A DNA stretch of 64,000 bases, from the IMG/VR virus record IMGVR_UViG_3300049215_000771, positions 186,001-250,000 of that record; one strand, written 5' to 3'. Within the stretch, counting starts at the first letter, position 1. Each line of letters opens with the position of its first letter. Under the pieces are notes generated by a model. It was not told the origin of the DNA, did no database searches, and saw only the letters and a list, made by a program, of their open reading frames with translations. Made by a program: the position numbers and the translations under genes. Shown here piece after piece: positions 1 through 64,000 of the stretch.

Positions 1-212
1 AGTTCACGGTTGTCCTGGAAGGCGTGCCTGACGCTACGAAGAAGCTGGGCGTGGTCAAGCTGTGGCGGGAAGTCACGTCCCAGGGCTTGAAGGAATCGAA
101 GGATTCGGTCGATCAAGCGCCCAAGGTGTTGAAGGAAAACATCCCGCTCGCCGAGGCCAATGCCTTGAAGGAAAAATTCGAGGCGGCTGGGGCGAAGATC
201 ACGATCAAGTGA
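1..212 (+). CDS. rplL: ribosomal protein bL12 (L7/L12) C-terminal domain, 5' partial
   Basis: FTVVLEG...KLGVVKLWREVTSQGLKESKDSVDQAPKVLKENIPLAEANALKEKFEAAGAKITIK matches the bL12 CTD pattern (GLKEAKDLVE.AP..LKE...K.EAE..K..LE.AGA.V..K). Confidence 0.92.
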   Translation, partial: FTVVLEGVPDATKKLGVVKLWREVTSQGLKESKDSVDQAPKVLKENIPLAEANALKEKFEAAGAKITIK

Positions 213-797
213 AGCCATTGATGGGGGCGGCGACTGCCTGTTGGCAACGAAAGTCGTTGGTTTGGTATGCACCACTTAGGAAGTTACACGGATAGCAACC
301 GAGTAACGACTGATAGACGCATAACCCGTTCTGACATGCAGGGCAAGTATGTCCGGGTAAGGCTGGCCCGTTAGACCCGCAAGGTCGGCCCGCACCAACA
401 GCGCAAAATGGCCCGTCCTTTGTAGGGAATACGAGGGCGACTAGCACAGGTCGAAAACGCCGTCCGTAGTTGACGCTAAACGACTCTTCTTGATACCGAA
501 GTAAAACCCTATCGGCCTGGATACCGGCCTTAAACCGTATCGGTCCTGGTTTGACCTTAAACTAACCCTGTTTTAACCAAGTTTGTCGGTACAAACTGTA
601 TCTTTCAGCAGGTTGAGGTTTCAACCGCCGTTTCTTGCCGAAGTCCCCGTGAAGGGAATCGGTCGTCTGGTAGAAGGCCGTGAAGCCGGGTTGCTAACCA
701 CTCGTCCTGCGTGTGGTTCGCCATTGCAGGGAGATGCAACCCCTTGATATTGATCGGTCCATATCAGTCGCAATCATTCGTGGAGGGGAGGATAGCT
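213..797 (+). ncRNA. candidate large structured ncRNA (unassigned)
   Basis: 585-nt gap with no credible ORF in a gene-dense region; many hairpins, a UUCG loop, GNRA-like loops; long-range TAGCAACC/GGTTGCTA pairing (293-300 with ~689-696). Confidence 0.5.
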
Positions 798-1085
798 GTG
801 ACCGAGTTTCGCAAAGATGATGAAGGCTATCCTCCCCTTCCACGTTCCTGGATTCACCCTTTGGACGCCGCCCGCTATCACCGGGCCGCAAGAATGATCG
901 AGGATGATGCCGAGCAAGCCTACTTCACGGTTAGAAGGTTGTTCGGCCCCGACGTGGCTGGCGTATTGTTGGTTATGTACATGCGGCAAAAACTCAACAA
1001 GCATCCCGACCAGTGGCCCCCGCCCGAAGACTTGATTGAAGAAGTCAACAACTTCCTTCGAGAGAAAGGACTGATGGAATCATGA
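798..1085 (+). CDS. hypothetical protein
   Basis: GTG start after GGAGG SD; coupled to next gene. Confidence 0.7.
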   Translation: MTEFRKDDEGYPPLPRSWIHPLDAARYHRAARMIEDDAEQAYFTVRRLFGPDVAGVLLVMYMRQKLNKHPDQWPPPEDLIEEVNNFLREKGLMES

Positions 1086-1522
1086 TTAACCAAGCACCCG
1101 AAGTGACTTCTTTCGTAATTTGCGACAACGCCTTCCGTTGTTGCACGAGTGGTAAGTACATGCTCCAGGGCATCTACAACGGATTCATGCTCCCCTGCAT
1201 TCCGTTCACCATCCCCGTTCCCGTCGTCATGTACATCGCCGTGACCGATGGACGGGGACAGATGACCTTCACCGTCAAGATCGTCGATGATGATGAGGAA
1301 ACCACACTCGTCGAATCCAACTGCCCCGCCGAGTTCGATAACCCCATGAACGTCGGCGAAATGATTTGTGCCATCGGCCCTATTACTTTTCAGCACGAAG
1401 GCGTCTACCGCTTCGAGTTGTGGGCCGGCGACGAACTGCTGAAGGTGCGGCGCATCCAGGCCAGTTTCTACAAACAGCCCAAGAACATCAACGACGAAGG
1501 CGAGGAGTGGAAGAAGAAATGA
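1082..1522 (+). CDS. DUF6941-like protein
   Basis: ICD...GKY.L.GIY N-terminus and G.YRFELW...L..R C-terminus. Confidence 0.6.
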   Translation: MINQAPEVTSFVICDNAFRCCTSGKYMLQGIYNGFMLPCIPFTIPVPVVMYIAVTDGRGQMTFTVKIVDDDEETTLVESNCPAEFDNPMNVGEMICAIGPITFQHEGVYRFELWAGDELLKVRRIQASFYKQPKNINDEGEEWKKK

Positions 1523-1980
1523 GCATCTTCGGCGAACAACAACCTGAAAAAACCGACTTCGAGAAGCTGGGCGTGAACGTGGTCCGGCCCTACAAGAAGG
1601 ACGGCAAGTGGTTGTTCAACAAGAACGGTGCTGCCTGGCCGATGGCCCCGGCTGGCATCACCGATGTTGCCCTCTCGCCCGTTGTTGTTGGTGCTGACCG
1701 TGCTATCAACATCGCCTGCCAGATGAAAGGAATCAGCAACCCGGAAGATGGTTTTTGTTTGTTGTTTTCCGAAACCTACTTCCCGACCTGCGACGTGAAA
1801 TTCACCTACCGGGAAAACAAATTCGATGGTTGGGTGTACGACGTGCATGAGGAAAACCTCAAGGGTTTGATGACCGACCAGCAGGCGTGGGTTTGTCCTT
1901 ACTTGGGGTTTTATTTCGACAAGCCGCCTCAGACACTCTATCTAAAGGTGGAACCCCATGACGGAAGAAGTGATTCCTGA
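1519..1980 (+). CDS. DUF6717-like protein
   Basis: V.RPYK..G.W.F ... GF.LLFSE..FP ... W.CP.L..YFD.PP..LY; paralogue of 10639-11067. Confidence 0.7.
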   Translation: MSIFGEQQPEKTDFEKLGVNVVRPYKKDGKWLFNKNGAAWPMAPAGITDVALSPVVVGADRAINIACQMKGISNPEDGFCLLFSETYFPTCDVKFTYRENKFDGWVYDVHEENLKGLMTDQQAWVCPYLGFYFDKPPQTLYLKVEPHDGRSDS

Positions 1981-2260
1981 TGGACAAACCCGGCACGAGC
2001 CGGTCGTCAACGTGATGAACTGCTTCTTCTGCATGAAGGACAAGAAGAACTGCGGCGCTTACCTCGTCCAGTTCAGGGAGAATTGTGATCCGATCCTTCG
2101 ACCGTATCGAGGGCAACGATTCGCAATGTGCCCTGAATGCCAGGAGCGGGCCAGAAAAGAAGAACAATACCCCGCTCATTGTATCCTCAGTTGGATTCTT
2201 TCGGAGAAGAAACTGAAGGAGTTGGAGGGCCGCAAACGCAAACGCAAAGGAAAAAAATGA
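1958..2260 (+). CDS. hypothetical zinc-finger protein
   Basis: CxxC...CxxC, basic tail. Confidence 0.65.
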   Translation: MTEEVIPDGQTRHEPVVNVMNCFFCMKDKKNCGAYLVQFRENCDPILRPYRGQRFAMCPECQERARKEEQYPAHCILSWILSEKKLKELEGRKRKRKGKK

Positions 2261-2688
2261 AGGCTGTTTTACATCTCGACATGGAGTTGATGCCCAGGAC
2301 GTTCGATACGCCCGATGAGGCAATCACGTTCGTCGAGAGAAAGTTCCAAGACCCGGAACTGAAAATCAAATGGAGGCGAGACGACAACTACCCCAACAAC
2401 TACACAGACTACACCAGGCAACAGTTGTTGGAAGAATACAACAGAACCGGCGAAATCTGCCTGCAACTCGTCGGCGGCGAAGGTGAAGACATTATCATTG
2501 GCGAAATCGCCAACATCATCACCGAGGAGAAGGAAAACCAGGACGTTGCCGAAGCTGAGGCGGAACTGACCAAAGTTGGGCAAGAACTGGCCGACACCTA
2601 CCAGACCAAGATCAGTCTCGGCTGGCAAGGCTACAACCAGAAAACTTTCAAGCCCAAGAAAGCCAGGATCAAAAGAAAGAAGAAATGA
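2257..2688 (+). CDS. hypothetical protein
   Basis: ATGA overlap with upstream stop. Confidence 0.7.
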   Translation: MKAVLHLDMELMPRTFDTPDEAITFVERKFQDPELKIKWRRDDNYPNNYTDYTRQQLLEEYNRTGEICLQLVGGEGEDIIIGEIANIITEEKENQDVAEAEAELTKVGQELADTYQTKISLGWQGYNQKTFKPKKARIKRKKK

Positions 2689-2948
2689 AACAACAACGAC
2701 CCAAGGGTGTTCCCGACACTGCCAGGTTGTCTATGTTGTACAACGCCCTGGACTTCATCAAGACCGCCAACGCCTTGCTCAAGCCCCACGGCCTTCGCCT
2801 CCGCACCAAAGCCTCCCAGCGGGGCGGCGGCGTGCCTTCCTGGGTGTGGATTGAAGAAACCGGCACACCACCCGTCGTGCCCATCAAACCAGTGGATTGG
2901 GAAGGATTGAACAAACACCTGGCAAGCATGGGCCTCCCTAGCAAGTAG
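2685..2948 (+). CDS. hypothetical protein
   Basis: ATGA overlap. Confidence 0.65.
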   Translation: MKQQRPKGVPDTARLSMLYNALDFIKTANALLKPHGLRLRTKASQRGGGVPSWVWIEETGTPPVVPIKPVDWEGLNKHLASMGLPSK

Positions 2949-2955
2949 GTTTGAC

Positions 2956-3282
2956 ATGGCCTGGTTCGGTGCCAAAATCCTGATGCGTAGCTTCATTCCC
3001 AAGACAGGTGAAGAACTGCTTGGCGAAGAAACCGTCCGTCTCGTGTCGGCTAAAAACCTGGAGGATGCTGAGAAGAAAGCCATCAAGCTGGGCAAGACCC
3101 TGCAACACAAGTACAAAAGCGCCGATGGAGCGATGATTCATGTCAGGTTCCAGGAAGTCCTCGATGTCTATGACATTCAAGAACGGATTCATGATGGTGT
3201 GGAAATTTACTCTTTACTCATCACGCCAAAAGAGGTAGCCTACTACATGAAGATGTATCGCCCCAAGGGTTTCAGGAAATGA
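2956..3282 (+). CDS. DUF4288-like protein
   Basis: W..A..L...EE...L.SA...EDA..KA..LG ... DG.E.YS pattern. Confidence 0.65.
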   Translation: MAWFGAKILMRSFIPKTGEELLGEETVRLVSAKNLEDAEKKAIKLGKTLQHKYKSADGAMIHVRFQEVLDVYDIQERIHDGVEIYSLLITPKEVAYYMKMYRPKGFRK

Positions 3283-3465
3283 ACTTCCTCAAATGGCTGG
3301 TGCGTAGGGAACTTGACAGGATGATTGGCAACTTGCGAAAGGCTGGGATTCACTGTGAGTTCCAAGAAGAAGACGACCGAGAAGAAATTGAAGTCCTCGA
3401 AAGACTACCGGGCGGCATCCGAGGCATCCTTCGCCCAGGCGCAAACGCTCGCCGGCACGAAAATA

Positions 3466-3759
3466 ATGAGCGACGAAGCCTTTATCGAAAGTATGTCAAG
3501 AAGCGACGACTTGGCAGACCACCCCGATGCGTGGACGGAAGCAGGAACGTGCGGACATTGCGGCATGATGATTTGCATGGCGCAAACTGCCCGTGACATG
3601 CTCGCCGCTGGTGACACTGGCCCCGGAGCTATTGGCCGCTGGAGCGATGAAAGCCACAAACGCTGGCAGGCTGGCAAATACTTTCAGTTTTACCAAAGCG
3701 AGAAAGCCGCTGGGCGTGATCCCAACAAATCCTTCGAGGAGCGGGGATGGGAAATGTGA
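3466..3759 (+). CDS. hypothetical protein
   Basis: ORF in gene-dense run; start uncertain. Confidence 0.55.
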   Translation: MSDEAFIESMSRSDDLADHPDAWTEAGTCGHCGMMICMAQTARDMLAAGDTGPGAIGRWSDESHKRWQAGKYFQFYQSEKAAGRDPNKSFEERGWEM

Positions 3760-3959
3760 CGCCAGAACGTGAGTTCTCCAACTTCGTCCTCGAAGAAGCC
3801 AAACGCCGTGGCCTGGGCGTTTTCGTCTGCGTCGTCAATGAGCAAACCGAACAAATTGCCTACGACATGCGGATCGAAACTGGCAACAAAATGGCCGCTG
3901 CCTTCTTTCAATGGCTTCAGGACAACTTGTCGAAAGTTACAAGGAAACCCAATGGCTAA
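3747..3959 (+). CDS. hypothetical protein
   Basis: ORF in coupled run. Confidence 0.6.
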   Translation: MGNVTPEREFSNFVLEEAKRRGLGVFVCVVNEQTEQIAYDMRIETGNKMAAAFFQWLQDNLSKVTRKPNG

Positions 3960-4179
3960 AGTTACCATCACCCTCGTCGATGAAAACGACAAGGGAACAA
4001 TTACTGTCAAGATTGAGTCTGACCCTGGTTTCCCTGGACCTGCTGCCCCGCCCGAAGAACAAAGCGTGACCGTGGCCCAAAGCCTGGGTTTGCAACTCAT
4101 GGAACACCTGAACAATATCATCAAAGGTCAAGGTGACAACCATGACAACGAACCAGAACCCGCCATCGTCGAAAGATGA
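3952..4179 (+). CDS. hypothetical protein
   Basis: AGGA SD, coupled. Confidence 0.65.
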   Translation: MAKVTITLVDENDKGTITVKIESDPGFPGPAAPPEEQSVTVAQSLGLQLMEHLNNIIKGQGDNHDNEPEPAIVER

Positions 4180-4552
4180 TGACGACAGCATTTGGGACGT
4201 GTTCAAAGTCCTCAAGCACGAGCGCCAAGTGCAAGGCCGGAAGCGCCGCAGCCAAGCGTGGGAAGATTTCAAGCCCGCTGCTCAGGCTGCCTCGCAGTTT
4301 GGTATGGTGCTGATCCAACATACGGAGACGCATTACTCGCTCCGTCATCAGCGTGGATGGATTCTCAACATCTATCCAGGCAACCGCCGCCTGTATCGTG
4401 ACCCAAACACCAAGGTTCGCAGCCCCTACCTCCAACTGCCCGAAGAATGGAATCTGATCGACGTTGTTGAAGCGTGTGCCAGGCATGAAGAAAAAGAACA
4501 ACTCAAAGCATCTGAAGTTGTTCGAGGCGAATTGCAAGACGGAGACAAATGA
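4133..4552 (+). CDS. hypothetical protein
   Basis: ORF in coupled run. Confidence 0.6.
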   Translation: MTTMTTNQNPPSSKDDDDSIWDVFKVLKHERQVQGRKRRSQAWEDFKPAAQAASQFGMVLIQHTETHYSLRHQRGWILNIYPGNRRLYRDPNTKVRSPYLQLPEEWNLIDVVEACARHEEKEQLKASEVVRGELQDGDK

Positions 4553-5118
4553 TGGATGCTTTGTTCTGTTCGCTCACGCCTGATATGACCGATGATGAGT
4601 TGAAAGAGTGCATCCACAGAATGTACCCTAAAGCCGTGAACTCGGAACAGGGCTTCCTGCTCACCATCAGCGGTTACGACCAAGACCCTCGTGAACTTTG
4701 GGAAATTCCTGAAGTCATCACGTTTTTCAACAGGCTCATCGACATTGGCTTCCTGGGCCTGCTCGCCCTCAATGCCCAAACCGTCATGCCCGGCACGCCT
4801 GGGTTCGGCGCAGCAGAAGTCTGGATGGTCGCTACGGGCAAGATCACCCGTAGGGCCAAGTTCCCCATTCTCCCCGAATACCTCAAGGAAGTCATGAGGA
4901 TCGTACTGGAAAGCAATGAGAAGATCGCCCAAGTCCTCAAGGAGCCATGCCCCAACACCGGCATCAAGGAACATGAGGAACGCTTGGGTCGCAACAGCCT
5001 CCAGGAAATCGGCAAGCGACTCAGGACTGTTGAAACCCTCGACAAGTTGAAAGGCCAAGTGCCTGACGCCCCACAACGTCATGGCGACCGCTGGTGGAAT
5101 CATCGCAAGAAGAAATAA
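4549..5118 (+). CDS. hypothetical protein
   Basis: ATGA overlap, GGAG SD. Confidence 0.7.
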   Translation: MMDALFCSLTPDMTDDELKECIHRMYPKAVNSEQGFLLTISGYDQDPRELWEIPEVITFFNRLIDIGFLGLLALNAQTVMPGTPGFGAAEVWMVATGKITRRAKFPILPEYLKEVMRIVLESNEKIAQVLKEPCPNTGIKEHEERLGRNSLQEIGKRLRTVETLDKLKGQVPDAPQRHGDRWWNHRKKK

Positions 5119-5127
5119 GGAGACGCT

Positions 5128-5520
5128 ATGTTCTGGAAAGGCAAAGAACTCAAAACCATCGAAGACCTAATGCTTCGTGGTATTGACCAGTGCAACAACA
5201 AGGAAGAAGCACAACAGTTCATCCTCCAGTATGTCGAGGAAAATATCCATGCCAGGGAGAACATTGGCTATCTGGCTGGTTACTATGACCGAGATGACCA
5301 GGCTCGCATCTTCGACTGGTTTGATGTCTGTCACCCCATCTACGGCAGGAATCCACTCCCTACCAAAATCATGATGGAGATGGGGATGCGCATGGGCGAA
5401 CGGATGAGGAACCCCGAAAAGTTCAAAACCGATGATCTCAACGTCGCTGACTTCATCCGGGCCAACATCGACATCGCCGCCAAGGAGGGGAAACTTCCAA
5501 ACTTCCGATGGCATACATGA
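5128..5520 (+). CDS. hypothetical protein
   Basis: AAGGAG SD. Confidence 0.7.
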   Translation: MFWKGKELKTIEDLMLRGIDQCNNKEEAQQFILQYVEENIHARENIGYLAGYYDRDDQARIFDWFDVCHPIYGRNPLPTKIMMEMGMRMGERMRNPEKFKTDDLNVADFIRANIDIAAKEGKLPNFRWHT

Positions 5521-5897
5521 AAATTACACCCTGGCTGTTCCTCAAATGCTGGCTTCAGGTCAGCTTTTGTAAGGATATGTGGGGCAGTTGGTACTTCCTT
5601 CTGCTTTACTTGGTGATTATCATCTCCAATGCCAGCGAACCATCTACGATCCATAAGTGGCCGGGCCAGATTGTTGTACTGGTCGTGATTGCCCTGTTTT
5701 TCGGCATGATGGGTACGGTCATGGGTTTGATGAAACATCGCCAGCAACAAAGGGTACAACGAGAAATAGAACAACGCATGGGCCGTGCCAAAGCAACATC
5801 GCAGTTTGACAACCTGGAGGTTGAGGCTGTTGGTAATGCCGACAATGCCGACATCAACCTGATAAAATCCTACTGGCTGAGAAAGAAAAATGGCTGA
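5508..5897 (+). CDS. hypothetical membrane protein
   Basis: two hydrophobic segments. Confidence 0.6.
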   Translation: MAYMKITPWLFLKCWLQVSFCKDMWGSWYFLLLYLVIIISNASEPSTIHKWPGQIVVLVVIALFFGMMGTVMGLMKHRQQQRVQREIEQRMGRAKATSQFDNLEVEAVGNADNADINLIKSYWLRKKNG

Positions 5898-6225
5898 CCC
5901 TATTCCTGGCACTGTTCGCCCTATCGACCTTACTGGTTGTTTCTTCCCTGCCCGGCCCAGCGGTCGCATCGGCATCCCCGATCAACCATGCTATTTTGAG
6001 ATGCCGGATACGCCCAACACATTGTTCTTGCCCGTTTTCTCGGACGTGGATGATCTGAAGAAGGCGATGGAGTTGGTCGGGATCGAAGAATACAAAATCA
6101 AACACATCGACGACGGAAAACAATTTACGGAGTCCGTGTTGGAAACCGGCATCTGTCGTGTGATGCTCAACCCCCGTCGTACTGAAAGAGGTACAACCCG
6201 ATGGACGGAAGTGATCTTGGACTGA
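5890..6225 (+). CDS. SseB N-terminal-like protein
   Basis: LPVFSD.DDL ... V.LNP motif. Confidence 0.45.
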   Translation: MADPIPGTVRPIDLTGCFFPARPSGRIGIPDQPCYFEMPDTPNTLFLPVFSDVDDLKKAMELVGIEEYKIKHIDDGKQFTESVLETGICRVMLNPRRTERGTTRWTEVILD

Positions 6226-6614
6226 AAGGGAAACCCTTGTCCTTCCAGAAATGCTACCTGGGCGACGTTCAACCGCCTCCTGGTGGCATTACGCCCATTA
6301 CCGAGCCTATCCTGGCCGAGAATCCCAGCATCATCCTCGAAGCCCAGGACATTGAAGCTGCTATCCGTGAAGGCGCTGCTGCCAACCCTGCCAACATTCA
6401 CAGCCGAGAAGTGATGGCTACCTATGCCGCCAATCCCGAATATGGGAAGTTGCGGTACTACATGCACCCCAAAGATGCCCGCCAGCTTACTTGTGGCTTG
6501 ATCTACGCCCTCGCCGACATGGACGACAGGGTTGCCAAACGCCTCGCTGAAGTTCTGGATGAAATGTACGCACAAGGCCCAACGATGGGCTTCGAGGAGG
6601 AGGAAAATGGCTGA
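6201..6614 (+). CDS. hypothetical protein
   Basis: ORF in coupled run. Confidence 0.65.
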   Translation: MDGSDLGLKGKPLSFQKCYLGDVQPPPGGITPITEPILAENPSIILEAQDIEAAIREGAAANPANIHSREVMATYAANPEYGKLRYYMHPKDARQLTCGLIYALADMDDRVAKRLAEVLDEMYAQGPTMGFEEEENG

Positions 6615-6867
6615 TGCTTTCACCTACGATGTCATCATAACTGGCATGGAAAACATTCCATTGCGCACTACCAAGGAAGGTGCTAAAGCCTTGATGACGG
6701 CTTTTGACAACGGCGACAAAGCCTGTGAGGTTCTTGTCAACGCAATGGCTGAAGGGATTGAATTCAACAACAATCTCGTCACCATCAGGAAAGGGGCAAC
6801 AAATGAGCCAGGAACCGGAGACAAGCCTGCTCGTGTGCAAAAATCTCGAACAACTAAGCGAAGCTGA
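6607..6867 (+). CDS. hypothetical protein
   Basis: GGAGG SD. Confidence 0.6.
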   Translation: MADAFTYDVIITGMENIPLRTTKEGAKALMTAFDNGDKACEVLVNAMAEGIEFNNNLVTIRKGATNEPGTGDKPARVQKSRTTKRS

Positions 6868-7099
6868 TGCCGCTAGAACAAACTCCATCAAGATAGCCTG
6901 CGAATACTGCGCCAGCGTCGTGTGGGTCGTACCTCGCAATCTCATCATCAAGGAAAAGAAAAATGCCAAGATTGCTTGTACGAAATGCGCCCGCAGGCTG
7001 GTGAAGGAAGAAATCGACAAGGGTGAGGAAGTGTTTGAAATTCCTGCCGCCCCTGTTGCCGAGAAACTGCTGAAGGAAGAAAAACTGTCGAATGGCTAA
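6803..7099 (+). CDS. hypothetical zinc-finger protein
   Basis: CEYC...W..P...CTKC; same spacing as 61426-61713. Confidence 0.6.
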   Translation: MSQEPETSLLVCKNLEQLSEADAARTNSIKIACEYCASVVWVVPRNLIIKEKKNAKIACTKCARRLVKEEIDKGEEVFEIPAAPVAEKLLKEEKLSNG

Positions 7100-7107
7100 A
7101 TAATGCC

Positions 7108-7860
7108 ATGAGAACTTTCAGGCAGTATCATCAGTGGCGGGAAGCCTTCCTTGGCGCAGGTAATTCATACCATCCTGACGGAAACAGTGGTGGACAACCA
7201 CCACCAGACCGAACCTCCGAGTACATCCCGCCCCTGCCGCCTGGAGGCCCACCCCGCCCAGGACCGCATGGCACGATACAAGATGGCGATTTCCTCCGCA
7301 AGCTGTTGGCGATATTGACCAAAATAGATGCCTTCCGGGACGACAGAATTACTCCCAGCGGAGCCAGTGTGCGAGGCATGGCCGGCACACCTGATTATAT
7401 GTCCCCGGAGATGGGACAACGGACACAATCGCCCGGAGGTTTTGAAGAAGAAAACGAACACGATGACCTGGAATCTTTCCTGGTCAACGGGGCACGCATT
7501 TTCCCCGAAGTTGCAGCCGAGGCCCAGCAAGTCATGCGAGCCTGGTTGCAGTTTCGGAATTTGTTCCTTCCTGCCCTGCATAGTCGTTACACCCAACAGG
7601 AACAACAACAAAACTATCTCTACTACAAGGTCACACTCAGAAACTACAACAATGTGACCCCGTTATTGAAGGAATTGGATAAACTCATCATGGGCGAGAG
7701 CGGCCAGCACAACCCCGCTATCTCGACCAACTGGACCGCATTTATCCAGCAATGGCGGCGACTCGCCCCAAAACTGGCCGGGATGCTCAACCAGGCAATG
7801 GCAGAACACCCGAATCCATACCAGGCCGAGCCTATACAAATGACGCAAGACGTGGTATAA
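7108..7860 (+). CDS. putative virion/internal head protein
   Basis: CTAAATA-N5-ATG upstream; N-terminus MRTFRQYHQWRE. Confidence 0.6.
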   Translation: MRTFRQYHQWREAFLGAGNSYHPDGNSGGQPPPDRTSEYIPPLPPGGPPRPGPHGTIQDGDFLRKLLAILTKIDAFRDDRITPSGASVRGMAGTPDYMSPEMGQRTQSPGGFEEENEHDDLESFLVNGARIFPEVAAEAQQVMRAWLQFRNLFLPALHSRYTQQEQQQNYLYYKVTLRNYNNVTPLLKELDKLIMGESGQHNPAISTNWTAFIQQWRRLAPKLAGMLNQAMAEHPNPYQAEPIQMTQDVV

Positions 7861-7880
7861 TCCCCATCATCGGAGTGATT

Positions 7881-8273
7881 ATGGAAACGGTCAGCGATTT
7901 TCTCAGTGCCCATCGGGATGAAGTCAGCACCGCTTTGAATGAAGTGGGCGGCTGGCGTGGCTTGTTTGACCCTTACTGTGCCGAATGGCAGGAGGCTGAC
8001 CTTCGCCAGAAAGCCGGCGTGCTGCGTTTGCTGATGCAGCATCGCACATTCCCTCAACTTGTTGCTATCTTTCTCAACTCCGAGAGAAGGGAATACATCC
8101 GACAAGATGTGCCATGCGCTATCTTCAAGTTGATGGATCACCTGCCCGAAGCCAAGGAATTTTTCCTCAACGACCCGATTTGCGTCAACAGTGTGTACCA
8201 CGAGTGCCTGACGAGAAAACTCGATGCTGAAAGATGGACAGCACCAGCACGGCCATCAGATAACCACACTTGA
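7881..8273 (+). CDS. hypothetical protein
   Basis: GGAG SD. Confidence 0.65.
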   Translation: METVSDFLSAHRDEVSTALNEVGGWRGLFDPYCAEWQEADLRQKAGVLRLLMQHRTFPQLVAIFLNSERREYIRQDVPCAIFKLMDHLPEAKEFFLNDPICVNSVYHECLTRKLDAERWTAPARPSDNHT

Positions 8274-8511
8274 AGTTGAGAATGATGGGCTGATTCTCGT
8301 AGCCCTCCACTTCAGAACTGGTTGTTCTGTCCTTGGCAAAATGCTTCGCCCTGAAGATTCCGTGCCCGTAGAATTAGTCTTGGAGGATGCAGACCCCAAT
8401 CTTGCAACCGTTGTTTGCGGCGCTTGCAAGCAGAAATTGGGAAAATGCAAAGTAAAACAACAAAATGTTCAAATCGGTAGGAAGACTTCGGTACAGCCCG
8501 AAGCTGAATAA
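8224..8511 (+). CDS. hypothetical protein
   Basis: ORF, Cys-rich; start uncertain. Confidence 0.5.
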   Translation: MLKDGQHQHGHQITTLEVENDGLILVALHFRTGCSVLGKMLRPEDSVPVELVLEDADPNLATVVCGACKQKLGKCKVKQQNVQIGRKTSVQPEAE

Positions 8512-8911
8512 GGGCACCACGGATCGCCGGGATGGAGGTTCTACGAAGTGGTGGCTTGTTATCGACGTTAGCCCCGGCATCGGTCGCTATTACCGTGACT
8601 TGTATGCCATGTCCCGCTGGAACGTCGATACCCTCCAGCGACCCCTGTGGGAAGCGCACATCTCGGTCATTCGAGATGAGAAGCCAAAACCTGGATTCGA
8701 GCCATTGTGGAACAAATACAACGGCAAGAAGATCGAATTCCTTTATGATGGCTACAACGCAACAGGTGACGGCGTTTACGTTTGGCTGCCCGTCGTCTGC
8801 GAGGAAGCATTGAGGATTCGGGAAGAACTCGGCCTGCCCAAGCATCCGTACTTCCCCTTGCACCTGACATTCGGCAATGCTAAAGGACAAACGCAATCGC
8901 TGCCTGAATGA
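8465..8911 (+). CDS. 2H phosphoesterase superfamily protein
   Basis: two Hx(S/T)x motifs: AHISV and LHLTF. Confidence 0.7.
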   Translation: MFKSVGRLRYSPKLNKGTTDRRDGGSTKWWLVIDVSPGIGRYYRDLYAMSRWNVDTLQRPLWEAHISVIRDEKPKPGFEPLWNKYNGKKIEFLYDGYNATGDGVYVWLPVVCEEALRIREELGLPKHPYFPLHLTFGNAKGQTQSLPE

Positions 8912-9302
8912 ACATTGCAACAAACAGCGCAGATCAAACCATATGGTTTGTGCTTTCTGTTGGAATTTGTTGCCAAGAAGCTGGAGGGTTGCAGTACCAA
9001 ACCAATGCACCAGTTTTACCAGAAAGGAATGGGAAGATCGTATCATCCGATTCTTCCGACTGACTAGCTTCCCAATGCCCAAGGTGAAATGTTGGCCGGA
9101 CGCCGATCTCGACAACTACGACCTGGTTAAGTTCGAGATTAAGCTGATGCAACATTTGTACCCCGAACTTGAAGATGACGGCCCACCGTGGGACGGCATC
9201 GAACGCTGCGAATGGTTGAAGCAGCAAATCACTGAAAGGTTTCAGGCCGAGGCCGCTGAAGTCGTGCGAGTGGAGTTAAAACGTGGAACCACCCCTCAGT
9301 AA
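8877..9302 (+). CDS. hypothetical protein
   Basis: ORF, N-terminal Cys cluster. Confidence 0.55.
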   Translation: MLKDKRNRCLNEHCNKQRRSNHMVCAFCWNLLPRSWRVAVPNQCTSFTRKEWEDRIIRFFRLTSFPMPKVKCWPDADLDNYDLVKFEIKLMQHLYPELEDDGPPWDGIERCEWLKQQITERFQAEAAEVVRVELKRGTTPQ

Positions 9303-9474
9303 AGAAGAATTGTACCGTCAACACGCCGATGATCTGGAAAAGTTCAGGAAAATGACCGAGGCTGCTGTGAGGGGTTGGGTTCTACTTCGACGACGTTGGA
9401 CTTGAAGAAGGGAAGGAAATCCTTGAACATTATCGTTGGATAGACTCCGAGAGAGTCCGAGAGGAATTAACATC

Positions 9475-9879
9475 ATGAGTAACACCGTGACGGTTGGGAA
9501 GATTAAACTACAAGATCATCCCACCAACCCTGACTTGCAAATCGGCACCATCAACGGACATCAAGTCGTTGTCGGTCGCCACTACGATCCAGACACCTTG
9601 GGATTTTTTATCCCCGAAGGTGCTATCGTGCCTGACAAACTGGCCGACGAGATGTGGGTCCGTGGACGACTCGCCGGCAAACAACGCAACCGTGTCAAAA
9701 CCAGGGAACTCCACGGCGTTCACTCGGAAGGACTGTTCTACGGCTCATGCTACTGGACCAAACAAGGCAACCAGTGGATCGAAGTCAGCAGCCCTTCTTG
9801 GAACAACAACTGGAAGGAAGGGGATGATGTCGCCAAAGAAGTCGGCATCACCTTCGCTGAAGAATTGGTCGAAGCATGA
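9475..9879 (+). CDS. stand-alone OB-fold like the N-terminal domain of DRB0094-family RNA ligases
   Basis: HP.NPDL ... VVVG......GFFIPEGAIVP ... RVKT..L.GV.SEGL. Confidence 0.6.
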   Translation: MSNTVTVGKIKLQDHPTNPDLQIGTINGHQVVVGRHYDPDTLGFFIPEGAIVPDKLADEMWVRGRLAGKQRNRVKTRELHGVHSEGLFYGSCYWTKQGNQWIEVSSPSWNNNWKEGDDVAKEVGITFAEELVEA

Positions 9880-10070
9880 TCCAAGAACCCCAACTTCATT
9901 GGTGGGAGAAATTGTTTTATTTTACGCTATGGTGTTTCATCATTGCCATGATTATCCCCATAGCTTCCCTGGTGTTCTTTCTCACCGGCACCTGGTACGG
10001 CAGCGGTGTTTATGGGGCACTATACCATCGCAGCGAACTTGGTAAATGGCCACCGAAGGAGAAGAAATGA
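9876..10070 (+). CDS. small membrane protein
   Basis: hydrophobic, ATGA overlap. Confidence 0.55.
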   Translation: MIQEPQLHWWEKLFYFTLWCFIIAMIIPIASLVFFLTGTWYGSGVYGALYHRSELGKWPPKEKK

Positions 10071-10288
10071 ACTGTGCTTGCGGTCGCCCACTTCACTACA
10101 ACGATCCCAATGCCCAGGCTCAGGTCCAACGCCTCGTGGATCAACTTGGTGAATATACCACCATTACCGTCCCTGGCATCGGTAGCTACAAGGTCCAGCG
10201 CCACTATATCGGGCTGCATGGCGTTGTCGCTGCCGAACTCCCTAAACTCGCCCGCAAAGGTATTGTTGAGGAAATCCACAATGGATGA
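10067..10288 (+). CDS. hypothetical protein
   Basis: ATGA overlap. Confidence 0.6.
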   Translation: MNCACGRPLHYNDPNAQAQVQRLVDQLGEYTTITVPGIGSYKVQRHYIGLHGVVAAELPKLARKGIVEEIHNG

Positions 10289-10649
10289 CCCGAAAGCGTT
10301 TGTTGAAGATTTCATCAAGGCCAACTTCGACCTGACACCTGGCATGATCCTCGAAGTCCATGACACTGAGGAAATCAACAGCCTCGCCGCCACGGTCAAG
10401 AACCTCGACTACGACTACCAGGCCGAACAGTGGGTCCAGGACATCATGACCGATGAAGTCAATGGTGGGCCACGCAAATTCGCCCTCGCCAAGTTCATCC
10501 TGAAAGACGACCAAGGCATCCGGGCCGTCTGGAAGGTTCTGCCCAACATGGATGTCGCAATTGTCGAAAAATCACCCCGCTTTACCGGCGAGTGGGTGTT
10601 GAATTTACCATTCACGCCGAGACGGAAGGAACAGTACGATGGCGAATAG
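10281..10649 (+). CDS. hypothetical protein
   Basis: GAGG SD. Confidence 0.65.
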   Translation: MDDPKAFVEDFIKANFDLTPGMILEVHDTEEINSLAATVKNLDYDYQAEQWVQDIMTDEVNGGPRKFALAKFILKDDQGIRAVWKVLPNMDVAIVEKSPRFTGEWVLNLPFTPRRKEQYDGE

Positions 10650-11067
10650 CCTCATGGTCATCAAACCCTACCAGTGGGAAGGCATTTGGGTGTTTGATGA
10701 CGAAACCACCGGCCTCGTCAAAGAAGCCTTGGTCGCAGGGACCGACAAAATCCTTGAAGGACTTTGTAACTTCAACAACATCCCGATGGAGTCCGCCAAG
10801 AAGGGCTTCCGGCTCATCTTCTCCGAGACGCCGTTCCCCGGCTGGCAACTCCACGCCAAACACGACAAGTCCGACGTGGGCGATGGCGACCTGGGCAGCG
10901 ACCAGGTGTTTGGCAACTGGTACGAAGTCGTTGACATGCTCGACCACACCGGCAAGTCCCAGCAATACGTCAAGGGCATGAAGGGATGGCTGTGCCCCGC
11001 CCTGTTCAAATACTTCGACCACACGCCCAAAAACCTCTACGCCAAGGCCGAGGAAATCAAGGACTGA
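10639..11067 (+). CDS. DUF6717-like protein
   Basis: IKPY..EG.WVFDD...GL..E.LV.G.D ... WLCPAL.KYF...P.N.Y. Confidence 0.75.
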   Translation: MANSLMVIKPYQWEGIWVFDDETTGLVKEALVAGTDKILEGLCNFNNIPMESAKKGFRLIFSETPFPGWQLHAKHDKSDVGDGDLGSDQVFGNWYEVVDMLDHTGKSQQYVKGMKGWLCPALFKYFDHTPKNLYAKAEEIKD

Positions 11068-11080
11068 TAACACCAACAAA

Positions 11081-11117
11081 ACAACGCCTACAGCCGGCAT
11101 TCCTGCCGGCTGTTGTC
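11081..11117 (+). terminator. intrinsic terminator-like hairpin
   Basis: CAGCCGGCA-TTCC-TGCCGGCTG followed by T-rich bases. Confidence 0.55.
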
Positions 11118-11128
11118 ATTTATACGGT

Positions 11129-11344
11129 ATGAACAACCTCAAATATCGTGAGTGGGAAAATAAGAGATTCCGTTTCAACGACGGCACGTTCTACCACGAC
11201 CGCTTCAAGGATAACACAGGCACTATCCTCAAGATCGGACCAATACTTGCGCATTACCAGATGGATGACGATAAAACTGTGTACACCATGCCGCTGCAAA
11301 ACCTCGACAAAAAAATGGATGTGGTCACTTTAGTTCAGGATTGA
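11129..11344 (+). CDS. hypothetical protein
   Basis: ORF. Confidence 0.55.
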   Translation: MNNLKYREWENKRFRFNDGTFYHDRFKDNTGTILKIGPILAHYQMDDDKTVYTMPLQNLDKKMDVVTLVQD

Positions 11345-11373
11345 TTTACAAGCTAATCGCTCCGTGGTATAAT
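11345..11373 (+). promoter_or_regulatory. sigma70-type promoter, leaderless
   Basis: TTTACA-N17-TATAAT, ATG 5 nt downstream. Confidence 0.75.
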
Positions 11374-11378
11374 CCGGC

Positions 11379-11585
11379 ATGAAGTACATCATCACCGTGG
11401 AAATCACAAAGGACGACCGGCCTGTTAAACCCAAAGACCTGCGTGGGCAAATGGTCGCCAAGTTCCCCAGGGTCGCCCCAAAATTGTTCAAGAAAGCCAT
11501 TCGCCTTCTGTGCTGGCCGTTCGGAGCCAACATCAAAGTGGAATTCGTCGAAGAAGACGAAAAACCCAGGAAGAACAACAAGTGA
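11379..11585 (+). CDS. hypothetical protein
   Basis: directly after promoter. Confidence 0.65.
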   Translation: MKYIITVEITKDDRPVKPKDLRGQMVAKFPRVAPKLFKKAIRLLCWPFGANIKVEFVEEDEKPRKNNK

Positions 11586-11959
11586 CCATCGACGTGGATG
11601 CTCCTGAATACCAACTCGACCCTCCTCCACCACGATATTCCAAGTGGAAGGTCGGCTTGTTCTGTTGGTTTACGTTCTTGCTGTTGATTTGTTTCTTCTA
11701 TCCCTACGAGGATGGACAAATCAACTGGCTCGGCGTGGGGATCAATTCGTTGTTCATGCTGGTGTACGGACTGGAAATCTACAGAAGGCGAAAACAGGTC
11801 ATGCTCCTGGAACGCCTCCATCGACACTTTGAGGCGCTGAAACGCATTGTCAAAACACCTACAATGCGTTATGATGAGGAAACCAAGACATACTTCCTGA
11901 CCTGGCTGTTCAGCCTCACGCCGGAAGATGTTGACAAAATGATGATGAGGAAACAATGA
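11582..11959 (+). CDS. hypothetical membrane protein
   Basis: two TM-like segments. Confidence 0.6.
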   Translation: MTIDVDAPEYQLDPPPPRYSKWKVGLFCWFTFLLLICFFYPYEDGQINWLGVGINSLFMLVYGLEIYRRRKQVMLLERLHRHFEALKRIVKTPTMRYDEETKTYFLTWLFSLTPEDVDKMMMRKQ

Positions 11960-12381
11960 AAGAAACCATCGAACGCATTATGGATATTGTCTACCAGGAC
12001 AAGGCCCGCATTACTGGTCATATGGCCCAGGCACTTGCACTTACCATCAAGCCTATCCTGGAAGCACTCGGTAAACCCGAAGACGCCCCAGCAGTCTGCG
12101 AACAACTCGCCGAACAACTCACACCACTCGGCGAAGAAATCGGGCGGGAAGCATACGCCAAGTTCTACACGGATGAGCAACTGAATCGCCTTGCCGACTT
12201 CCACGAAGCAAACCCGTGGTATACCGGCACCCAAGGCGATGCCCAGGTGTGGATCACTGAACAGGTCGCTCAACGAAGCCGCCCGTTCGTCGAAGCGATC
12301 CTCAACAAATACATCGAGGACGACGATGAGCCTGCAACAGCAATCACCGACAACTCTCAAATTCCCGAAGCCCTTCAGTGA
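11956..12381 (+). CDS. DUF2059-like helical protein
   Basis: YAKFYTDEQL..LA.F pattern. Confidence 0.5.
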   Translation: MKETIERIMDIVYQDKARITGHMAQALALTIKPILEALGKPEDAPAVCEQLAEQLTPLGEEIGREAYAKFYTDEQLNRLADFHEANPWYTGTQGDAQVWITEQVAQRSRPFVEAILNKYIEDDDEPATAITDNSQIPEALQ

Positions 12382-12796
12382 TTACGCCGACGAAGTTCTC
12401 TACCTGCTTGTCAACCGTGGCCCACAAGCAGGTAGAGAACTTCGTGCTGCCCTCAATGAAGGCAAAACCTGGTTCTGGCAACGCTGGTCCACTGCCGGGT
12501 TCTACAAACTGATGTCCGACCTGGAAGATGCCGGCATCGTGCAGTTCACCGTCGATTGCCATATTGAAGGCTTCGATGACTACATGCTGCACCCACGCCA
12601 TCGCATCTATAACCCTGCCGAAATCGACAACGTGGCTGGGAAACAAGTCCTGTTCACCACGGCCTTCGGCAAGCCCCAAAAAGGAACTGTCAGCTATCAG
12701 GAAGGACACAAACTGTTCATCAACTGGTTGAATCCAAACCTCAACATCATGCAGGCTGTTCGTTTCGCCCACAAAGTTTTACTTACGGGGAAATGA
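12326..12796 (+). CDS. winged-helix (PadR-like) DNA-binding protein
   Basis: L.LL..GP..G.EL...L ... FY..M..LE..G.V. Confidence 0.5.
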   Translation: MSLQQQSPTTLKFPKPFSDYADEVLYLLVNRGPQAGRELRAALNEGKTWFWQRWSTAGFYKLMSDLEDAGIVQFTVDCHIEGFDDYMLHPRHRIYNPAEIDNVAGKQVLFTTAFGKPQKGTVSYQEGHKLFINWLNPNLNIMQAVRFAHKVLLTGK

Positions 12797-13128
12797 TGCA
12801 CGATCCAACCCACGAATACTCGGATGATTGTGAGGGCTGCCGCCCCTGTATGCAAGACCGTAATACCGGCGAAGTCCTGCCGGATGACCACCCCGACGTG
12901 ATCGCCATGCGCAAGGTCTTCTATGAAGACTTCACCCTGGCCGAACGCCGGGCCTACCATCGTGCTATTTTCCAAAACAGCAAAAATGCCTTCGACCACG
13001 CCTGCGCCAACCGGATCATGGAGGCAATGGTGAAGGCAATCGGCGGCACAATCGAACGCTGGGCCAAACCCGGCGAGATCGAGGCGATGCAGGAAGAGTT
13101 TCAAAGGAGAAAGAACAATGCCGGATGA
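12793..13128 (+). CDS. hypothetical protein
   Basis: ATGA overlap. Confidence 0.65.
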   Translation: MMHDPTHEYSDDCEGCRPCMQDRNTGEVLPDDHPDVIAMRKVFYEDFTLAERRAYHRAIFQNSKNAFDHACANRIMEAMVKAIGGTIERWAKPGEIEAMQEEFQRRKNNAG

Positions 13129-13801
13129 TTTCCAATACTTCAAGGGTCTGAACCCCAAGAAGAAACAACCCGAAGGTTTCGCCGAGATTCCTCCTCAGCC
13201 GCCCGAAGTTCGACAACCTGCCAACCCGCAAGGTTATGTTGAATTCGCCCAGGCATGGAACCCCGCTGCCCAGGCAGAAATCGACGAGATGTTCCGGGCC
13301 TTCAACGAGTCCGGGCAAGACTCCCAGCGTGTTTTCTCCAGCGCCCTCGTCGGCAACATCAACGGCCCCCACGGAATGCACACCCTGCATATCCAACGTG
13401 GTAAACCAGAAGGTACAATCTGGCCCAACGGCAGCACGGCGGGTGATAGCCTCGAAGATGAATACAACAGCTTGCGACAGGTCATGCTCGAAGCCCAACC
13501 GCCAAACCCGCCTTACCACAACGGCATCCCGGCTGAAGACATCGGCCCCATCGACCAGGCATGGTTCGTGCTGTTTGATGACTGCACCAGGCTCGATCCG
13601 CCCCTCATGGATGAGTACAACAGGCCATTTCACGATGAGTGGAATGCCTTGATGAATTGCTGGCCCAACAACGCCCTCATCGCCGACATCTGGAATCGCC
13701 GCCGCATGACCTTCGCCCAACTCGTCGAGCGTGTGCGCAATATGGTTGTCGCCCCCGAAGACCCCAACCTCAAATATCACTGGTATGACAGGACGGAGTA
13801 A
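13118..13801 (+). CDS. hypothetical protein
   Basis: AGGAG SD. Confidence 0.7.
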   Translation: MPDDFQYFKGLNPKKKQPEGFAEIPPQPPEVRQPANPQGYVEFAQAWNPAAQAEIDEMFRAFNESGQDSQRVFSSALVGNINGPHGMHTLHIQRGKPEGTIWPNGSTAGDSLEDEYNSLRQVMLEAQPPNPPYHNGIPAEDIGPIDQAWFVLFDDCTRLDPPLMDEYNRPFHDEWNALMNCWPNNALIADIWNRRRMTFAQLVERVRNMVVAPEDPNLKYHWYDRTE

Positions 13802-13804
13802 ACC

Positions 13805-14119
13805 ATGCGCAGACTCATCCAACGGATCAGAAACTTCATCAGCCCGCCCGAACCACCGAAACCGCATCTGCCTGTCCTCTACACCAAGGAGCAGGCGGAA
13901 CAAATCCTGCAACTTGTCATCGACGGATGCTGGCAACAACGAAACTTCTGCATCCGTGAAGGACATCAGGGCATGGCCGGATTGTTCGGCGAAGAAGCAC
14001 AACGAGTCCAACGTGCCAAAGATGAACTCCAGGATTTCAACGATTCGGATGTCATTCTCGCCAATACCCGCCCTTACTTCAGCCTGCTACAGACCAGGTA
14101 TCCAACAAGGGCCAACTAA
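13805..14119 (+). CDS. hypothetical protein
   Basis: GGAG SD. Confidence 0.65.
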   Translation: MRRLIQRIRNFISPPEPPKPHLPVLYTKEQAEQILQLVIDGCWQQRNFCIREGHQGMAGLFGEEAQRVQRAKDELQDFNDSDVILANTRPYFSLLQTRYPTRAN

Positions 14120-14293
14120 ATGTACGAAATAAGGAAAGAAAGCGCCGTCCTCTCCCAAGGACAAACTCCCGAAGAAGCCATCAGCAAACTCACTGGCCGG
14201 CACGAGAAAACTGAATTGTGGTTCCGGGGCCAATTCGTCGCTGAACTCGAACATACGGAAGAAAAAATCCACACGCATTGGGTGGGAGACTGA
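14120..14293 (+). CDS. small hypothetical protein (57 aa)
   Basis: fills gap; stop overlaps next ATG. Confidence 0.5.
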   Translation: MYEIRKESAVLSQGQTPEEAISKLTGRHEKTELWFRGQFVAELEHTEEKIHTHWVGD

Positions 14294-14847
14294 TGGCAAT
14301 ACTCAAAGGCTTCCCTCCAAGCAGTAGCATCAGTCCTGGCCCACGCATCAGGACTGCTACCCGTTGGGAACAAACACAAGAAATCATCGACATGGCCGAA
14401 CCACTGACAATGCTCGACATGATGGGAAAAGTTCTCAACAATCCCACCATGTACCTCGCCGAAGCCAATATCTTCAAGTTTGAAGATTTCTGGCATGGGT
14501 GGACGCTGGGCAGGGTCCGGCCCGATGAGAATAAGTTCATGCTGGCGTTTTACGACTGGACAATAGAGAAAGTGAAAAGCAAATGCCCCCGTGAGAACGG
14601 CTGGGCCTTCATGTTTCACCAACTCGCCAAGGAGAAACAACGAGAAGAATCTGATTCCCTCAAAAACAAACCGCTCAGGAAGTCAGACGACATCTTGTTC
14701 TGCTCCAAGAGATCGGAAGAACTTGCCCTCGATTACCTTGCCACCTACTGGTTTCGCTTCATCCAAGAAACCCCAGCGGAGAATTTCCCCTATGACACCG
14801 AAAAAGCCAAACACGTCAAACCCTGGCGAACCATCGACGACCTATGA
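14293..14847 (+). CDS. hypothetical protein with C-terminal WRTIDDL motif
   Basis: TGATG coupling; C-terminal motif shared with five other ORFs. Confidence 0.7.
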   Translation: MAILKGFPPSSSISPGPRIRTATRWEQTQEIIDMAEPLTMLDMMGKVLNNPTMYLAEANIFKFEDFWHGWTLGRVRPDENKFMLAFYDWTIEKVKSKCPRENGWAFMFHQLAKEKQREESDSLKNKPLRKSDDILFCSKRSEELALDYLATYWFRFIQETPAENFPYDTEKAKHVKPWRTIDDL

Positions 14848-15058
14848 AGTGACCTTGCAACATAGCGTCAACGGCAAGGTCAAAGCTACCAAAGCCTGTG
14901 ATGTCACAGCCGACAGCGAAGATGAAGCTATCCAGTGCGCCCTCGAAGTCGCTGGAAGCTGCCAGGGCGGAATGTTCAACACATTCCTGGAAGGCAAACA
15001 TGAACTCACCGTCGTCTCCTGTACCATTGTGCCCCAACCACAACGCCCCATTCCATGA
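14792..15058 (+). CDS. hypothetical protein
   Basis: ORF; start uncertain. Confidence 0.5.
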   Translation: MTPKKPNTSNPGEPSTTYEVTLQHSVNGKVKATKACDVTADSEDEAIQCALEVAGSCQGGMFNTFLEGKHELTVVSCTIVPQPQRPIP

Positions 15059-15092
15059 CTGGCTTACATGCTACGATTGCTACATACTCTAC

Positions 15093-15458
15093 ATGAAAGC
15101 TACAAGGAACAAACGCAAGCGAGACAAACGACGGAAGTATCGTAACATCCGTATCCAAAGCCCCGCTAACAAGTGGACCCAACTTGAAGCCATCTTGGAT
15201 CATTGCAAAGAAGCCCTCGCCTATGCCTCCAAGAACAACGACTGGAATAACCTCGACTGGCCCCCAGGTTGGTCCTACGAGAAGTGGCGCTTCCTCCGAG
15301 ACTACGCCAGGGAGAAACTGGAAAACCATCACCAAGGTCGCATGAACCGTATCATGGGCGGTCCAAAACAAACCGAAGCCTTCAATGAGTGGCTGTTCGA
15401 TATGTGCGACATACTCCACCATGCTCGCCAAGAAGGAATCTTGCCCGACGAAAGGTGA
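15093..15458 (+). CDS. hypothetical protein
   Basis: CTACATA-N6-ATG upstream. Confidence 0.6.
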   Translation: MKATRNKRKRDKRRKYRNIRIQSPANKWTQLEAILDHCKEALAYASKNNDWNNLDWPPGWSYEKWRFLRDYAREKLENHHQGRMNRIMGGPKQTEAFNEWLFDMCDILHHARQEGILPDER

Positions 15459-15460
15459 AT

Positions 15461-15766
15461 ATGCTGGCCGTTCAAACCCAAAGCAAAATAGACGGACTTT
15501 GGCAAAACGTGAAGCGATTCCGTAAAAAAACCACCAAAACCGAAGTTGATCGTCAGTTTTTGTGGTGGAAGTGGAAAGGCGTTATCACAACACCCGAAGA
15601 TACGACTGCGTTCAGAAAACGAGTGGCGGAATTTGCCTCGTCAATCAACAACACTGGCGAAAACATCAGAATTCAAGAATACCTTCCAGCCTATGACGAA
15701 TATGGAATGAAATGGTATCCGAGCGACTGGTCTGAAACTGTGTGGCTTAATGGCGAATGGCTATGA
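15461..15766 (+). CDS. hypothetical protein
   Basis: AGGTG SD. Confidence 0.6.
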   Translation: MLAVQTQSKIDGLWQNVKRFRKKTTKTEVDRQFLWWKWKGVITTPEDTTAFRKRVAEFASSINNTGENIRIQEYLPAYDEYGMKWYPSDWSETVWLNGEWL

Positions 15767-15954
15767 ACGATCTCGACAAAGATTGGTCGCCCAATGACGA
15801 TTACTTCTATGAGATTCAAGATGCCAAGTTATGGACAACACCCATCAATGAAGAAGGATACCAAAAAATAATCGACCTTATCTTGGAACTGCCCAACCTG
15901 AAACCCAAGAAGAAACGCTGGCGATCTATCGACGACCCCATCGAACCGAGCTAA
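15757..15954 (+). CDS. hypothetical protein with C-terminal WRSIDDP motif
   Basis: ends KKKRWRSIDDPIEPS. Confidence 0.65.
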   Translation: MAMNDLDKDWSPNDDYFYEIQDAKLWTTPINEEGYQKIIDLILELPNLKPKKKRWRSIDDPIEPS

Positions 15955-15956
15955 TC

Positions 15957-16310
15957 ATGGAAAAAGAACTCAGCTTCCAAGTCCTCGACCTGGAAGACAT
16001 CAACGTGTGCTACTCCGAAGGCGTCCTGAAGGTCATCACCCTTCTCGACAAGCCTACCCACACCCTCAATGGCTACATCGAACTCCTCGCTCGTAAAGCC
16101 ATGCGTGACTACCCGCTCAAATTCGATCCCTCCGAGAACCCCTTCATCAATGCCGTCGCCAACGATAATGTCTTCAAAGCCCAAGTTGGCTACGTCAGTT
16201 TTATCTTCACCGCAGCTAACTACAACGGCAAGAACACCATCTTCGTGTTCCTTTGGGAAGAACTGGAGGAACAAGAAATCCAAGATGGCCAAACAAGGAG
16301 GAAAACATGA
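15957..16310 (+). CDS. hypothetical protein
   Basis: ORF in coupled run. Confidence 0.65.
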   Translation: MEKELSFQVLDLEDINVCYSEGVLKVITLLDKPTHTLNGYIELLARKAMRDYPLKFDPSENPFINAVANDNVFKAQVGYVSFIFTAANYNGKNTIFVFLWEELEEQEIQDGQTRRKT

Positions 16311-16807
16311 AGAAATGGATTATTTGCGTATTACTGCTACTGCCGGGTTGCCATCCCGATAAACCAGCCTACACCCCCGTCAATTGGGACGCTCCCACTA
16401 TCCCGCCTCAGTCCAAACCCTTCCCGCCAGCACCCCCGCCCGAACAACCCCAAACCGTCAATAGCCAACTCCTCGACCTGCATAATCACGAACGCACCAC
16501 CAAAGGTCGCCCAGCCCTGCAAATGGATGACCAACTCAACAAGTATGCCCAGGACCATGCCAACTGGATGGCCCAACATTCCAACTTGCAACACTCTAAT
16601 ATCTCCAATGTCCTCAAACTCGGCTACATGACCGCAGGGGAAAATATCGCCTGGAATCAGCAAACCCCACAAGAAGTCGTTAATGCCTGGATGCACAGTT
16701 CCGGCCACCGAGCTAATATCCTCAATAATCGCTTCACCAAAGTAGGTTTCGGTATGGCCTATAACCAACACGGAGAACCCTATTGGTGTACGGTTTTCGG
16801 TGGATGA
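16307..16807 (+). CDS. CAP (SCP-like) domain lipoprotein
   Basis: lipobox LPGC; HN.ER...G...L..D..L...AQ.HA..MA; GENIA; WM.S.GHRANIL. Confidence 0.9.
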   Translation: MKKWIICVLLLLPGCHPDKPAYTPVNWDAPTIPPQSKPFPPAPPPEQPQTVNSQLLDLHNHERTTKGRPALQMDDQLNKYAQDHANWMAQHSNLQHSNISNVLKLGYMTAGENIAWNQQTPQEVVNAWMHSSGHRANILNNRFTKVGFGMAYNQHGEPYWCTVFGG

Positions 16808-16823
16808 GAAGCTACATAAAGTC

Positions 16824-17555
16824 ATGAAGACTTTCTACGAATGGCTGCACGAAGCGAAATCAGCTAACATAGGACAAACTCCCGCCCAGCCTGCGCCCCA
16901 AGCAAAACCACCAGTAGCAAAACCATCAGTAGCAAAACCACAACCAATTAACCACGGTTATAACAAACCACAAGCCCCAGCCCCACAACCACAGCAACAA
17001 GCCCCAGCCCCAGCCCCAGCCCCACAAGCCCCAGCCCCAGCCCCAGCCCCACAACCACAGCAACAGCCCGCACAGCAGCCACAACAAGGGTCTGCGGGAA
17101 CCGCACCAGATGGCGAGCCGCTGGTGAAAACTCCCGATGGGAAAATCATCAGAAGTTCTGCTGTGTCCAATGCTATCTTCCAGCAATTTGATGAGTTGCT
17201 GAAAAAGAACGCTGATGGTTTCATCAAGAACAAAATAACCGATCCAATGCAACACCAGGGCTTCCAGAAACAAGTACAACAACTCATCAGCAAATGGAAC
17301 CTGCCGCCAGACCAGGCCAAACAAGTCCAAGATCAAATCTTCGGACCCCAAGGCTGGTACTACAAAGGACGTGGCGGACTCGGCGGAAATACCCTCGCCT
17401 TCATCCAACAATCCATCCAAGACCCTACAGCCTTCACAGGCGATAAAGGTGCAGCACAACGACAACAGCAGCAACAACAGCAAGTCCCCGTTGCCCAGGT
17501 AGCCCCACCCCAGCCTCAGAAAAAGTCCTGGATGAGTAGCTGGTTCGGCGGCTAA
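16824..17555 (+). CDS. Pro/Gln-rich putative internal head protein
   Basis: CTACATA-N5-ATG; N-terminus MKTFYEWLHE. Confidence 0.7.
   Translation: MKTFYEWLHEAKSANIGQTPAQPAPQAKPPVAKPSVAKPQPINHGYNKPQAPAPQPQQQAPAPAPAPQAPAPAPAPQPQQQPAQQPQQGSAGTAPDGEPLVKTPDGKIIRSSAVSNAIFQQFDELLKKNADGFIKNKITDPMQHQGFQKQVQQLISKWNLPPDQAKQVQDQIFGPQGWYYKGRGGLGGNTLAFIQQSIQDPTAFTGDKGAAQRQQQQQQQVPVAQVAPPQPQKKSWMSSWFGG
16973..17085 (+). repeat. coding tandem repeats (CCCCAG)n encoding AP/QP linker
   Basis: GCCCCAGCCCCA runs. Confidence 0.8.
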
Positions 17556-17561
17556 TCTGAC

Positions 17562-17590
17562 TTTACAATCCTCCAGAAACGGGGTAAAAT
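17562..17590 (+). promoter_or_regulatory. sigma70-type promoter
   Basis: TTTACA-N17-TAAAAT. Confidence 0.7.
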
Positions 17591-17611
17591 CCACCCCAAG
17601 GAGGATTGTTT

Positions 17612-18208
17612 ATGCTCCAGCAACTTCATGATGCGCTCGTCCGGCTTCCGGCCATGCTCGATGACCGTGCCCGCTGGGATAGCCTCATCATCAACCGCCG
17701 TAAGCCATTCACTTACCGGGTGTTCACCCAACTCGAAGAAGGCTTCCGGCTGTGCCTGCACAAATTCGACCCCTGCTTCACCCAGGAGGCGTTTTTCCAC
17801 CCCCACCCCTGGCCCGGTGCTTTCGTGCTGCTCCAGGGCGCTTACAAAATGAAAGTGGGATATTCCAAAGACGACACCGGCCAGCGACAGCATCGGCTCG
17901 CTAAACCCGATGAAGTCATGGAAATGGTCCTGAATCGCCACTCCATGTACGAGATCATCAACCCACTTACCTGGCATAGCGTCATTCCCCTGGAAACCAG
18001 CTACACAGTCATGCTCAACGGCTGGCCCTTCCCGCCCGAACACGCCCATGCCGAAGTCCGTACAACCAAAGGCAAAGACCTGGACAAAATGCCCGAAGAA
18101 GAACTCCTCGACCACCTGAGAACCTTCAAGAAACTCGTCCATGACTACATCACCACCTACGGCGCAACCCGCCAGTGGGCGCATCATGGGCATACCCTGG
18201 AGGAATAA
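17612..18208 (+). CDS. cupin-fold protein
   Basis: HPHPW...LL.G.Y and WHSV metal-binding motifs. Confidence 0.6.
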   Translation: MLQQLHDALVRLPAMLDDRARWDSLIINRRKPFTYRVFTQLEEGFRLCLHKFDPCFTQEAFFHPHPWPGAFVLLQGAYKMKVGYSKDDTGQRQHRLAKPDEVMEMVLNRHSMYEIINPLTWHSVIPLETSYTVMLNGWPFPPEHAHAEVRTTKGKDLDKMPEEELLDHLRTFKKLVHDYITTYGATRQWAHHGHTLEE

Positions 18209-18443
18209 CTTGAAGGCTGATACTTTCTTCGACAAGCTGACGCCCCAAGAATGCCATAAACCCATCCAGGCCGACATCGCCTGGCTACGGATGGTCTACC
18301 GACACCTGACCGACGCTTCCACCAGCTTGCACGACAAAGAAAAACCCGACGCCGAGCGTATCGACAACACCTTCTGCCCACTCGATAACGCCATCGTGTT
18401 TGTTGAAGATATGCTGTACAAGTCCCTTGAGGACAAAACTTGA
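18141..18443 (+). CDS. hypothetical protein
   Basis: ORF; start uncertain. Confidence 0.5.
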   Translation: MTTSPPTAQPASGRIMGIPWRNNLKADTFFDKLTPQECHKPIQADIAWLRMVYRHLTDASTSLHDKEKPDAERIDNTFCPLDNAIVFVEDMLYKSLEDKT

Positions 18444-18528
18444 CACGCAAAGAGAAAATCCTGTTCTGGACCGTGTTCACACTGCTTACAATTAAAGCAG
18501 CATTCTACATTTACTTCAGGATTCTCTA

Positions 18529-19140
18529 ATGGAAGTTTCAGTTGGCGATTACGGCAGAATGATGTTCGAGATGATGGTCGCAGAAAAATACTCCGATCTC
18601 CCCGAACACTGGCAATCTATCAAGAAAGAAGCCGAACCCCTCGTTCGTAAACTCCTCGCCCTCAACAACAAAATGTCCAACGGTGGCTACAAAATCCACG
18701 GCTACGTCGAGAAGAAAGGTAAGAAGAAAGTCAAAGTCCTCTCCGACCACGAGAAAATCAATATCGCCCAGGCCCAACTCGCTGTCGATGCCGGCACACT
18801 CCAGGAAGGTGATTACTTCTGGTTGTACAAACACTACGACCATGAAATGTATATCGGACAAGACGACCCACTGTCCGTCACGGAAGTCACCAAGAAAGCT
18901 GTTTACTTCGAGATGTCCCACTGCGGCGGACATCACACCGAATCCATCGCCCTTAACGACAAGGTGCTGAAAGCGCCAGATTTCTACAAGGAATACGACG
19001 AAACCTGCTCCAGACTACACAACGGGACCATCACCCACGAAGAGTTCAATAGGCTTCAGAAAGAACACTACGCCAAGGAAGATGAGTTCACGTCCGATGC
19101 CTACTGGCTCAAGAAGTACGAAGAACTGCACAAGGAGTAA
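18529..19140 (+). CDS. hypothetical protein
   Basis: ORF. Confidence 0.7.
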   Translation: MEVSVGDYGRMMFEMMVAEKYSDLPEHWQSIKKEAEPLVRKLLALNNKMSNGGYKIHGYVEKKGKKKVKVLSDHEKINIAQAQLAVDAGTLQEGDYFWLYKHYDHEMYIGQDDPLSVTEVTKKAVYFEMSHCGGHHTESIALNDKVLKAPDFYKEYDETCSRLHNGTITHEEFNRLQKEHYAKEDEFTSDAYWLKKYEELHKE

Positions 19141-19143
19141 ACC

Positions 19144-19902
19144 ATGAAGCGCACTGGCTACAGGGATTCCAACCAGCCCAAGGTTGCCCCTAAGTTCACC
19201 GCCACTCGCAACGGTAAGCCCATCACGCCCACCGTCGCCAATGTTGACGCCGCTGACGTTCTCGCCCAGCCTGATACCGTCCCCGACTTCCTCAAGTGGC
19301 TCAACAACTGGCCCAAGGAACCGCCCAAGTGGTCCGAAGTCGGCCCCAACCACTACAAACTCACCCTCGATGGCGTGAGAATGGAAGTGTTCTCCCAACA
19401 ACGGGACCACTCCAATAAACCTATCTTCGGCTTCACCCTGTTCGGCGTGTGGGGAACCCTCCATACCGTCCCCGTCCTTTCCTTCAACCTCAAGGAAACC
19501 CAACAGGCAGCTATCAACTGCATCGACTGGATCAACAACGGCCAGAAAACCACGGCCCCCTATACCATCGACCCTAGCCTCGCTCCTCAAGATCAACCAC
19601 AGCCTCGCCCCCGCCCCGTTCGACCCGTTCGCCCCCTCCTGCCCCTGCCCCCTGCCGAAGTCGTCACCCTGCCCGCTATCCGTCCCGATGGCGAAGTCGT
19701 CCCCATGCGCCCCGATGGCGCTGGCACCGCACCACAACGCCAACACCCAATGCAGTGGTTCAACGAATTCTTCCAGACCGATGTGCTGAGGCCCGAAGAT
19801 GGCGAAGGAATCGACGAAGATGGGTTCATTGAAGAATTCGAGGACGACATCCCCGATGACCAAATCGACGATGACGAAATCGACGAGGAACCCGATGCCT
19901 GA
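19144..19902 (+). CDS. hypothetical protein, Pro-rich linker and acidic tail
   Basis: AAGGAG SD. Confidence 0.7.
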   Translation: MKRTGYRDSNQPKVAPKFTATRNGKPITPTVANVDAADVLAQPDTVPDFLKWLNNWPKEPPKWSEVGPNHYKLTLDGVRMEVFSQQRDHSNKPIFGFTLFGVWGTLHTVPVLSFNLKETQQAAINCIDWINNGQKTTAPYTIDPSLAPQDQPQPRPRPVRPVRPLLPLPPAEVVTLPAIRPDGEVVPMRPDGAGTAPQRQHPMQWFNEFFQTDVLRPEDGEGIDEDGFIEEFEDDIPDDQIDDDEIDEEPDA

Positions 19903-20062
19903 CCAGGAAAATGAACTCGCCCAACTTAAAGAAGAAAATCAACGCCTCCGGGCCACTATCCGCCAACTCCGTAAACAACTTGAAGCCTATCAGCTTCAGG
20001 CCCGGAGGCGATCTGTCCATGACTACGACCATCTTGAATATGATGACGATGATAGAAGGTAA
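19895..20062 (+). CDS. small coiled-coil protein
   Basis: LAQLKEENQRLRATIRQL. Confidence 0.55.
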   Translation: MPDQENELAQLKEENQRLRATIRQLRKQLEAYQLQARRRSVHDYDHLEYDDDDRR

Positions 20063-20068
20063 TTACCC

Positions 20069-20719
20069 ATGCTCCGATTCCTCCATAAAGGACCAAAAAA
20101 TCTGCCCATCACCATCGTTGAATGCGCCCCCACTAACCGTACACTCAACATTCTCGGCACTCACCACTTCCTCCCCTTCCCCTACCAGGTGTTCGCTGTC
20201 GCCTTCCACCCTGGCGAACGAACCGAACAACGGGGCGGCTCATTGTTCCATGCCTTCGGCTCCCTTAAACCCATAATCTCACCACACGACGAAGTTTTTA
20301 TCTTCCCCTTCCCGAATTCCTACAATAATGGCTCCGTGTGTATGGGTGAGAACTACATTCACTATAACGGCGACATTCGACAATACATTGACATTTATTT
20401 CAATTCGCCCTTCTCGTCGGCGGTAAGTGCAGCCTATTGGCATGGCGGCAATAACCCCAGCAAAGGAGCTAATTCCTACTGGCGCACAGGCACCGACCCC
20501 TTCAAACTGCCCTGGCATACCCCAAAACTCAAACTAATTAACGCCTTCCCAGGCCATAGCTTCCCCGACATCTTCGACCCGACCTTCACCGAACATACAA
20601 TCCGACAACTCGCTGAACAAATCCGATCCCACGCCAATGGCTACAGCGACGAACAAGTGTGGATCGCCGCCGAAAACCATCTGCTCAAACAATGCTACAA
20701 ACGTGGTACTTCCGGGTGA
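20069..20719 (+). CDS. prokaryotic E2 family D-like protein
   Basis: LPFPY.VF ... PFPN....G.VCMG ... YFNSPFS. Confidence 0.55.
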   Translation: MLRFLHKGPKNLPITIVECAPTNRTLNILGTHHFLPFPYQVFAVAFHPGERTEQRGGSLFHAFGSLKPIISPHDEVFIFPFPNSYNNGSVCMGENYIHYNGDIRQYIDIYFNSPFSSAVSAAYWHGGNNPSKGANSYWRTGTDPFKLPWHTPKLKLINAFPGHSFPDIFDPTFTEHTIRQLAEQIRSHANGYSDEQVWIAAENHLLKQCYKRGTSG

Positions 20720-21327
20720 ACCTTCCCAGGCTGAATCAAATAGCGATGGTATTCGTGCAAAATGATCTTGTTCGCCGCCCGACCCCAGGCTGATCCCGTT
20801 CGCCTCTCCGAACCAACAACATGCAACACCGCATGAATGCAGTTGCACACGTCCGATGACCCCGACAACGCCTGATAATCTACACTTCCACTCTCCAAAC
20901 GTGCCTTCTCAGCTACAGCACGTTGCCATAACTCCTCCTGAACCTCATACGGCCCCAACTCCTCGATAATCCGACCATCAGCACGAGCCTTGTCCAACGT
21001 CGAAGCTAAATCCCAATTCTTCCCAGCCTGACGTTTCAACAAACCAAGATCAGTCCGAGCCGGATACCACGAAATCGTCACCCGCTGTATGTCCGCACCA
21101 GCCCAACGTACAAATGTCGCAAAATTGTGCGAGTTCGCCGCCCGGTTCGGCATAGACTCATAACAATACAACGATGCGTAAAACTTCGGAGGAGGCGGCG
21201 GTGGAGGAGGCGGTACTACGATTTCTTTCTTCTCAACCAACCTGCCCGACACTGGCCCCGAAATAGGTTCAGATTGACTACAACCTACTACCAATACCAA
21301 CAAAAACAACGAAAATGCCTTGAACAT
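20695..21327 (-). CDS. hypothetical lipoprotein
   Basis: signal peptide with VVGC lipobox; only credible - strand gene in the left block. Confidence 0.65.
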   Translation of the reverse strand: MFKAFSLFLLVLVVGCSQSEPISGPVSGRLVEKKEIVVPPPPPPPPPKFYASLYCYESMPNRAANSHNFATFVRWAGADIQRVTISWYPARTDLGLLKRQAGKNWDLASTLDKARADGRIIEELGPYEVQEELWQRAVAEKARLESGSVDYQALSGSSDVCNCIHAVLHVVGSERRTGSAWGRAANKIILHEYHRYLIQPGKVHPEVPRL

Positions 21328-21381
21328 ACCCACTCCTTTACAATCAAACCATCTCGTGGTACTATCCCACAAAGGAAAAAC

Positions 21382-21834
21382 ATGGGCCTCAAACAAAATA
21401 GATCGACAATGCCATCATCATCTAACCTGCCCCGACGTGCCTGGTATCCGTCCGGCCCCTGGATCAACGGTGTTCGCCCACCCGAAGTAGCTACGCCTGA
21501 ACCCAAAATTCCACCAGGCAACCCCGACCCCGATAACTACAAGATCGTTCAAGCCGAGGAAATCGGCCAATACCTCATCATCAAGCTGAACTACCCGAAT
21601 TGTACCAACTTCGAGGGTAACAAAATCCTCGTGTTCAAAGACATCACCCTCCTCAAACTCATCAACCAGAAGAAAATCGACCCCCACTTCTTCAAACACA
21701 AAAACTTCGCCTCCCCCATCGCACGCTTCACCCCTACCCCCGAAGGCTGGGAAATGGCCAAAACCTTCGTCCATGCCATGCTCAACCTCGCTCGCATCAA
21801 GTTCGAGCAGGCCGTCCAAGGCAAGAAATCTTGA
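21382..21834 (+). CDS. conserved phage hypothetical protein
   Basis: AAGGA SD; YPNC.NFEG.KI, DPHF, SP.ARF.P...GW. Confidence 0.65.
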   Translation: MGLKQNRSTMPSSSNLPRRAWYPSGPWINGVRPPEVATPEPKIPPGNPDPDNYKIVQAEEIGQYLIIKLNYPNCTNFEGNKILVFKDITLLKLINQKKIDPHFFKHKNFASPIARFTPTPEGWEMAKTFVHAMLNLARIKFEQAVQGKKS

Positions 21835-21840
21835 AAACTT

Positions 21841-21873
21841 CCCGAACCTTGTAAGGATCACCCAGGTCTTCCC
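21841..21873 (+). promoter_or_regulatory. motif B (ECF-type promoter) outlying copy
   Basis: CCGAACCT-N16-GTCTTCC as in the 27-44 kb copies. Confidence 0.7.
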
Positions 21874-21906
21874 TTCGGAGACACGAAACCCGTAGGGACC
21901 AAGACC

Positions 21907-22926
21907 ATGCTGACCAATCTGACCGTCATCGAAACCGACCGCCGCCCCAACACCACCAGCGTCAAGCCCCTGGACTGGTACGACTACATTCTTGTATCTT
22001 TCAGCGGCGGCAAGGATTCCGTCGCCCTCGTCCTGAAACTTCTCAAAGATGGCGTCCCGACCAGCAAGATCGTCCTGATGCACCAGCACATCGACGGCGA
22101 GCCGGGCGTCGATGCCCCCTTCATGGACTGGCCTTGCACCCAGGGCTACTGCCGGGCCTTCGCCAAAGCCCTCAACCTCAAGCTGCTGTTCCAGTGGCGA
22201 CACGGCGGCTTCGAGAAGGAAATGACCAAGAACAACGCCCGTACCGCCCCCGTCAGCTTCGAGTACCTGAACGGCGGACGAGGCACCGCTGGCGGCGTCA
22301 AAGGCAAGATCAGCACCCGCCGCATGTTCCCCCAGGTCACGGCAGACCTCAGCAAGCGCTGGTGTTCCTCCACCCTGAAGATCGACGTTGCTGCCATCGC
22401 CATCAACAACGACCCGGCCTTCAAGGGCAAGAAAATCCTGTTCCTGACCGGCGAACGCCGCCAGGAATCCGCCGCTCGCTCCAAGTACGCCGAAATGGAA
22501 CAACACCGCACCCACTCCAACAAGCGCCACGTTGACCACTGGCGCATGGTCATCGACTGGACCGAGGAACAGGTCTGGAACATCATGCAGGAATTCAACG
22601 TCATCCCCCACCCCGCCTACCGCCTGGGCTGGGGCCGGGTGTCCTGCATGGCCTGCATCTTCGGCCTCGCCGATCAGTGGGCCTCCGTCCGCAAAATCGC
22701 CCCGGAACTGTTCGCCAAGATCGGCCACTACGAAGCCGACTTCGGCAAAACCATCCACCAGGGCAAAACCGTCACCCAACTGGCCGACAAAGGCACGCCG
22801 TTCGCCGAAACCAACAACCAGGCGCTCGTCGCTGAAGCCATGAGCGAAGATTACCCCTACGAAGTCATCACAACCAACTGGACCCTCCCCTCCGGTGCCT
22901 ACAAGCACGGCGGCGGGCCTTCCTAA
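21907..22926 (+). CDS. PAPS reductase family protein (PP-loop, possible DNA modification)
   Basis: SFSGGKDS; G.RRQES..RS; HPAY.LG..RVSC..CIF. Confidence 0.85.
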   Translation: MLTNLTVIETDRRPNTTSVKPLDWYDYILVSFSGGKDSVALVLKLLKDGVPTSKIVLMHQHIDGEPGVDAPFMDWPCTQGYCRAFAKALNLKLLFQWRHGGFEKEMTKNNARTAPVSFEYLNGGRGTAGGVKGKISTRRMFPQVTADLSKRWCSSTLKIDVAAIAINNDPAFKGKKILFLTGERRQESAARSKYAEMEQHRTHSNKRHVDHWRMVIDWTEEQVWNIMQEFNVIPHPAYRLGWGRVSCMACIFGLADQWASVRKIAPELFAKIGHYEADFGKTIHQGKTVTQLADKGTPFAETNNQALVAEAMSEDYPYEVITTNWTLPSGAYKHGGGPS

Positions 22927-22941
22927 CCCTGAAAGGAACCC

Positions 22942-23052
22942 ATGTTCCGCAAACTCGTTCTCGCCTTCGCCCAGGCCATCGCCAGCCTGTTCCCGCCCCT
23001 CGTCGGCCAACGGCCCTACACCGGCCCGGATACGACCTACCAGCGATTGTAA
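22942..23052 (+). CDS. small peptide (36 aa)
   Basis: AAGGA SD, GC-rich codon usage like the preceding gene. Confidence 0.45.
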   Translation: MFRKLVLAFAQAIASLFPPLVGQRPYTGPDTTYQRL

Positions 23053-23099
23053 CACCAAAACGCACGGTAACACCAACCATGTTACCGTGCGTTGTTTGC

Positions 23100-23128
23100 T
23101 TTACAAACCCCCTTCTGCGTGGTATCAT
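23100..23128 (+). promoter_or_regulatory. sigma70-type promoter, near-leaderless
   Basis: TTTACA-N17-TATCAT with TGn; ATG 7 nt downstream. Confidence 0.7.
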
Positions 23129-23135
23129 CCCAAAC

Positions 23136-23675
23136 ATGAAACCACTCCATGCCGATCACTGGTTGTACAAACGCACCATCCGACTGTTCGGACGTGAACG
23201 CCTCGAACAGTGGAAAGACCAAATCGCTAAGTATTGGGAAAAACAACTCGAAAAAATTGACGAGGATCAACTCCTCCGTGCCCTCACCCGCCTCTACGGT
23301 CGCCGGGAAGGAAAAAAGTTGCTCCGACTCTCACGCTCCGAACAAACCCGCCGCATCGTCGCCCAGGAAGAAGCCTACCTCATCGGTCGCTTCGCCCATA
23401 AACTCGCCTCCATCGCCCAGGACCAGTCCGATAGGTTCTCCACCAACGGCCTCACCCTGGAGGAACACGACTACTCCACCGCTACCGTCATCCACGAAGG
23501 CCAACGCTACACAGTGGACGTTGAAGGACTCATCGTCATCACCGGCACCGTCACAGCTTCCCATGCCGATGGTTCCGAATCCGTCGTCAATGTGTTCTCC
23601 CGCTGGATCACCCACCCCTTCTGGCAGTACGCCCATCTCACCGCCCACTGCCCACCACCCAAATCCAAAACCTAA
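23136..23675 (+). CDS. hypothetical protein
   Basis: after promoter. Confidence 0.65.
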   Translation: MKPLHADHWLYKRTIRLFGRERLEQWKDQIAKYWEKQLEKIDEDQLLRALTRLYGRREGKKLLRLSRSEQTRRIVAQEEAYLIGRFAHKLASIAQDQSDRFSTNGLTLEEHDYSTATVIHEGQRYTVDVEGLIVITGTVTASHADGSESVVNVFSRWITHPFWQYAHLTAHCPPPKSKT

Positions 23676-23725
23676 TCCCCCAAGGCCAGGCCCAAATCCT
23701 GGCCCACTCCTGCGTACATATCAAC

Positions 23726-24040
23726 ATGAGCAGCTACTACCCACTCGATTCACAGAAGAAAGCCTCCTACCTCACTCCACCCGTCCAGGTTATCTACAAA
23801 TCCCCTCAACCTACCAAAAACTCCCCCAACCTCGCCCCTACCTACTCCCAACAGCCTAACAGCCCTATGATCTTCTTCCAAGGCTGCGACCCCCAATCAC
23901 GCACCGGAGCCTGGCTGCCCTTCAATACCAGTAGGTTCTTCAACCCCACACTCCAAGGCAACTGTGACCCACTCCCACCAAAATTCACTCCCTACAACAC
24001 CGTCGCCCCTATCTCCCCGCCACGCATCAATAGCTTGTAG
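23726..24040 (+). CDS. hypothetical Pro-rich protein
   Basis: GTACATA-N5-ATG. Confidence 0.5.
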   Translation: MSSYYPLDSQKKASYLTPPVQVIYKSPQPTKNSPNLAPTYSQQPNSPMIFFQGCDPQSRTGAWLPFNTSRFFNPTLQGNCDPLPPKFTPYNTVAPISPPRINSL

Positions 24041-24070
24041 AAAATTAACTCGAAGTAAATATCTACCTGC

Positions 24071-24658
24071 ATGATCCAACTGCGGTTCAAATTGTGGCTC
24101 GAATTGTTCGATAGAAGCAGTGGCAAACCCCTCACCGGCACCTGGAAACCACCCCTCCAAAGCCCTCCTATCAACAGACAATACAAATATGTCTTCAACC
24201 TCGACTCCGATCCCACCAAAGACTGCCGGGGCCAACCTTGTTTTTGGGTCAACTTCTACGAAAATTACGACGGAGTATACACCGTCACCTTCGGTCATGC
24301 CGAAACCAAATTCCAGGACCGCTCCACAATCAATAAACAAATCCATCAACAAACAGGCACCGACCCAGGTATCGAAATGATGGGAACTGTCATGAGGGTC
24401 ATGGAGGAATTCGTCAACCAAAAACAACCTGTCGGCTTCTCCTGGACAGGCGTTAAGAAATCTACCCCAGGCGCTATCAACACCGACGCCAGAGCTAAAG
24501 TCTATGACCTGTGGGCCAGAAAAACCCTCGCAGGGAAATACACCAAATACCAAGGCATCTGGCTGCGCAATGATGTCTACGAGAAAGAAAGAACTAAACC
24601 CCCTACCCCACCCGACCACCTGACCCCTCTCGAATGGCCCGATGATGAAGAAATATAG
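24071..24658 (+). CDS. putative virion protein
   Basis: TAAATA upstream; N-terminus MIQLRFKLWLE. Confidence 0.6.
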   Translation: MIQLRFKLWLELFDRSSGKPLTGTWKPPLQSPPINRQYKYVFNLDSDPTKDCRGQPCFWVNFYENYDGVYTVTFGHAETKFQDRSTINKQIHQQTGTDPGIEMMGTVMRVMEEFVNQKQPVGFSWTGVKKSTPGAINTDARAKVYDLWARKTLAGKYTKYQGIWLRNDVYEKERTKPPTPPDHLTPLEWPDDEEI

Positions 24659-24662
24659 CCCC

Positions 24663-24726
24663 AGGAGCTATATCTTCAAGGAGCTATATCTTCAAGGAGC
24701 TATATCTTCAAGGAGCTATATCTTCA
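24663..24726. repeat. 4 x 16-bp tandem repeat AGGAGCTATATCTTCA
   Basis: exact tandem copies. Confidence 0.95.
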
Positions 24727-24787
24727 ACCCCTCTAACACTACATTCACTCCCATATCGCTACAACCAAGGTAATAAACCAACCCCTT

Positions 24788-24845
24788 CTTGTGAAGCCCA
24801 CCCCAATCATCTTGTGAAGCCCCTCACTATCTCCTTGTGAAGCCC
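24788..24845. repeat. 3 x CTTGTGAAGCCC at 23-bp period (iteron-like)
   Basis: copies at 24788, 24811, 24834. Confidence 0.85.
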
Positions 24846-24942
24846 GTCCCAAAAACCACACCATTCATAACTTCGCCTCCACCACTTTGTTGTTGTTTTT
24901 CCAACAAACTAGCGATATAGTAAAACCATCAAGCAATCCACC

Positions 24943-25515
24943 ATGCCCAAAGGAAACTCAACCATGATCCCCTTCCTTGCTGAACGCTTTCGCATCTGGA
25001 AATGGGCCATCTTGCTCGCCAGCACCATCACCCTCCTGCCTGGCATCGTCGCCCCACTGTTCGCCCAAAATGGCCGAGGCAGCGAAGCCGCCCTTCGCAC
25101 CGGCTGCCCACTGCTTTGCTGCAATGACGTTCAAACACCCGACATCGGACCCGGCGGCGCTCTCACCCTCCTGGGCGTCATCGCCTTTGCCATCATTCTT
25201 CTGGCCACAGTCCAACACTTCGACGAGAAACGCATCAAGAAAGAACAACAACAAAGGGAACACGAAGAACAAGCAAAACAACAAGCCATCGCCAAGAAAC
25301 AGGCCGAAGATGCCCTCAAATACCCCCAACTCAAAGGCAAGAAAGTCCGCCTCCCTGACTTCAATAACCAACCCACCCAGGGCATCGTTGTTTCCCAATA
25401 CGAAGATCAACTCACCATCCACTTCCTGTCCGATGACGGCCAACTCGAAATGACCAAGAAGAAAATCGAAGAAGTCCAAGTCATTAACCCGGAGACAAAC
25501 ACCAATGAGAAATAA
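24943..25515 (+). CDS. hypothetical membrane protein
   Basis: two TM-like segments, coiled coil, SH3-like tail. Confidence 0.6.
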   Translation: MPKGNSTMIPFLAERFRIWKWAILLASTITLLPGIVAPLFAQNGRGSEAALRTGCPLLCCNDVQTPDIGPGGALTLLGVIAFAIILLATVQHFDEKRIKKEQQQREHEEQAKQQAIAKKQAEDALKYPQLKGKKVRLPDFNNQPTQGIVVSQYEDQLTIHFLSDDGQLEMTKKKIEEVQVINPETNTNEK

Positions 25516-25864
25516 CAACCTGCCAGCATTGCAAGAACATATCAACAATCTGCTCAAACAATACCATCTCACCGCCCGCTGGGAGAAAAAACCCCGCCCA
25601 GGCCATTACTCCAACTTCGACTACAAAGCCCATACCCTCAAACGCCGTGCCTACCTGCCACGCATTACCAGCGAAATCGCCTACTGGACCAGCCTCCATG
25701 AAATCGGCCACCTGGTCGCTGATAACGAACCTACCAGGGAACTCGGCGAAATCTCAGCCTGGCTGTGGGCTACCCAAAATTCCATCATCCAAGTCAGCAA
25801 ACAAGCCCGTAACTACATCCGTGATTGCCTCAACTCCTATAACGTCCACGTCGATGGCCTCTAA
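25505..25864 (+). CDS. HExxH (zincin-like) motif protein
   Basis: SLHEIGH. Confidence 0.55.
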   Translation: MRNNNLPALQEHINNLLKQYHLTARWEKKPRPGHYSNFDYKAHTLKRRAYLPRITSEIAYWTSLHEIGHLVADNEPTRELGEISAWLWATQNSIIQVSKQARNYIRDCLNSYNVHVDGL

Positions 25865-25928
25865 ATCACCACCAAAACACAATGCCAACATCCAACAACA
25901 AACAGAAACAAATTCACTACATAACCTC

Positions 25929-26279
25929 ATGCCCCTGCAATCGTTCACCACCTGGCTCACTGAAAACCAAAAACAACGTATCCAGTTCGCCGGCTGGTTC
26001 AAAGATGGTACTGTTATCGTCTACCTCAATGGCATCCGTCATGTCTATATCACCGACGCCATCTACCACGAACGCTGGAAAGCACTCAGTAAGCGTAATC
26101 CCATGCTCGTAATGTCCCAAATCGCTCAACTCGTCCGTGCCGGCCACGCCCAACAAACTGAACCACCATCCGTGTCCAGAAAACCTATCCAACCCCCTAA
26201 CCCAAAACCTGTCATCAAACAGCCTAGCTTGTTCGATAACGAGGACGATCAGGAAAACGACCACCAACACACCTTGTAG
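25929..26279 (+). CDS. putative virion protein
   Basis: CTACATA-N5-ATG; MPLQSFTTWLTE. Confidence 0.6.
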   Translation: MPLQSFTTWLTENQKQRIQFAGWFKDGTVIVYLNGIRHVYITDAIYHERWKALSKRNPMLVMSQIAQLVRAGHAQQTEPPSVSRKPIQPPNPKPVIKQPSLFDNEDDQENDHQHTL

Positions 26280-26403
26280 CTTCTGCGCTCGTCCTGCGCA
26301 ATCCTGGCATCATTACAAGGCCATCCCATCTGTCCCCCTTCCTTACACCCAACAGTAACCAGATGGGTATTAACACTCCAGCATCCATCATAGAAAGGAA
26401 TTT

Positions 26404-26721
26404 ATGCAACAACCTCCCATAGCCCTTTGGCAAGAATTCAATAACAACACCTTGCCGCCAACACTACGCTTCACACTCCCCATCGACTTCTGTGAAGCCT
26501 GCCATCGACCTACCTTCTTCGGCCACTGGCTCCCCCAACACTCCATCTCCCAGGAAATCCAACTCGCTCAACTCGATTGCCCCCTCGATGACCCTCCCCT
26601 CTCCCGTGTCCGCTGCAAATCATGCTTCCTCGACCTCGTGGAACCAAATCACCAACAAAGTCGTGCGCCTCGCAAGTCCAAACGGCGCAAACAGTTAAAC
26701 AAGCATTCCGAACCCAGGTAA
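26404..26721 (+). CDS. hypothetical zinc-finger protein
   Basis: CxxC...CxxC. Confidence 0.55.
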   Translation: MQQPPIALWQEFNNNTLPPTLRFTLPIDFCEACHRPTFFGHWLPQHSISQEIQLAQLDCPLDDPPLSRVRCKSCFLDLVEPNHQQSRAPRKSKRRKQLNKHSEPR

Positions 26722-26871
26722 AAATTGAATTGACGTAAGGGTGTAGCCAGCCTTCATTTACGTCGAGGCCACCCCAGGCTAGAAAATTCTGAAAGTATTT
26801 GGAGGAAATGGTGAAAAAATTGCGAGCCTGGGGCGTAGGGAGGGGCTTGTAGGAGGAGTTTGGAGAGATTT

Positions 26872-26939
26872 CCAGCCGCCCCCGCCCGCCTCAGCTAGTC
26901 GTGTGGTGGCTCAGTGCTGAGGCGGGCGGGGGCGGCTGG
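26872..26939. repeat. perfect 24-bp GC-rich inverted repeat, 20-nt loop
   Basis: CCAGCCGCCCCCGCCCGCCTCAGC / GCTGAGGCGGGCGGGGGCGGCTGG. Confidence 0.95.
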
Positions 26940-27573
26940 CGATATGGAGGAGTGGGTTGAGCGAATTGAACATAAGCGCCATTATCGGACGTTGAGAAAT
27001 GCGCAACAAAAAGCCGAGAGGCTGCCCCAACGGGTGTCGCCCAATCACCCGTTAGCTGCAAACCTCTCGGCGTGCTTGAATGATACTACGATTTACCGAG
27101 GTTGTAAAGCACACGACCAGGAAATCTGAAAGAAATCCTGGTCGTGGCCGTGCGTCGAGAACCCATCCCGGTCCCCGATCCCTCCAGCCTATCCCACCAC
27201 CTGCCCCCTGTCCAGCAAAATCATCAACAATTTGACACTGTGCGTTTGTGCAGTATCAAAAATGAGGCGTCAGGTACAAAGGTTTGAAGTGGTGGTTTTA
27301 GAGATTTGTACCCTCCGGTCATTTTCTGCGCACGGATGTACACCAGGTTATTTGGGATAATGCCAGGGGGAGATTGAGGGGTGTTGCGCCGGGCTGGGGT
27401 TGGCTGGCAAAGGCTGTTTTTAGCATTTGTACAGTATTGTTTTAGGCATTTGTACCGTAGGGGTTGGCTGCGCCGGGCGTGGCTGGGGTGGGGTTGCGCC
27501 GAATTGCGTTGGGAGATTCCGAACCTTACGAGTTTGGGGCGGTCTTCCTGGCAACCCATAGGGAGGAATTTCG

Positions 27574-28665
27574 ATGTCGGTTCAACATTTCAAGGTGTTC
27601 TTCGGGCCGGACGATCCGTGGGGAGCGGTAGCGCCCACGGCGGACGAGCGCCGGGAGTTGGTGGAGAGTGGGTTTGCCGGTTTCATCGGCAACGAGCGGG
27701 CGATCAAGAAGCTGAAGGCGTCGGCGTTCGATGCCCTGGGCAAGCCCGACCATCTTTGCCGTGACCTGGCGTTCAGCATTTTCGGCCCGGCGTCGAGTGG
27801 CAAGACGACGCTGGCCCGGCTGTACGCCAAAACCGTCGATCTGCCCTTCGTGGAGGTTTCCCCGAAGGCGGTGAAGACGATGGACGACCTGTTCCGGGAG
27901 ATCGACCGGGTGTTGACGGTCGAGGGCGTGCCGGTGGTGGAAGTGGTCCGGCGCAACTACCATGTTCTGCCGCCCTGTGTGATCTTCATTGACGAGGTTC
28001 ACGCACTGGCGAAGGCAGTCGAGCAGGGCTTGCTGAAGGCGACGGAGTACAACGACGCCACGCTGGTCACGGAGTCCGGCAAAACGATCAACTGCCACAA
28101 TGTTTGCTGGATCATTGCCACGACGGACGAGGGGCGGCTGTTCGACGCATTCCGCACCCGGTTTTCGCCGGTCAACCTTCGCTATCTGAGCAAGGCGGAC
28201 ATTGCCAAGATCGTTCGCCTGGCTCACCCGGACTTCGACGAGGCGACGGCGGCGCTGGTTGCTCACTACAACAGCCGCATTCCCCGCAAGGCGTTGGAGT
28301 TCGCCCGTTACATGAAGTTGGTTCGGCAGATGGGCGCTGACCGCACCTGGGCGGACGTGGCGCAGGAAGTTGCCACGGATGAAGGGATCGACCAGTACGG
28401 CATGAGCGAGGTTCACCTTCGCATTCTGAAGGCGCTGGGCCAGGGTCCGGTGGCGGCAAACCGGATCGTGAATGTCGCAGGAGCGAAGAAGGAGGAAGTC
28501 GAGCGGTTCATCATGCCGTGGTTGCTGACGGTCACGGAAGACACGCCGGCGCTGGTCACGGTGACGAGCAGGGGATACACCATCACCGAGGCGGGCCTGG
28601 CCGAGTTGGACAAGCGAGGGATCGCCCATCGAGGGACGTTCGCCACGCCGAACTATCGCCCGTAG
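27574..28665 (+). CDS. ruvB: RuvB-like AAA+ branch-migration ATPase
   Basis: FIG.E; Walker A GPASSGKTT; Walker B FIDEVH; ATT.....DAFRTRF; C-terminal winged helix G.D..G......L....GP......RG..T. Confidence 0.8.
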   Translation: MSVQHFKVFFGPDDPWGAVAPTADERRELVESGFAGFIGNERAIKKLKASAFDALGKPDHLCRDLAFSIFGPASSGKTTLARLYAKTVDLPFVEVSPKAVKTMDDLFREIDRVLTVEGVPVVEVVRRNYHVLPPCVIFIDEVHALAKAVEQGLLKATEYNDATLVTESGKTINCHNVCWIIATTDEGRLFDAFRTRFSPVNLRYLSKADIAKIVRLAHPDFDEATAALVAHYNSRIPRKALEFARYMKLVRQMGADRTWADVAQEVATDEGIDQYGMSEVHLRILKALGQGPVAANRIVNVAGAKKEEVERFIMPWLLTVTEDTPALVTVTSRGYTITEAGLAELDKRGIAHRGTFATPNYRP

Positions 28666-28776
28666 TTCGGCGGCTGGCCGGGGGCTGCCCACTCCTGGCC
28701 TGGGCGCAATAGCCTACTGGTACAAACCTTCAAGTTGATGTTTTAGAGATTTGTACCCTACGGGCTGGAGGGAAGC

Positions 28777-28932
28777 ATGAAATACATCGTGTGGGTACGG
28801 GAGAAGGGGCGTTGGGAGCCGAACGGCGACGGGCCTTTGACGCAGAAGCAGGCCGAGCGGATTGCCAAGGAAATCCGTCAGGAGTGCAACGTGCCGACGA
28901 AGGTGTTGCCGGTGGGACAAGAACCGAAATAG
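28777..28932 (+). CDS. small hypothetical protein
   Basis: GGAGG SD after motif A. Confidence 0.6.
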   Translation: MKYIVWVREKGRWEPNGDGPLTQKQAERIAKEIRQECNVPTKVLPVGQEPK

Positions 28933-28940
28933 GAGGGGAT

Positions 28941-29141
28941 ATGGACCCTGTTGCTTGCATCGAGGAAGCCGAGGCGCAGATCGAATCCAACAACCCGGAC
29001 GATGCTGCCTGGGCGCTTCAGGACTATCGGGAGTGGCGGCGCAAGGGTGGATTCACCGACGCCGGCCTGGACGAGCGTGCCCGGATTGTCAACAAGGAAA
29101 TCAAGCAGACCGGGCATCCTGGGGTGAACCTGGGATTTTGA
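28941..29141 (+). CDS. small hypothetical protein
   Basis: AGGAGG SD. Confidence 0.65.
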   Translation: MDPVACIEEAEAQIESNNPDDAAWALQDYREWRRKGGFTDAGLDERARIVNKEIKQTGHPGVNLGF

Positions 29142-29197
29142 TGAAAGTTTCCGAACCTTGCTGGCCCGGCAAGGTCTTCCATGCGGGAGGGGACGAC

Positions 29198-29332
29198 ATG
29201 AAGAAAACGAATCGTGTGCGTAAACATCGTAGGGACAAGAACAACGGCAAGAACGGTTGGGTGGGTGGAAATCCCCGCTACGACCGTCGCAAGGCGACCG
29301 AGGGAAAGAATCGGTCGATGGGCCGCAATTAG
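29198..29332 (+). CDS. small basic protein
   Basis: after motif B. Confidence 0.55.
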   Translation: MKKTNRVRKHRRDKNNGKNGWVGGNPRYDRRKATEGKNRSMGRN

Positions 29333-29344
29333 GGAGGGGCTGCA

Positions 29345-29590
29345 ATGCCTGTTTCGTTGAATCGTGTTCTGACCGTGGCGAAGGGCAACGGGGGCTTCCT
29401 GGACCGCCTGGGCATTGAGACGATTGCCAGGGAGGACCGGCTTCGCCTGTTGCTGGTTCGGTGTGGCAATGGTCGTTTCCTGGCCCCGGCGCAGGACGTG
29501 AACCATTTCATCGCCATCATCGAGCGAGACAACCAGGACTACATTCGGGACGTGTCGCTGCCGACTTCCGACCCGATCTGGAAAACCTGA
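29345..29590 (+). CDS. hypothetical protein
   Basis: GGAGG SD; stop abuts motif B. Confidence 0.65.
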   Translation: MPVSLNRVLTVAKGNGGFLDRLGIETIAREDRLRLLLVRCGNGRFLAPAQDVNHFIAIIERDNQDYIRDVSLPTSDPIWKT

Positions 29591-29657
29591 AAGTTTCCGA
29601 ACCTTGCTGGCCCGGCAAGGTCTTCCATGCGAGTCGAGACAACCTGGATAGGGAGAA

Positions 29658-30179
29658 ATGAACATGGTCACTTTCAGCAAGGGCGACAACATCATCGACA
29701 GCCGGGACGTGATTTCCCGCATCGAGGAGTTGGAGTCCGAGCGTGAAGCCTTGTCCGATGCCGTGGACAGCGCTCGTGAGGCGTTGGAGGAACACCAAAG
29801 CAACGAGCCGGACGAGGACGCCGACGAAGAAGTACACGAAGCGTACCAGGAGAAGCTGTCGGAGTTGAAGGAAGCGCTGGTCGAGGCGGCTTCCGACCTG
29901 GACGATTGGGACGAGGACGACGACCAGGGCGGCGAGTTGAAGGAGCTTCGGGCCTTCAGCGAGGAGGGCGAGAGCGCCACGTCGGACTGGCCGCACGGCG
30001 CAATGTGCATCCTGGAAAGCTACTTCGAGGACTACTGCCAGGAGTTGCTGGCCGACATCGGCGACTTGCCGAAGGACTTGCCGCATTACATCGTGATCGA
30101 CTGGACGGCCACGGCGAAGAACCTGGAGGCCGACTATTCGAGCATCACCTGGGGCGGCGAGACGTATCTGGTCCGCTGA
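29658..30179 (+). CDS. acidic ArdA-like antirestriction (DNA mimic) protein
   Basis: very acidic; C-terminus FEDY..ELL.D.G.LP..L..YI.ID....A..L..DY resembles ArdA. Confidence 0.6.
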   Translation: MNMVTFSKGDNIIDSRDVISRIEELESEREALSDAVDSAREALEEHQSNEPDEDADEEVHEAYQEKLSELKEALVEAASDLDDWDEDDDQGGELKELRAFSEEGESATSDWPHGAMCILESYFEDYCQELLADIGDLPKDLPHYIVIDWTATAKNLEADYSSITWGGETYLVR

Positions 30180-30252
30180 TCCCGAACCTTAGACCATTCG
30201 CCCCGGTCTAAGGTATGCGTCGAGTATCCATTACCCTGGTAGGGAGAGAGTC

Positions 30253-30429
30253 ATGCAAGCAACGGTCGAGGGCAACGAGTTGGTGGTTCGCATTCCGCTT
30301 CAGAAGCCGGCTCCGAGTTCGACGGGCCGCACCCTGATCGTGGCGAACAGTGGCGGGCCGAAGGCGACCGAGGCCGAGGTCAACGGCAAGAAGATCACGG
30401 TCAACCTGAGCGCCTGGATCAAGCCCTAA
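30253..30429 (+). CDS. small beta-rich hypothetical protein
   Basis: GGGAG SD; followed by terminator. Confidence 0.65.
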   Translation: MQATVEGNELVVRIPLQKPAPSSTGRTLIVANSGGPKATEAEVNGKKITVNLSAWIKP

Positions 30430-30555
30430 CGTGTGGGCAACCGGCCTGGGGGATGCAGCCGCCCCCAGGCCGTTTCTTTGCGATAGGGAGCAGGTACAAA
30501 CCTTCAAGTTGTAGCTTTATAGGTTTGTACCCTACCGGCCAGGAGGTAACGGACC

Positions 30556-30714
30556 ATGAAAACTGTCACGATGCCGAAGAAGCCGGACATGACGATTCGC
30601 CTGGAGCCGATCAAGATGCGGCTTCCCTTCGTGGGTCGGGGGCGCAAGACCCGGCACGAGCCTCGCAGGAGTCGGCGGGGCGACAAGCAACGGATGGCGA
30701 AGGAAAGTTTCTGA
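30556..30714 (+). CDS. small basic protein
   Basis: AGGAGG SD after motif A; stop abuts motif B. Confidence 0.6.
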   Translation: MKTVTMPKKPDMTIRLEPIKMRLPFVGRGRKTRHEPRRSRRGDKQRMAKESF

Positions 30715-30789
30715 AAAGTTTCCGAACCTTGCTGGCCCGGCGAGGTCTTCCATGCGAGAGACGAGACAACCCCCAACGGGAGATATGGA

Positions 30790-32400
30790 ATGGCTGCTTT
30801 CCTGAAGATTCAGAATCCTGGCGTTGCTGATCCCCTGGCCTTCACCCTCCTGGGTGCTTCCACGAGCCGGTCCAGCGACAACAGCGCCACCATCGGCAAG
30901 TTCGGGTCGGGCAACAAGCACGGTGTCGCCGTGTGTCTCCGTGAGGAGTTGCCGCCCGTTGTGTTCGCCGGCACGCTCCGCATGACGTTCGGCACGACCG
31001 ACGTGAAGATGGACGCCGGCACGCACAGCAAGACGTTCGCTCGTGTGCAGGTGAAGTACGGCGGCAAGGACAAGGCCGGCGTCAACCGTTCGTCCACGGA
31101 AGACCTGGGCTATGTCCTGGAGTACGGGGCTTCCGACTGGCTGGGCATCGACCTGGCGCTTCGGGAGTTCGTGTCCAACGCCATCGACCGGGCGATTGTG
31201 GAAGGCGAGATCGCTTTCATCGCCAAGTTCGCTTTCGAGTACAACGAGCGCAACCCCGGCTTCCACGCCCTCCTGGACCAGAAGGACGCCGAGGCGGTTT
31301 CCATCTGCCACAAGGCGCTGGAAACCTACCGGCTGACGGCGCAGGACTTCAAGAACGTCCGGGTCGAGGTCGTGGAGGAGAACCAGGTCCGGGCGAAGGA
31401 CGGCTACACCACGGTTTTCGTGCCGCTGAATGCCGACGTTCTGGCGTTCTACCAGTCGCTTGGCAAGTGGTTCCTGCACTTCTCGGAGCCGGAACTGCTG
31501 AACAAGACGATTCTGCCGAAGAAGAATCGCAACCTGGGCAACCGGGTCGCAGCGGTGATCTACCGTCGTGGTGTTCGTGTTCGGGAGTTCGAGAGCAGCG
31601 ACGTTCCTTCGCTGTTCGATTACAACCTGCCGAACATCGAACTGGATGAGGCACGCAAGGCCGACGACTGGCGGATTCGGACGGCGGCGGGCAAGGCCGT
31701 CCGTGATGCCGACCAGGACACGCTTCGGGTGCTGTTCCAGTCGTTCCGCAGCAGCCAGCGCTATTGGGAACACGACTTCGACACCTACGGCCTGGAAGTG
31801 TCGTCGTGGGAGACGGACAAGCCGGAAGCGGCTGCCGCCCGTCAGACCAACTGGCAGAAGGCGTTCGAGCAGGTTTTCGACGCCAACGCTGTGATCGCCA
31901 CGGCGACGGGCGGCGAGTTTGCCGAGCGGAAGGGTTACAACGTCATCACGGCCCCGGAGCCGTTCGTCAAGGCGGCTGGCAAGCATGGCGTTCGCACCCC
32001 GGAGAAGGTGTTGACGCAGGACGACCGGGAAGGGCGAGAGATCATCGACGCCACGCCGGACGCTCTTGCCGCCCTGGACTTCGTGTGGGACGTGGTTCAG
32101 CGCTCTGGCATGACCAACGGCAAGGAGCGCCCGGCCTGCAAGGTGTTCCGCAAGATCATGTCGGGAGGGTCGCAGACGTTGGGGTTCTACCGTGACGCCA
32201 CGGTGTACATCAACGAGGACATCGCCGGCTATGGTTCGCTGACGGGCGGCTGGCAGGTGTTGACGCAGCAGCTTCTCGTGACGGCGCTGGAGGAAGTGGC
32301 CCATCACGTTACGGGGGCGACCGACAACAGCCGGGACTTCCAGGACTACGTTCTGAACCTGGCGATCAAGCTGGCGAAGGTCCAGGCCGGCTTGATCTGA
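30790..32400 (+). CDS. GHKL-type ATPase with permuted motif order and degenerate zincin-like tail
   Basis: LLGAS...IGKFGSG.K precedes DW...LREFVSNAID; C-terminal EEVAHH. Confidence 0.7.
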   Translation: MAAFLKIQNPGVADPLAFTLLGASTSRSSDNSATIGKFGSGNKHGVAVCLREELPPVVFAGTLRMTFGTTDVKMDAGTHSKTFARVQVKYGGKDKAGVNRSSTEDLGYVLEYGASDWLGIDLALREFVSNAIDRAIVEGEIAFIAKFAFEYNERNPGFHALLDQKDAEAVSICHKALETYRLTAQDFKNVRVEVVEENQVRAKDGYTTVFVPLNADVLAFYQSLGKWFLHFSEPELLNKTILPKKNRNLGNRVAAVIYRRGVRVREFESSDVPSLFDYNLPNIELDEARKADDWRIRTAAGKAVRDADQDTLRVLFQSFRSSQRYWEHDFDTYGLEVSSWETDKPEAAAARQTNWQKAFEQVFDANAVIATATGGEFAERKGYNVITAPEPFVKAAGKHGVRTPEKVLTQDDREGREIIDATPDALAALDFVWDVVQRSGMTNGKERPACKVFRKIMSGGSQTLGFYRDATVYINEDIAGYGSLTGGWQVLTQQLLVTALEEVAHHVTGATDNSRDFQDYVLNLAIKLAKVQAGLI

Positions 32401-32529
32401 TCTTTCTCCCTGGGTTGGCCCGGTGGGGGAGCAATCCCCTGCCGGGCTTTTTTGTCAGCACAGGCCAGGTACAATCCTACAAGTGGATGTTTTAGAGATT
32501 TGTACCCTACCAGTCGGGAGGAAAAAACC

Positions 32530-32622
32530 ATGATTGCAGTCAAGTTGTTCATTGGGTTCTACGGCATGGCCATCGTGTCGGCCATCATCGCCTGGTTGAC
32601 CAATGGTGAACGAAAACAGTAA
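32530..32622 (+). CDS. small membrane peptide (30 aa)
   Basis: GGAGG SD, single TM, between motif A and motif B. Confidence 0.55.
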   Translation: MIAVKLFIGFYGMAIVSAIIAWLTNGERKQ

Positions 32623-32824
32623 AAGTTTCCGAACCTTGCTGGCCCGGCGAGGTCTTCTATGCGAAGGACACAACGCCGAACGAAAAGGGGGTTAGATGCA
32701 GCTTCTCACTTGTTTAGCTGAGGCTTGTAAGGAACCATGAGCCTCGAACAAGGTTCCCCCTACGCCGCCTGCGACGGCGTAGGATTGGCCTGCGATTTCA
32801 ACAACCCATACGGAGGAAAGTTTC

Positions 32825-33379
32825 ATGGTGATGCACGGTTCCGATCACGCCCTTCGCAGTCAGTTCAAGGTGGGCGACAAGGTTTATTTCGGTCGCAAAC
32901 GGGGCGAGAAAACGCTCGGCGAGATCGTCCGCTTCGGCCCGAAGAACGCCAAGGTCAAGCAGTTGGAGGATCGGGGTTCGATTCGGGATTATCCCATCGG
33001 CACGACCTGGACGGTCCCGCTCAAGCTGCTGACGCTGGCCACGGTGCAGTTTCCCGCCGACAAGCTGCCCAGCAGCGCTCCGCCCCCGCCCGTGAAGCGG
33101 GAGCCGTTGAAGTACAACCCGTTCGCCGGCATCGACAACCTGCTCCTGGAAGCCCTGGCGTCGGCCTACAGCGGCCTCAGCCCGGAGAACCTGACCTGTG
33201 ACGGCGAGGCCAGCGCCGCCCATGTCCAGGCCACCCGGACGCACCTGAATCGTGTCATTCGTGGCTGCAAGCTGGCCCTGAACCGTGATGATCTCGACGA
33301 AGGCGAGGTCTTCACCTGGCTGATGACCAAGCGGGACTATGAGCGCCAGCGGGCCGAGCGAAAATCGGCCACGGCCTAA
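32825..33379 (+). CDS. hypothetical protein (SH3/KOW-like N-terminus)
   Basis: FKVGDKV.F..G......K..KV. Confidence 0.65.
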   Translation: MVMHGSDHALRSQFKVGDKVYFGRKRGEKTLGEIVRFGPKNAKVKQLEDRGSIRDYPIGTTWTVPLKLLTLATVQFPADKLPSSAPPPPVKREPLKYNPFAGIDNLLLEALASAYSGLSPENLTCDGEASAAHVQATRTHLNRVIRGCKLALNRDDLDEGEVFTWLMTKRDYERQRAERKSATA

Positions 33380-33448
33380 GAAATTTCCGAACCTCCGCTC
33401 GCCCCGGAGGTCTTCCTTGCGGGCAACGACAACCATAGGGAGAAGGAC

Positions 33449-33895
33449 ATGAAGCATATCGACGACCTGATGAAGTCGCAACAGGGCGAGCGCAACCCAG
33501 GGCAGCACATCGGCAAGTTCCTGTTGGAACATTCCAACTCGCCGGAATACCTGGTGAGCCAACTGTCGGCCTACCTGGAAGCGGCCCAGGCCGACCTGGA
33601 AGCCGAGCGAGCGATGTTTCGGCGTCTCACGAAGCGGCCCGACCCGCCGAAGCCCACCAAGTTCGCCGTCGTGCAGGTGAAGGGCGGGGCGTCCAACGCC
33701 CTGGGGACGAGCGGGCCGGTCCAGGTCTGCCAGTACAAGCAGGACGCACAAGACCTGGCGGTGAAGATCGCCCTTGAGGGGTTGACCGAGCCTGGTGATC
33801 CGGGCGAGGCCGAGGTTCGCAAGGAAATCTTGGAAACGGGAGGCTACATCGACAACAGCGGCGAGTGGGCCGTGTGCATCGAGAGCATCGAGTAA
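33449..33895 (+). CDS. hypothetical protein
   Basis: after motif B. Confidence 0.7.
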   Translation: MKHIDDLMKSQQGERNPGQHIGKFLLEHSNSPEYLVSQLSAYLEAAQADLEAERAMFRRLTKRPDPPKPTKFAVVQVKGGASNALGTSGPVQVCQYKQDAQDLAVKIALEGLTEPGDPGEAEVRKEILETGGYIDNSGEWAVCIESIE

Positions 33896-34094
33896 CAACA
33901 ACGAAGGGAGAGGTACTGTGGGCATTCAGCAGTACAACTAACGAGGCGTTGAACCTACGCCTACAACCCAACCGGCCAGGCATCCCCTGGCCGGTTCTGC
34001 TTGCGACACCATCTTGGTACAAACCTTCAAGTTGATGTTTTAGAGGTTTGTACCCTACGAGTCGGAAGGCAAGAAACCTCATAGGGAGAACGAC

Positions 34095-34379
34095 ATGGCT
34101 GCTGCACTGTCCACCGCCGAGAACCTGAACACCGTGGCCCGCTCCTGCCTGTTGGTGGCGGCTGCCCTGACCGACCCGAAGGACGAGACGCCGTACACCT
34201 TCAGGAAGGTCACGATCAAGGGCGAGGGCCACTTCCGCTTCACCCAGCGCATCCTGGTGAACGGCGAACTGGTCGAAGTGACCGTTCGCACCCTGAAGGA
34301 TGAGAGCCGGGGCGAGGGGCTGGCATCCCCGGAGAATGTCGAGCGCTTTCTCGACAACGTGATGCCGTCGATTTCCTGA
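34095..34379 (+). CDS. hypothetical protein
   Basis: after motif A; stop abuts motif B. Confidence 0.7.
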   Translation: MAAALSTAENLNTVARSCLLVAAALTDPKDETPYTFRKVTIKGEGHFRFTQRILVNGELVEVTVRTLKDESRGEGLASPENVERFLDNVMPSIS

Positions 34380-34444
34380 AAGTTTCCGAACCTCCGCTCG
34401 CCCCGGAGGTCTTCCTTGCGAGACAACCATAGGGAGGGCGAAAG

Positions 34445-34645
34445 ATGGAAGTTGATTTCACGGTCGAGAACCACGGCTCGATCTGGATGTTCACGCCCCT
34501 GACCGAGCGGGCCAGGAACTTCACCGCCACGGACCTGAACGTGGAAGGTTGGCAGTGGATGGGCAATTCCTTCGGGGTCGATCACTCGGTCGCCCCGCAA
34601 CTGGTGTCGGCGCTGATCGACGAAGGCTTCGAGGTCCAGGAGTAA
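34445..34645 (+). CDS. hypothetical protein
   Basis: after motif B. Confidence 0.7.
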   Translation: MEVDFTVENHGSIWMFTPLTERARNFTATDLNVEGWQWMGNSFGVDHSVAPQLVSALIDEGFEVQE

Positions 34646-34680
34646 CCATGCTATTCTTCCTGTTGGTGGGCCTGTTCACG

Positions 34681-34960
34681 GCCCGCCTACAGGAGCCGGT
34701 TCTGCTGAGAGCAACCGTTGTTCTGCCAGGGGCGAATCCCCAAGCAAACAACCCTCCAGCCGTAGCTCGCTGCTACACGAGCGGCTTCCTGTAGGTCGGG
34801 CGGCGTGAGGCCGCTAAGGTTATCGGGCCGGACCTGGCGAAGTCGGCCCTATGGCGAATGGCATTCAACCTGGGGTATCCCCCGCATGTGGACCAGCGGT
34901 TTTCTCTAGCAGTAGCCACACCTACTTACATTGAGGGGCGGGGAACGCCAACCCGTCCGC
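34681..34960 (+). ncRNA. candidate structured RNA
   Basis: 18-bp long-range stem 34681-34698 with 34782-34801, plus further hairpins. Confidence 0.4.
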
Positions 34961-34991
34961 TGCGTTGCCGAGCTATATCTTCATAGGGAGA

Positions 34992-35258
34992 ATGACCATG
35001 CCAAGCGTGAAGGGGACGGGCAAGCCGAACATTCGCCAGGCCATCGAGTTGACCCGCCAGGCCGACAACTTGCTGGAAGACATTCGCAACCACTTCGATA
35101 TGGAGTGGGGCGACGGCCAGAACACCGACCTGGACCTGGCCCTGTCGAGCGCTATCCGCAACCTGGCGGAAGCCCGCAGCGAACTCGACAAGGTTCTGGA
35201 CAAGTTCCAGGGCCGGGCGCTGAAGCCCAACTACCCCCGCAAGCGGCGGGCTTCCTGA
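34992..35258 (+). CDS. hypothetical helical protein
   Basis: GGGAG SD; stop abuts motif B. Confidence 0.7.
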   Translation: MTMPSVKGTGKPNIRQAIELTRQADNLLEDIRNHFDMEWGDGQNTDLDLALSSAIRNLAEARSELDKVLDKFQGRALKPNYPRKRRAS

Positions 35259-35328
35259 AAGTTTCCGAACCTCGCTGGCCCGGCGAGGTCTTCCTTGCGA
35301 GCAACGACAACCATAGGGAGGACTGAAC

Positions 35329-35583
35329 ATGGCCCAGGCCGATCTCGTGCCCGATCAGAACGTGAACTTTCCCGCCGACCGCAAGCTGGACCATCACGAC
35401 GGCAAGCGGTACAGCAAAGCCTGTGGGTTCAGTGCTAACCCGGCGACTTCCGAGCAGGACAACAAGCCCATCATCCAACTGTGGCAGATCAACAGCAAGG
35501 GCAACCTGTCCCGCTGCTACCTGTCCATTCCCATCGAGAGCGTGGACGACGTGATCGCCCTGCTGCAACGGACAAAATCTTGA
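35329..35583 (+). CDS. hypothetical protein
   Basis: flanked by motif B copies. Confidence 0.7.
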   Translation: MAQADLVPDQNVNFPADRKLDHHDGKRYSKACGFSANPATSEQDNKPIIQLWQINSKGNLSRCYLSIPIESVDDVIALLQRTKS

Positions 35584-35651
35584 AAGTTTCCGAACCTCCG
35601 CTCGCCCCGGAGGTCTTCCTTGCGGGTAACGACAACCATAGGGAGAACGAG

Positions 35652-35870
35652 ATGAGCAAGTATCTGACGGTCGTTCCGGCCTACGGGCGTGACTACAAGA
35701 GCCAGAAGGAAGTCAAGGAGGCGTGGGCGGCGGGCCATGACTTTCTGATCGCCGACGCCTCCAGCCCCGACAACGGGCGTTACGTCAACAAGGACGACGC
35801 CGTGAAGGGCATCACCTTCAACATCCGGTACAAGGGCAACACTGAGGTCTGTGTCATCAAGGCCAAGTGA
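35652..35870 (+). CDS. hypothetical protein
   Basis: after motif B; TVVPAYGRDYKS. Confidence 0.7.
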   Translation: MSKYLTVVPAYGRDYKSQKEVKEAWAAGHDFLIADASSPDNGRYVNKDDAVKGITFNIRYKGNTEVCVIKAK

Positions 35871-35970
35871 GTGCTGGACTGCTAGTGGTGCTAGTCCCTA
35901 ACTCGCAAACCACCAAGGGGGTGCAAAGCCCCCGCTGCGAAACCATCAACCCCATACGGAGAATCGACTC

Positions 35971-36363
35971 ATGGCGAAAACGATCAAGCGAAAGCCGGCC
36001 AAGAAGGTGAAGGGGCCGGATTGGGCGGCGCTCAAGGCGACGGTGCTGGCGACTCCCATCGACGTGCTGAAGAAGGCGATCCAGGTGGACGGCTGGACGA
36101 TCTACGAGCCGAGCAAGTTCACGGACGCCGGCCTGGATGCTTCGGTCGTGGCGGCGTTCTCCCGCAACATCAAAAGCGACACCCGTGACCCCAAGTCCAC
36201 GATCTTCGGGAGCCAGGGCCAGGTCATCAAGGAGTTGCAGGGCGTGTACGGCCTCGAACTGCTGGAGTTCATCGCCCGCTGCTTCGACGTGCATTCCGAC
36301 AAGTCCGGGCGTGGCTTCCGCCAGGGCCACTTGACCGAGCAGCTTTACGCCATCTGGAAGTAA
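35971..36363 (+). CDS. hypothetical protein
   Basis: stop abuts motif B. Confidence 0.7.
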   Translation: MAKTIKRKPAKKVKGPDWAALKATVLATPIDVLKKAIQVDGWTIYEPSKFTDAGLDASVVAAFSRNIKSDTRDPKSTIFGSQGQVIKELQGVYGLELLEFIARCFDVHSDKSGRGFRQGHLTEQLYAIWK

Positions 36364-36440
36364 TTTCCGAACCTCCGCTCGCCCCGGAGGTCTTCCTTGC
36401 GAGTGACGAAACCATCAACTTGATAGGGAGGGATTGAACC

Positions 36441-36647
36441 ATGTGGAGTCCTGAATCGCTTTCCACGCTGAACGCCTTGGCCTCGAAGGTCGGCAGCCGT
36501 GAGGCACACCGGCTGTTTACCAGCCGCCTCCGGTCGGATACCGACAAGGCCAACGCCATCCTCGCCGGCCAGTCGAAGGTCTGTGACTCGTGTGGCGACG
36601 GCTGCCCGGTCGCCAGTCTCGCCGAGGCCGATTCCGAGGCAGCGTGA
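36441..36647 (+). CDS. hypothetical protein
   Basis: flanked by motif B copies. Confidence 0.65.
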   Translation: MWSPESLSTLNALASKVGSREAHRLFTSRLRSDTDKANAILAGQSKVCDSCGDGCPVASLAEADSEAA

Positions 36648-36720
36648 GAAATTTCCGAACCTCCGCTCGCCCCGGAGGTCTTCCTTGCGAGTGATGACAA
36701 CCATAGGGAGGATTGAAATC

Positions 36721-37068
36721 GTGACGAGCCAAACCTTCAAGCTGCCTTCGTTCCGTTCCTACGGCAACTACAGCAGCGAGAACTACGGGGCGCATTGCCT
36801 CGTGATCGACTTCGGGCCGGTGACGGTCTGGTTCAGCTACAAAACGCCCATCGCCTTTCACGTCGAGGGGCATAGCCGGGTCGTGCTGAAGAACTACTGG
36901 TCCACCACGACCGGCAAGCACCTGAACGCCATCGACGGCGGCAACAAGAAGGGCCGGGTCGATCAGGAGACGTTCGACCGGCTGTGGGCCGAGCAGGTGG
37001 AGGCAGTGTTCAACCCGCAGCCCAAGTCCGACCCGGACAGCCCCTTCAACGTGGGGGCGCTGAACTAA
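36721..37068 (+). CDS. conserved phage hypothetical protein
   Basis: FSY.TPIA ... WS.TTGKHLN. Confidence 0.7.
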   Translation: MTSQTFKLPSFRSYGNYSSENYGAHCLVIDFGPVTVWFSYKTPIAFHVEGHSRVVLKNYWSTTTGKHLNAIDGGNKKGRVDQETFDRLWAEQVEAVFNPQPKSDPDSPFNVGALN

Positions 37069-37135
37069 CGAGTACGGCATGGAGCCGGGCAACTTCGCCC
37101 GGCTCTTTTTTGTGAAGCATCATAGGAGAGAAACC

Positions 37136-37453
37136 GTGTTCCCGACCCCGACCGACCGCCGAGGCGTGCATGGCGCTGCCCGGCCTGCCTTCACCGTCCA
37201 TCGCTTCAAGCGGACCATTTGCCTTCTGCTGAATGAGGAGATGGCCGAGGAGATCAACACCTTGCTGGTGGCGAACGAGCAACGGCTGGAGAACGCCCCC
37301 GGCCTGAAGCGTGTGCCTCCGTTCCTGTACGAGTTCACCACGCAGCTTCAGGAGGCGCTCGACCAGCCGCCCCCGGCCAAGGGTGAGAAGCCCGAAACGC
37401 TCGCTCCGGGCCGTCCCCGGCCTCGCCAAAACCCCGCTGTGAAGGCTGTCTGA
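37136..37453 (+). CDS. hypothetical protein
   Basis: AGGAG SD, GTG start. Confidence 0.6.
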   Translation: MFPTPTDRRGVHGAARPAFTVHRFKRTICLLLNEEMAEEINTLLVANEQRLENAPGLKRVPPFLYEFTTQLQEALDQPPPAKGEKPETLAPGRPRPRQNPAVKAV

Positions 37454-37510
37454 AGTTCGGTGTGCCATGCCCAGGCACACCCTTGCGACATCCAACATAG
37501 GGGGCTTACC

Positions 37511-37705
37511 ATGACGATGAAGTACATACTCCTGAAGGTCGAGATCGAACACGAGCCGGACGCCGAACCTGATGACATTGCCGCCGAGGTCGAGGTTCAC
37601 TATGATGACACGGATGGAAGCATCACCAAGTCCGAGGTCGTTGCTGTGGGGAATTCCCCTGGCCTGCTTCGCTACATCAGCGACAAGCCGAAGCCGAAAA
37701 GTTAG
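37511..37705 (+). CDS. small acidic protein
   Basis: ORF with SD. Confidence 0.6.
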   Translation: MTMKYILLKVEIEHEPDAEPDDIAAEVEVHYDDTDGSITKSEVVAVGNSPGLLRYISDKPKPKS

Positions 37706-37878
37706 AGGATTGTACCTGCACTGTCGGCTAAAGGTTGAGTGGCCCAGCCCGGCGCAAGCTGAAGCTGGGCCTCCCATATTCTCCCAAGCAGGCCAGGTCA
37801 GCCCTGGCCTGCTTCTCCCTGCGCCCAGCCTGTACAAATCTCAAAATATCACCATTAGACCATTGTACCCTAGCGGTT

Positions 37879-38051
37879 GCCTCCGCAACGCTCTAAGCCG
37901 AGAGGCGGGTAAACCTTGAAACCTGGATGCCAGTCCTGGCGGTAGGGGTGAGCGTGATTAGGCCAATTACACCCGACTGGCTTCAATGCCTGCATCGGTC
38001 CTGGCAGACTGGTGTGCCGTGGTGGTGTGGGTTCGAGTCCCACCGGAGGCT
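37879..38051 (+). ncRNA. tRNA-like RNA (acceptor stem and T arm with ~140-nt insert)
   Basis: GCCTCCG (37879-85) pairs with CGGAGGC (38044-50); T arm GTGGG-TTCGAGT-CCCAC; 5' end 7-8 nt after TACCCT of motif A. Confidence 0.7.
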
Positions 38052-38145
38052 GCAATTTTCTTTGGGATTTTGCGAACCTTGAAGACTTGCCAGCGTCTTC
38101 TATGCGTAACGAGTCGAAACCATCAACCTGTAGGGAGAATCGAAC

Positions 38146-38403
38146 ATGGCGAAGTGTATCGTGACCGTGAACCCGAAGCGTGGTCGTCCGGCGATCTTCG
38201 TTGGCGTCCTGAAGACCAACATCGTCCGTCTGCTCCGGGCGCACGGCCTGGTGAAGACCCAGCGCATCCTGGCATCCGAGGGCGTCAGCGCCAAGGTCGG
38301 GGCGAAGAAGTCCCCGGTCAAGATCAGCCTGCCGACCCTGAGCAAGCTGGCGACCGAGGCCGGCATCGAGTTCAAGCGTGGTCGCCCGGCACTGGCGGCG
38401 TGA
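38146..38403 (+). CDS. basic DNA-binding protein with two AT-hooks
   Basis: KRGRP near both termini. Confidence 0.65.
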   Translation: MAKCIVTVNPKRGRPAIFVGVLKTNIVRLLRAHGLVKTQRILASEGVSAKVGAKKSPVKISLPTLSKLATEAGIEFKRGRPALAA

Positions 38404-38490
38404 GCCACTAAGGGCGAGGGGTAGCGGTGTGGAACGCAATGACCCCCTCGCCCCCAAACTTGCGAGCTATATCTTCATAGGGAGAATGCC

Positions 38491-38796
38491 GTGGCTGCCG
38501 CTTTGGACAAAGAAATCAGCTTCCACCTTGACCGGGCCGCAACGCTGGCCCGTGCTGAGGTCGAGCGCCTGGCCCGCAAGCTGCTCCGGGAACACCCCAA
38601 CCTTGAAGCCTTCATCATGGCGATGGGGTTGGCGACGTTCAGCGTCAAAGGCCAGGCCGACAGCCTGGCCCTGTACGAACGGAAGTATTTCAAGCCCCTG
38701 GAAGACTTCATTGTGAAGTGGGACAGCGCCCTGGGGCTGACGGGTGATCCCATGTGGATTGAAGGGCCGGACGGCGAGATCAAAACGGAGTGGTAG
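38491..38796 (+). CDS. hypothetical protein
   Basis: ORF with SD. Confidence 0.65.
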   Translation: MAAALDKEISFHLDRAATLARAEVERLARKLLREHPNLEAFIMAMGLATFSVKGQADSLALYERKYFKPLEDFIVKWDSALGLTGDPMWIEGPDGEIKTEW

Positions 38797-38848
38797 TTAG
38801 AGGTTTGTACCCTACAACCTGGGCAACGAACCATAGGGAGACAAGACC

Positions 38849-39091
38849 ATGAAGTTTCTGCCGACCATCACCCTGACCGATGCCGTGTATGCGGCTCTCC
38901 GCAACGGCCAGCTTCGCCTCCAGTGTGGGCAGTGGATTCGTATTCCTGGCGACCCGCCTGGCGTGACCAGCAAGCCCAGCCGCTTCGTCAAGGCGAGCCG
39001 GGTTCACCTGGACATCGTACACCCTGACGGGCCGTTCGCCACGGGCCGGGTGAGCAACGAGCGTTTCAAGACCAGGGCGAAAAATCGTTGA
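38849..39091 (+). CDS. hypothetical protein
   Basis: after motif A half; stop abuts motif B. Confidence 0.7.
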   Translation: MKFLPTITLTDAVYAALRNGQLRLQCGQWIRIPGDPPGVTSKPSRFVKASRVHLDIVHPDGPFATGRVSNERFKTRAKNR

Positions 39092-39160
39092 AAGTTTCCG
39101 AACCTCCGCTCGCCCCGGAGGTCTTCCTTGCGAGCAACGACAACCATAGGGAGACAAGTC

Positions 39161-39640
39161 ATGCTGCATGATTGTTCGCACGATGGGTGCAAGGTCGGCG
39201 GCTGCATCAAGCTGGAAGTCCTGGTCGCCCCCGACTACGAGAAAGACCCGCAACGCTTCAAGTGGTTCTGTGAAGCCCACGCCGAGGCGTTCGAGGCCGA
39301 CCTGGAGAAGCGCCACGACTACGCCAAACGGGTCGAGGTCATCCCGGTCGTGGGCATGGGAGCGACGGCGGGCTATGGCAGCGACCGTTACCCGTACACG
39401 GTCATCAAGGTCAGCACCAACGGCAAGACCATCACCGTGCAGGCCGACGACTACAAGCCGGCCCCTGGCCATCACTACATCAACAACCAGGTGTATACCT
39501 ATACTCCGAACCCGCAGGGCGAGACGAAGGTTTTCACCCTCCGGGACAACGGGCGCTGGGTGTTGAGGGGCGAGAGCAAGCAGGGCGGGCTGTGCCTGGG
39601 CCTGGGCGTTCGCCGCCACTACCATGACCCGTCGTTCTGA
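39161..39640 (+). CDS. conserved phage hypothetical protein
   Basis: VGMGAT..YGSDRYPYTVI ... G.R..Y.DPSF. Confidence 0.75.
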   Translation: MLHDCSHDGCKVGGCIKLEVLVAPDYEKDPQRFKWFCEAHAEAFEADLEKRHDYAKRVEVIPVVGMGATAGYGSDRYPYTVIKVSTNGKTITVQADDYKPAPGHHYINNQVYTYTPNPQGETKVFTLRDNGRWVLRGESKQGGLCLGLGVRRHYHDPSF

Positions 39641-39774
39641 CGTACACTAAGACTTGGGGGTGGGTGGATAGTTTGCAAAAGCCCTGGGCGCAAGTCCAGG
39701 GCGAACCCCCACTGCGTTAAGCCTTTGTACCCTCCAGGATGGGACGAAGGGCATCACAAAGGGAGGATGAGGAA

Positions 39775-40041
39775 ATGACGCTGAGACGGAAACTCTTCAA
39801 CGGCATTACGCTGTGGCTGGGGATGTACGCCATCACGGTGTTCATCTACTGGTTGAAGGTGGGCCACTTCTACGACGGCCTGCTGTTCGCCCTGATGACG
39901 GCGAGCGCCAAAACGGTCTGGAGCCTGGTCCACAAGGCCATCACCCACCGGGAGCCGAGCAAGGTCATCATCACCGAAGAAGCGCTGCCCACGTCGGCCC
40001 AGCTTGAGGCCGAGGTCTGTGATTGCAAAGAAGCTGCTTGA
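39775..40041 (+). CDS. small membrane protein (DUF2061-like topology)
   Basis: two TM segments. Confidence 0.5.
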   Translation: MTLRRKLFNGITLWLGMYAITVFIYWLKVGHFYDGLLFALMTASAKTVWSLVHKAITHREPSKVIITEEALPTSAQLEAEVCDCKEAA

Positions 40042-40045
40042 ACGA

Positions 40046-40130
40046 CGGCACGGCCAGGCCAAGAGGTAGGCCATTCCGACAACTGGTTGCCTACGCTAGT
40101 TGTCGAAATGCTCTTGGCCCGGCACGGCCA
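40046..40130. mobile_element. miniature inverted-repeat element flanked by 11-bp direct repeats
   Basis: CGGCACGGCCA direct repeats abut a 63-bp unit with 9-bp terminal inverted repeats GGCCAAGAG/CTCTTGGCC. Confidence 0.45.
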
Positions 40131-40265
40131 AAACTGGTCCTGCAAACAGGGTAAGTGGGGCGGCAGCGGGCCGTTCCCCACCAGTTTTTTGCGACTATAG
40201 CCCGGTACAAAGGTCAAGAGCTATATCTTTGACCTTTGTACCCTATGGGGCAAAGGAGGGCTGCG

Positions 40266-40562
40266 ATGGAAACTTTCGATAAGGCCGAATGGCGGCGACA
40301 AGGGGGCATGACCCCGCACGGTCGCTACGTTCCGACAACCAGCACAGGGCGCAAGGTTGTGGCGAAAGCACACCGGCCACCCCTGAAGGGTGAGGTTTAC
40401 CTGAAGCCTTCGGGTCGGCGTGGCATCTACCTGGTGTTGACTGCTCAGAACGACTTCGCCCGGCGTTCGTACACCATCGTTCGTGTGGTCAAGGGCGAGA
40501 GCGAGGCAAGGGCGCATTGGGAACAGGCCCGGCGTGACTACCTCCGAATTACTGGAAGATAA
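40266..40562 (+). CDS. hypothetical basic protein
   Basis: after motif A; stop abuts motif B. Confidence 0.65.
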   Translation: METFDKAEWRRQGGMTPHGRYVPTTSTGRKVVAKAHRPPLKGEVYLKPSGRRGIYLVLTAQNDFARRSYTIVRVVKGESEARAHWEQARRDYLRITGR

Positions 40563-40613
40563 TTCCGAACCTTGCACGCCCAGCGAGGTCTTCCTTGCGA
40601 GGAGGGCAGAACG

Positions 40614-40844
40614 ATGAAACAAATGGACCATGCGGCTTATCAACGCAAGTGCCGTGGTCTGCCAGAAGCGTCCCTTCGCTACATCTTGAAGGATGCGAAG
40701 GAAGCTATCGACGCCCAACCGTTCGGCGAGAACGCTGGTTACTACGCCGATGAAATCCACTACGCTGCAATGGAGTTGCGACGGCGAGGCCAGGAGGCCA
40801 GCGACCTTCCCCCACTTGTGAAGGACATAGGGATCAAATCATGA
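40614..40844 (+). CDS. conserved phage hypothetical protein
   Basis: L.YI..DA.EA ... G.Y.DE.HY...EL.RR. Confidence 0.7.
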   Translation: MKQMDHAAYQRKCRGLPEASLRYILKDAKEAIDAQPFGENAGYYADEIHYAAMELRRRGQEASDLPPLVKDIGIKS

Positions 40845-41344
40845 ACGTGGAACTTGTGAAGCGTCTGTTCGCCCACTTCGCCCCCGCCCCCGAAGTCAAG
40901 ATCGACAAGTACAGCGAGGATGGCTGTTGCCCTGCCATCATCATCGGCCCCTTCACCATCAGTCAGTCGCTTACCGTCGTCAAGGGGCTGAAGGGCGACC
41001 ACGAGGTTCCCAACTACAGCCTGGACGTTCACGTTGGCGACGGCGACATTATCGACCTGGCGACTGCCACGAACTTCGCCGACGTGGTTGTGGCTGCCGT
41101 CGAGAACTACGCCGGCTGGCTGGCACGGGCTGAACTGGACCGCATCGCTGACGACGCCTATGCCGCTGACCTGGAGAGCGAGCGTCTGGCCTTGCAAGCC
41201 GCCTTCAACGAGGGGCTGGAATACTACAGGACGACTGCCCCCGGCGAGCGTAGCAAGGACGCCAACCCCTACCCCCACGGCATCGAGCATTACTACAAGT
41301 GGGCGTCCGGCTACAGCCAGGGCGAGGCGGAAGCGGTGTTTTGA
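40841..41344 (+). CDS. hypothetical protein
   Basis: ATGA overlap. Confidence 0.7.
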   Translation: MNVELVKRLFAHFAPAPEVKIDKYSEDGCCPAIIIGPFTISQSLTVVKGLKGDHEVPNYSLDVHVGDGDIIDLATATNFADVVVAAVENYAGWLARAELDRIADDAYAADLESERLALQAAFNEGLEYYRTTAPGERSKDANPYPHGIEHYYKWASGYSQGEAEAVF

Positions 41345-41460
41345 CCTTTGTACCCTGTCGGTTGTCGAGGCCGGGCCGGACGAAAAAAGTTTCCGAACCT
41401 TCAACGTCCGGCCCGGTCTTCCTGGTGGGCAACGAACTCTTCAACGAAAGGCAGGTTGCG

Positions 41461-42117
41461 ATGAACACTTTCCGAGCCGGCAGCGACCAGTCCCAGCGTT
41501 TCATCAACGAGGGGCGGCGTCGTGAGAAGCAGATTGCGGACGCCTTGAAGAAACAGCACGGCCTGAACCTGGTCGAGCCGACTGACGCCGAAGACCGTTA
41601 CCAGAAGATCGACCGCTGGCTGGTCGAGGGCGACAAGCGGACGGCGGTTCAGATCAAGTACAGGGAGAGCGGCGACGACTTGCTGGTGGAAGTGTTCGAC
41701 CGTTGGCACGGTTGGGACCATCCCCGCAACAAAACGGGCCGGGACGTGGTTGGCGATAGCAAGCTGTACGCTGTGCTTCGCCTGGACCGGGAAACCGTCG
41801 TTCTCACCAGCGCCGCCATCCTCAAGGGGATTGTGCAGGAGATGGTGACGGCAGCGCAGGCGACGGGCTGGACCGTGGACCGTGGCACGCACAGCAAAGT
41901 CCTCCGCTACTTCAAGGCGGGTGGGTGCTGTGAGTTGAAGGTCCAGTCCGACCCCAACGACGGCAGGCCGAAGATGGTTGCATACATCCCGGCCAACGTC
42001 CTGATCTTCGAGCAGCAGGCCGAGGTCTACAAGGTCCGCCTGCCTGCCGACTGGTCAGGAGAGGGCAAGAAGAAGGAACGGCCACGCCGCACCGACCTTC
42101 GGGGCGGCACGAACTAG
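41461..42117 (+). CDS. PD-(D/E)XK nuclease-like protein
   Basis: G..RE ... D....ID ... VQIKYR. Confidence 0.6.
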   Translation: MNTFRAGSDQSQRFINEGRRREKQIADALKKQHGLNLVEPTDAEDRYQKIDRWLVEGDKRTAVQIKYRESGDDLLVEVFDRWHGWDHPRNKTGRDVVGDSKLYAVLRLDRETVVLTSAAILKGIVQEMVTAAQATGWTVDRGTHSKVLRYFKAGGCCELKVQSDPNDGRPKMVAYIPANVLIFEQQAEVYKVRLPADWSGEGKKKERPRRTDLRGGTN

Positions 42118-42239
42118 GCTAGTAGCAGGGACAACCAGGAGCAGCGACGGCTGACTCCTGGCCCCTGCGAACGCTGCGTTAGACCATTGTACCCTAGTTC
42201 GATGTGAGCTATATCTTCAACCTGGATATGGAGAAAGTC

Positions 42240-42887
42240 ATGGGTCGCAAACTGGTGGTGCGAATCGAACACGATTCCGACGTTGAAGTGCCGGACAGCG
42301 GGTATGACGGCTGGAAGCTGGTGTCCTTCGGACGCCGGCACAGCAACTACGAAGACCCCGACAACTACATCAAGGGCGTGAACGAGTTCCGGGAAATCAC
42401 CCCGGCCAACATCGGCCTTCGCCGCAAGCTGAACGTCGGCCTGGCCTTCTGGCTGTCCTACTACGAACACAGCCTTGGTTGCTGGTCCCTCAAGGGCGAA
42501 GGTCCGCAATGCCAGTGGGACACGGCGCAACTGGCCGGCATCCTGCTGTGGACCGGCAAGCCCGGCGACATTGGAGCGAAGACCCTGGAGGATCGGGCGA
42601 AAGATGCTCGCTGCTTCCTGGAGAGCTACAACGATTGGGCTAACGGCAACTGCTACTGGTACAGCGTCGAGAAAACGGACGGCACGGACGTTGAGAGCGT
42701 CGGCGGGTTCATCGGCGAAGAAGCTGTGAACGAGGCGCTGGCCGAAGTCCTTGAGGCCGGCGACGTTGTGACCGTCGAAGGTGACGCCGCCTGGACCTTC
42801 GACGCACCGGAAGGCGTCGAAGTGGTGGACGAACACGAGGAGGACGAGGAGGAGGAAGCGACGGTCAGCGACGGTGCAGGCATCTGA
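42240..42887 (+). CDS. acidic hypothetical protein
   Basis: GGAG SD; acidic tail. Confidence 0.7.
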   Translation: MGRKLVVRIEHDSDVEVPDSGYDGWKLVSFGRRHSNYEDPDNYIKGVNEFREITPANIGLRRKLNVGLAFWLSYYEHSLGCWSLKGEGPQCQWDTAQLAGILLWTGKPGDIGAKTLEDRAKDARCFLESYNDWANGNCYWYSVEKTDGTDVESVGGFIGEEAVNEALAEVLEAGDVVTVEGDAAWTFDAPEGVEVVDEHEEDEEEEATVSDGAGI

Positions 42888-43209
42888 CACGACAAGCCCC
42901 AGGCTGGCCCGGCCTGGGGCATTTTGGGAAATCCCCATCAGGTACAAACTTTCAAGTTGATGTTTTAGGCCATTGTACCCTAGCGGTTGGCCCGATGGCT
43001 GCCGGTGGCACGGTGGCATCGGACAACCTTCTGACGGCTCTAGGGGTAAGGGGCCGTATGGGGTTGCTGTGCTTGTGCGTTCGTCGCCACAACGACGCAT
43101 CGGCCTGCAATCTTTGCAACCATCCGTCAGAATTCTTGAAAGTTTCCGAACCTTGTTGGTTCGGCGCAGTCTTCCTTGCGGGTAGGACAGTCATACGGAG
43201 AATCGAGTC

Positions 43210-43575
43210 ATGTTGAAGCATCGTGTTGCGGTTATCATCCCCTCCACCGTCAAGGGCAACGAGCCGGCTCCTGCCGACCTGGTTGCCAAGTGGGTCAAGG
43301 CGGCGAAGATCAAGCTGGGAACCCTGTTCGGTGGCTTCACTGCCACGAAGGGCGAAGGCGGCTGGGTTTCCCCCGTCCACGGCTTGATTGAAGAGCCGGT
43401 CACTGTTGTCGCCGCCCACTGTGACGAAGAGGCTTTCAACCGTCACGCCCAGGACGTTCGTGAATTCGCCTTGACCGTCGCCGTGGCGCTGGAGCAGGAA
43501 GCCGTTTCCGTCCAGTTCGACAACACGCTGGAATTCGTCAGCGTGCCGCCCGCCGTCGCCGTCAACGTGGTCTGA
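43210..43575 (+). CDS. DUF3574/SAM-lyase-like protein
   Basis: FGG.T...G.GGW ... IEE...V ... EQEAV. Confidence 0.5.
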   Translation: MLKHRVAVIIPSTVKGNEPAPADLVAKWVKAAKIKLGTLFGGFTATKGEGGWVSPVHGLIEEPVTVVAAHCDEEAFNRHAQDVREFALTVAVALEQEAVSVQFDNTLEFVSVPPAVAVNVV

Positions 43576-43788
43576 TCGGAAGGCCAGGGTCGCCCACCCT
43601 GGCCTTTGTTGGTAATACCCTACAGGTACAAAGGCTGAAGCGTTGCTTTAGAGGTTTGTACCCTAGTGGTCGGGTGAAAACCCTCGCAACAACAATCCTG
43701 GGCGGCGAGCGCCGGCCCTTGTAAGTTTCCGAACCTTGTGGTCTTGTGAAGCGTCTTCCCTGCGAAGCATACGGAAAGGACAATAACC

Positions 43789-44532
43789 ATGCTGACCTAC
43801 ACGCAAGCCGTCGCCAAGCTGGGCAATCGGGAGCGTAAGAAGCTCGCCAGCAACACCTACCTGGAGCGCAACGGCGAGCATACCATCAACGTCGTGCTGC
43901 ACCGCACCGCCATCGTCCAGATTCACGACAACGGCACTTACACGCTCAACAGCGGGGGCTGGCGCACCGTCACGACGAAAGCCCGCATCAACGACTATAG
44001 CCCCGCCAGGCTACACCAGAGCAACAACATCTGGTATGTCGGCAATGCCATTTTCCATGATGGCATCGTCGTGGACGGCAACGGCACGCCGACTGTCGAA
44101 ACGGCCAACGTCGCCGAGACTGTGAAGGCCAAGCGAGCGCTGGATCGCAAGGTCAACGCCTACATCAAGGCTTTCGCTGCCGATGCCGTGGCGAATGGGG
44201 GCTTGACCGCTCCCAGCAATGGCGACTGCTGGGGCTGCCTGTTCAAGCGGGACAGCGCCAATGGCGAGCAGGGCCGGCTGTTCAGCAAGGGCGTGGACGT
44301 TCACGCCGACAACCCGATGGGATTCGACCATTTGCTACAGCACATGGAGGAGAATTACTTCGTGCCGTCCTTGCTCCACAAGGCGATTGTGGCGCACGGC
44401 TACGTCAACCCTGGCATCATCTGGGCGCATATCGACAGCGACATCAAGGCGGGTCGCACCGATAGCCTGATCCGAGAACTACGCTTCTACTTCACCCGCC
44501 TGAAGCCCGAACTGCTGAAGCTGGCTGCCTGA
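43789..44532 (+). CDS. conserved phage hypothetical protein
   Basis: LH.TAIV ... LNSGGW.T.TTK.RIN. Confidence 0.7.
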   Translation: MLTYTQAVAKLGNRERKKLASNTYLERNGEHTINVVLHRTAIVQIHDNGTYTLNSGGWRTVTTKARINDYSPARLHQSNNIWYVGNAIFHDGIVVDGNGTPTVETANVAETVKAKRALDRKVNAYIKAFAADAVANGGLTAPSNGDCWGCLFKRDSANGEQGRLFSKGVDVHADNPMGFDHLLQHMEENYFVPSLLHKAIVAHGYVNPGIIWAHIDSDIKAGRTDSLIRELRFYFTRLKPELLKLAA

Positions 44533-44601
44533 AATTTGTGAAGGGCGATCTTTAGGGCTTTGTACCCTAGAGGTCGCCCTACTTTCACCAACGAGGTCAA
44601 C

Positions 44602-44922
44602 ATGACGAATCAAGAAGTCCTGGAACTGGCAACCTTGCGTCAACGTGGTCAAGCCGACAGCGATGAAGTGGGCGTTGACATTCGCACGCATCATCCGACG
44701 CTAGGGCATCAGGGCGGGTATCTGACCGTCGATGAAGCCGGCGAGAGTGTCAGCTTCCACTATGACGATCTATGGTTCACTGGCACGGGTTGGGAGTCGG
44801 AAGATAATCTCGGCCTCTACAACGAAGACGGCGACCGCAATGAAGATGCCGAAGTGCCCGAAGTGAGCGCAGCCGAATTCTCCGCTTGGTTCACGGGCGC
44901 TGACTGGAAGCTGCTCAACTAG
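44602..44922 (+). CDS. acidic hypothetical protein
   Basis: GAGG SD after motif A half. Confidence 0.65.
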   Translation: MTNQEVLELATLRQRGQADSDEVGVDIRTHHPTLGHQGGYLTVDEAGESVSFHYDDLWFTGTGWESEDNLGLYNEDGDRNEDAEVPEVSAAEFSAWFTGADWKLLN

Positions 44923-45015
44923 CTGGACAGGCCAGGGCTGACCCGCCCTGGCCCTTGTTGGCGGACAGCACCAGGTACAAACTTTCAAGTTGTAGCTTTA
45001 GACCATTGTACCTTA

Positions 45016-45315
45016 GTGGTCGTCCGACAAACAACTCCCCCTGACGGGGGAAACGCCGAGAGTCAAGAGGGAGGGATCGAAAGTGCCCCCGCAAGGGGCC
45101 GACCCGGAATAAGCGTTGCGGAGTAACCGGATGCAGTCTGCCTGGTCCTAACGGATAATGAGTAGCTACCCCAGGCCAACGCAGTCTCGACGCAAGCGAC
45201 GAAGAAGGGCAATCCTGAAGCCTTGAACGGGCGACTAAGCCGAAAGGCAGTCAGTCACCGGCTTACAACACGGTGCGACGAAGGGAGCAGGCAGGCCGCT
45301 GCTCCCTTCGTTCTT
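45016..45315 (+). ncRNA. candidate ~300-nt structured ncRNA
   Basis: between two motif A copies, no ORF, several GNRA hairpins, terminal 13-bp hairpin. Confidence 0.6.
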
Positions 45316-45409
45316 CAACCCAAGGTCCGGTACAATCCTTCAAGTTGATGATTTAAGCCTTTGTACCCTAACGGCTGTCGCCCGACACCTTCACTCAGGA
45401 GCCTTGACC

Positions 45410-45736
45410 ATGCGTTGCGAAGACTTCCCCTGCTGCGGCCACGAACCCGGTTGCTGCCCGAACTTCGACGAGGCGGGCCGGCAGACCGACATGGTTTGCA
45501 CCTGTGGCGCTCGCCTCCCCATCACGTCTCGCTACTCCATCTGTGAGGCGTGCCTCCGGGCCGGCGACGAGGACTTCGACGAGCCGCCCTTCGACGACGA
45601 GGACTTCGACGACGAGCCGGACCCGTTCCACGGCGACGACGCCGCAGCGGACGCCGATGCCCTGGCCTCCGCTGGCTGGGGCACGGATGAGGACTACGGC
45701 GGATACGAGGACTTCGGCGACTATTGGGGCGATTGA
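45410..45736 (+). CDS. Cys-rich/acidic small protein
   Basis: RCEDFPCCG..CC; DADALASAGWGTDEDYG. Confidence 0.7.
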   Translation: MRCEDFPCCGHEPGCCPNFDEAGRQTDMVCTCGARLPITSRYSICEACLRAGDEDFDEPPFDDEDFDDEPDPFHGDDAAADADALASAGWGTDEDYGGYEDFGDYWGD

Positions 45737-45871
45737 TCGCCTGGCCAGGGCAGCCCAGCCCTGGCCTTTTTTGTTCGGTATAGGCCAGGTACAAACCTTC
45801 AAGTTGATGATTTAAGCCTTTGTACCCTAGTGGGCGGAAGGTCCGAATCTCTCAACCCTGCGAGGTGCGCT

Positions 45872-46660
45872 ATGCAGTTCACGAACTCCCGTACCGGCGA
45901 AGTCATCAACACCAACCTGGACCGTGCGGGCATCCTGGCCGCTTTCGGCGAAGTCGCTCAGGCCGATAGCTGGTTGTGGTATTGGCTGGTCAAGACCATC
46001 AACGATGCGGCCAGCGCCGCCGGCAACAAGGACATGATCGCTTTCCTGGCCGATTCCTTCGTGTTCGCCGTGGGCATGGGCTTGAAAGCCCCCATGATTC
46101 GCCTGGGCTTCCAGGAGCGCCGCTACAAGATTTACCTCTCCCGTCGTGGTACACTGTGCTTCAAGTCGGGCGCTGTCCGGCCTGGCACGTCCGATCCCAT
46201 CGGCGATGAGGAATACGTCGGCTGCCTGTATCAAGGGCGCTTCCTGCCCAACAAGGAGCGCCGCCCGCTGGCCGTGGAAAACGAATTCTTCGCTCGCCTG
46301 AGCGCCGACCCGGTTGGCTTCATGGCCGCTTGCTCGAAAGACATGAATCGCTGTTGCTACTGCAACCTCCCCCTGGAGGATGAGCGTAGCAAGGAAGTCG
46401 GCTACGGCAAGATTTGTGCAGAGCGCTGGGGCTTGCCCTGGGGCAAGGGCAGCGGCTCTCACGTCGTCAGCTTCGCCCAGCTTTGGGAACGGGCTGGCAC
46501 GACGGAAGCCCGCAACATCAGGGGCTTGTGCCAGGCCATTCGCCAGCAACCCCGCCAGGAAGAACTCTGGCTTATCCTGGGCGATGCCCTGGAGGAAGCG
46601 GGCTGGACCGGCAAGAAGCCGCAAGCCCCGCAGGGCAGCGTAGTCGTGCCCGCCCTGTAA
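45872..46660 (+). CDS. DUF6011-like zinc-binding protein with C-terminal TIGR02996-like domain
   Basis: CCYC..PL.D.RS...GYG.ICA..WGLPWG; L..AIR..P..E..WL.L.D.LEE.G. Confidence 0.65.
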   Translation: MQFTNSRTGEVINTNLDRAGILAAFGEVAQADSWLWYWLVKTINDAASAAGNKDMIAFLADSFVFAVGMGLKAPMIRLGFQERRYKIYLSRRGTLCFKSGAVRPGTSDPIGDEEYVGCLYQGRFLPNKERRPLAVENEFFARLSADPVGFMAACSKDMNRCCYCNLPLEDERSKEVGYGKICAERWGLPWGKGSGSHVVSFAQLWERAGTTEARNIRGLCQAIRQQPRQEELWLILGDALEEAGWTGKKPQAPQGSVVVPAL

Positions 46661-46771
46661 CGCTGAAGGGGGCTGACTTCATGTCAGCCCCCTTTTCTTC
46701 AACCTGTTGCTTTAGGCATTTGTACCTTAGTGGTTGTCGCCCGACACACTCAACACTGCGAGGTCAGAATC

Positions 46772-47164
46772 ATGGGCATCCGTCTCTACCCGAACACGAA
46801 GAACGTCGCCTCCCTGGAAACCATCTGCGGCGTGCCCGCTGGCACGGCTGCCCGCCTGGAGGCCGTGGAAGCCCGCCACGCCGAAGAGTTGAAGCCGCTG
46901 GCCGGCAAAGCCCCCTGGGAGCGCCAGGACGTTGAATATCGCCAGTGGTGCGAAATCAACGATGATGCGGCGCTGGGCGATTACCACGCCTTCCTGTTGT
47001 ACGGTTGGGGCAAATTCAACGACCCGCACGGCGTTACGGTGCGGGACGGCGAGCGCACCTGTTCGGGAAGCGTCAGCGATCCCGTCAAGGTCGTGCTGCT
47101 GTTGCGACCGAACGGGCTGGACGAAACGCACCTGGCCCTGATGGAAGGGGTTCACTGGTGCTGA
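46772..47164 (+). CDS. hypothetical protein
   Basis: GAGG SD after motif A half. Confidence 0.7.
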   Translation: MGIRLYPNTKNVASLETICGVPAGTAARLEAVEARHAEELKPLAGKAPWERQDVEYRQWCEINDDAALGDYHAFLLYGWGKFNDPHGVTVRDGERTCSGSVSDPVKVVLLLRPNGLDETHLALMEGVHWC

Positions 47165-47273
47165 GTCACCAGGCCGCAGGGGGCTTCAACCCCCTGCGGC
47201 TTTTTTAGTCCGACTTCTTTAGACCATTGTACCCTAGTGGTTGTCGCCCGACACCTTCAACCCGGAGAGTTCG

Positions 47274-47618
47274 ATGAAGCGTTTCACCCTGTCCGCCCTC
47301 GCCCTGCTCGCCATCGCCATCGCCGCCGTCCTGTTCTTCGTCAAGCCGCTCGGCAACAACAGCGCCAGCGCTCAGTCGCCCGTCGTGGCGCAGCCGCTCG
47401 TTGCCAACACCAGCGCCACCACGAGCGCCACGCCGATCACGCCGGCGCAGTATCATGCCCAGCGGATCGCCCAGCAGCAAGCCGCCGCAGCGCAACAGCG
47501 TATCATCGGCCTGCAACGGGCGCAGATTCGCAACGCCCAGCAGCAAGAGGCGCAACAGCGCTTCTTGAACTATCGCTGGGCATTGCAACAGCAGCGCTTG
47601 CAACGTGGTCAACCATGA
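47274..47618 (+). CDS. secreted/membrane-anchored Gln-rich protein
   Basis: N-terminal signal/TM segment. Confidence 0.6.
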   Translation: MKRFTLSALALLAIAIAAVLFFVKPLGNNSASAQSPVVAQPLVANTSATTSATPITPAQYHAQRIAQQQAAAAQQRIIGLQRAQIRNAQQQEAQQRFLNYRWALQQQRLQRGQP

Positions 47619-47627
47619 TGCAATGAT

Positions 47628-47662
47628 AAGCGCTCAGCGCCATGCAAAGGCGCTGAGCGCTT
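47628..47662. terminator. 14-bp inverted repeat at convergent block boundary
   Basis: AAGCGCTCAGCGCC-N7-GGCGCTGAGCGCTT. Confidence 0.75.
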
Positions 47663-47875
47663 TAGACTTTGGCTGTTGCAAAACTAACAATCAAACAATT
47701 CCGATGCAAAAAGTTTAGACCTTAGTATCATCCCCGGCCCCCGTATACGCAATGACGGCCCATCTTCTTATTTGTTGCAAAGATTTTCCGGCCCGCCAGG
47801 GAAAATGATTGCCAAGGGGCCAAAATTCTCGATTTTGCGGCTTTGCAAAAATACAGCCGGCGATATTTTTCTGGC

Positions 47876-48637
47876 CTACAGGGATTCGAGGTAGTCGGCG
47901 AAGGTCCGCAATCGAGGCCACAAGAAAGGATTGAACAACATGCTCCCCACCGCCACATGATCGGCCCCGGCCCGAACATAATCCTTCACGTCCTGCAAAC
48001 ACGTCACCCCGCCACCCCCGATCAACGTCACTCGCCTGCCAAACTTGGCCCGGAAATTCTCGACAGCTACCAACGAAATTTTCTTCAGGGGCTTGCCGGA
48101 CTTCCCGCCCGCCTCACAAGGGATCGTGTTGCACAGATGGAAATAGCGAATGCCCTGGTCGAATAATGCCACCCCATCTTCCACAGGGCTGACCGGCGAC
48201 AACTTGGCAATGATCGTCTGCTTGAATCCATTGATGGTTCGGATGGGTAGATGATGAACTTTCTCGACAGCAGTGATGTTGGGACAAGAAAGATTCAACT
48301 CCACAGGCACATCCAACAACTTCGCCGTTTCCAACAAGTGAACCCACTCGTTGATGTTGAACCCGTGAATGCTCAAAATGCAGTCTTCAGGAACTCGATG
48401 CGTCCACAGGCCATAGTACCAGTGCTTCTTCCACAGGGAATGGATGCCGGGATTGGGCAGGCCCAGCTTGTTGACCCAGGACTGTTCCTGGAAGTTATAA
48501 CGAACGGTCGTGAGAATTTTCCAGACCCGCCACCAGAACCCACCACGATTCTGAACGGTATAAGTTCCCAGCGTTGGCGTGGCGTGACGGAAATGCAAGT
48601 AGTTGCCGAAGGGCGCAGACACGATCAGTTTCTTCAT
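47876..48637 (-). CDS. pyrD: dihydroorotate dehydrogenase-like FMN oxidoreductase
   Basis: N..GL.NPG; LN.SCPN; KLSP; NT...GG.SG.PL; IG.GGV......GAD.V.VGS. Confidence 0.8.
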   Translation of the reverse strand: MKKLIVSAPFGNYLHFRHATPTLGTYTVQNRGGFWWRVWKILTTVRYNFQEQSWVNKLGLPNPGIHSLWKKHWYYGLWTHRVPEDCILSIHGFNINEWVHLLETAKLLDVPVELNLSCPNITAVEKVHHLPIRTINGFKQTIIAKLSPVSPVEDGVALFDQGIRYFHLCNTIPCEAGGKSGKPLKKISLVAVENFRAKFGRRVTLIGGGGVTCLQDVKDYVRAGADHVAVGSMLFNPFLWPRLRTFADYLESL

Positions 48638-48721
48638 GGCATCCTCCTTACCCAAGGATACCAAAACCAAGACTAAATACAAGCAGTTCTAACACTGCTT
48701 TCAGCAGAAAGGAGTCTGCGC

Positions 48722-49129
48722 ATGAGATGTTTTGCGTTTGCCCTTGCGCTTCTCGTGGCTTTATGTCATGGATGCGCCAACGAAACCCCAACGCCCGTCA
48801 TGGCTCCAGAAGCCGTTGAATCTTTGGATGAGGTTAATGCGGTGCGTGCCAAGCGAGGGCTTCCTCCCTTCATCAAAGATGAAGGTTTGACGGAAGGCGC
48901 TTTGAAAATTGCTCCCTACCGAGCCGAGCGTTTGATCGCCGGCCACACCAGCAATGACTTCGCTTTCTTGCCCAAGGGCGTTGAAGCGTCAGCAGCAGGG
49001 TGTGCCGCCTGGACACCGGATTGGGGTTGGGGTGCTTGTTGTACCTATGATCGCTACAAGTACGCTGGTGCGGCCTGGGCGATGGGCCGGGATGGAAGGC
49101 GCTACATGCACCTATTTGTCAGGCGTTGA
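48722..49129 (+). CDS. planctomycete-type CAP-like lipoprotein
   Basis: lipobox CHGC; L.EVN..RA.RGL.PF..D..L...A. Confidence 0.65.
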   Translation: MRCFAFALALLVALCHGCANETPTPVMAPEAVESLDEVNAVRAKRGLPPFIKDEGLTEGALKIAPYRAERLIAGHTSNDFAFLPKGVEASAAGCAAWTPDWGWGACCTYDRYKYAGAAWAMGRDGRRYMHLFVRR

Positions 49130-49648
49130 TTCGTTGAGATAATGGTCAACCCTTGTCTCGGCGATGGGAAGATACTCGATGTCTTCCCTCCAGTCGTAAT
49201 CGCAGCCCTCGTATTTGAGGGGAATCTCCTCCGAGGGCTGCCCTTCCATATACACTGCCTCGTGCATGAAAGCCATCTCCCGGTCAATCCCCACGGTTTG
49301 CCAATTGTACAAATCCAATGCCGACACCTGGTCCCCCGGCTTGTATCTCACTCCCCTTGTCGCCCGGAGGAAGTCGTGCATTCCAGCTTTTTCTTCTGCT
49401 TCATTCATCCACATGGCACCATGCTCCGTGTCCGGCCAGCCCGTGTCCGATGAGTCATCTCGACGTTCGTACTCCTCATACAACTCACGGTAGTAAATTG
49501 TGCTGTAGGGGCGTCCGGCACTATCACGAAAATTGGTTTTGTTCGGCCCACAATAGTTGTAGGCGTTACGCTTGTCCTTGTCCCGTAGCTTCCACAACGC
49601 AGCTTGTTCCGGCTGCTGGAGCCATTCCTGGTAATCGTTCCAATTCAT
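49112..49648 (-). CDS. hypothetical protein (F(M/A)H paralogue family)
   Basis: EMAFMHEAVY ... RVDHYL. Confidence 0.65.
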   Translation of the reverse strand: MNWNDYQEWLQQPEQAALWKLRDKDKRNAYNYCGPNKTNFRDSAGRPYSTIYYRELYEEYERRDDSSDTGWPDTEHGAMWMNEAEEKAGMHDFLRATRGVRYKPGDQVSALDLYNWQTVGIDREMAFMHEAVYMEGQPSEEIPLKYEGCDYDWREDIEYLPIAETRVDHYLNESTPDK

Positions 49649-49976
49649 CTTGCTTTGCCTCCAAAGTTTTAACTCTGGCTTGCAGGTCTTTCACAATCTC
49701 CCATACCCTTTCAAGTTCGGGCACCACTTCCTTCTTCATCTGATCCCAAACATCCACATTCTCGATCTTCTCATTATCCGAGTAGATAACATCGTGCATG
49801 AACATCATCTCAGGCGGCAGTTCGCACACTTCTGAGTTGTAGGGAAATGGCTGCCCGACAATCGGAATGCGTTCGATGAAACGCCTGACCCGTTCTTCCG
49901 GCGAAACTTCATAGAAGAATTCCTCGCCAACGTCCTCATCTTCGCTCTCAACCCTTAGTTTTTCTGTTGTGTCCAT
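49566..49976 (-). CDS. hypothetical protein (F(M/A)H paralogue family)
   Basis: CELPPEMMFMHDVIY. Confidence 0.6.
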   Translation of the reverse strand: MDTTEKLRVESEDEDVGEEFFYEVSPEERVRRFIERIPIVGQPFPYNSEVCELPPEMMFMHDVIYSDNEKIENVDVWDQMKKEVVPELERVWEIVKDLQARVKTLEAKQDELERLPGMAPAAGTSCVVEATGQGQA

Positions 49977-49981
49977 GAAAA

Positions 49982-51232
49982 TCACCAACCCCGCCCGCCT
50001 CTCGATACTAAGTTAGAAACGTAGACCGAAACTTTCGATAGGTCAACACTAGGCTCGAACTTGATCGACGTACCGTAATGATTGCCCCCAGGAACCATGT
50101 AAGTAAGCGATACATAAGTTTTTGTTTTCTTCACGTCAATCTTCGCCCCACTTTGCGCCGCCAACTTGCCCACCCCAGGTGCCTCCGATGTACCAAAATC
50201 TTTCCCAATGGCACCACTCCAGCCGGGTTCCCCAATGTTCCTAACTAACATCCGATAGGCTGGCAAAGTTTCAGCCCCACCCGTAACCAACAATTCCAAC
50301 AATTTTGCGAAACGACGTGGGCCGGCATTTCTACGGGCAGCTTTCTCGAACATAGAGAGGACGAGTTCAGGTCTTTCCGAATCTTCGTAGAGAGGGTTAG
50401 TGAGAATGTCCTTGAGTGCCTTGATGTTTTTACCTCCCAACAGGGCGTAGGATTTGCCGAGGCCGAAGCTGCGCACTTCGATCTGTGTCTCGGTGACGGC
50501 CTTGAGAGAGAAGCCCAGGGAGGAGCGGTCGGCCCCTGCTGCGGAGGAGCAAATGAGGCGCAGGTCGGCGGTGTCGGATTTGAGTTTACCGGCTCCAGCG
50601 CCCCAGCCTGCCCCACCCAGGAACTCGATGGAGTCGATGATGCAGGCCCGAATCAAGGCCGAAGATTTCTGGAAGATCAACTCGCCCATACCTCCACTGC
50701 CACCGCCCGCATGAATCCTGATGAATTCACAAACCAACTTGCCGAGATTGGGGTCTTTCAACTTGGTGGCAATCTCCCCTTCCAGGCGAGTTTTTTCCGC
50801 CGTGGCCGAGGCCAGATTCATGGTGCCGACAGGACTCAATTTGTGGGTGTTCAGAAGATACAAAAACACTTCAATCTCGAACAGGAGGCCCATCTCCTTG
50901 CCCACGACGGAAGGCAGAGATTTCTTGCCTGCATCCATCGCCTTCTCAAACGACGCCTTCTCCGCAGGCTTCCAGTGTCCGATCTGGCCAGCAATGGCTC
51001 CCGTCGCTGCCGGTCCCTTCCAACCCTTCTGTGTGATTTCTACCAAATCTCCGGGATGGACGACGCTGGCCGCAAGACGCATGGGAGTAGGCGCTGCCAT
51101 CTCGTCGGCGATCTTGGGGAAGGTAATACTCACATACCCCTCTCCTGTCGAGAAACGTACCCCTTGTTTGAGCCGGGTCACAAATGGCATTAGCTCCGCA
51201 TCAACACCAACAAATTCTTTGAATTGAAACAT
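49982..51232 (-). CDS. putative virion protein
   Basis: CTAAATA-N5-ATG; MFQFKEFV. Confidence 0.65.
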   Translation of the reverse strand: MFQFKEFVGVDAELMPFVTRLKQGVRFSTGEGYVSITFPKIADEMAAPTPMRLAASVVHPGDLVEITQKGWKGPAATGAIAGQIGHWKPAEKASFEKAMDAGKKSLPSVVGKEMGLLFEIEVFLYLLNTHKLSPVGTMNLASATAEKTRLEGEIATKLKDPNLGKLVCEFIRIHAGGGSGGMGELIFQKSSALIRACIIDSIEFLGGAGWGAGAGKLKSDTADLRLICSSAAGADRSSLGFSLKAVTETQIEVRSFGLGKSYALLGGKNIKALKDILTNPLYEDSERPELVLSMFEKAARRNAGPRRFAKLLELLVTGGAETLPAYRMLVRNIGEPGWSGAIGKDFGTSEAPGVGKLAAQSGAKIDVKKTKTYVSLTYMVPGGNHYGTSIKFEPSVDLSKVSVYVSNLVSRGGRGW

Positions 51233-51240
51233 GCAGATAT

Positions 51241-51690
51241 TTAGCACAAGCACGAAATCTTCTTGGAGTTCTTCAGGTAATCATCCACCCGGTTATCCAT
51301 GTTGCCACGGGCCACAATGTTCCGGTCGGCCTCAACCTCGTCCCACCAGTTCTCCCGATACTCCGGGAACGATAAATCAACATCTTCTACGGGTTCATCC
51401 TCCGGGAAGATCGCCTCGTGCGCAAACATCAAGTCGGGAGGCAACTCGCAATACTTTGGATCGTATGCCAACGACTTGCGGATCGGTTCTTCATTTTTTA
51501 CGTCCGGCCCCACAATCCCAAAGTAAGAAGGACAATCTTTCCATAACTTCTTCTGCTCAGGTTCGTTCAACCAGCGAGCAAACTCCTCGTCACTCATTAC
51601 TTCAAGCCAGTGACGAAACTCCGCTATGTTCTCAGGATTCAATGACTGCGTGACACACATATTGAACATGCCAGGAACACAAAATGCCAT
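51241..51690 (-). CDS. hypothetical protein (F(M/A)H paralogue family)
   Basis: CELPPDLMFAHEAIF ... RVDDYL. Confidence 0.65.
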   Translation of the reverse strand: MAFCVPGMFNMCVTQSLNPENIAEFRHWLEVMSDEEFARWLNEPEQKKLWKDCPSYFGIVGPDVKNEEPIRKSLAYDPKYCELPPDLMFAHEAIFPEDEPVEDVDLSFPEYRENWWDEVEADRNIVARGNMDNRVDDYLKNSKKISCLC

Positions 51691-51711
51691 AACTACCTCC
51701 TACATAATCAC

Positions 51712-52167
51712 ATGAACTTCAAACATTGGCTACACACCGAAGAAGCCCAACCTATCCAGCCCGCACAAGTTCAACAAATTCTTTCTGCGCATCGTGGACC
51801 CCTCAATACAGGGAATATCAGAACCGACCTCCTGGTAAGTGCCGCCAACCGAGGCGAACACATTATGTTCGATCAAGACTTCCCAATCACAAACATCGGA
51901 CGGCGCATCCAAGGGTATGATATGAATCATGTCATGACAATGATAAACACCATCTTCAAAACCATCGGCCTGCCCGCCATCCAAGATCGTACCCAAATCC
52001 AACCCCAAACAATCCAACCTCATATCGAACAAATCAAAGAAGCCCTGCCGCCCCTCATCGTGTCCCTCATGCCCGATGAATCGTACCACCTGGATGATGG
52101 CAACCATCGCCTGGGTGTCGCTAGAACTCTTGGCCTCCAAACCGTCAAAGCCTTCATCATTCAATAA
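51712..52167 (+). CDS. ParB/sulfiredoxin-like domain protein, putative virion protein
   Basis: PP.IV......Y...DGNHR..A...G...V.A; CTACATA-N5-ATG; MNFKHWLHTEE. Confidence 0.7.
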   Translation: MNFKHWLHTEEAQPIQPAQVQQILSAHRGPLNTGNIRTDLLVSAANRGEHIMFDQDFPITNIGRRIQGYDMNHVMTMINTIFKTIGLPAIQDRTQIQPQTIQPHIEQIKEALPPLIVSLMPDESYHLDDGNHRLGVARTLGLQTVKAFIIQ

Positions 52168-52621
52168 GATCAATCAACCACGGATCGTCAATACTACGGT
52201 ATTTATGCTGTTTGGAAAGATTTTTACCAGGTTCCAGTACAGCTTCGATTTGAACGAGTTTGTAGGAGGAGCCGACCTGGAGGATGCCCTGGTCGTCCAC
52301 TCGTCCGTTGCCGACGCCGACCATTTTGAAGCCAACGCCGTTGGGGTTATAGTTGAGGACGGACTGAAGGGTTTGGCCTGCGGGGGTGGAGAGGATTTTA
52401 ACTTCGGCCATGAGTTTATCGTCATCCATCCACAATTTTTCGATGGAGTGGGAGACATTGGTGAAGTGGATGATGGAATCCGTAACGGGGCCGAGTTCGC
52501 ACAACATGCCCCGGCCATCAATGATAGGTTTGAGCCGATCCACCTGTGCCTGGAGAAGTTCCTTGCTATAAACACGATTGGTCGGCGTTACCTTATCAGC
52601 GACACAAACAGTAACGATCAT
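52157..52621 (-). CDS. T4 gp21-like prohead protease paralogue, probably inactive
   Basis: N.RVY....L ... EL ... VSH.I..L ... KIL.TP.G; catalytic SSRG replaced by KMVG; ends YRSIDDPW. Confidence 0.7.
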   Translation of the reverse strand: MIVTVCVADKVTPTNRVYSKELLQAQVDRLKPIIDGRGMLCELGPVTDSIIHFTNVSHSIEKLWMDDDKLMAEVKILSTPAGQTLQSVLNYNPNGVGFKMVGVGNGRVDDQGILQVGSSYKLVQIEAVLEPGKNLSKQHKYRSIDDPWLIDLIE

Positions 52622-52630
52622 ACGCACTCC

Positions 52631-53038
52631 TTATGTACTGTCACGCAGATAGCGTTTTACTTTCTCCGTGGCGGGCAATCTATCATCGTACTGGCGAAGG
52701 TAATCGTTGTCATCCAGGACCGGGATGTAATACTCATCATTTTTGCCCCAACGTGCCCCTTCTTCCTTGGCAGAAAATGTCGTGTCCCACGAGGAATTGT
52801 CCCCGGAATCGAACACGGCATTGTGCATGAACAAGGTTTCGGCGGCGAAGGGCAACTCACCTGTTTGCAGGGACTTCAGCAGCGCCTCCTTCACTTCCAG
52901 ACAGTACGCATCCGTGTCGAACATCCGTTGGTCCTCCCGAATCCAGGTTTTGGGTCGGCCCGGCTTGTTGTCCATCTGGTATGGAGGTTTGCTGTAGTCC
53001 GACTCCTTCACTTCCTGGATGTATTTCTCTTCCGCCAT
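52631..53038 (-). CDS. hypothetical protein (F(M/A)H paralogue family)
   Basis: ELPFAAETLFMHNAVF ... KVKRYL. Confidence 0.6.
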   Translation of the reverse strand: MAEEKYIQEVKESDYSKPPYQMDNKPGRPKTWIREDQRMFDTDAYCLEVKEALLKSLQTGELPFAAETLFMHNAVFDSGDNSSWDTTFSAKEEGARWGKNDEYYIPVLDDNDYLRQYDDRLPATEKVKRYLRDST

Positions 53039-53669
53039 CTTCCCCTCCTAACATCACCCCAATTTCTTCTGGCGGCAACATGGTAACAATGGTAGCAATC
53101 TGGCCCAAGTCCAATGGCTCGCCCGGCTCTTCTTCCGTCCCCAAACTGTCGTAGTAGGCACGAGCCGCCGCACACGAAGCATACAACTCCGGTTCGTTCA
53201 AACCTACACAAGCACAAGCCGCATGACCCGGCCCGACATAATCCAAAAACATCTGCTCCAACAACTCCTCCGCTAACTGCTGCGCCCGCTCCTGACTCCG
53301 ATCCCGGCCCCGCAACCACCCCAATCCCCACTCGGAGAACATCTGGTTGGTCACAGTGTTCAAGGCGCAAACAATTCCAAAGGCTTGTCGCTGTGCCAAG
53401 GTCGGAACAACAACTTCTACCTCCTGAAGCAACTTCATCTCCTTGGAAACAAACCGATAATCGTATTTCAACTTGTCGGCCCCAAGTTCGGCCAGCCAAA
53501 CACGGGGATTCTTGTACTGGTCCGTGCCCGGATTCATCAGCAGGGCAACCAAAGGGTGGTCATAACAAAGAAACCAGTAGTTTGGATTCTCCTCCGTGAA
53601 AGAAGTCCCCACCGCCCACTGGCGACCGAGCCAGTCCTTGCCGTCGCTATTCGTTGTGAAGTAGTACAT
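52857..53669 (-). CDS. conserved phage hypothetical protein
   Basis: HPL.A...NP ... Q...F.I.CA ... W...WL.G.DRS; 3' end overlaps next gene. Confidence 0.6.
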   Translation of the reverse strand: MYYFTTNSDGKDWLGRQWAVGTSFTEENPNYWFLCYDHPLVALLMNPGTDQYKNPRVWLAELGADKLKYDYRFVSKEMKLLQEVEVVVPTLAQRQAFGIVCALNTVTNQMFSEWGLGWLRGRDRSQERAQQLAEELLEQMFLDYVGPGHAACACVGLNEPELYASCAAARAYYDSLGTEEEPGEPLDLGQIATIVTMLPPEEIGVMLGGEDGGREIHPGSEGVGLQQTSIPDGQQAGPTQNLDSGGPTDVRHGCVLSGSEGGAAEVPANR

Positions 53670-53689
53670 ATCGCATTATACATACCTGC

Positions 53690-54337
53690 ATGAAAAAATA
53701 TCTTGCCTCCATCTTGTTTGTCGCCGCTCTCCTGGCCCTTATCATCGGTCGTGCCTTCATCGACACCACCCACCCCGACGCCTACGAAAATCAAGGCTTT
53801 GAATTCATCGCCCAACCCGACAACATCACCTGCGGCCCCACCAGCACCACCATGCTGCTCAAATACTACGGCAAAGATGTTACCATCGCCCAGGTCGAGA
53901 AAGAAACCCGCACCAAATGGTTTCACTGGAAAGGAGAAGACATCGGTATGACCGCCCCGGAATATGTAGAAATCGCCCTCCGTCGCTTTGGCGTCCCCGC
54001 CAAAATGCAACGAGGTAGTTTCAACAACCTCAAACATTATGTTTCCCAGGGCCGTCCCGTCATCGTCAACGTCCGCTCCGGGCAAACTACCTGGCATTAC
54101 GTCGTTGTCATCGGCTACACTAACGATCAAGTTATCTTGGCTGATCCCGGCGATGGCGCTCGGATCACCATCTCCGCTGAGAATTTCCTTGGTTGTTGGT
54201 CGTTCCAGACAGATATGGATGGAACTGTTTGCGGGCATTCTGATCCGCTGTGGGGGCGAGTCGATCCACTCAAAGATTTGCTGTGGGCTGGTGAAGTGTA
54301 CCCCTACACCATGATCGTACCGGAAAGGAAGAAATGA
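53690..54337 (+). CDS. C39-like cysteine peptidase, membrane anchored
   Basis: Q.....CGPTS..MLL.YYG; HYVVV.GY; L.DP. Confidence 0.8.
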   Translation: MKKYLASILFVAALLALIIGRAFIDTTHPDAYENQGFEFIAQPDNITCGPTSTTMLLKYYGKDVTIAQVEKETRTKWFHWKGEDIGMTAPEYVEIALRRFGVPAKMQRGSFNNLKHYVSQGRPVIVNVRSGQTTWHYVVVIGYTNDQVILADPGDGARITISAENFLGCWSFQTDMDGTVCGHSDPLWGRVDPLKDLLWAGEVYPYTMIVPERKK

Positions 54338-54352
54338 CCACTATATACCAGC

Positions 54353-55228
54353 ATGAGGAAAGAATGGATTCTTATCCTGGTTCTGGTTCTCGGTATTGGA
54401 TTCGCCTACCAGCACAAGATGAAGCAAAGGCAAACCCAAGTACCGCCCGCCCAGGTTCCGCCTGTACCGACACTGCCAGTCCAGCCCCCAACAAACCCTA
54501 CACCCCCACAACCACCCAGCCGCCCGCCTGTCGTTGTAGACATCATCAACTGGCCCGCCGTGCGCCAGGTCAGTCCTGATGGTATTGGCAGCGTCCTGGC
54601 CGATATAGACAGCCATATGCCTGCGGGCCATCAATATCGGGCTGCCAACAAGATTACCTGGGCACACGAAACCACGCACGGTATCAACGCCAATATCCGA
54701 AACAAACACTTCCAAAGTGGCCGGAAAGTCAACGCTTTCTACGTCCTCCAGAACCGAGCCATCGTGGTGGAGGAACCCAAAACCACCATCGCTGCCGTTG
54801 CCAACAATGTGCCGCAGTCCTGGAAGGGAACTTGCTACCAACTCTACTTGGTTCAGCAAAGGAGTGGCTGGAACAATGAACCTCTCTACCTGTGTGATGA
54901 ATGGGTTGCGTACACAAATGGGGCCGCTTGTAGGAAAGATTTGAACATGGAGGACGGGGCCAGTGAGATGGAATTTACTTGCGAGTTCACGGGCTATGTG
55001 CTGTCCCTGACTTATACCATCAAGCAAAATTGTCCGAATTACGACGACAAGCAGTTCAAGGCGTTCGTGATGTGGAGTGTAGAAAGGACAATGCAGATAT
55101 ACAACAACGAAAGTGGGGCTAATACCCGCCTGACAGCTATCCGTACAGCCCCGGATGGCGAGACTATTAGACAATTCGCCCGTTCCTATTTCGGTACGGA
55201 TTGGTGTAAGGAAGTATTGGGATTCTAG
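54353..55228 (+). CDS. membrane-anchored HExxH metalloprotein
   Basis: TM segment, Pro linker, WAHETTHG. Confidence 0.65.
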   Translation: MRKEWILILVLVLGIGFAYQHKMKQRQTQVPPAQVPPVPTLPVQPPTNPTPPQPPSRPPVVVDIINWPAVRQVSPDGIGSVLADIDSHMPAGHQYRAANKITWAHETTHGINANIRNKHFQSGRKVNAFYVLQNRAIVVEEPKTTIAAVANNVPQSWKGTCYQLYLVQQRSGWNNEPLYLCDEWVAYTNGAACRKDLNMEDGASEMEFTCEFTGYVLSLTYTIKQNCPNYDDKQFKAFVMWSVERTMQIYNNESGANTRLTAIRTAPDGETIRQFARSYFGTDWCKEVLGF

Positions 55229-55938
55229 GCAGTACGGCGTAGAAGTCGATTGGCGTAACTGTCCATATCTTCCGAGCTACGCTGGCGTGGTGTGGAAGCG
55301 TAGTTGAACACATCATCAGCGTCGTTCCAGCGGCTTAACTGATCTTGCCGGTCCTTGGTGACGCTGGCCCGCTTGTTGTTCATAGCTCGTTGATGATCGT
55401 CTACTTGTCCCCGCATCATATTGGCGTGGCTTTGTCCGAAGCGTTGAACGTCTTTACGGAACGAATCTTTACGGACCAGCTTGCTACCCATTTGGGCGTA
55501 GGGTTGTTTCGATTGGCGGTTGACTACGGATACGACAAGTCGCATTAGCGAGTCTGAGGTAAGCTGACCCCTGCTGGCGGTATTGCCTTGCATAATCACT
55601 GCGAATTCATCCCAAACCTGAAAGAGTCTTTGGCAATCCAGGTGTCCGGGGTTGCGTTCGAGGATGAATTTACCGATGGCCCCGGCAACCAGTTTCATAA
55701 GTTGGGGGATGTTGTCCTTGATTTGGCTCCAGAACTCGTTGTCTCCACGGTTGCTGATGAAGGATCGGTCGCCGGGGAGGGATACGGATGCGCCGTCGCC
55801 TTCAGGATGGAAGACGAGGAAGTAGCCGAATTTGGTTTTGAATTGGGGGCTGTGGGCTGTGATAGCTCCACCCTGATCTTGGAGGGTGATGGAGTTGTCA
55901 GTCATTCTCTCAGCGATTTCGAGCCATAAACTAAACAT
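55225..55938 (-). CDS. putative virion protein
   Basis: CTAAATA-N4-ATG; MFSLWLEIAE. Confidence 0.6.
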   Translation of the reverse strand: MFSLWLEIAERMTDNSITLQDQGGAITAHSPQFKTKFGYFLVFHPEGDGASVSLPGDRSFISNRGDNEFWSQIKDNIPQLMKLVAGAIGKFILERNPGHLDCQRLFQVWDEFAVIMQGNTASRGQLTSDSLMRLVVSVVNRQSKQPYAQMGSKLVRKDSFRKDVQRFGQSHANMMRGQVDDHQRAMNNKRASVTKDRQDQLSRWNDADDVFNYASTPRQRSSEDMDSYANRLLRRTA

Positions 55939-56009
55939 GCCATATTTAGCCCTCCCTGGAAGATTTTCTGACCAGGGTGAATTTAATACCGTGGGGCATG
56001 TAGGAACAA

Positions 56010-56270
56010 CTAAGACAATGGCTCGAACTCGACTGCCACAACCTTTCCCTTGTTATGGGAGATGTTGAAGCGGTAGTCGAGCGAGCCATGTTCTACAAAC
56101 AGCTTCAGATCGTCTGAATGCGCTTTGAAGTAGCGTAAAACTTCCTTTCTCATTTCCGCTACAAGTTGTTCCATCGGGTCGATAGAATAACCAACAAATC
56201 GTTTCAGACAACGATTGAGTTCATCAACAACCCGTCTGCGTCCACGTCGTTTGAGCCATACGTTCTTCAT
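56010..56270 (-). CDS. hypothetical protein
   Basis: ORF in - strand run. Confidence 0.55.
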   Translation of the reverse strand: MKNVWLKRRGRRRVVDELNRCLKRFVGYSIDPMEQLVAEMRKEVLRYFKAHSDDLKLFVEHGSLDYRFNISHNKGKVVAVEFEPLS

Positions 56271-56278
56271 GAACGTAT

Positions 56279-56704
56279 CTAGTCATCTTCTTCTGCGCTT
56301 TTTCCAGGCATGGTTTTGCGCTGTTGGGCAATCAATTCGTCAAGCCGCCGTTCTTCTTCCTCGTCGGCGGACTTGTCACGCTTGGGAAGTTTCGGGGGCG
56401 GGGGTTCGACGACTTTGACGGCAGGTGGAGGCGGCGGGGCGGGAGGGTCGAACTTGCGGTCTGCGTAGTGTTGGGCCTTCTCGAAGTTGTGATGGTCCAG
56501 GGCTTTCCGCATCTTCTTCTTGTCGAGAATATGGGCGACGGCTTGTAGCTCGTCAAAGGTGATGGCTCGTGGGAACCACACCTGATCGTGTTCTCCGATG
56601 ATGCAAACTGTTGAGCCATAGGCATTGGAAAGTCTCACCACGTTCTTTCCGAAGCCAGCGTAAGTGTTGTCATGCGACTCCGTTAGATGGGCCAGTTCCC
56701 CCAT
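56279..56704 (-). CDS. hypothetical protein
   Basis: AAGGA SD. Confidence 0.65.
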   Translation of the reverse strand: MGELAHLTESHDNTYAGFGKNVVRLSNAYGSTVCIIGEHDQVWFPRAITFDELQAVAHILDKKKMRKALDHHNFEKAQHYADRKFDPPAPPPPPAVKVVEPPPPKLPKRDKSADEEEERRLDELIAQQRKTMPGKSAEEDD

Positions 56705-56882
56705 TGTGGTCGTTTCCTTTCAGGATGATGAATGCACGAATATCCTTCTTCATGACCCGGCCTGTGTCGAGTTCAACCCAGCGACTCGTCCGGTCCATGA
56801 ACTTCCCCTCCAGCTTCGTCCCGTTCCGAAGGATGATACGGACCTTCTTCCCCCGGTTCGTCCCCGTGTGCGGCACCCTCAT
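56670..56882 (-). CDS. small Sm/SH3-like beta-barrel protein
   Basis: GKKVRI.L.NG....G. Confidence 0.5.
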   Translation of the reverse strand: MRVPHTGTNRGKKVRIILRNGTKLEGKFMDRTSRWVELDTGRVMKKDIRAFIILKGNDHNGGTGPSNGVA

Positions 56883-57090
56883 TGTGGCCCCGCTTCCGGC
56901 GCTTCCGGTTCTTGCCATCCCGCCCATTGAGGGCAGATGACTGATCGTGTCCGTAGTCGTACTCGTCCCATTGTGCTTCTTCCGGGTGGTCGTCAAGTGC
57001 TTTTTTGAAGAACAGGCGGGCTTTCTTGTTACCCGTCTTCTTGACGTGACGCTTCAACTCCCTGTAAAATCGTTTGTCGTCGTTACTCAT
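56773..57090 (-). CDS. hypothetical basic protein
   Basis: AGGA SD; overlaps next gene. Confidence 0.5.
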   Translation of the reverse strand: MSNDDKRFYRELKRHVKKTGNKKARLFFKKALDDHPEEAQWDEYDYGHDQSSALNGRDGKNRKRRKRGHNEGAAHGDEPGEEGPYHPSERDEAGGEVHGPDESLG

Positions 57091-57122
57091 GGTAATGTTC
57101 CTGTCGGTATGTACCCTCCTGA

Positions 57123-57488
57123 CTAAGAAACCTCCATCACTTCGCCCTGGAGAACCAGTTCCTCCACCGGAACCCATTCCTCCAAGTTGTTACTCATGAC
57201 CGGCTTGCCACCCTTCATCCGATTCACGGCCAGCGTGACATGCTTGCGAGCGTTGGTTGAAGGAACTACACATTCGACTCCCGCCGCCAGCACTAAAGGA
57301 TTGATGGCCAAGGACTTAACGATCACGTCCACGGTCTGGCCGAGGAACGGCTGAACAGTTTCGGGGGCCGAACCCATGTTGCAAGTCATGTGGTGGGCGA
57401 TAACTTCCCAGCCTTCCGGCAAGTCCTTCTTGAAGGCGACGAGCAGTTTGGCCTGGGATTCCAGCGTCAAAACAACAGCGGTGTACAT
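57123..57488 (-). CDS. 2H phosphoesterase (tRNA-ligase CPDase-like)
   Basis: HHMT and HVTL motifs, GKP..SN. Confidence 0.7.
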   Translation of the reverse strand: MYTAVVLTLESQAKLLVAFKKDLPEGWEVIAHHMTCNMGSAPETVQPFLGQTVDVIVKSLAINPLVLAAGVECVVPSTNARKHVTLAVNRMKGGKPVMSNNLEEWVPVEELVLQGEVMEVS

Positions 57489-57490
57489 TT

Positions 57491-57715
57491 CTACGATCCT
57501 CCTTGGTAGTATAGACCGCAGATGTCCATCTTAGGTTCGGAAAGTTCTTCTCGAACGCTTTCTTCAGCTTCCAGGGCGTTGAACAAGGCATCGAGTTGGG
57601 AAGCCTCACGAGCAAACTTGGGTTGATTGCTCAACGCTTCAATCGCCAGCTTCCAGACACGAAGGGTTTCCAGCCCTTTGGGTTCGGCGTCAGCGAGTTC
57701 CATCAGGTCGAACAT
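57491..57715 (-). CDS. hypothetical protein
   Basis: ORF in run. Confidence 0.55.
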   Translation of the reverse strand: MFDLMELADAEPKGLETLRVWKLAIEALSNQPKFAREASQLDALFNALEAEESVREELSEPKMDICGLYYQGGS

Positions 57716-58094
57716 CTTTTCGATCCTTGACGGTTTGCGGCCTTGAGTCGAACGGGCTGCCGGCGAACTTCTTGATGTCGCCGCTTTCGTAGCCCGGCCT
57801 GAGAATGCCTTCGATTTCATCGAAGTAGGCGATGAAGTTTCGCCTGATCCCTTCCATGTCCTCGATGAAAACAACAGAAATCTTGCGGTCGGAGGGCGGA
57901 TACATCAACCGGATCATGTACATTTTTTCAACAGAAATGTCCACGCCCCGGTTGATGCGGGCTTGCTCCGCTGTCGCAACCATGCCGTCAAGAACGTCTC
58001 GTGGGATGGCATCCATGATGGAACCAGTCACCCTGTACTCCAGGATACCAATTACCAGTGTCGGACCCATGCTGTCCCAATTGAACCCGTTCAT
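57690..58094 (-). CDS. hypothetical protein
   Basis: ATGA coupling. Confidence 0.65.
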   Translation of the reverse strand: MNGFNWDSMGPTLVIGILEYRVTGSIMDAIPRDVLDGMVATAEQARINRGVDISVEKMYMIRLMYPPSDRKISVVFIEDMEGIRRNFIAYFDEIEGILRPGYESGDIKKFAGSPFDSRPQTVKDRKDVRPDGTR

Positions 58095-58852
58095 TGCTCG
58101 TCATCCCCCACTTCCTCATTTTCCCATTTCTCGATTTCTTCCTCCTCCTTGGGACGAGCCGCCGCCATTTCTTCCTTCGTGGACAGGTGATAGATGCGCC
58201 GGTAGAGTTCGGACTGGACGAAATCGAGGGCGTTCAACTCCTGAAGGTCCAGCTTCCTCTCCCGACTGAGTTTGCAGAACTGTGCCTGGGCAGCTTGCAA
58301 ATCTTCATCCGTGAGTTCGGGCTGGCGTTTGTCCATCGCCGGGCTGCGGCTTTCCAGGGTGGTCGGTTCACAGCGGCCTCGCTTGATGATCGGTTTCGCC
58401 TTGCCCGACTTGTTACCGATCATGACGGTTTCGCCGTTCTCGTCCTCATCCATCGTGTAGTAGGAATCACCATCTTCCCCGAACGGGCAGTAGTCGGAAA
58501 GCAAGATGATTTGTTCCGGGTGGTGTTGGAAATCGAGCGCCGAGTGAGTGGACTGGACATTCTCGCCCTTGTCGTCGCTACACATCTCCTGCACGGAGCC
58601 AATGGCGAAGGCAGGTTCCAGCATGATAGAATCGCTGATGCTGCCGCCTGGACTCAGGATTTGAACCTGTTGGGCCAGTTGTTCGGGCGTCATTTTGTCC
58701 AGGTATGCCTTCAGATCGGCGTAGGTGAAGTCAGGCTTGCGCTCGTATTTCAGGTTGTCCTTATTGCACCGTTTTTGCAGCATCAGGCGTTCCTTCTTCT
58801 GCTTGTGGTGCCGGTCGAACGCTTTGTTGGTTTGTTCCTTGCGTGTTGCCAT
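58091..58852 (-). CDS. hypothetical protein
   Basis: AAGGGA SD. Confidence 0.7.
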   Translation of the reverse strand: MATRKEQTNKAFDRHHKQKKERLMLQKRCNKDNLKYERKPDFTYADLKAYLDKMTPEQLAQQVQILSPGGSISDSIMLEPAFAIGSVQEMCSDDKGENVQSTHSALDFQHHPEQIILLSDYCPFGEDGDSYYTMDEDENGETVMIGNKSGKAKPIIKRGRCEPTTLESRSPAMDKRQPELTDEDLQAAQAQFCKLSRERKLDLQELNALDFVQSELYRRIYHLSTKEEMAAARPKEEEEIEKWENEEVGDDEQ

Positions 58853-58911
58853 ATGTCGATCCCTTTCTCGAACGGGTCCGGGGGCGATTCTTACGCCTAC
58901 GATGGCCTCGT

Positions 58912-59268
58912 TTACCCCTGCTCACCGTAGTCTCCTTCATCGTCAATGGATCGGTATTGGGTTTTGTTTTTTCCTTTCTTCTTGGCGGCTTCAGCCTTCT
59001 TCTTGCGGATTGTCTCCCAGGCTTTCTTGGCAGCAGCAGATCGCTTGGCGTGCAAAGCAGCTTTTTTGGCCTGTTCCTCCAGGGCTTTCTTATCCTGGGC
59101 AGTACCGTTGACCACGGTGGTCGGGATGTAGACAGGCTGTGCGGCCTGGTGCCCTCCGCTGCGTGGCTTGCGAAAGTGCCCTGCCCTAACGTGTTTCGTC
59201 TTCGTGTTGAACAGTTTGTTGTTCATTGCCGCCAATCGCTCAATAAAAAAATCTGCTACCGTAGGCAT
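58912..59268 (-). CDS. Lys/Ala-rich basic protein with C-terminal YRSIDD motif
   Basis: AAKKAWET.R motif; leaderless sigma70 promoter. Confidence 0.65.
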   Translation of the reverse strand: MPTVADFFIERLAAMNNKLFNTKTKHVRAGHFRKPRSGGHQAAQPVYIPTTVVNGTAQDKKALEEQAKKAALHAKRSAAAKKAWETIRKKKAEAAKKKGKNKTQYRSIDDEGDYGEQG

Positions 59269-59274
59269 TCAGGG

Positions 59275-59303
59275 ATGATACCACGAAAAAAGCCGAGTGT
59301 AAA
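59275..59303 (-). promoter_or_regulatory. sigma70-type promoter, leaderless
   Basis: TTTACA-N17-TATCAT on - strand, ATG 6 nt downstream. Confidence 0.7.
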
Positions 59304-59363
59304 CCACTCGGCTTCTTCCGGCCCAAGGCCAGCCCCCTTATGGCCCTGGGACTTCTCTCTGGA

Positions 59364-60536
59364 TCAAAGTATATCGGACACTGGCGGGGTCCGCAAGATC
59401 ACCCTGCCAAAATTCCGGGGACCAACTTTGACCACTTGGCCCGGACATACAGAACCATCTTGGTCTACTTTCTGTCCATCAACACTCACGCCGCCCTGCG
59501 CCAGCAAACGCTTGGCTTCTGTTTTACTGCATTTGCGAATGGCGATAATCGCCTGCATAAGTGTATCCACTTGCACAAAGGGAATATCTTTCGGGACTTC
59601 CTTCTGCACAATGGTCTTGGTGAAATGCTCCCAGGCGGCATTGGCTTCTGCTTGGCCGTATAGCTGCTTTGTAATATCCCAGGCCAGTTGCATTTTTTCT
59701 TCCATCGGACCAAGCACAGCGGCCTCGTTCGGCTCCGAGGACAACAAGGGAATCCACTCCCTCATTACGTCGTCGGAAATACTCATCACCTTGCCGAAAA
59801 CATCCACCGGATCGTCGTCCAGCCAGATGCAGTTGTTGTAAGATTTACTCATCTTCCTGCCATCCGTGCCGTTGATGATCGGCGTCAGCACGGACAACTG
59901 CGGCTTCTGGCCCCATTGTTCCTGAAGGAACCGGGCGATCTGGAAGTTGAAGAGTTGATCTTGACCGCCGATCTCAATTTCTGTTTTCAGGGCGACTGAA
60001 TCCCAGCCCTGGAGAATGGGCACCAGAAGTTCGTGGAGGCCGAGCGGGTTGTTGTTTTGCATCCTGGTCTGGAAAGAAGCACGAGCCAGCATTTGCTGGA
60101 CGGTGAACTTGCTCGCCAGAAGCATCATATCCGGCACTTTCATTTGATTGAAAGATGCCTCCCCGTTGTTGAAGATCGGGATGTCATGTCCCAAAATACG
60201 CCGGACCATGACCGTGATATGGCTGGCGTTATTCAGGACTTCTTCTTCGGTAAGAATAGGCCGTGTGGTATCCCGGCCAGAAGGGTCGCCCATTTGCGCC
60301 GTGAAGGTGCCGATGACAATGGTGACATCGTGGCCATTGTCCTGAAATTTCTTGACGACTCGGAGCGGTACAAGATGTCCCAGGTGCAAGCGGGGGAAGG
60401 TCGGATCAATACCGAACTTGACCCTGGCTTTTGTGGGAATGGTGTTGTGTGTTGGGCAGCCGTAGGGGGCAAACGAAGCATCAATGGGGAACTTCGTACA
60501 ATTGAGCGTCAGTCCGTGTTCTGTCCATTTCTTCAT
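59364..60536 (-). CDS. tyrS: tyrosine--tRNA ligase
   Basis: G.DPT...LHLGH (HIGH), GG.DQ.FN, KMSKS, C-terminal S4 domain. Confidence 0.95.
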   Translation of the reverse strand: MKKWTEHGLTLNCTKFPIDASFAPYGCPTHNTIPTKARVKFGIDPTFPRLHLGHLVPLRVVKKFQDNGHDVTIVIGTFTAQMGDPSGRDTTRPILTEEEVLNNASHITVMVRRILGHDIPIFNNGEASFNQMKVPDMMLLASKFTVQQMLARASFQTRMQNNNPLGLHELLVPILQGWDSVALKTEIEIGGQDQLFNFQIARFLQEQWGQKPQLSVLTPIINGTDGRKMSKSYNNCIWLDDDPVDVFGKVMSISDDVMREWIPLLSSEPNEAAVLGPMEEKMQLAWDITKQLYGQAEANAAWEHFTKTIVQKEVPKDIPFVQVDTLMQAIIAIRKCSKTEAKRLLAQGGVSVDGQKVDQDGSVCPGQVVKVGPRNFGRVILRTPPVSDIL

Positions 60537-60694
60537 CAGTCACCGACCTTTGCGAGAAAATAGCCAATGGCGACCCCGATCAGCAGCACAACGACCGTGC
60601 GAGACAAATGAATGAGGCTCCAGTAGGTGTACGGGTTCAGGGTACTGACCAGAAAAAGCACCACCAGAATGATGAGTATCCATTTGCCTTTCAT
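60536..60694 (-). CDS. small two-TM membrane protein
   Basis: MKGKWILIILVVLFL...VVVLLIGVAIGYFL; coupled on both sides. Confidence 0.55.
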   Translation of the reverse strand: MKGKWILIILVVLFLVSTLNPYTYWSLIHLSRTVVVLLIGVAIGYFLAKVGD

Positions 60695-61074
60695 TTTGGC
60701 TCCCAGGGATCGTCAATGGAACGATGATGCTTCAGGCCCATAGCAACCAGATAATCATCAAGGTTCATCTTCATGTGTTTCAAAATAGCGTCCCGTATTT
60801 GGGGGTGGCTATCCCAGCGGGCGGTCCCACGTCCGTACCCCACACCTGTTTGCCTTTCAACCTCGAAGTAGAACTCAGCAAGTTTCTTCCTGAAGTTGTC
60901 GATTTGGATAGGGTTAGCCCCTACCAGTTCATCAATCATACATTCCACCTGGAACATTATGATGGAGTCCCCGGTGGAATACTGTGTGCCCTGATGGTAG
61001 GCTAGGATGGCCTCCAGGAACAAGGCGAACACTTTGTTCGCTTCCTCATCCAGTTTCTTCTGCTTGCCAGTCAT
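60691..61074 (-). CDS. stand-alone PrkA C-terminal domain-like protein, ends HRSIDDPW
   Basis: A.K.F..FL..I.AY ... DNFR.....F ... WDSH..IR.AI. Confidence 0.55.
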   Translation of the reverse strand: MTGKQKKLDEEANKVFALFLEAILAYHQGTQYSTGDSIIMFQVECMIDELVGANPIQIDNFRKKLAEFYFEVERQTGVGYGRGTARWDSHPQIRDAILKHMKMNLDDYLVAMGLKHHRSIDDPWEPK

Positions 61075-61429
61075 CGTCGATGCTTCTGTATTTGCCTGTG
61101 ATTCCCTCCCATTTCGGGATAGGCTGGCCCTGTTTCAAATATAACTGAATAGCATGAGCCAGCGTGGGATTGCAATCCCAGGTTATCTTCTTCCCATTGT
61201 AGTTGAGATGGCCGAAGAAAGCGAAAACCATCCGGCGAAAGTCATCAGCCCCTTGTTCCGGGATGTCGGCACACTCCTCAACGGCTCGCATGAATTGATG
61301 TTCTTCATCCGAGAGTCTGCGAGTTTTCTCGTACAACGGATAGCCTTGACGGTCGCTCATGCCAACAGTGAGGTAGTGATCTACACACGAGGCATAATAC
61401 CCGAATAGCCTCTCCCGGTCATCCATCAT
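61046..61429 (-). CDS. stand-alone PrkA C-terminal domain-like protein, ends YRSIDDDW
   Basis: FMR.VEE...IPE...DDFRR.V..F.G.L...GK...WD.N..L..AI...L. Confidence 0.65.
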   Translation of the reverse strand: MMDDRERLFGYYASCVDHYLTVGMSDRQGYPLYEKTRRLSDEEHQFMRAVEECADIPEQGADDFRRMVFAFFGHLNYNGKKITWDCNPTLAHAIQLYLKQGQPIPKWEGITGKYRSIDDDWQAEETG

Positions 61430-61713
61430 TTACCCTCGAAAATTTCTCGAATGGATTTTGGCTCACTGACACCTTCATCGGTAAGGTGGTGCATCTTCAT
61501 GTTGTCGAGAGTTTCCTTGTCGGAAAGTATGATGATACACTTCATGCAAGCGACCCCAGCTTCTTGCAACTTGATTTTCTCAAGTTGTTTCGGGCCGAGC
61601 CACATGCTGTTTTTGCAGACTGGACAGTGGACGAGTTTGAACCCATCTTGGGTTGTCCAGTTGGGTGCCCCGAAAGGCATCCCGGCGATGATGGGAATGA
61701 TTTCGTCGCTCAT
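61426..61713 (-). CDS. hypothetical zinc-finger protein
   Basis: CPVC...W..P...CMKC. Confidence 0.6.
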   Translation of the reverse strand: MSDEIIPIIAGMPFGAPNWTTQDGFKLVHCPVCKNSMWLGPKQLEKIKLQEAGVACMKCIIILSDKETLDNMKMHHLTDEGVSEPKSIREIFEGK

Positions 61714-62123
61714 TGTGGGTCCACCTTCTCCATCAGCGTTTCCTGCGATGAGTTGTTGCGATCAGCCCATAGCATCTGAACAGGATCGGCTGTAGTGACG
61801 GTAATGATAACCTCACCTGCCAATTTTTCATTAGCATCGGTTTTGGTGTACAGTTTGACTGCCGATTTGTCGGCATTGAACTCCAGGCGAAGCTGTTGTG
61901 TTTGGCCCTGCTGATCCTTGCCGGCCACGAACTGAGTGGCAACACCATCTTTGATGTCGATATAGACATCGTTGCACTCGTAACCCTTGCCATCAGGCCC
62001 GACGATCTGAAGGATATACCACCGACCCTCGATTTCCTTCAGGTCAGTGATACCCTTCGTCACGGGCTTGTTGCTGGAGCAGCCAACCAGGGCGAACAAG
62101 ATGATGGGAAGTAACTTTCTCAC
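61710..62123 (-). CDS. lipoprotein, lipocalin/TIGR03067-like
   Basis: LVGC lipobox; DLK.IEG.W. Confidence 0.55.
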   Translation of the reverse strand: MRKLLPIILFALVGCSSNKPVTKGITDLKEIEGRWYILQIVGPDGKGYECNDVYIDIKDGVATQFVAGKDQQGQTQQLRLEFNADKSAVKLYTKTDANEKLAGEVIITVTTADPVQMLWADRNNSSQETLMEKVDPQ

Positions 62124-63673
62124 TTTGGCCTCTGATGAGGGAAGGTGATGACATCCCTGATGGCGTCCGTCTCGGCGTAGAGCATGGCGAGGCGGTCGAT
62201 GCCAATGCCCAACCCTCCTGCGGGCGGCATCCCGACAATCAAGGCGTCAAGGAAGTCGTAGTCGATCCTTGGATCGTGTTGTCCCGGCTGGAGGCCCAAC
62301 TGCTTCTCGAAGTTGGCCTGTTGCACGTCGGGGTTGTTGAGTTCAGTGTAAGCGTTGGCGATCTCCATACCGTTGACGAACAACTCCCAGCGGTCACAAA
62401 TCCAGCCCTGCCACTGTTCGTCGTCACGAGGCTTCGCCAGTGGACAAAGGACGGATGGGTAGCCGAACACGAAGGTTGGCTCGGTCAACTGCGGCTGGAT
62501 GATCTTGTCGAACACAGCCTCCAGACGATCAACCAGCGGCGTCAACAGGGGCAGACCGGACTTGTGCGCCAGTTCTGCGTCCAGGTCGTGGTGCCACTGA
62601 ATGACGTACCTTGGGTCGCCCTGCATCAAACTAGGGCTGTTTGGATCGTACTGCCATTCCGGGGCAAGGACGTGTTCCAACAAGGTGATGTTGCAATACT
62701 CCTGAAAAAGATCGCCGTAGGTCGTCGTCCTGGCATTGGCGATGTTGTTTAGGCCGAGAGCGCCGGCGATCTGGCGAGTGATGTAGGCCATCGACTCGAC
62801 ATCACCGTAGGCTTCGTACAATTCGAGCATCGTAAACTCAGGATTGTGGGTCCGATCCACGCCCTCGTTCCTGAAGTTCTTGCCGATCTCGTAAATCTTC
62901 TCCATACCGCCAACGAGCAACTTCTTCAGGTACAACTCCGGGGCAATGCGAAGGTACAAGTTGGCGTTGTAGGCGTTGTGATGGGTTTGGAACGGACGAG
63001 CAGCGGCCCCACCTGCAATGGGTTGTAGGATTGGGGTTTCTACTTCCGTGAAGCCGTGCTTGTTGAGACACTGCCTGATCTTCCAGACCATCTCGCTCCG
63101 CTTCTGGAGAGTTTTCACCGCCCCTTCCCGGTAGATCAGTTCCAGGTGTCGGTTGCGGGAAAAGACTTCAGGATCGGTAATTCCGTGGAACTTGTCGGGA
63201 GGCGTAGCCAGGCTTTTGCAAAGCATGGTGATCTCGTTAATGCGAAGGCTGATCTCGCCGGTCCTGGTGGCCGTGAGGTAGCCTTGAACGCCAACGATGT
63301 CGCCCGGCAAGAGATTCTGGACGATGTACCAGGGCATCGGGTAATCGGTGCCATTGATGCTGCAAGAACTTACGCCGTCCCACAGGTCGCCCTTGGAAGC
63401 CCAAATCTGAATGGTTTCCGTGGAGTCCCGGAGATGGAAAAATACCAGCTTGCCGAAGTCATTCTTGGACATGACCCGGCCAGCAGCCTTGAATGTGACT
63501 TCCTTGTTGTCCTTGTGCGTCTCGAATTGCCGGCGAATGGTGTCGATGGGCGTGATGCCCTCGAACTTCTGGCCGTAGGGGTCCAGATCGCCGTGCATGA
63601 TGCCGGTCGAGAGTTGTGACAGGATTTCCCGCCTGCGGAGGCGGTCTTGGTAGAGTTGATCTGCGGTGTGCAT
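62120..63673 (-). CDS. lysS: lysine--tRNA ligase (class II)
   Basis: OB anticodon domain AGR.M....FGK..F; F.EVETP.LQ...GGA.ARPF.THHN; YLRIAPELYLK; FRNEG.D.THNPEFT.LE.Y; GMPP.GG.G.GIDRL. Confidence 0.97.
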   Translation of the reverse strand: MHTADQLYQDRLRRREILSQLSTGIMHGDLDPYGQKFEGITPIDTIRRQFETHKDNKEVTFKAAGRVMSKNDFGKLVFFHLRDSTETIQIWASKGDLWDGVSSCSINGTDYPMPWYIVQNLLPGDIVGVQGYLTATRTGEISLRINEITMLCKSLATPPDKFHGITDPEVFSRNRHLELIYREGAVKTLQKRSEMVWKIRQCLNKHGFTEVETPILQPIAGGAAARPFQTHHNAYNANLYLRIAPELYLKKLLVGGMEKIYEIGKNFRNEGVDRTHNPEFTMLELYEAYGDVESMAYITRQIAGALGLNNIANARTTTYGDLFQEYCNITLLEHVLAPEWQYDPNSPSLMQGDPRYVIQWHHDLDAELAHKSGLPLLTPLVDRLEAVFDKIIQPQLTEPTFVFGYPSVLCPLAKPRDDEQWQGWICDRWELFVNGMEIANAYTELNNPDVQQANFEKQLGLQPGQHDPRIDYDFLDALIVGMPPAGGLGIGIDRLAMLYAETDAIRDVITFPHQRPK

Positions 63674-63676
63674 TGA

Positions 63677-63738
63677 TTGATCCTTTACAAACAGCCTTGG
63701 AGATGATACCCCGTTTCCGGCTGTTTGTAAAGGATCAA
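63677..63738 (-). promoter_or_regulatory. 20-bp hairpin occluding the lysS SD, with an embedded sigma70 promoter
   Basis: perfect IR 63677-96/63719-38; TTTACA(63731-26)-N17-TATCAT(63708-03) on - strand. Confidence 0.8.
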
Positions 63739-63744
63739 CGGGGA

Positions 63745-64000
63745 TTACTCGAACGTGTATGTCACGCCAACGTCGTACTTGAGTTCAGGGATGCCGATGT
63801 GGGTGCAAAGGTTATGTTTTTTCGCCTCCTTCGCCGTCAGATACCACTCGGCGTGGCCCTTGTCATGGATGATCTCGGTGAAATAGTTGTCGGGTTTGCC
63901 AACATTCTTCGAGATGATGGAGAAGATCAATTTATGCAATCTTTCCGTCTCCTTGGTGTCGGCTTTAACTTCTTCGACCTTTCCCCAGGAGGCGCTGGAA
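63745..64000 (-). CDS. clpP: ClpP-like protease C-terminus (5' partial)
   Basis: WG...E...D..E.ERL ... G ... EWYLTA.EA..H.L...IG. Confidence 0.7.
   Translation of the reverse strand, partial: SSASWGKVEEVKADTKETERLHKLIFSIISKNVGKPDNYFTEIIHDKGHAEWYLTAKEAKKHNLCTHIGIPELKYDVGVTYTFE

What the first reader, a model, noticed from the sequence alone, without database searches (positions are those of the whole stretch)
45016..45315. ~300-nt GNRA-rich ncRNA occupying a whole cassette
The region is bounded by motif A copies at 44974 and 45329 and has no ORF. It contains CCCCC-TGAC-GGGGG, CCCC-GCAA-GGGG, GCC-GAAA-GGC inside GACT/AGTC, and nested GCGTTG/CAACGC, GCCTGG/CCAGGC and CGAGA/TCTCG pairs. It ends in a 13-bp hairpin (ACGAAGGGAGCAG/CTGCTCCCTTCGT). 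It is treated like a gene by the cassette architecture, so it is probably a functional RNA.
Basis: partly seen in the sequence, partly recalled or inferred. Interest (0 to 1): 0.6.

Follow-up and report, generated by a model that had tools for sequence, protein, structure and literature searches.

The report
Orphan structured RNA in huge phage
A roughly 300-base stretch of a giant bacteriophage genome has its own promoter-like motif and terminator-like hairpin but no protein-coding frame, is conserved in three related phage lineages with base-pair-preserving changes, and so is probably a new non-coding RNA gene whose job is still unknown.

Summary
Window 45013-45320 has no conserved ORF. It lies between two copies of a promoter-like motif and ends in a 13-bp hairpin.

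The window belongs to a 532-673 kb uncultured phage. The RNA sits in a 20-kb block of small + strand genes, each with the same motif in front and a hairpin behind. This resembles the PeSL cassettes of T4-type phages.

I found homologues in three other metagenomic contigs, representing two further lineages. Each has the same motif before it and the same hairpin after it, but different neighbouring genes.

- **Conservation:** nucleotide identity (73%; 90% between two relatives) equals or exceeds that of adjacent coding genes.
- **Coding:** no reading frame is conserved.
- **Structure:** a hand-built model of ten helices is paired in 166 of 167 cells, with compensatory double changes in 19 of 50 pairs. 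The model was derived from these same sequences, and an unbiased two-sequence test was not significant.
- **Known families:** Rfam, ARAGORN and phage BLAST found nothing.
"GNRA-rich" is not beyond chance, and the GNRA loops and the CGAGA/TCTCG pairing are not conserved.

Verdict: a probable new structured phage RNA family of unknown function. My best guess is a trans-acting protein-binding or decoy RNA in an early or anti-defence gene block.

The parts
44930..44953 (+). Terminator-like hairpin of the upstream gene (44602-44922). It marks the end of the previous cassette.
   Evidence: GGCCAGGG...CCCTGGCC followed by CTTGTTGG. The same stem type precedes most motif A copies.
44974..45012 (+). 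Motif A, the promoter-like element in front of the RNA. It has the arms GGTACAA / TTGTACC around TTCAAGTTG..TTTAG.
   Evidence: 8 copies against 0 expected, all + strand. The alignment shows an invariant TTTAG and TTGTACC core 20-45 nt upstream of start codons elsewhere. The motif precedes the RNA in L133 and L135 too. It is not sigma-70-like by the scan tool.
45013..45320 (+). The candidate non-coding RNA, about 300 nt. The 5' end is inferred at about 45010-45016 and the 3' end just after the hairpin.
   Evidence: No conserved ORF. Homologues: L133:1114-1424, L126:1-236, L135:627-950. No Rfam family.
45037..45050 (+). H1: 5-bp hairpin with a conserved UGAC loop, followed by the conserved GAAAC.
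   Evidence: The stem is CCCCC:GGGGG in the window and L133, and CACCC:GGGUG in L135, a compensatory C-G to A-U change.
45054..45077 (+). 5' strands of the long-range closing stem: Pz 45054-45057, Py 45063-45067, Px 45073-45077. The conserved GGA lies in the loop between Py and Px.
   Evidence: These pair with 45230-45233, 45222-45226 and 45212-45216. Pz is CGCC:GGCG against CACC:GGUG. Py is UCAAG:CUUGA, CCAAU:GUUGG or CCCAA:UUG(u)GG. Px is GGGAU:AUCCU, GGCAC:GUGCC or GGCC:GGCC. The unconstrained MFE of L133 already contains all three.
45085..45099 (+). H2: variable hairpin, expanded to a three-way junction in L135.
   Evidence: GCCCC:GGGGC in the window against GGCCG:CGGCC in L133 and L126, giving two compensatory pairs. 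The L135 insert appears.
45100..45122 (+). Conserved block CCGACCCGGAATAAGCGTTGCGG.
   Evidence: One mismatch between the window, L133 and L126. GCGTTG has three possible partners (CAACGC, CGACG, or a local G(U/C)AAC), so the pairing is unresolved.
45141..45175 (+). H3c: 5-bp stem closing a 25-nt loop (45146-45170) that is 100% identical in the window, L133 and L126. It is absent from L135.
   Evidence: The base pair changes from C-G to G-C (CCUGG:CCAGG against GCUGG:CCAGC).
45183..45233 (+). Conserved block ..CGACGCAAGCGACGAAGAAGGGCA, then the 3' strands of Px (45212-45216), Py (45222-45226) and Pz (45230-45233).
45233..45252 (+). GAAA-tetraloop hairpin that is specific to this phage, so an insertion.
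   Evidence: Missing from L133 and L126 as a 14-nt gap.
45256..45275 (+). H6: conserved 3' hairpin with a CACC:GGUG base.
   Evidence: Present in all four sequences. The inner part differs: CACCG:CGGUG against CACC-UGC:GCA-N-GGUG.
45278..45311 (+). 13-bp terminal hairpin, a likely terminator or 3' stabiliser. The U-tract is weak (TCTTCAAC).
   Evidence: Several stem positions show compensatory changes across the four sequences. It is not called by the strict terminator scan because it has fewer than 5 T.
45329..45367 (+). The next motif A copy, the promoter-like element of the following gene (45411-45736).

Best explanation
Window 45013-45320 (+) is a stand-alone gene for a structured non-coding RNA of about 300 nt. 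It belongs to a family not yet described and is carried by a huge phage (532-673 kb contigs).

**Shown**
- It occupies one slot in an array of cassettes, each with a promoter-like motif, a payload and a hairpin.
- It has no conserved reading frame.
- It is conserved as a unit in two further phage lineages while its neighbours are shuffled.
- Its stems carry compensatory changes.

**Inferred fold**
- A CA-rich 5' leader, then hairpin H1 with a conserved UGAC loop.
- A three-part long-range stem (Pz-Py-Px) with a conserved GGA / purine-rich internal loop. This stem closes a multi-helix core.
- A core whose loops are invariant between close lineages but replaced in the third lineage.
- A 3' hairpin H6 and a 13-bp terminal hairpin.

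**Inferred mechanism**
The RNA is made from the block-specific promoter, probably early in infection. It then acts in trans as a protein-binding scaffold or decoy through its invariant single-stranded loops. The gene block looks like a host-takeover or anti-defence region, so a counter-defence or host-factor-sequestering role is the most likely single guess.

**My odds**
- Real functional ncRNA gene: about 0.8.
- Works by binding a protein rather than by antisense pairing: about 0.35.
- Anti-defence role: about 0.2.
For: - **Layout:** motif A occurs 8 times against 0 expected, all on the + strand and upstream of genes.
- **Homologues:** L126 (E 5e-39), L133 (E 2e-47) and L135 (nhmmer 5e-9). 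Each is flanked by motif A and a strong hairpin.
- **Shuffled neighbours:** the neighbouring genes differ between lineages.
- **Conservation:** ncRNA identity is 72.7-73.6%, against 65-76% for adjacent genes. For L133 against L126 it is 90.4%, against 79.5% for p121.
- **Not coding:** there are stops in all frames, no shared frame, and mismatches by codon position of 25/25/18.
- **Structure:** 166 of 167 cells are paired and 19 of 50 pairs have two-sided changes. Slid controls give 30-46% paired and 0-6 such pairs.
- **Energetics:** the model lies within 3-7 kcal/mol of the MFE for the window and L133, and the L133 MFE contains Pz, Py and Px unprompted.
- **Strand:** RNAalifold places G-U pairs on the + strand.
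- **Context:** the adjacent p121 has a SAM-lyase-like fold.
Against: - There are no transcript data.
- The promoter role of motif A is inferred, and it does not fit sigma-70.
- The 3' hairpin lacks a good U-tract.
- The single-sequence fold energy is unremarkable.
- Only three lineages exist, so covariation has little statistical power. The helices were chosen by eye from the same sequences.
- An automatic helix search on the window/L133 alignment was not better than column shuffles: 30 of 300 shuffles reached the observed number of helices with at least 2 compensatory pairs.
- A structure-aware pairwise alignment with L135 recovered only H1, part of H2, H6 and the terminator.
- The central domain is not recognisable in L135.
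- Nothing identifies a partner protein or target.
Confidence: 0.6

Rival explanations
1. The RNA is real but works by base pairing. The invariant loops, such as the 25-nt loop or AAGCGUUGCGGAG, would anneal to phage or host RNAs to control translation or stability.
For: Blocks of 100% identity between lineages that are 27% divergent overall fit pairing with a conserved target. Four + strand sites complementary to the GCGUUGCGG block cluster within 1.4 kb at 37.9-39.3 kb.
Against: The 8-mer is not enriched in the window (5 against 3.5 expected), and its flanks give no extended pairing. No match of 13 nt or more exists anywhere in the window. The host genome is unknown.
Confidence: 0.15
2. It mimics a host CRISPR repeat or another defence RNA, as an RNA anti-CRISPR or pseudo-antitoxin-type decoy. 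H1 plus the GAAAC tail would be the mimic.
For: H1 is a GC stem with a tetraloop and an A-rich tail. The loop and flanks are conserved and the stem covaries. The RNA stands alone with its own promoter and terminator, like the Racr units described in PMC10651486. The gene block may be anti-defence.
Against: No Rfam CRISPR-DR model matched even at E <= 10. A Racr needs only about 30-40 nt, not 300. A similar CA-rich leader plus GC hairpin heads the Gp96-like mRNA, so H1 may be a general 5' element. The host and its repeats are unknown.
Confidence: 0.07
3. It acts only in cis, as a long leader, attenuator or transcriptional insulator for the downstream gene, or as a spacer in the cassette array.
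For: Other cassettes have long ORF-free leaders (42980-43209 and 37873-37985). The 5' end resembles the leaders of neighbouring mRNAs.
Against: The downstream gene differs in all four loci, and a full motif A copy separates it from the RNA each time. A strong hairpin ends the unit.
Confidence: 0.07
4. It is not an RNA gene but a DNA-level element, or the conserved remnant of a former protein gene or micro-ORF. A DNA-level element could be a protein-binding, recombination or replication site.
For: An SD-like GGAGG is conserved, and the window has a 9-codon GTG ORF after it. The cassette array is recombinogenic by analogy with PeSLs (PMC2839356).
Against: No start codon or frame is shared between lineages. 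No iterons or repeats lie inside the unit, and there is no second copy in the window. Compensatory changes in stems are not expected for a DNA site or a dead gene.
Confidence: 0.08

Closest known systems
PeSL cassettes (promoter-early stem-loop) of T4-type phages (PMC2839356, PMC4122927)
   Same: A conserved composite of a GC stem-loop terminator plus a promoter motif is repeated between small genes of unknown function in a plastic region. Each payload is transcriptionally insulated. Relatives differ by insertion, loss and reordering of whole cassettes. That is what is seen between the window, L126, L133 and L135.
   Different: Here the motif does not fit sigma-70 and has its own inverted arms GGTACAA/TTGTACC. 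The phage is a huge uncultured one, not T4-like. The payload of this cassette is an RNA, not an ORF. Mini-circles and promoter activity are untested.
Stand-alone phage non-coding RNAs of unknown function, such as the ncRNAs annotated in jumbo phage PA5oct (PMC7318152 abstract) and the T4 small stable RNAs C and D (from my own knowledge)
   Same: Phage-encoded, ORF-free, with own transcription signals, and no known target.
   Different: No sequence or Rfam relationship. This RNA is longer (about 300 nt) and has a multi-domain fold with comparative support.
RNA anti-CRISPRs (Racr; PMC10651486)
   Same: A solitary structured RNA unit in a phage genome with its own promoter and terminator, possibly inside a counter-defence gene block. 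The 5' hairpin with an A-rich tail has the general shape of a class 1 CRISPR repeat.
   Different: No similarity to any CRISPR repeat model was found. The RNA is ten times longer than a repeat, and most of its conserved sequence lies outside H1.
tmRNA
   Same: Huge phages often carry tmRNAs. This RNA has a long-range stem enclosing a core. One block (GCAA[A/G]CGACGAAGAAGGG) reads A-N/S-D-E-E-G, like the start of the E. coli tag (comparison from memory).
   Different: ARAGORN found no tmRNA, and Rfam tmRNA models gave no hit on the RNA. There is no tRNA-like domain, T-arm or CCA end. The frame and stop codon are not conserved, because an indel sits after GGGCA and L133 has no stop.

Membership tests
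Any Rfam 15 family (including RNase P, SRP, 6S, tmRNA, group I/II introns, riboswitches, GOLLD/ROOL/HEARO/raiA, CRISPR-DR) | Covariance-model score at or above the family's gathering threshold | tested here: not met
   0 hits in the whole window at gathering. At E <= 10 the only local hit is mir-25 noise on the neighbouring terminator. The homologues L133, L135 and L126 gave only noise below threshold.
tmRNA | tRNA-like domain (acceptor stem, T-arm, CCA) | tested here: not met
   ARAGORN found no tRNA or tmRNA in the window. No T-loop or acceptor pairing can be seen in the sequence.
tmRNA | Tag reading frame with a conserved resume codon, frame and stop | tested here: not met
   The tag-like start is conserved, but an indel shifts the frame. 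L133 and L126 have no nearby in-frame stop.
PeSL-type regulatory cassette array | Repeated composite of a stem-loop plus a conserved promoter motif between small ORFs in a plastic region | tested here: met
   About 13 motif A copies in 27-48 kb, all + strand, most preceded by a GC hairpin and followed within 20-45 nt by an SD and start codon.
PeSL-type regulatory cassette array | Sigma-70-like -35/-10 promoter | tested here: not met
   The consensus scan found no sigma-70-type site at any motif A copy in 42.8-47.8 kb. The spacing of the possible hexamers is wrong.
PeSL-type regulatory cassette array | Cassette shuffling between related phages at the repeated motifs | tested here: met
   Gene order around the RNA differs in the window, L126, L133 and L135, with breakpoints at motif A copies.
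PeSL-type regulatory cassette array | Promoter and terminator activity; mini-circle formation | not testable with these tools
   Needs reporter assays and inverse PCR on infected cells.
RNA anti-CRISPR (Racr) | Sequence and structure mimicry of the host's CRISPR repeat | not testable with these tools
The only indirect test is that no Rfam CRISPR-DR model matched.
CsrB/RsmZ-type protein sponge | Many GGA / A(N)GGA motifs, enriched over background, in loops | tested here: not met
   GGA occurs 8, 8 and 7 times against 8.0, 9.4 and 9.7 expected in the three full-length RNAs. ANGGA is not enriched.
Riboswitch / cis-regulatory leader | Constant association with, and read-through into, one downstream gene family | tested here: not met
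   The four loci have four different downstream genes, each behind its own motif A.
Protein-coding gene / small ORF | Conserved open frame and codon-position bias of substitutions | tested here: not met
   Stops in all six frames of the window copy, no shared frame, and mismatches of 25/25/18 by position.

The most novel reading that the evidence does not exclude
The RNA is a modular phage ribonucleoprotein or decoy RNA. A conserved scaffold (H1, the Pz-Py-Px stem, H6 and the terminal hairpin) would present an exchangeable central 'specificity' domain. That domain is invariant between two lineages and wholly replaced in a third, even though the proteins of the third are no more divergent. This is the pattern expected if the core tracks a host-specific partner such as a defence nuclease, an RNA-binding protein or a host RNA. 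It would be a new class of RNA-based counter-defence or host-takeover factor in huge phages.
Probability: 0.15. Interest if true: 0.75.

Novelty: new member of a known kind. Interest (0 to 1): 0.45.

Why it matters
Few structured RNAs of 300 nt or so are known from phages, and almost none from the huge uncultured phages. A conserved RNA with its own expression signals, sitting among likely host-takeover genes, is a concrete and clonable candidate for an RNA-based phage-host interaction. It also shows that PeSL-like cassette arrays exist outside T4-type phages and can carry RNA genes as payloads.

The family is rare in the databases searched: four sequences in three lineages. Its general importance is therefore uncertain.

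Tried and rejected
**Searches that found nothing**
- Rfam at gathering and at E <= 10 on the window and the homologues gave nothing.
- ARAGORN found no tRNA or tmRNA.
- BLASTN of three versions against INPHARED phages gave no match.
- Exact-pattern scans with conserved blocks: IMG/VR returned only the window's own contig. The metagenome and GTDB scans returned only chance 19-mers.
- Neighbour-protein scans of IMG/VR returned only the window's own contig or phages without the RNA.
- More distant relatives of the Gp96-like and p121 proteins (L127, L131, L132, L136, L137, L151) lack the RNA.
- LR756511 shares only the AAA ATPase gene.

**Ideas rejected**
- tmRNA: the tag-like start is there, but there is no tRNA-like domain and no conserved frame.
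- RNase P or SRP resemblance seen by eye: no model support.
- CsrA sponge and 'GNRA-rich': no enrichment.
- DGR template or second copy: no paralogue in the window.
- The RNAalifold helix CGACCCG:CGGGCG: it competes with Pz and has less covariation.

**Analyses that were uninformative**
- RNAduplex target search.
- A shift-tolerant covariation test, which inflated false 'doubles'.
- mafft-qinsi was not installed.
- My own LocARNA-like aligner recovered only the terminal elements for L135.

**Not attempted or not obtained**
- No covariance model was built. A 300-position model would exceed the calibration limit, and only session loci could be searched.
- Two closer p121 contigs (P0122, P0125) had no retrievable DNA.

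Full report
**Where the window comes from.** The window is identical to part of IMG/VR contig IMGVR_UViG_3300049215_000771 (532,729 bp). The same sequence lies on a 673-kb ENA scaffold. It encodes two aminoacyl-tRNA synthetases. Its only relative among deposited phages is the 595-kb uncultured phage LR756511, which shares just an AAA/RuvB-like ATPase at 50% identity. The window is therefore part of a huge uncultured phage. Composition divides it into three parts. The finding lies in a 60% GC block at about 27-48 kb, flanked by DNA of about 52% GC.

**The observation.** Motif A is real. Eight near-perfect copies occur against none expected, all on the + strand. A profile search finds about 13 copies, all inside 27-48 kb. 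Aligned, the copies share an invariant TTTAG-N4/5-TTGTACC core, usually with a left arm GGTACAA. Most are preceded by a GC-rich hairpin with a T-rich tail, and are followed 20-45 nt later by a Shine-Dalgarno sequence and a start codon. The block is thus a string of insulated cassettes, each a hairpin, a promoter-like motif and a small gene. The motif does not fit sigma-70 spacing, so which polymerase reads it is unknown.

The unit at 45013-45320 is the one cassette here with no gene. Only mechanical ORFs of 36 and 41 aa exist, all six frames carry stops, and the gene caller used for the ENA scaffold left 488 nt uncalled at this spot. GNRA motifs are not enriched (17 observed, 16.3 +/- 3.2 expected). 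The predicted folding energy is ordinary (z = -1.05).

**Homologues.** Direct DNA searches failed in phage records, IMG/VR, JGI metagenomes and GTDB genomes. Going through the neighbouring proteins worked. A 67%-identical relative of the Kyano_Gp96-like protein lies on a 3.5-kb MAG contig (L126). The first 236 nt of that contig align to the 3' three-quarters of the RNA (74% identity, E 5e-39). Relatives of the 121-aa protein at 43210-43575 led to two more contigs. L133 carries a full-length copy (73% identity, E 2e-47). L135 carries a divergent full-length copy (nhmmer E 5e-9), and L134 overlaps L135.

In every case motif A stands in front of the RNA, and a 12-13-bp hairpin plus the next motif A stand behind it. 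The neighbours differ between loci:

| Locus | Gene order around the RNA |
|---|---|
| Window | p121 - Gp96-like - p120 - RNA - Cys-rich protein |
| L126 | RNA - p77 - p121 - Gp96-like |
| L133 | DUF6011 protein - RNA - p121 |
| L135 | p123 (the p121 homologue) - RNA - a 98-aa protein |

The RNA therefore behaves as an independent cassette that is kept while the array is reshuffled. This matches the PeSL-mediated modular shuffling described for T4-type phages (PMC2839356).

**Is it under selection, and is it coding?** Nucleotide identity of the RNA between the window and L133 or L126 is 72.7-73.6%. The adjacent protein genes show 65-76%. Between L133 and L126 the RNA is 90.4% identical, against 79.5% for p121. 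Conservation is patchy. Blocks of 12-33 nt are 100% identical, including a 25-nt hairpin loop, and they are separated by variable stems and indels. No reading frame is shared, a 14-nt hairpin is present only in the window, and mismatches fall 25/25/18 over the three codon positions. This is the pattern of a non-coding functional sequence.

**Structure.** RNAalifold on the three close sequences supports H1, H2, the stem closing the 25-nt loop, H6 and the terminal hairpin, with 7 compensatory pairs. Inspection of the variable positions revealed a better long-range pairing than RNAalifold's. Three short helices join the region just after H1 to the region just before H6:

| Helix | Window | L133 | L135 |
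|---|---|---|---|
| Pz | CGCC:GGCG | CACC:GGUG | absent |
| Py | UCAAG:CUUGA | CCAAU:GUUGG | CCCAA:UUG(u)GG |
| Px | GGGAU:AUCCU | GGCAC:GUGCC | GGCC:GGCC |

A conserved (A/C)(A/G)GGA sits in the internal loop between Py and Px. The unconstrained MFE of L133 already contains all three helices. Forcing the model costs 3-7 kcal/mol in the window and L133, and 15 kcal/mol in L135.

Over ten helices and up to four sequences, 166 of 167 cells are standard pairs. Of the 50 pairs, 19 show changes on both sides, 1 shows a one-sided change, and 1 has a single broken cell. Sliding the 3' strands by 1-3 nt gives 30-46% pairing and 0-6 such pairs.

Three caveats apply:
- The helices were picked from these same sequences.
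- Only three lineages exist.
- An unbiased search for compensated helices in the window/L133 alignment was not better than column shuffles, with 30 of 300 shuffles reaching the observed count.

The covariation is suggestive, not proven. The pairing of the conserved GCGUUG is unresolved, since three partners are possible.

**A modular pattern.** The proteins of the L135 phage are about as divergent from the window as those of L133 (p121: 68% against 71% amino-acid identity; 73% against 76% nucleotide identity). Even so, the central domain of the L135 RNA is unrecognisable. That includes the 25-nt loop that is invariant elsewhere, and H2 is expanded into a three-way junction. The 5' leader, H1, Py, Px, H6 and the terminal hairpin persist. 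So either the core was swapped, or it tracks a partner that differs in that phage or host.

**What it is not.** No Rfam family matches the window copy or the homologues. ARAGORN finds no tmRNA. The tmRNA-like 'A-N/S-D-E-E-G' stretch has no conserved frame or stop and no tRNA-like domain. GGA motifs are not enriched, so it is not a CsrB-type sponge. No second copy exists in the window, so it is not a DGR template or a repeat. The downstream gene is never the same, so it is not a leader or riboswitch.

**Likely role.** The block carries small genes of unknown function. AlphaFold models the consistently linked p121 with high confidence (pLDDT 92). Its best structural matches are phage SAM lyase (6zm9, E 2.5e-6, TM 0.64) and SAM-AMP lyase. 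These enzymes act against host restriction and CRISPR signalling. This is fold-level evidence only. Relatives of the block in smaller phage-like contigs carry ArdC-like, ParB-like and methyltransferase genes. This points to an early host-takeover or anti-defence region.

I therefore favour a trans-acting RNA that presents its invariant loops to a protein, as a scaffold or decoy. An antisense regulator is the main alternative. A Racr-like repeat mimic is a minor one, because the CA-rich leader plus GC hairpin layout of H1 also heads the Gp96-like mRNA. None of these mechanisms is shown.

**Verdict.** This is a real and probably functional new phage RNA family of unknown function, in a PeSL-like cassette array. 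Interest is moderate: the object is new and testable, but it is rare and has no mechanism yet.

Noticed in passing
window 27000-48000 (for example 28719, 30493, 32468, 34016, 37832, 42941, 43623, 44547, 44974, 45329, 45788, 46697, 47217): An array of about 13 promoter-like motif A copies lies on the + strand, each usually behind a GC hairpin. It is confined to a 60% GC block, and the flanks are about 52% GC. It resembles the PeSL cassettes of T4-type phages but is not sigma-70-like. A 46-kb IMG/VR contig (L151) shows many weak matches to the motif core.
   Followed up: partly
window 43210-43575 (+): This 121-aa protein has no Pfam family (phrog_3543, unknown function). Its AlphaFold model (pLDDT 92) best matches phage SAM lyase 6zm9 (E 2.5e-6, TM 0.64), then SAM-AMP lyase and the CutA/PII folds. 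No sequence-level PDB match exists. It lies within 1.5 kb of the RNA in all four lineages, but the loci were fetched through it or its neighbour.
   Followed up: partly
window about 43676-43720; L126 about 1085-1130: The 5' UTR of the Kyano_Gp96-like gene holds a block of about 45 nt (CA-rich run plus a GC-rich palindromic stretch) that is almost identical between two phages about 29% divergent in the gene itself. This is a second conserved non-coding element, probably a leader structure.
   Followed up: no
window 42980-43209 and 37873-37985: Long ORF-free leaders of 230 and 110 nt lie between a motif A copy and the next start codon. The second begins with the hairpins GTTGC-CTCC-GCAAC and GCC-GAGA-GGC.
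   Followed up: no
window 37883, 38537, 38899, 39248 (+): Four CCGCAACG sites, extending to 10-12 nt, are complementary to the RNA's invariant AAGCGUUGCGGAG and cluster within 1.4 kb. The 8-mer is not enriched window-wide (5 against 3.5 expected), and the flanks add no pairing.
   Followed up: partly
window 59364-60536 (-) and 62120-63673 (-): Two phage-encoded aminoacyl-tRNA synthetases are present: class Ib (Tyr/Trp type, with an S4 domain) and class II (Asp/Lys/Asn type, with an OB anticodon domain). No tRNA gene lies in the window.
   Followed up: no
window 45411-45736 (+): A small protein has a Cys-rich N-terminus (C-x4-CCGH-x3-CC) and a very acidic tail with repeated DEDFD. It matches no Pfam or PHROG family and sits immediately downstream of the RNA.
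   Followed up: no
window 1-27000: There is a strong negative GC skew and positive AT skew on the + strand from about 12 to 27 kb, with an abrupt change at about 27 kb. The 47876-48682 (-) ORF is dihydroorotate-dehydrogenase-like, 53690-54337 (+) is C39-peptidase-like, and 21907-22926 (+) is PAPS-reductase-like.
   Followed up: no
window 40841-41344 (+): The C-terminal 50 residues weakly match ribosome modulation factor (Pfam RMF, E 0.008, below the cut-off).
   Followed up: no
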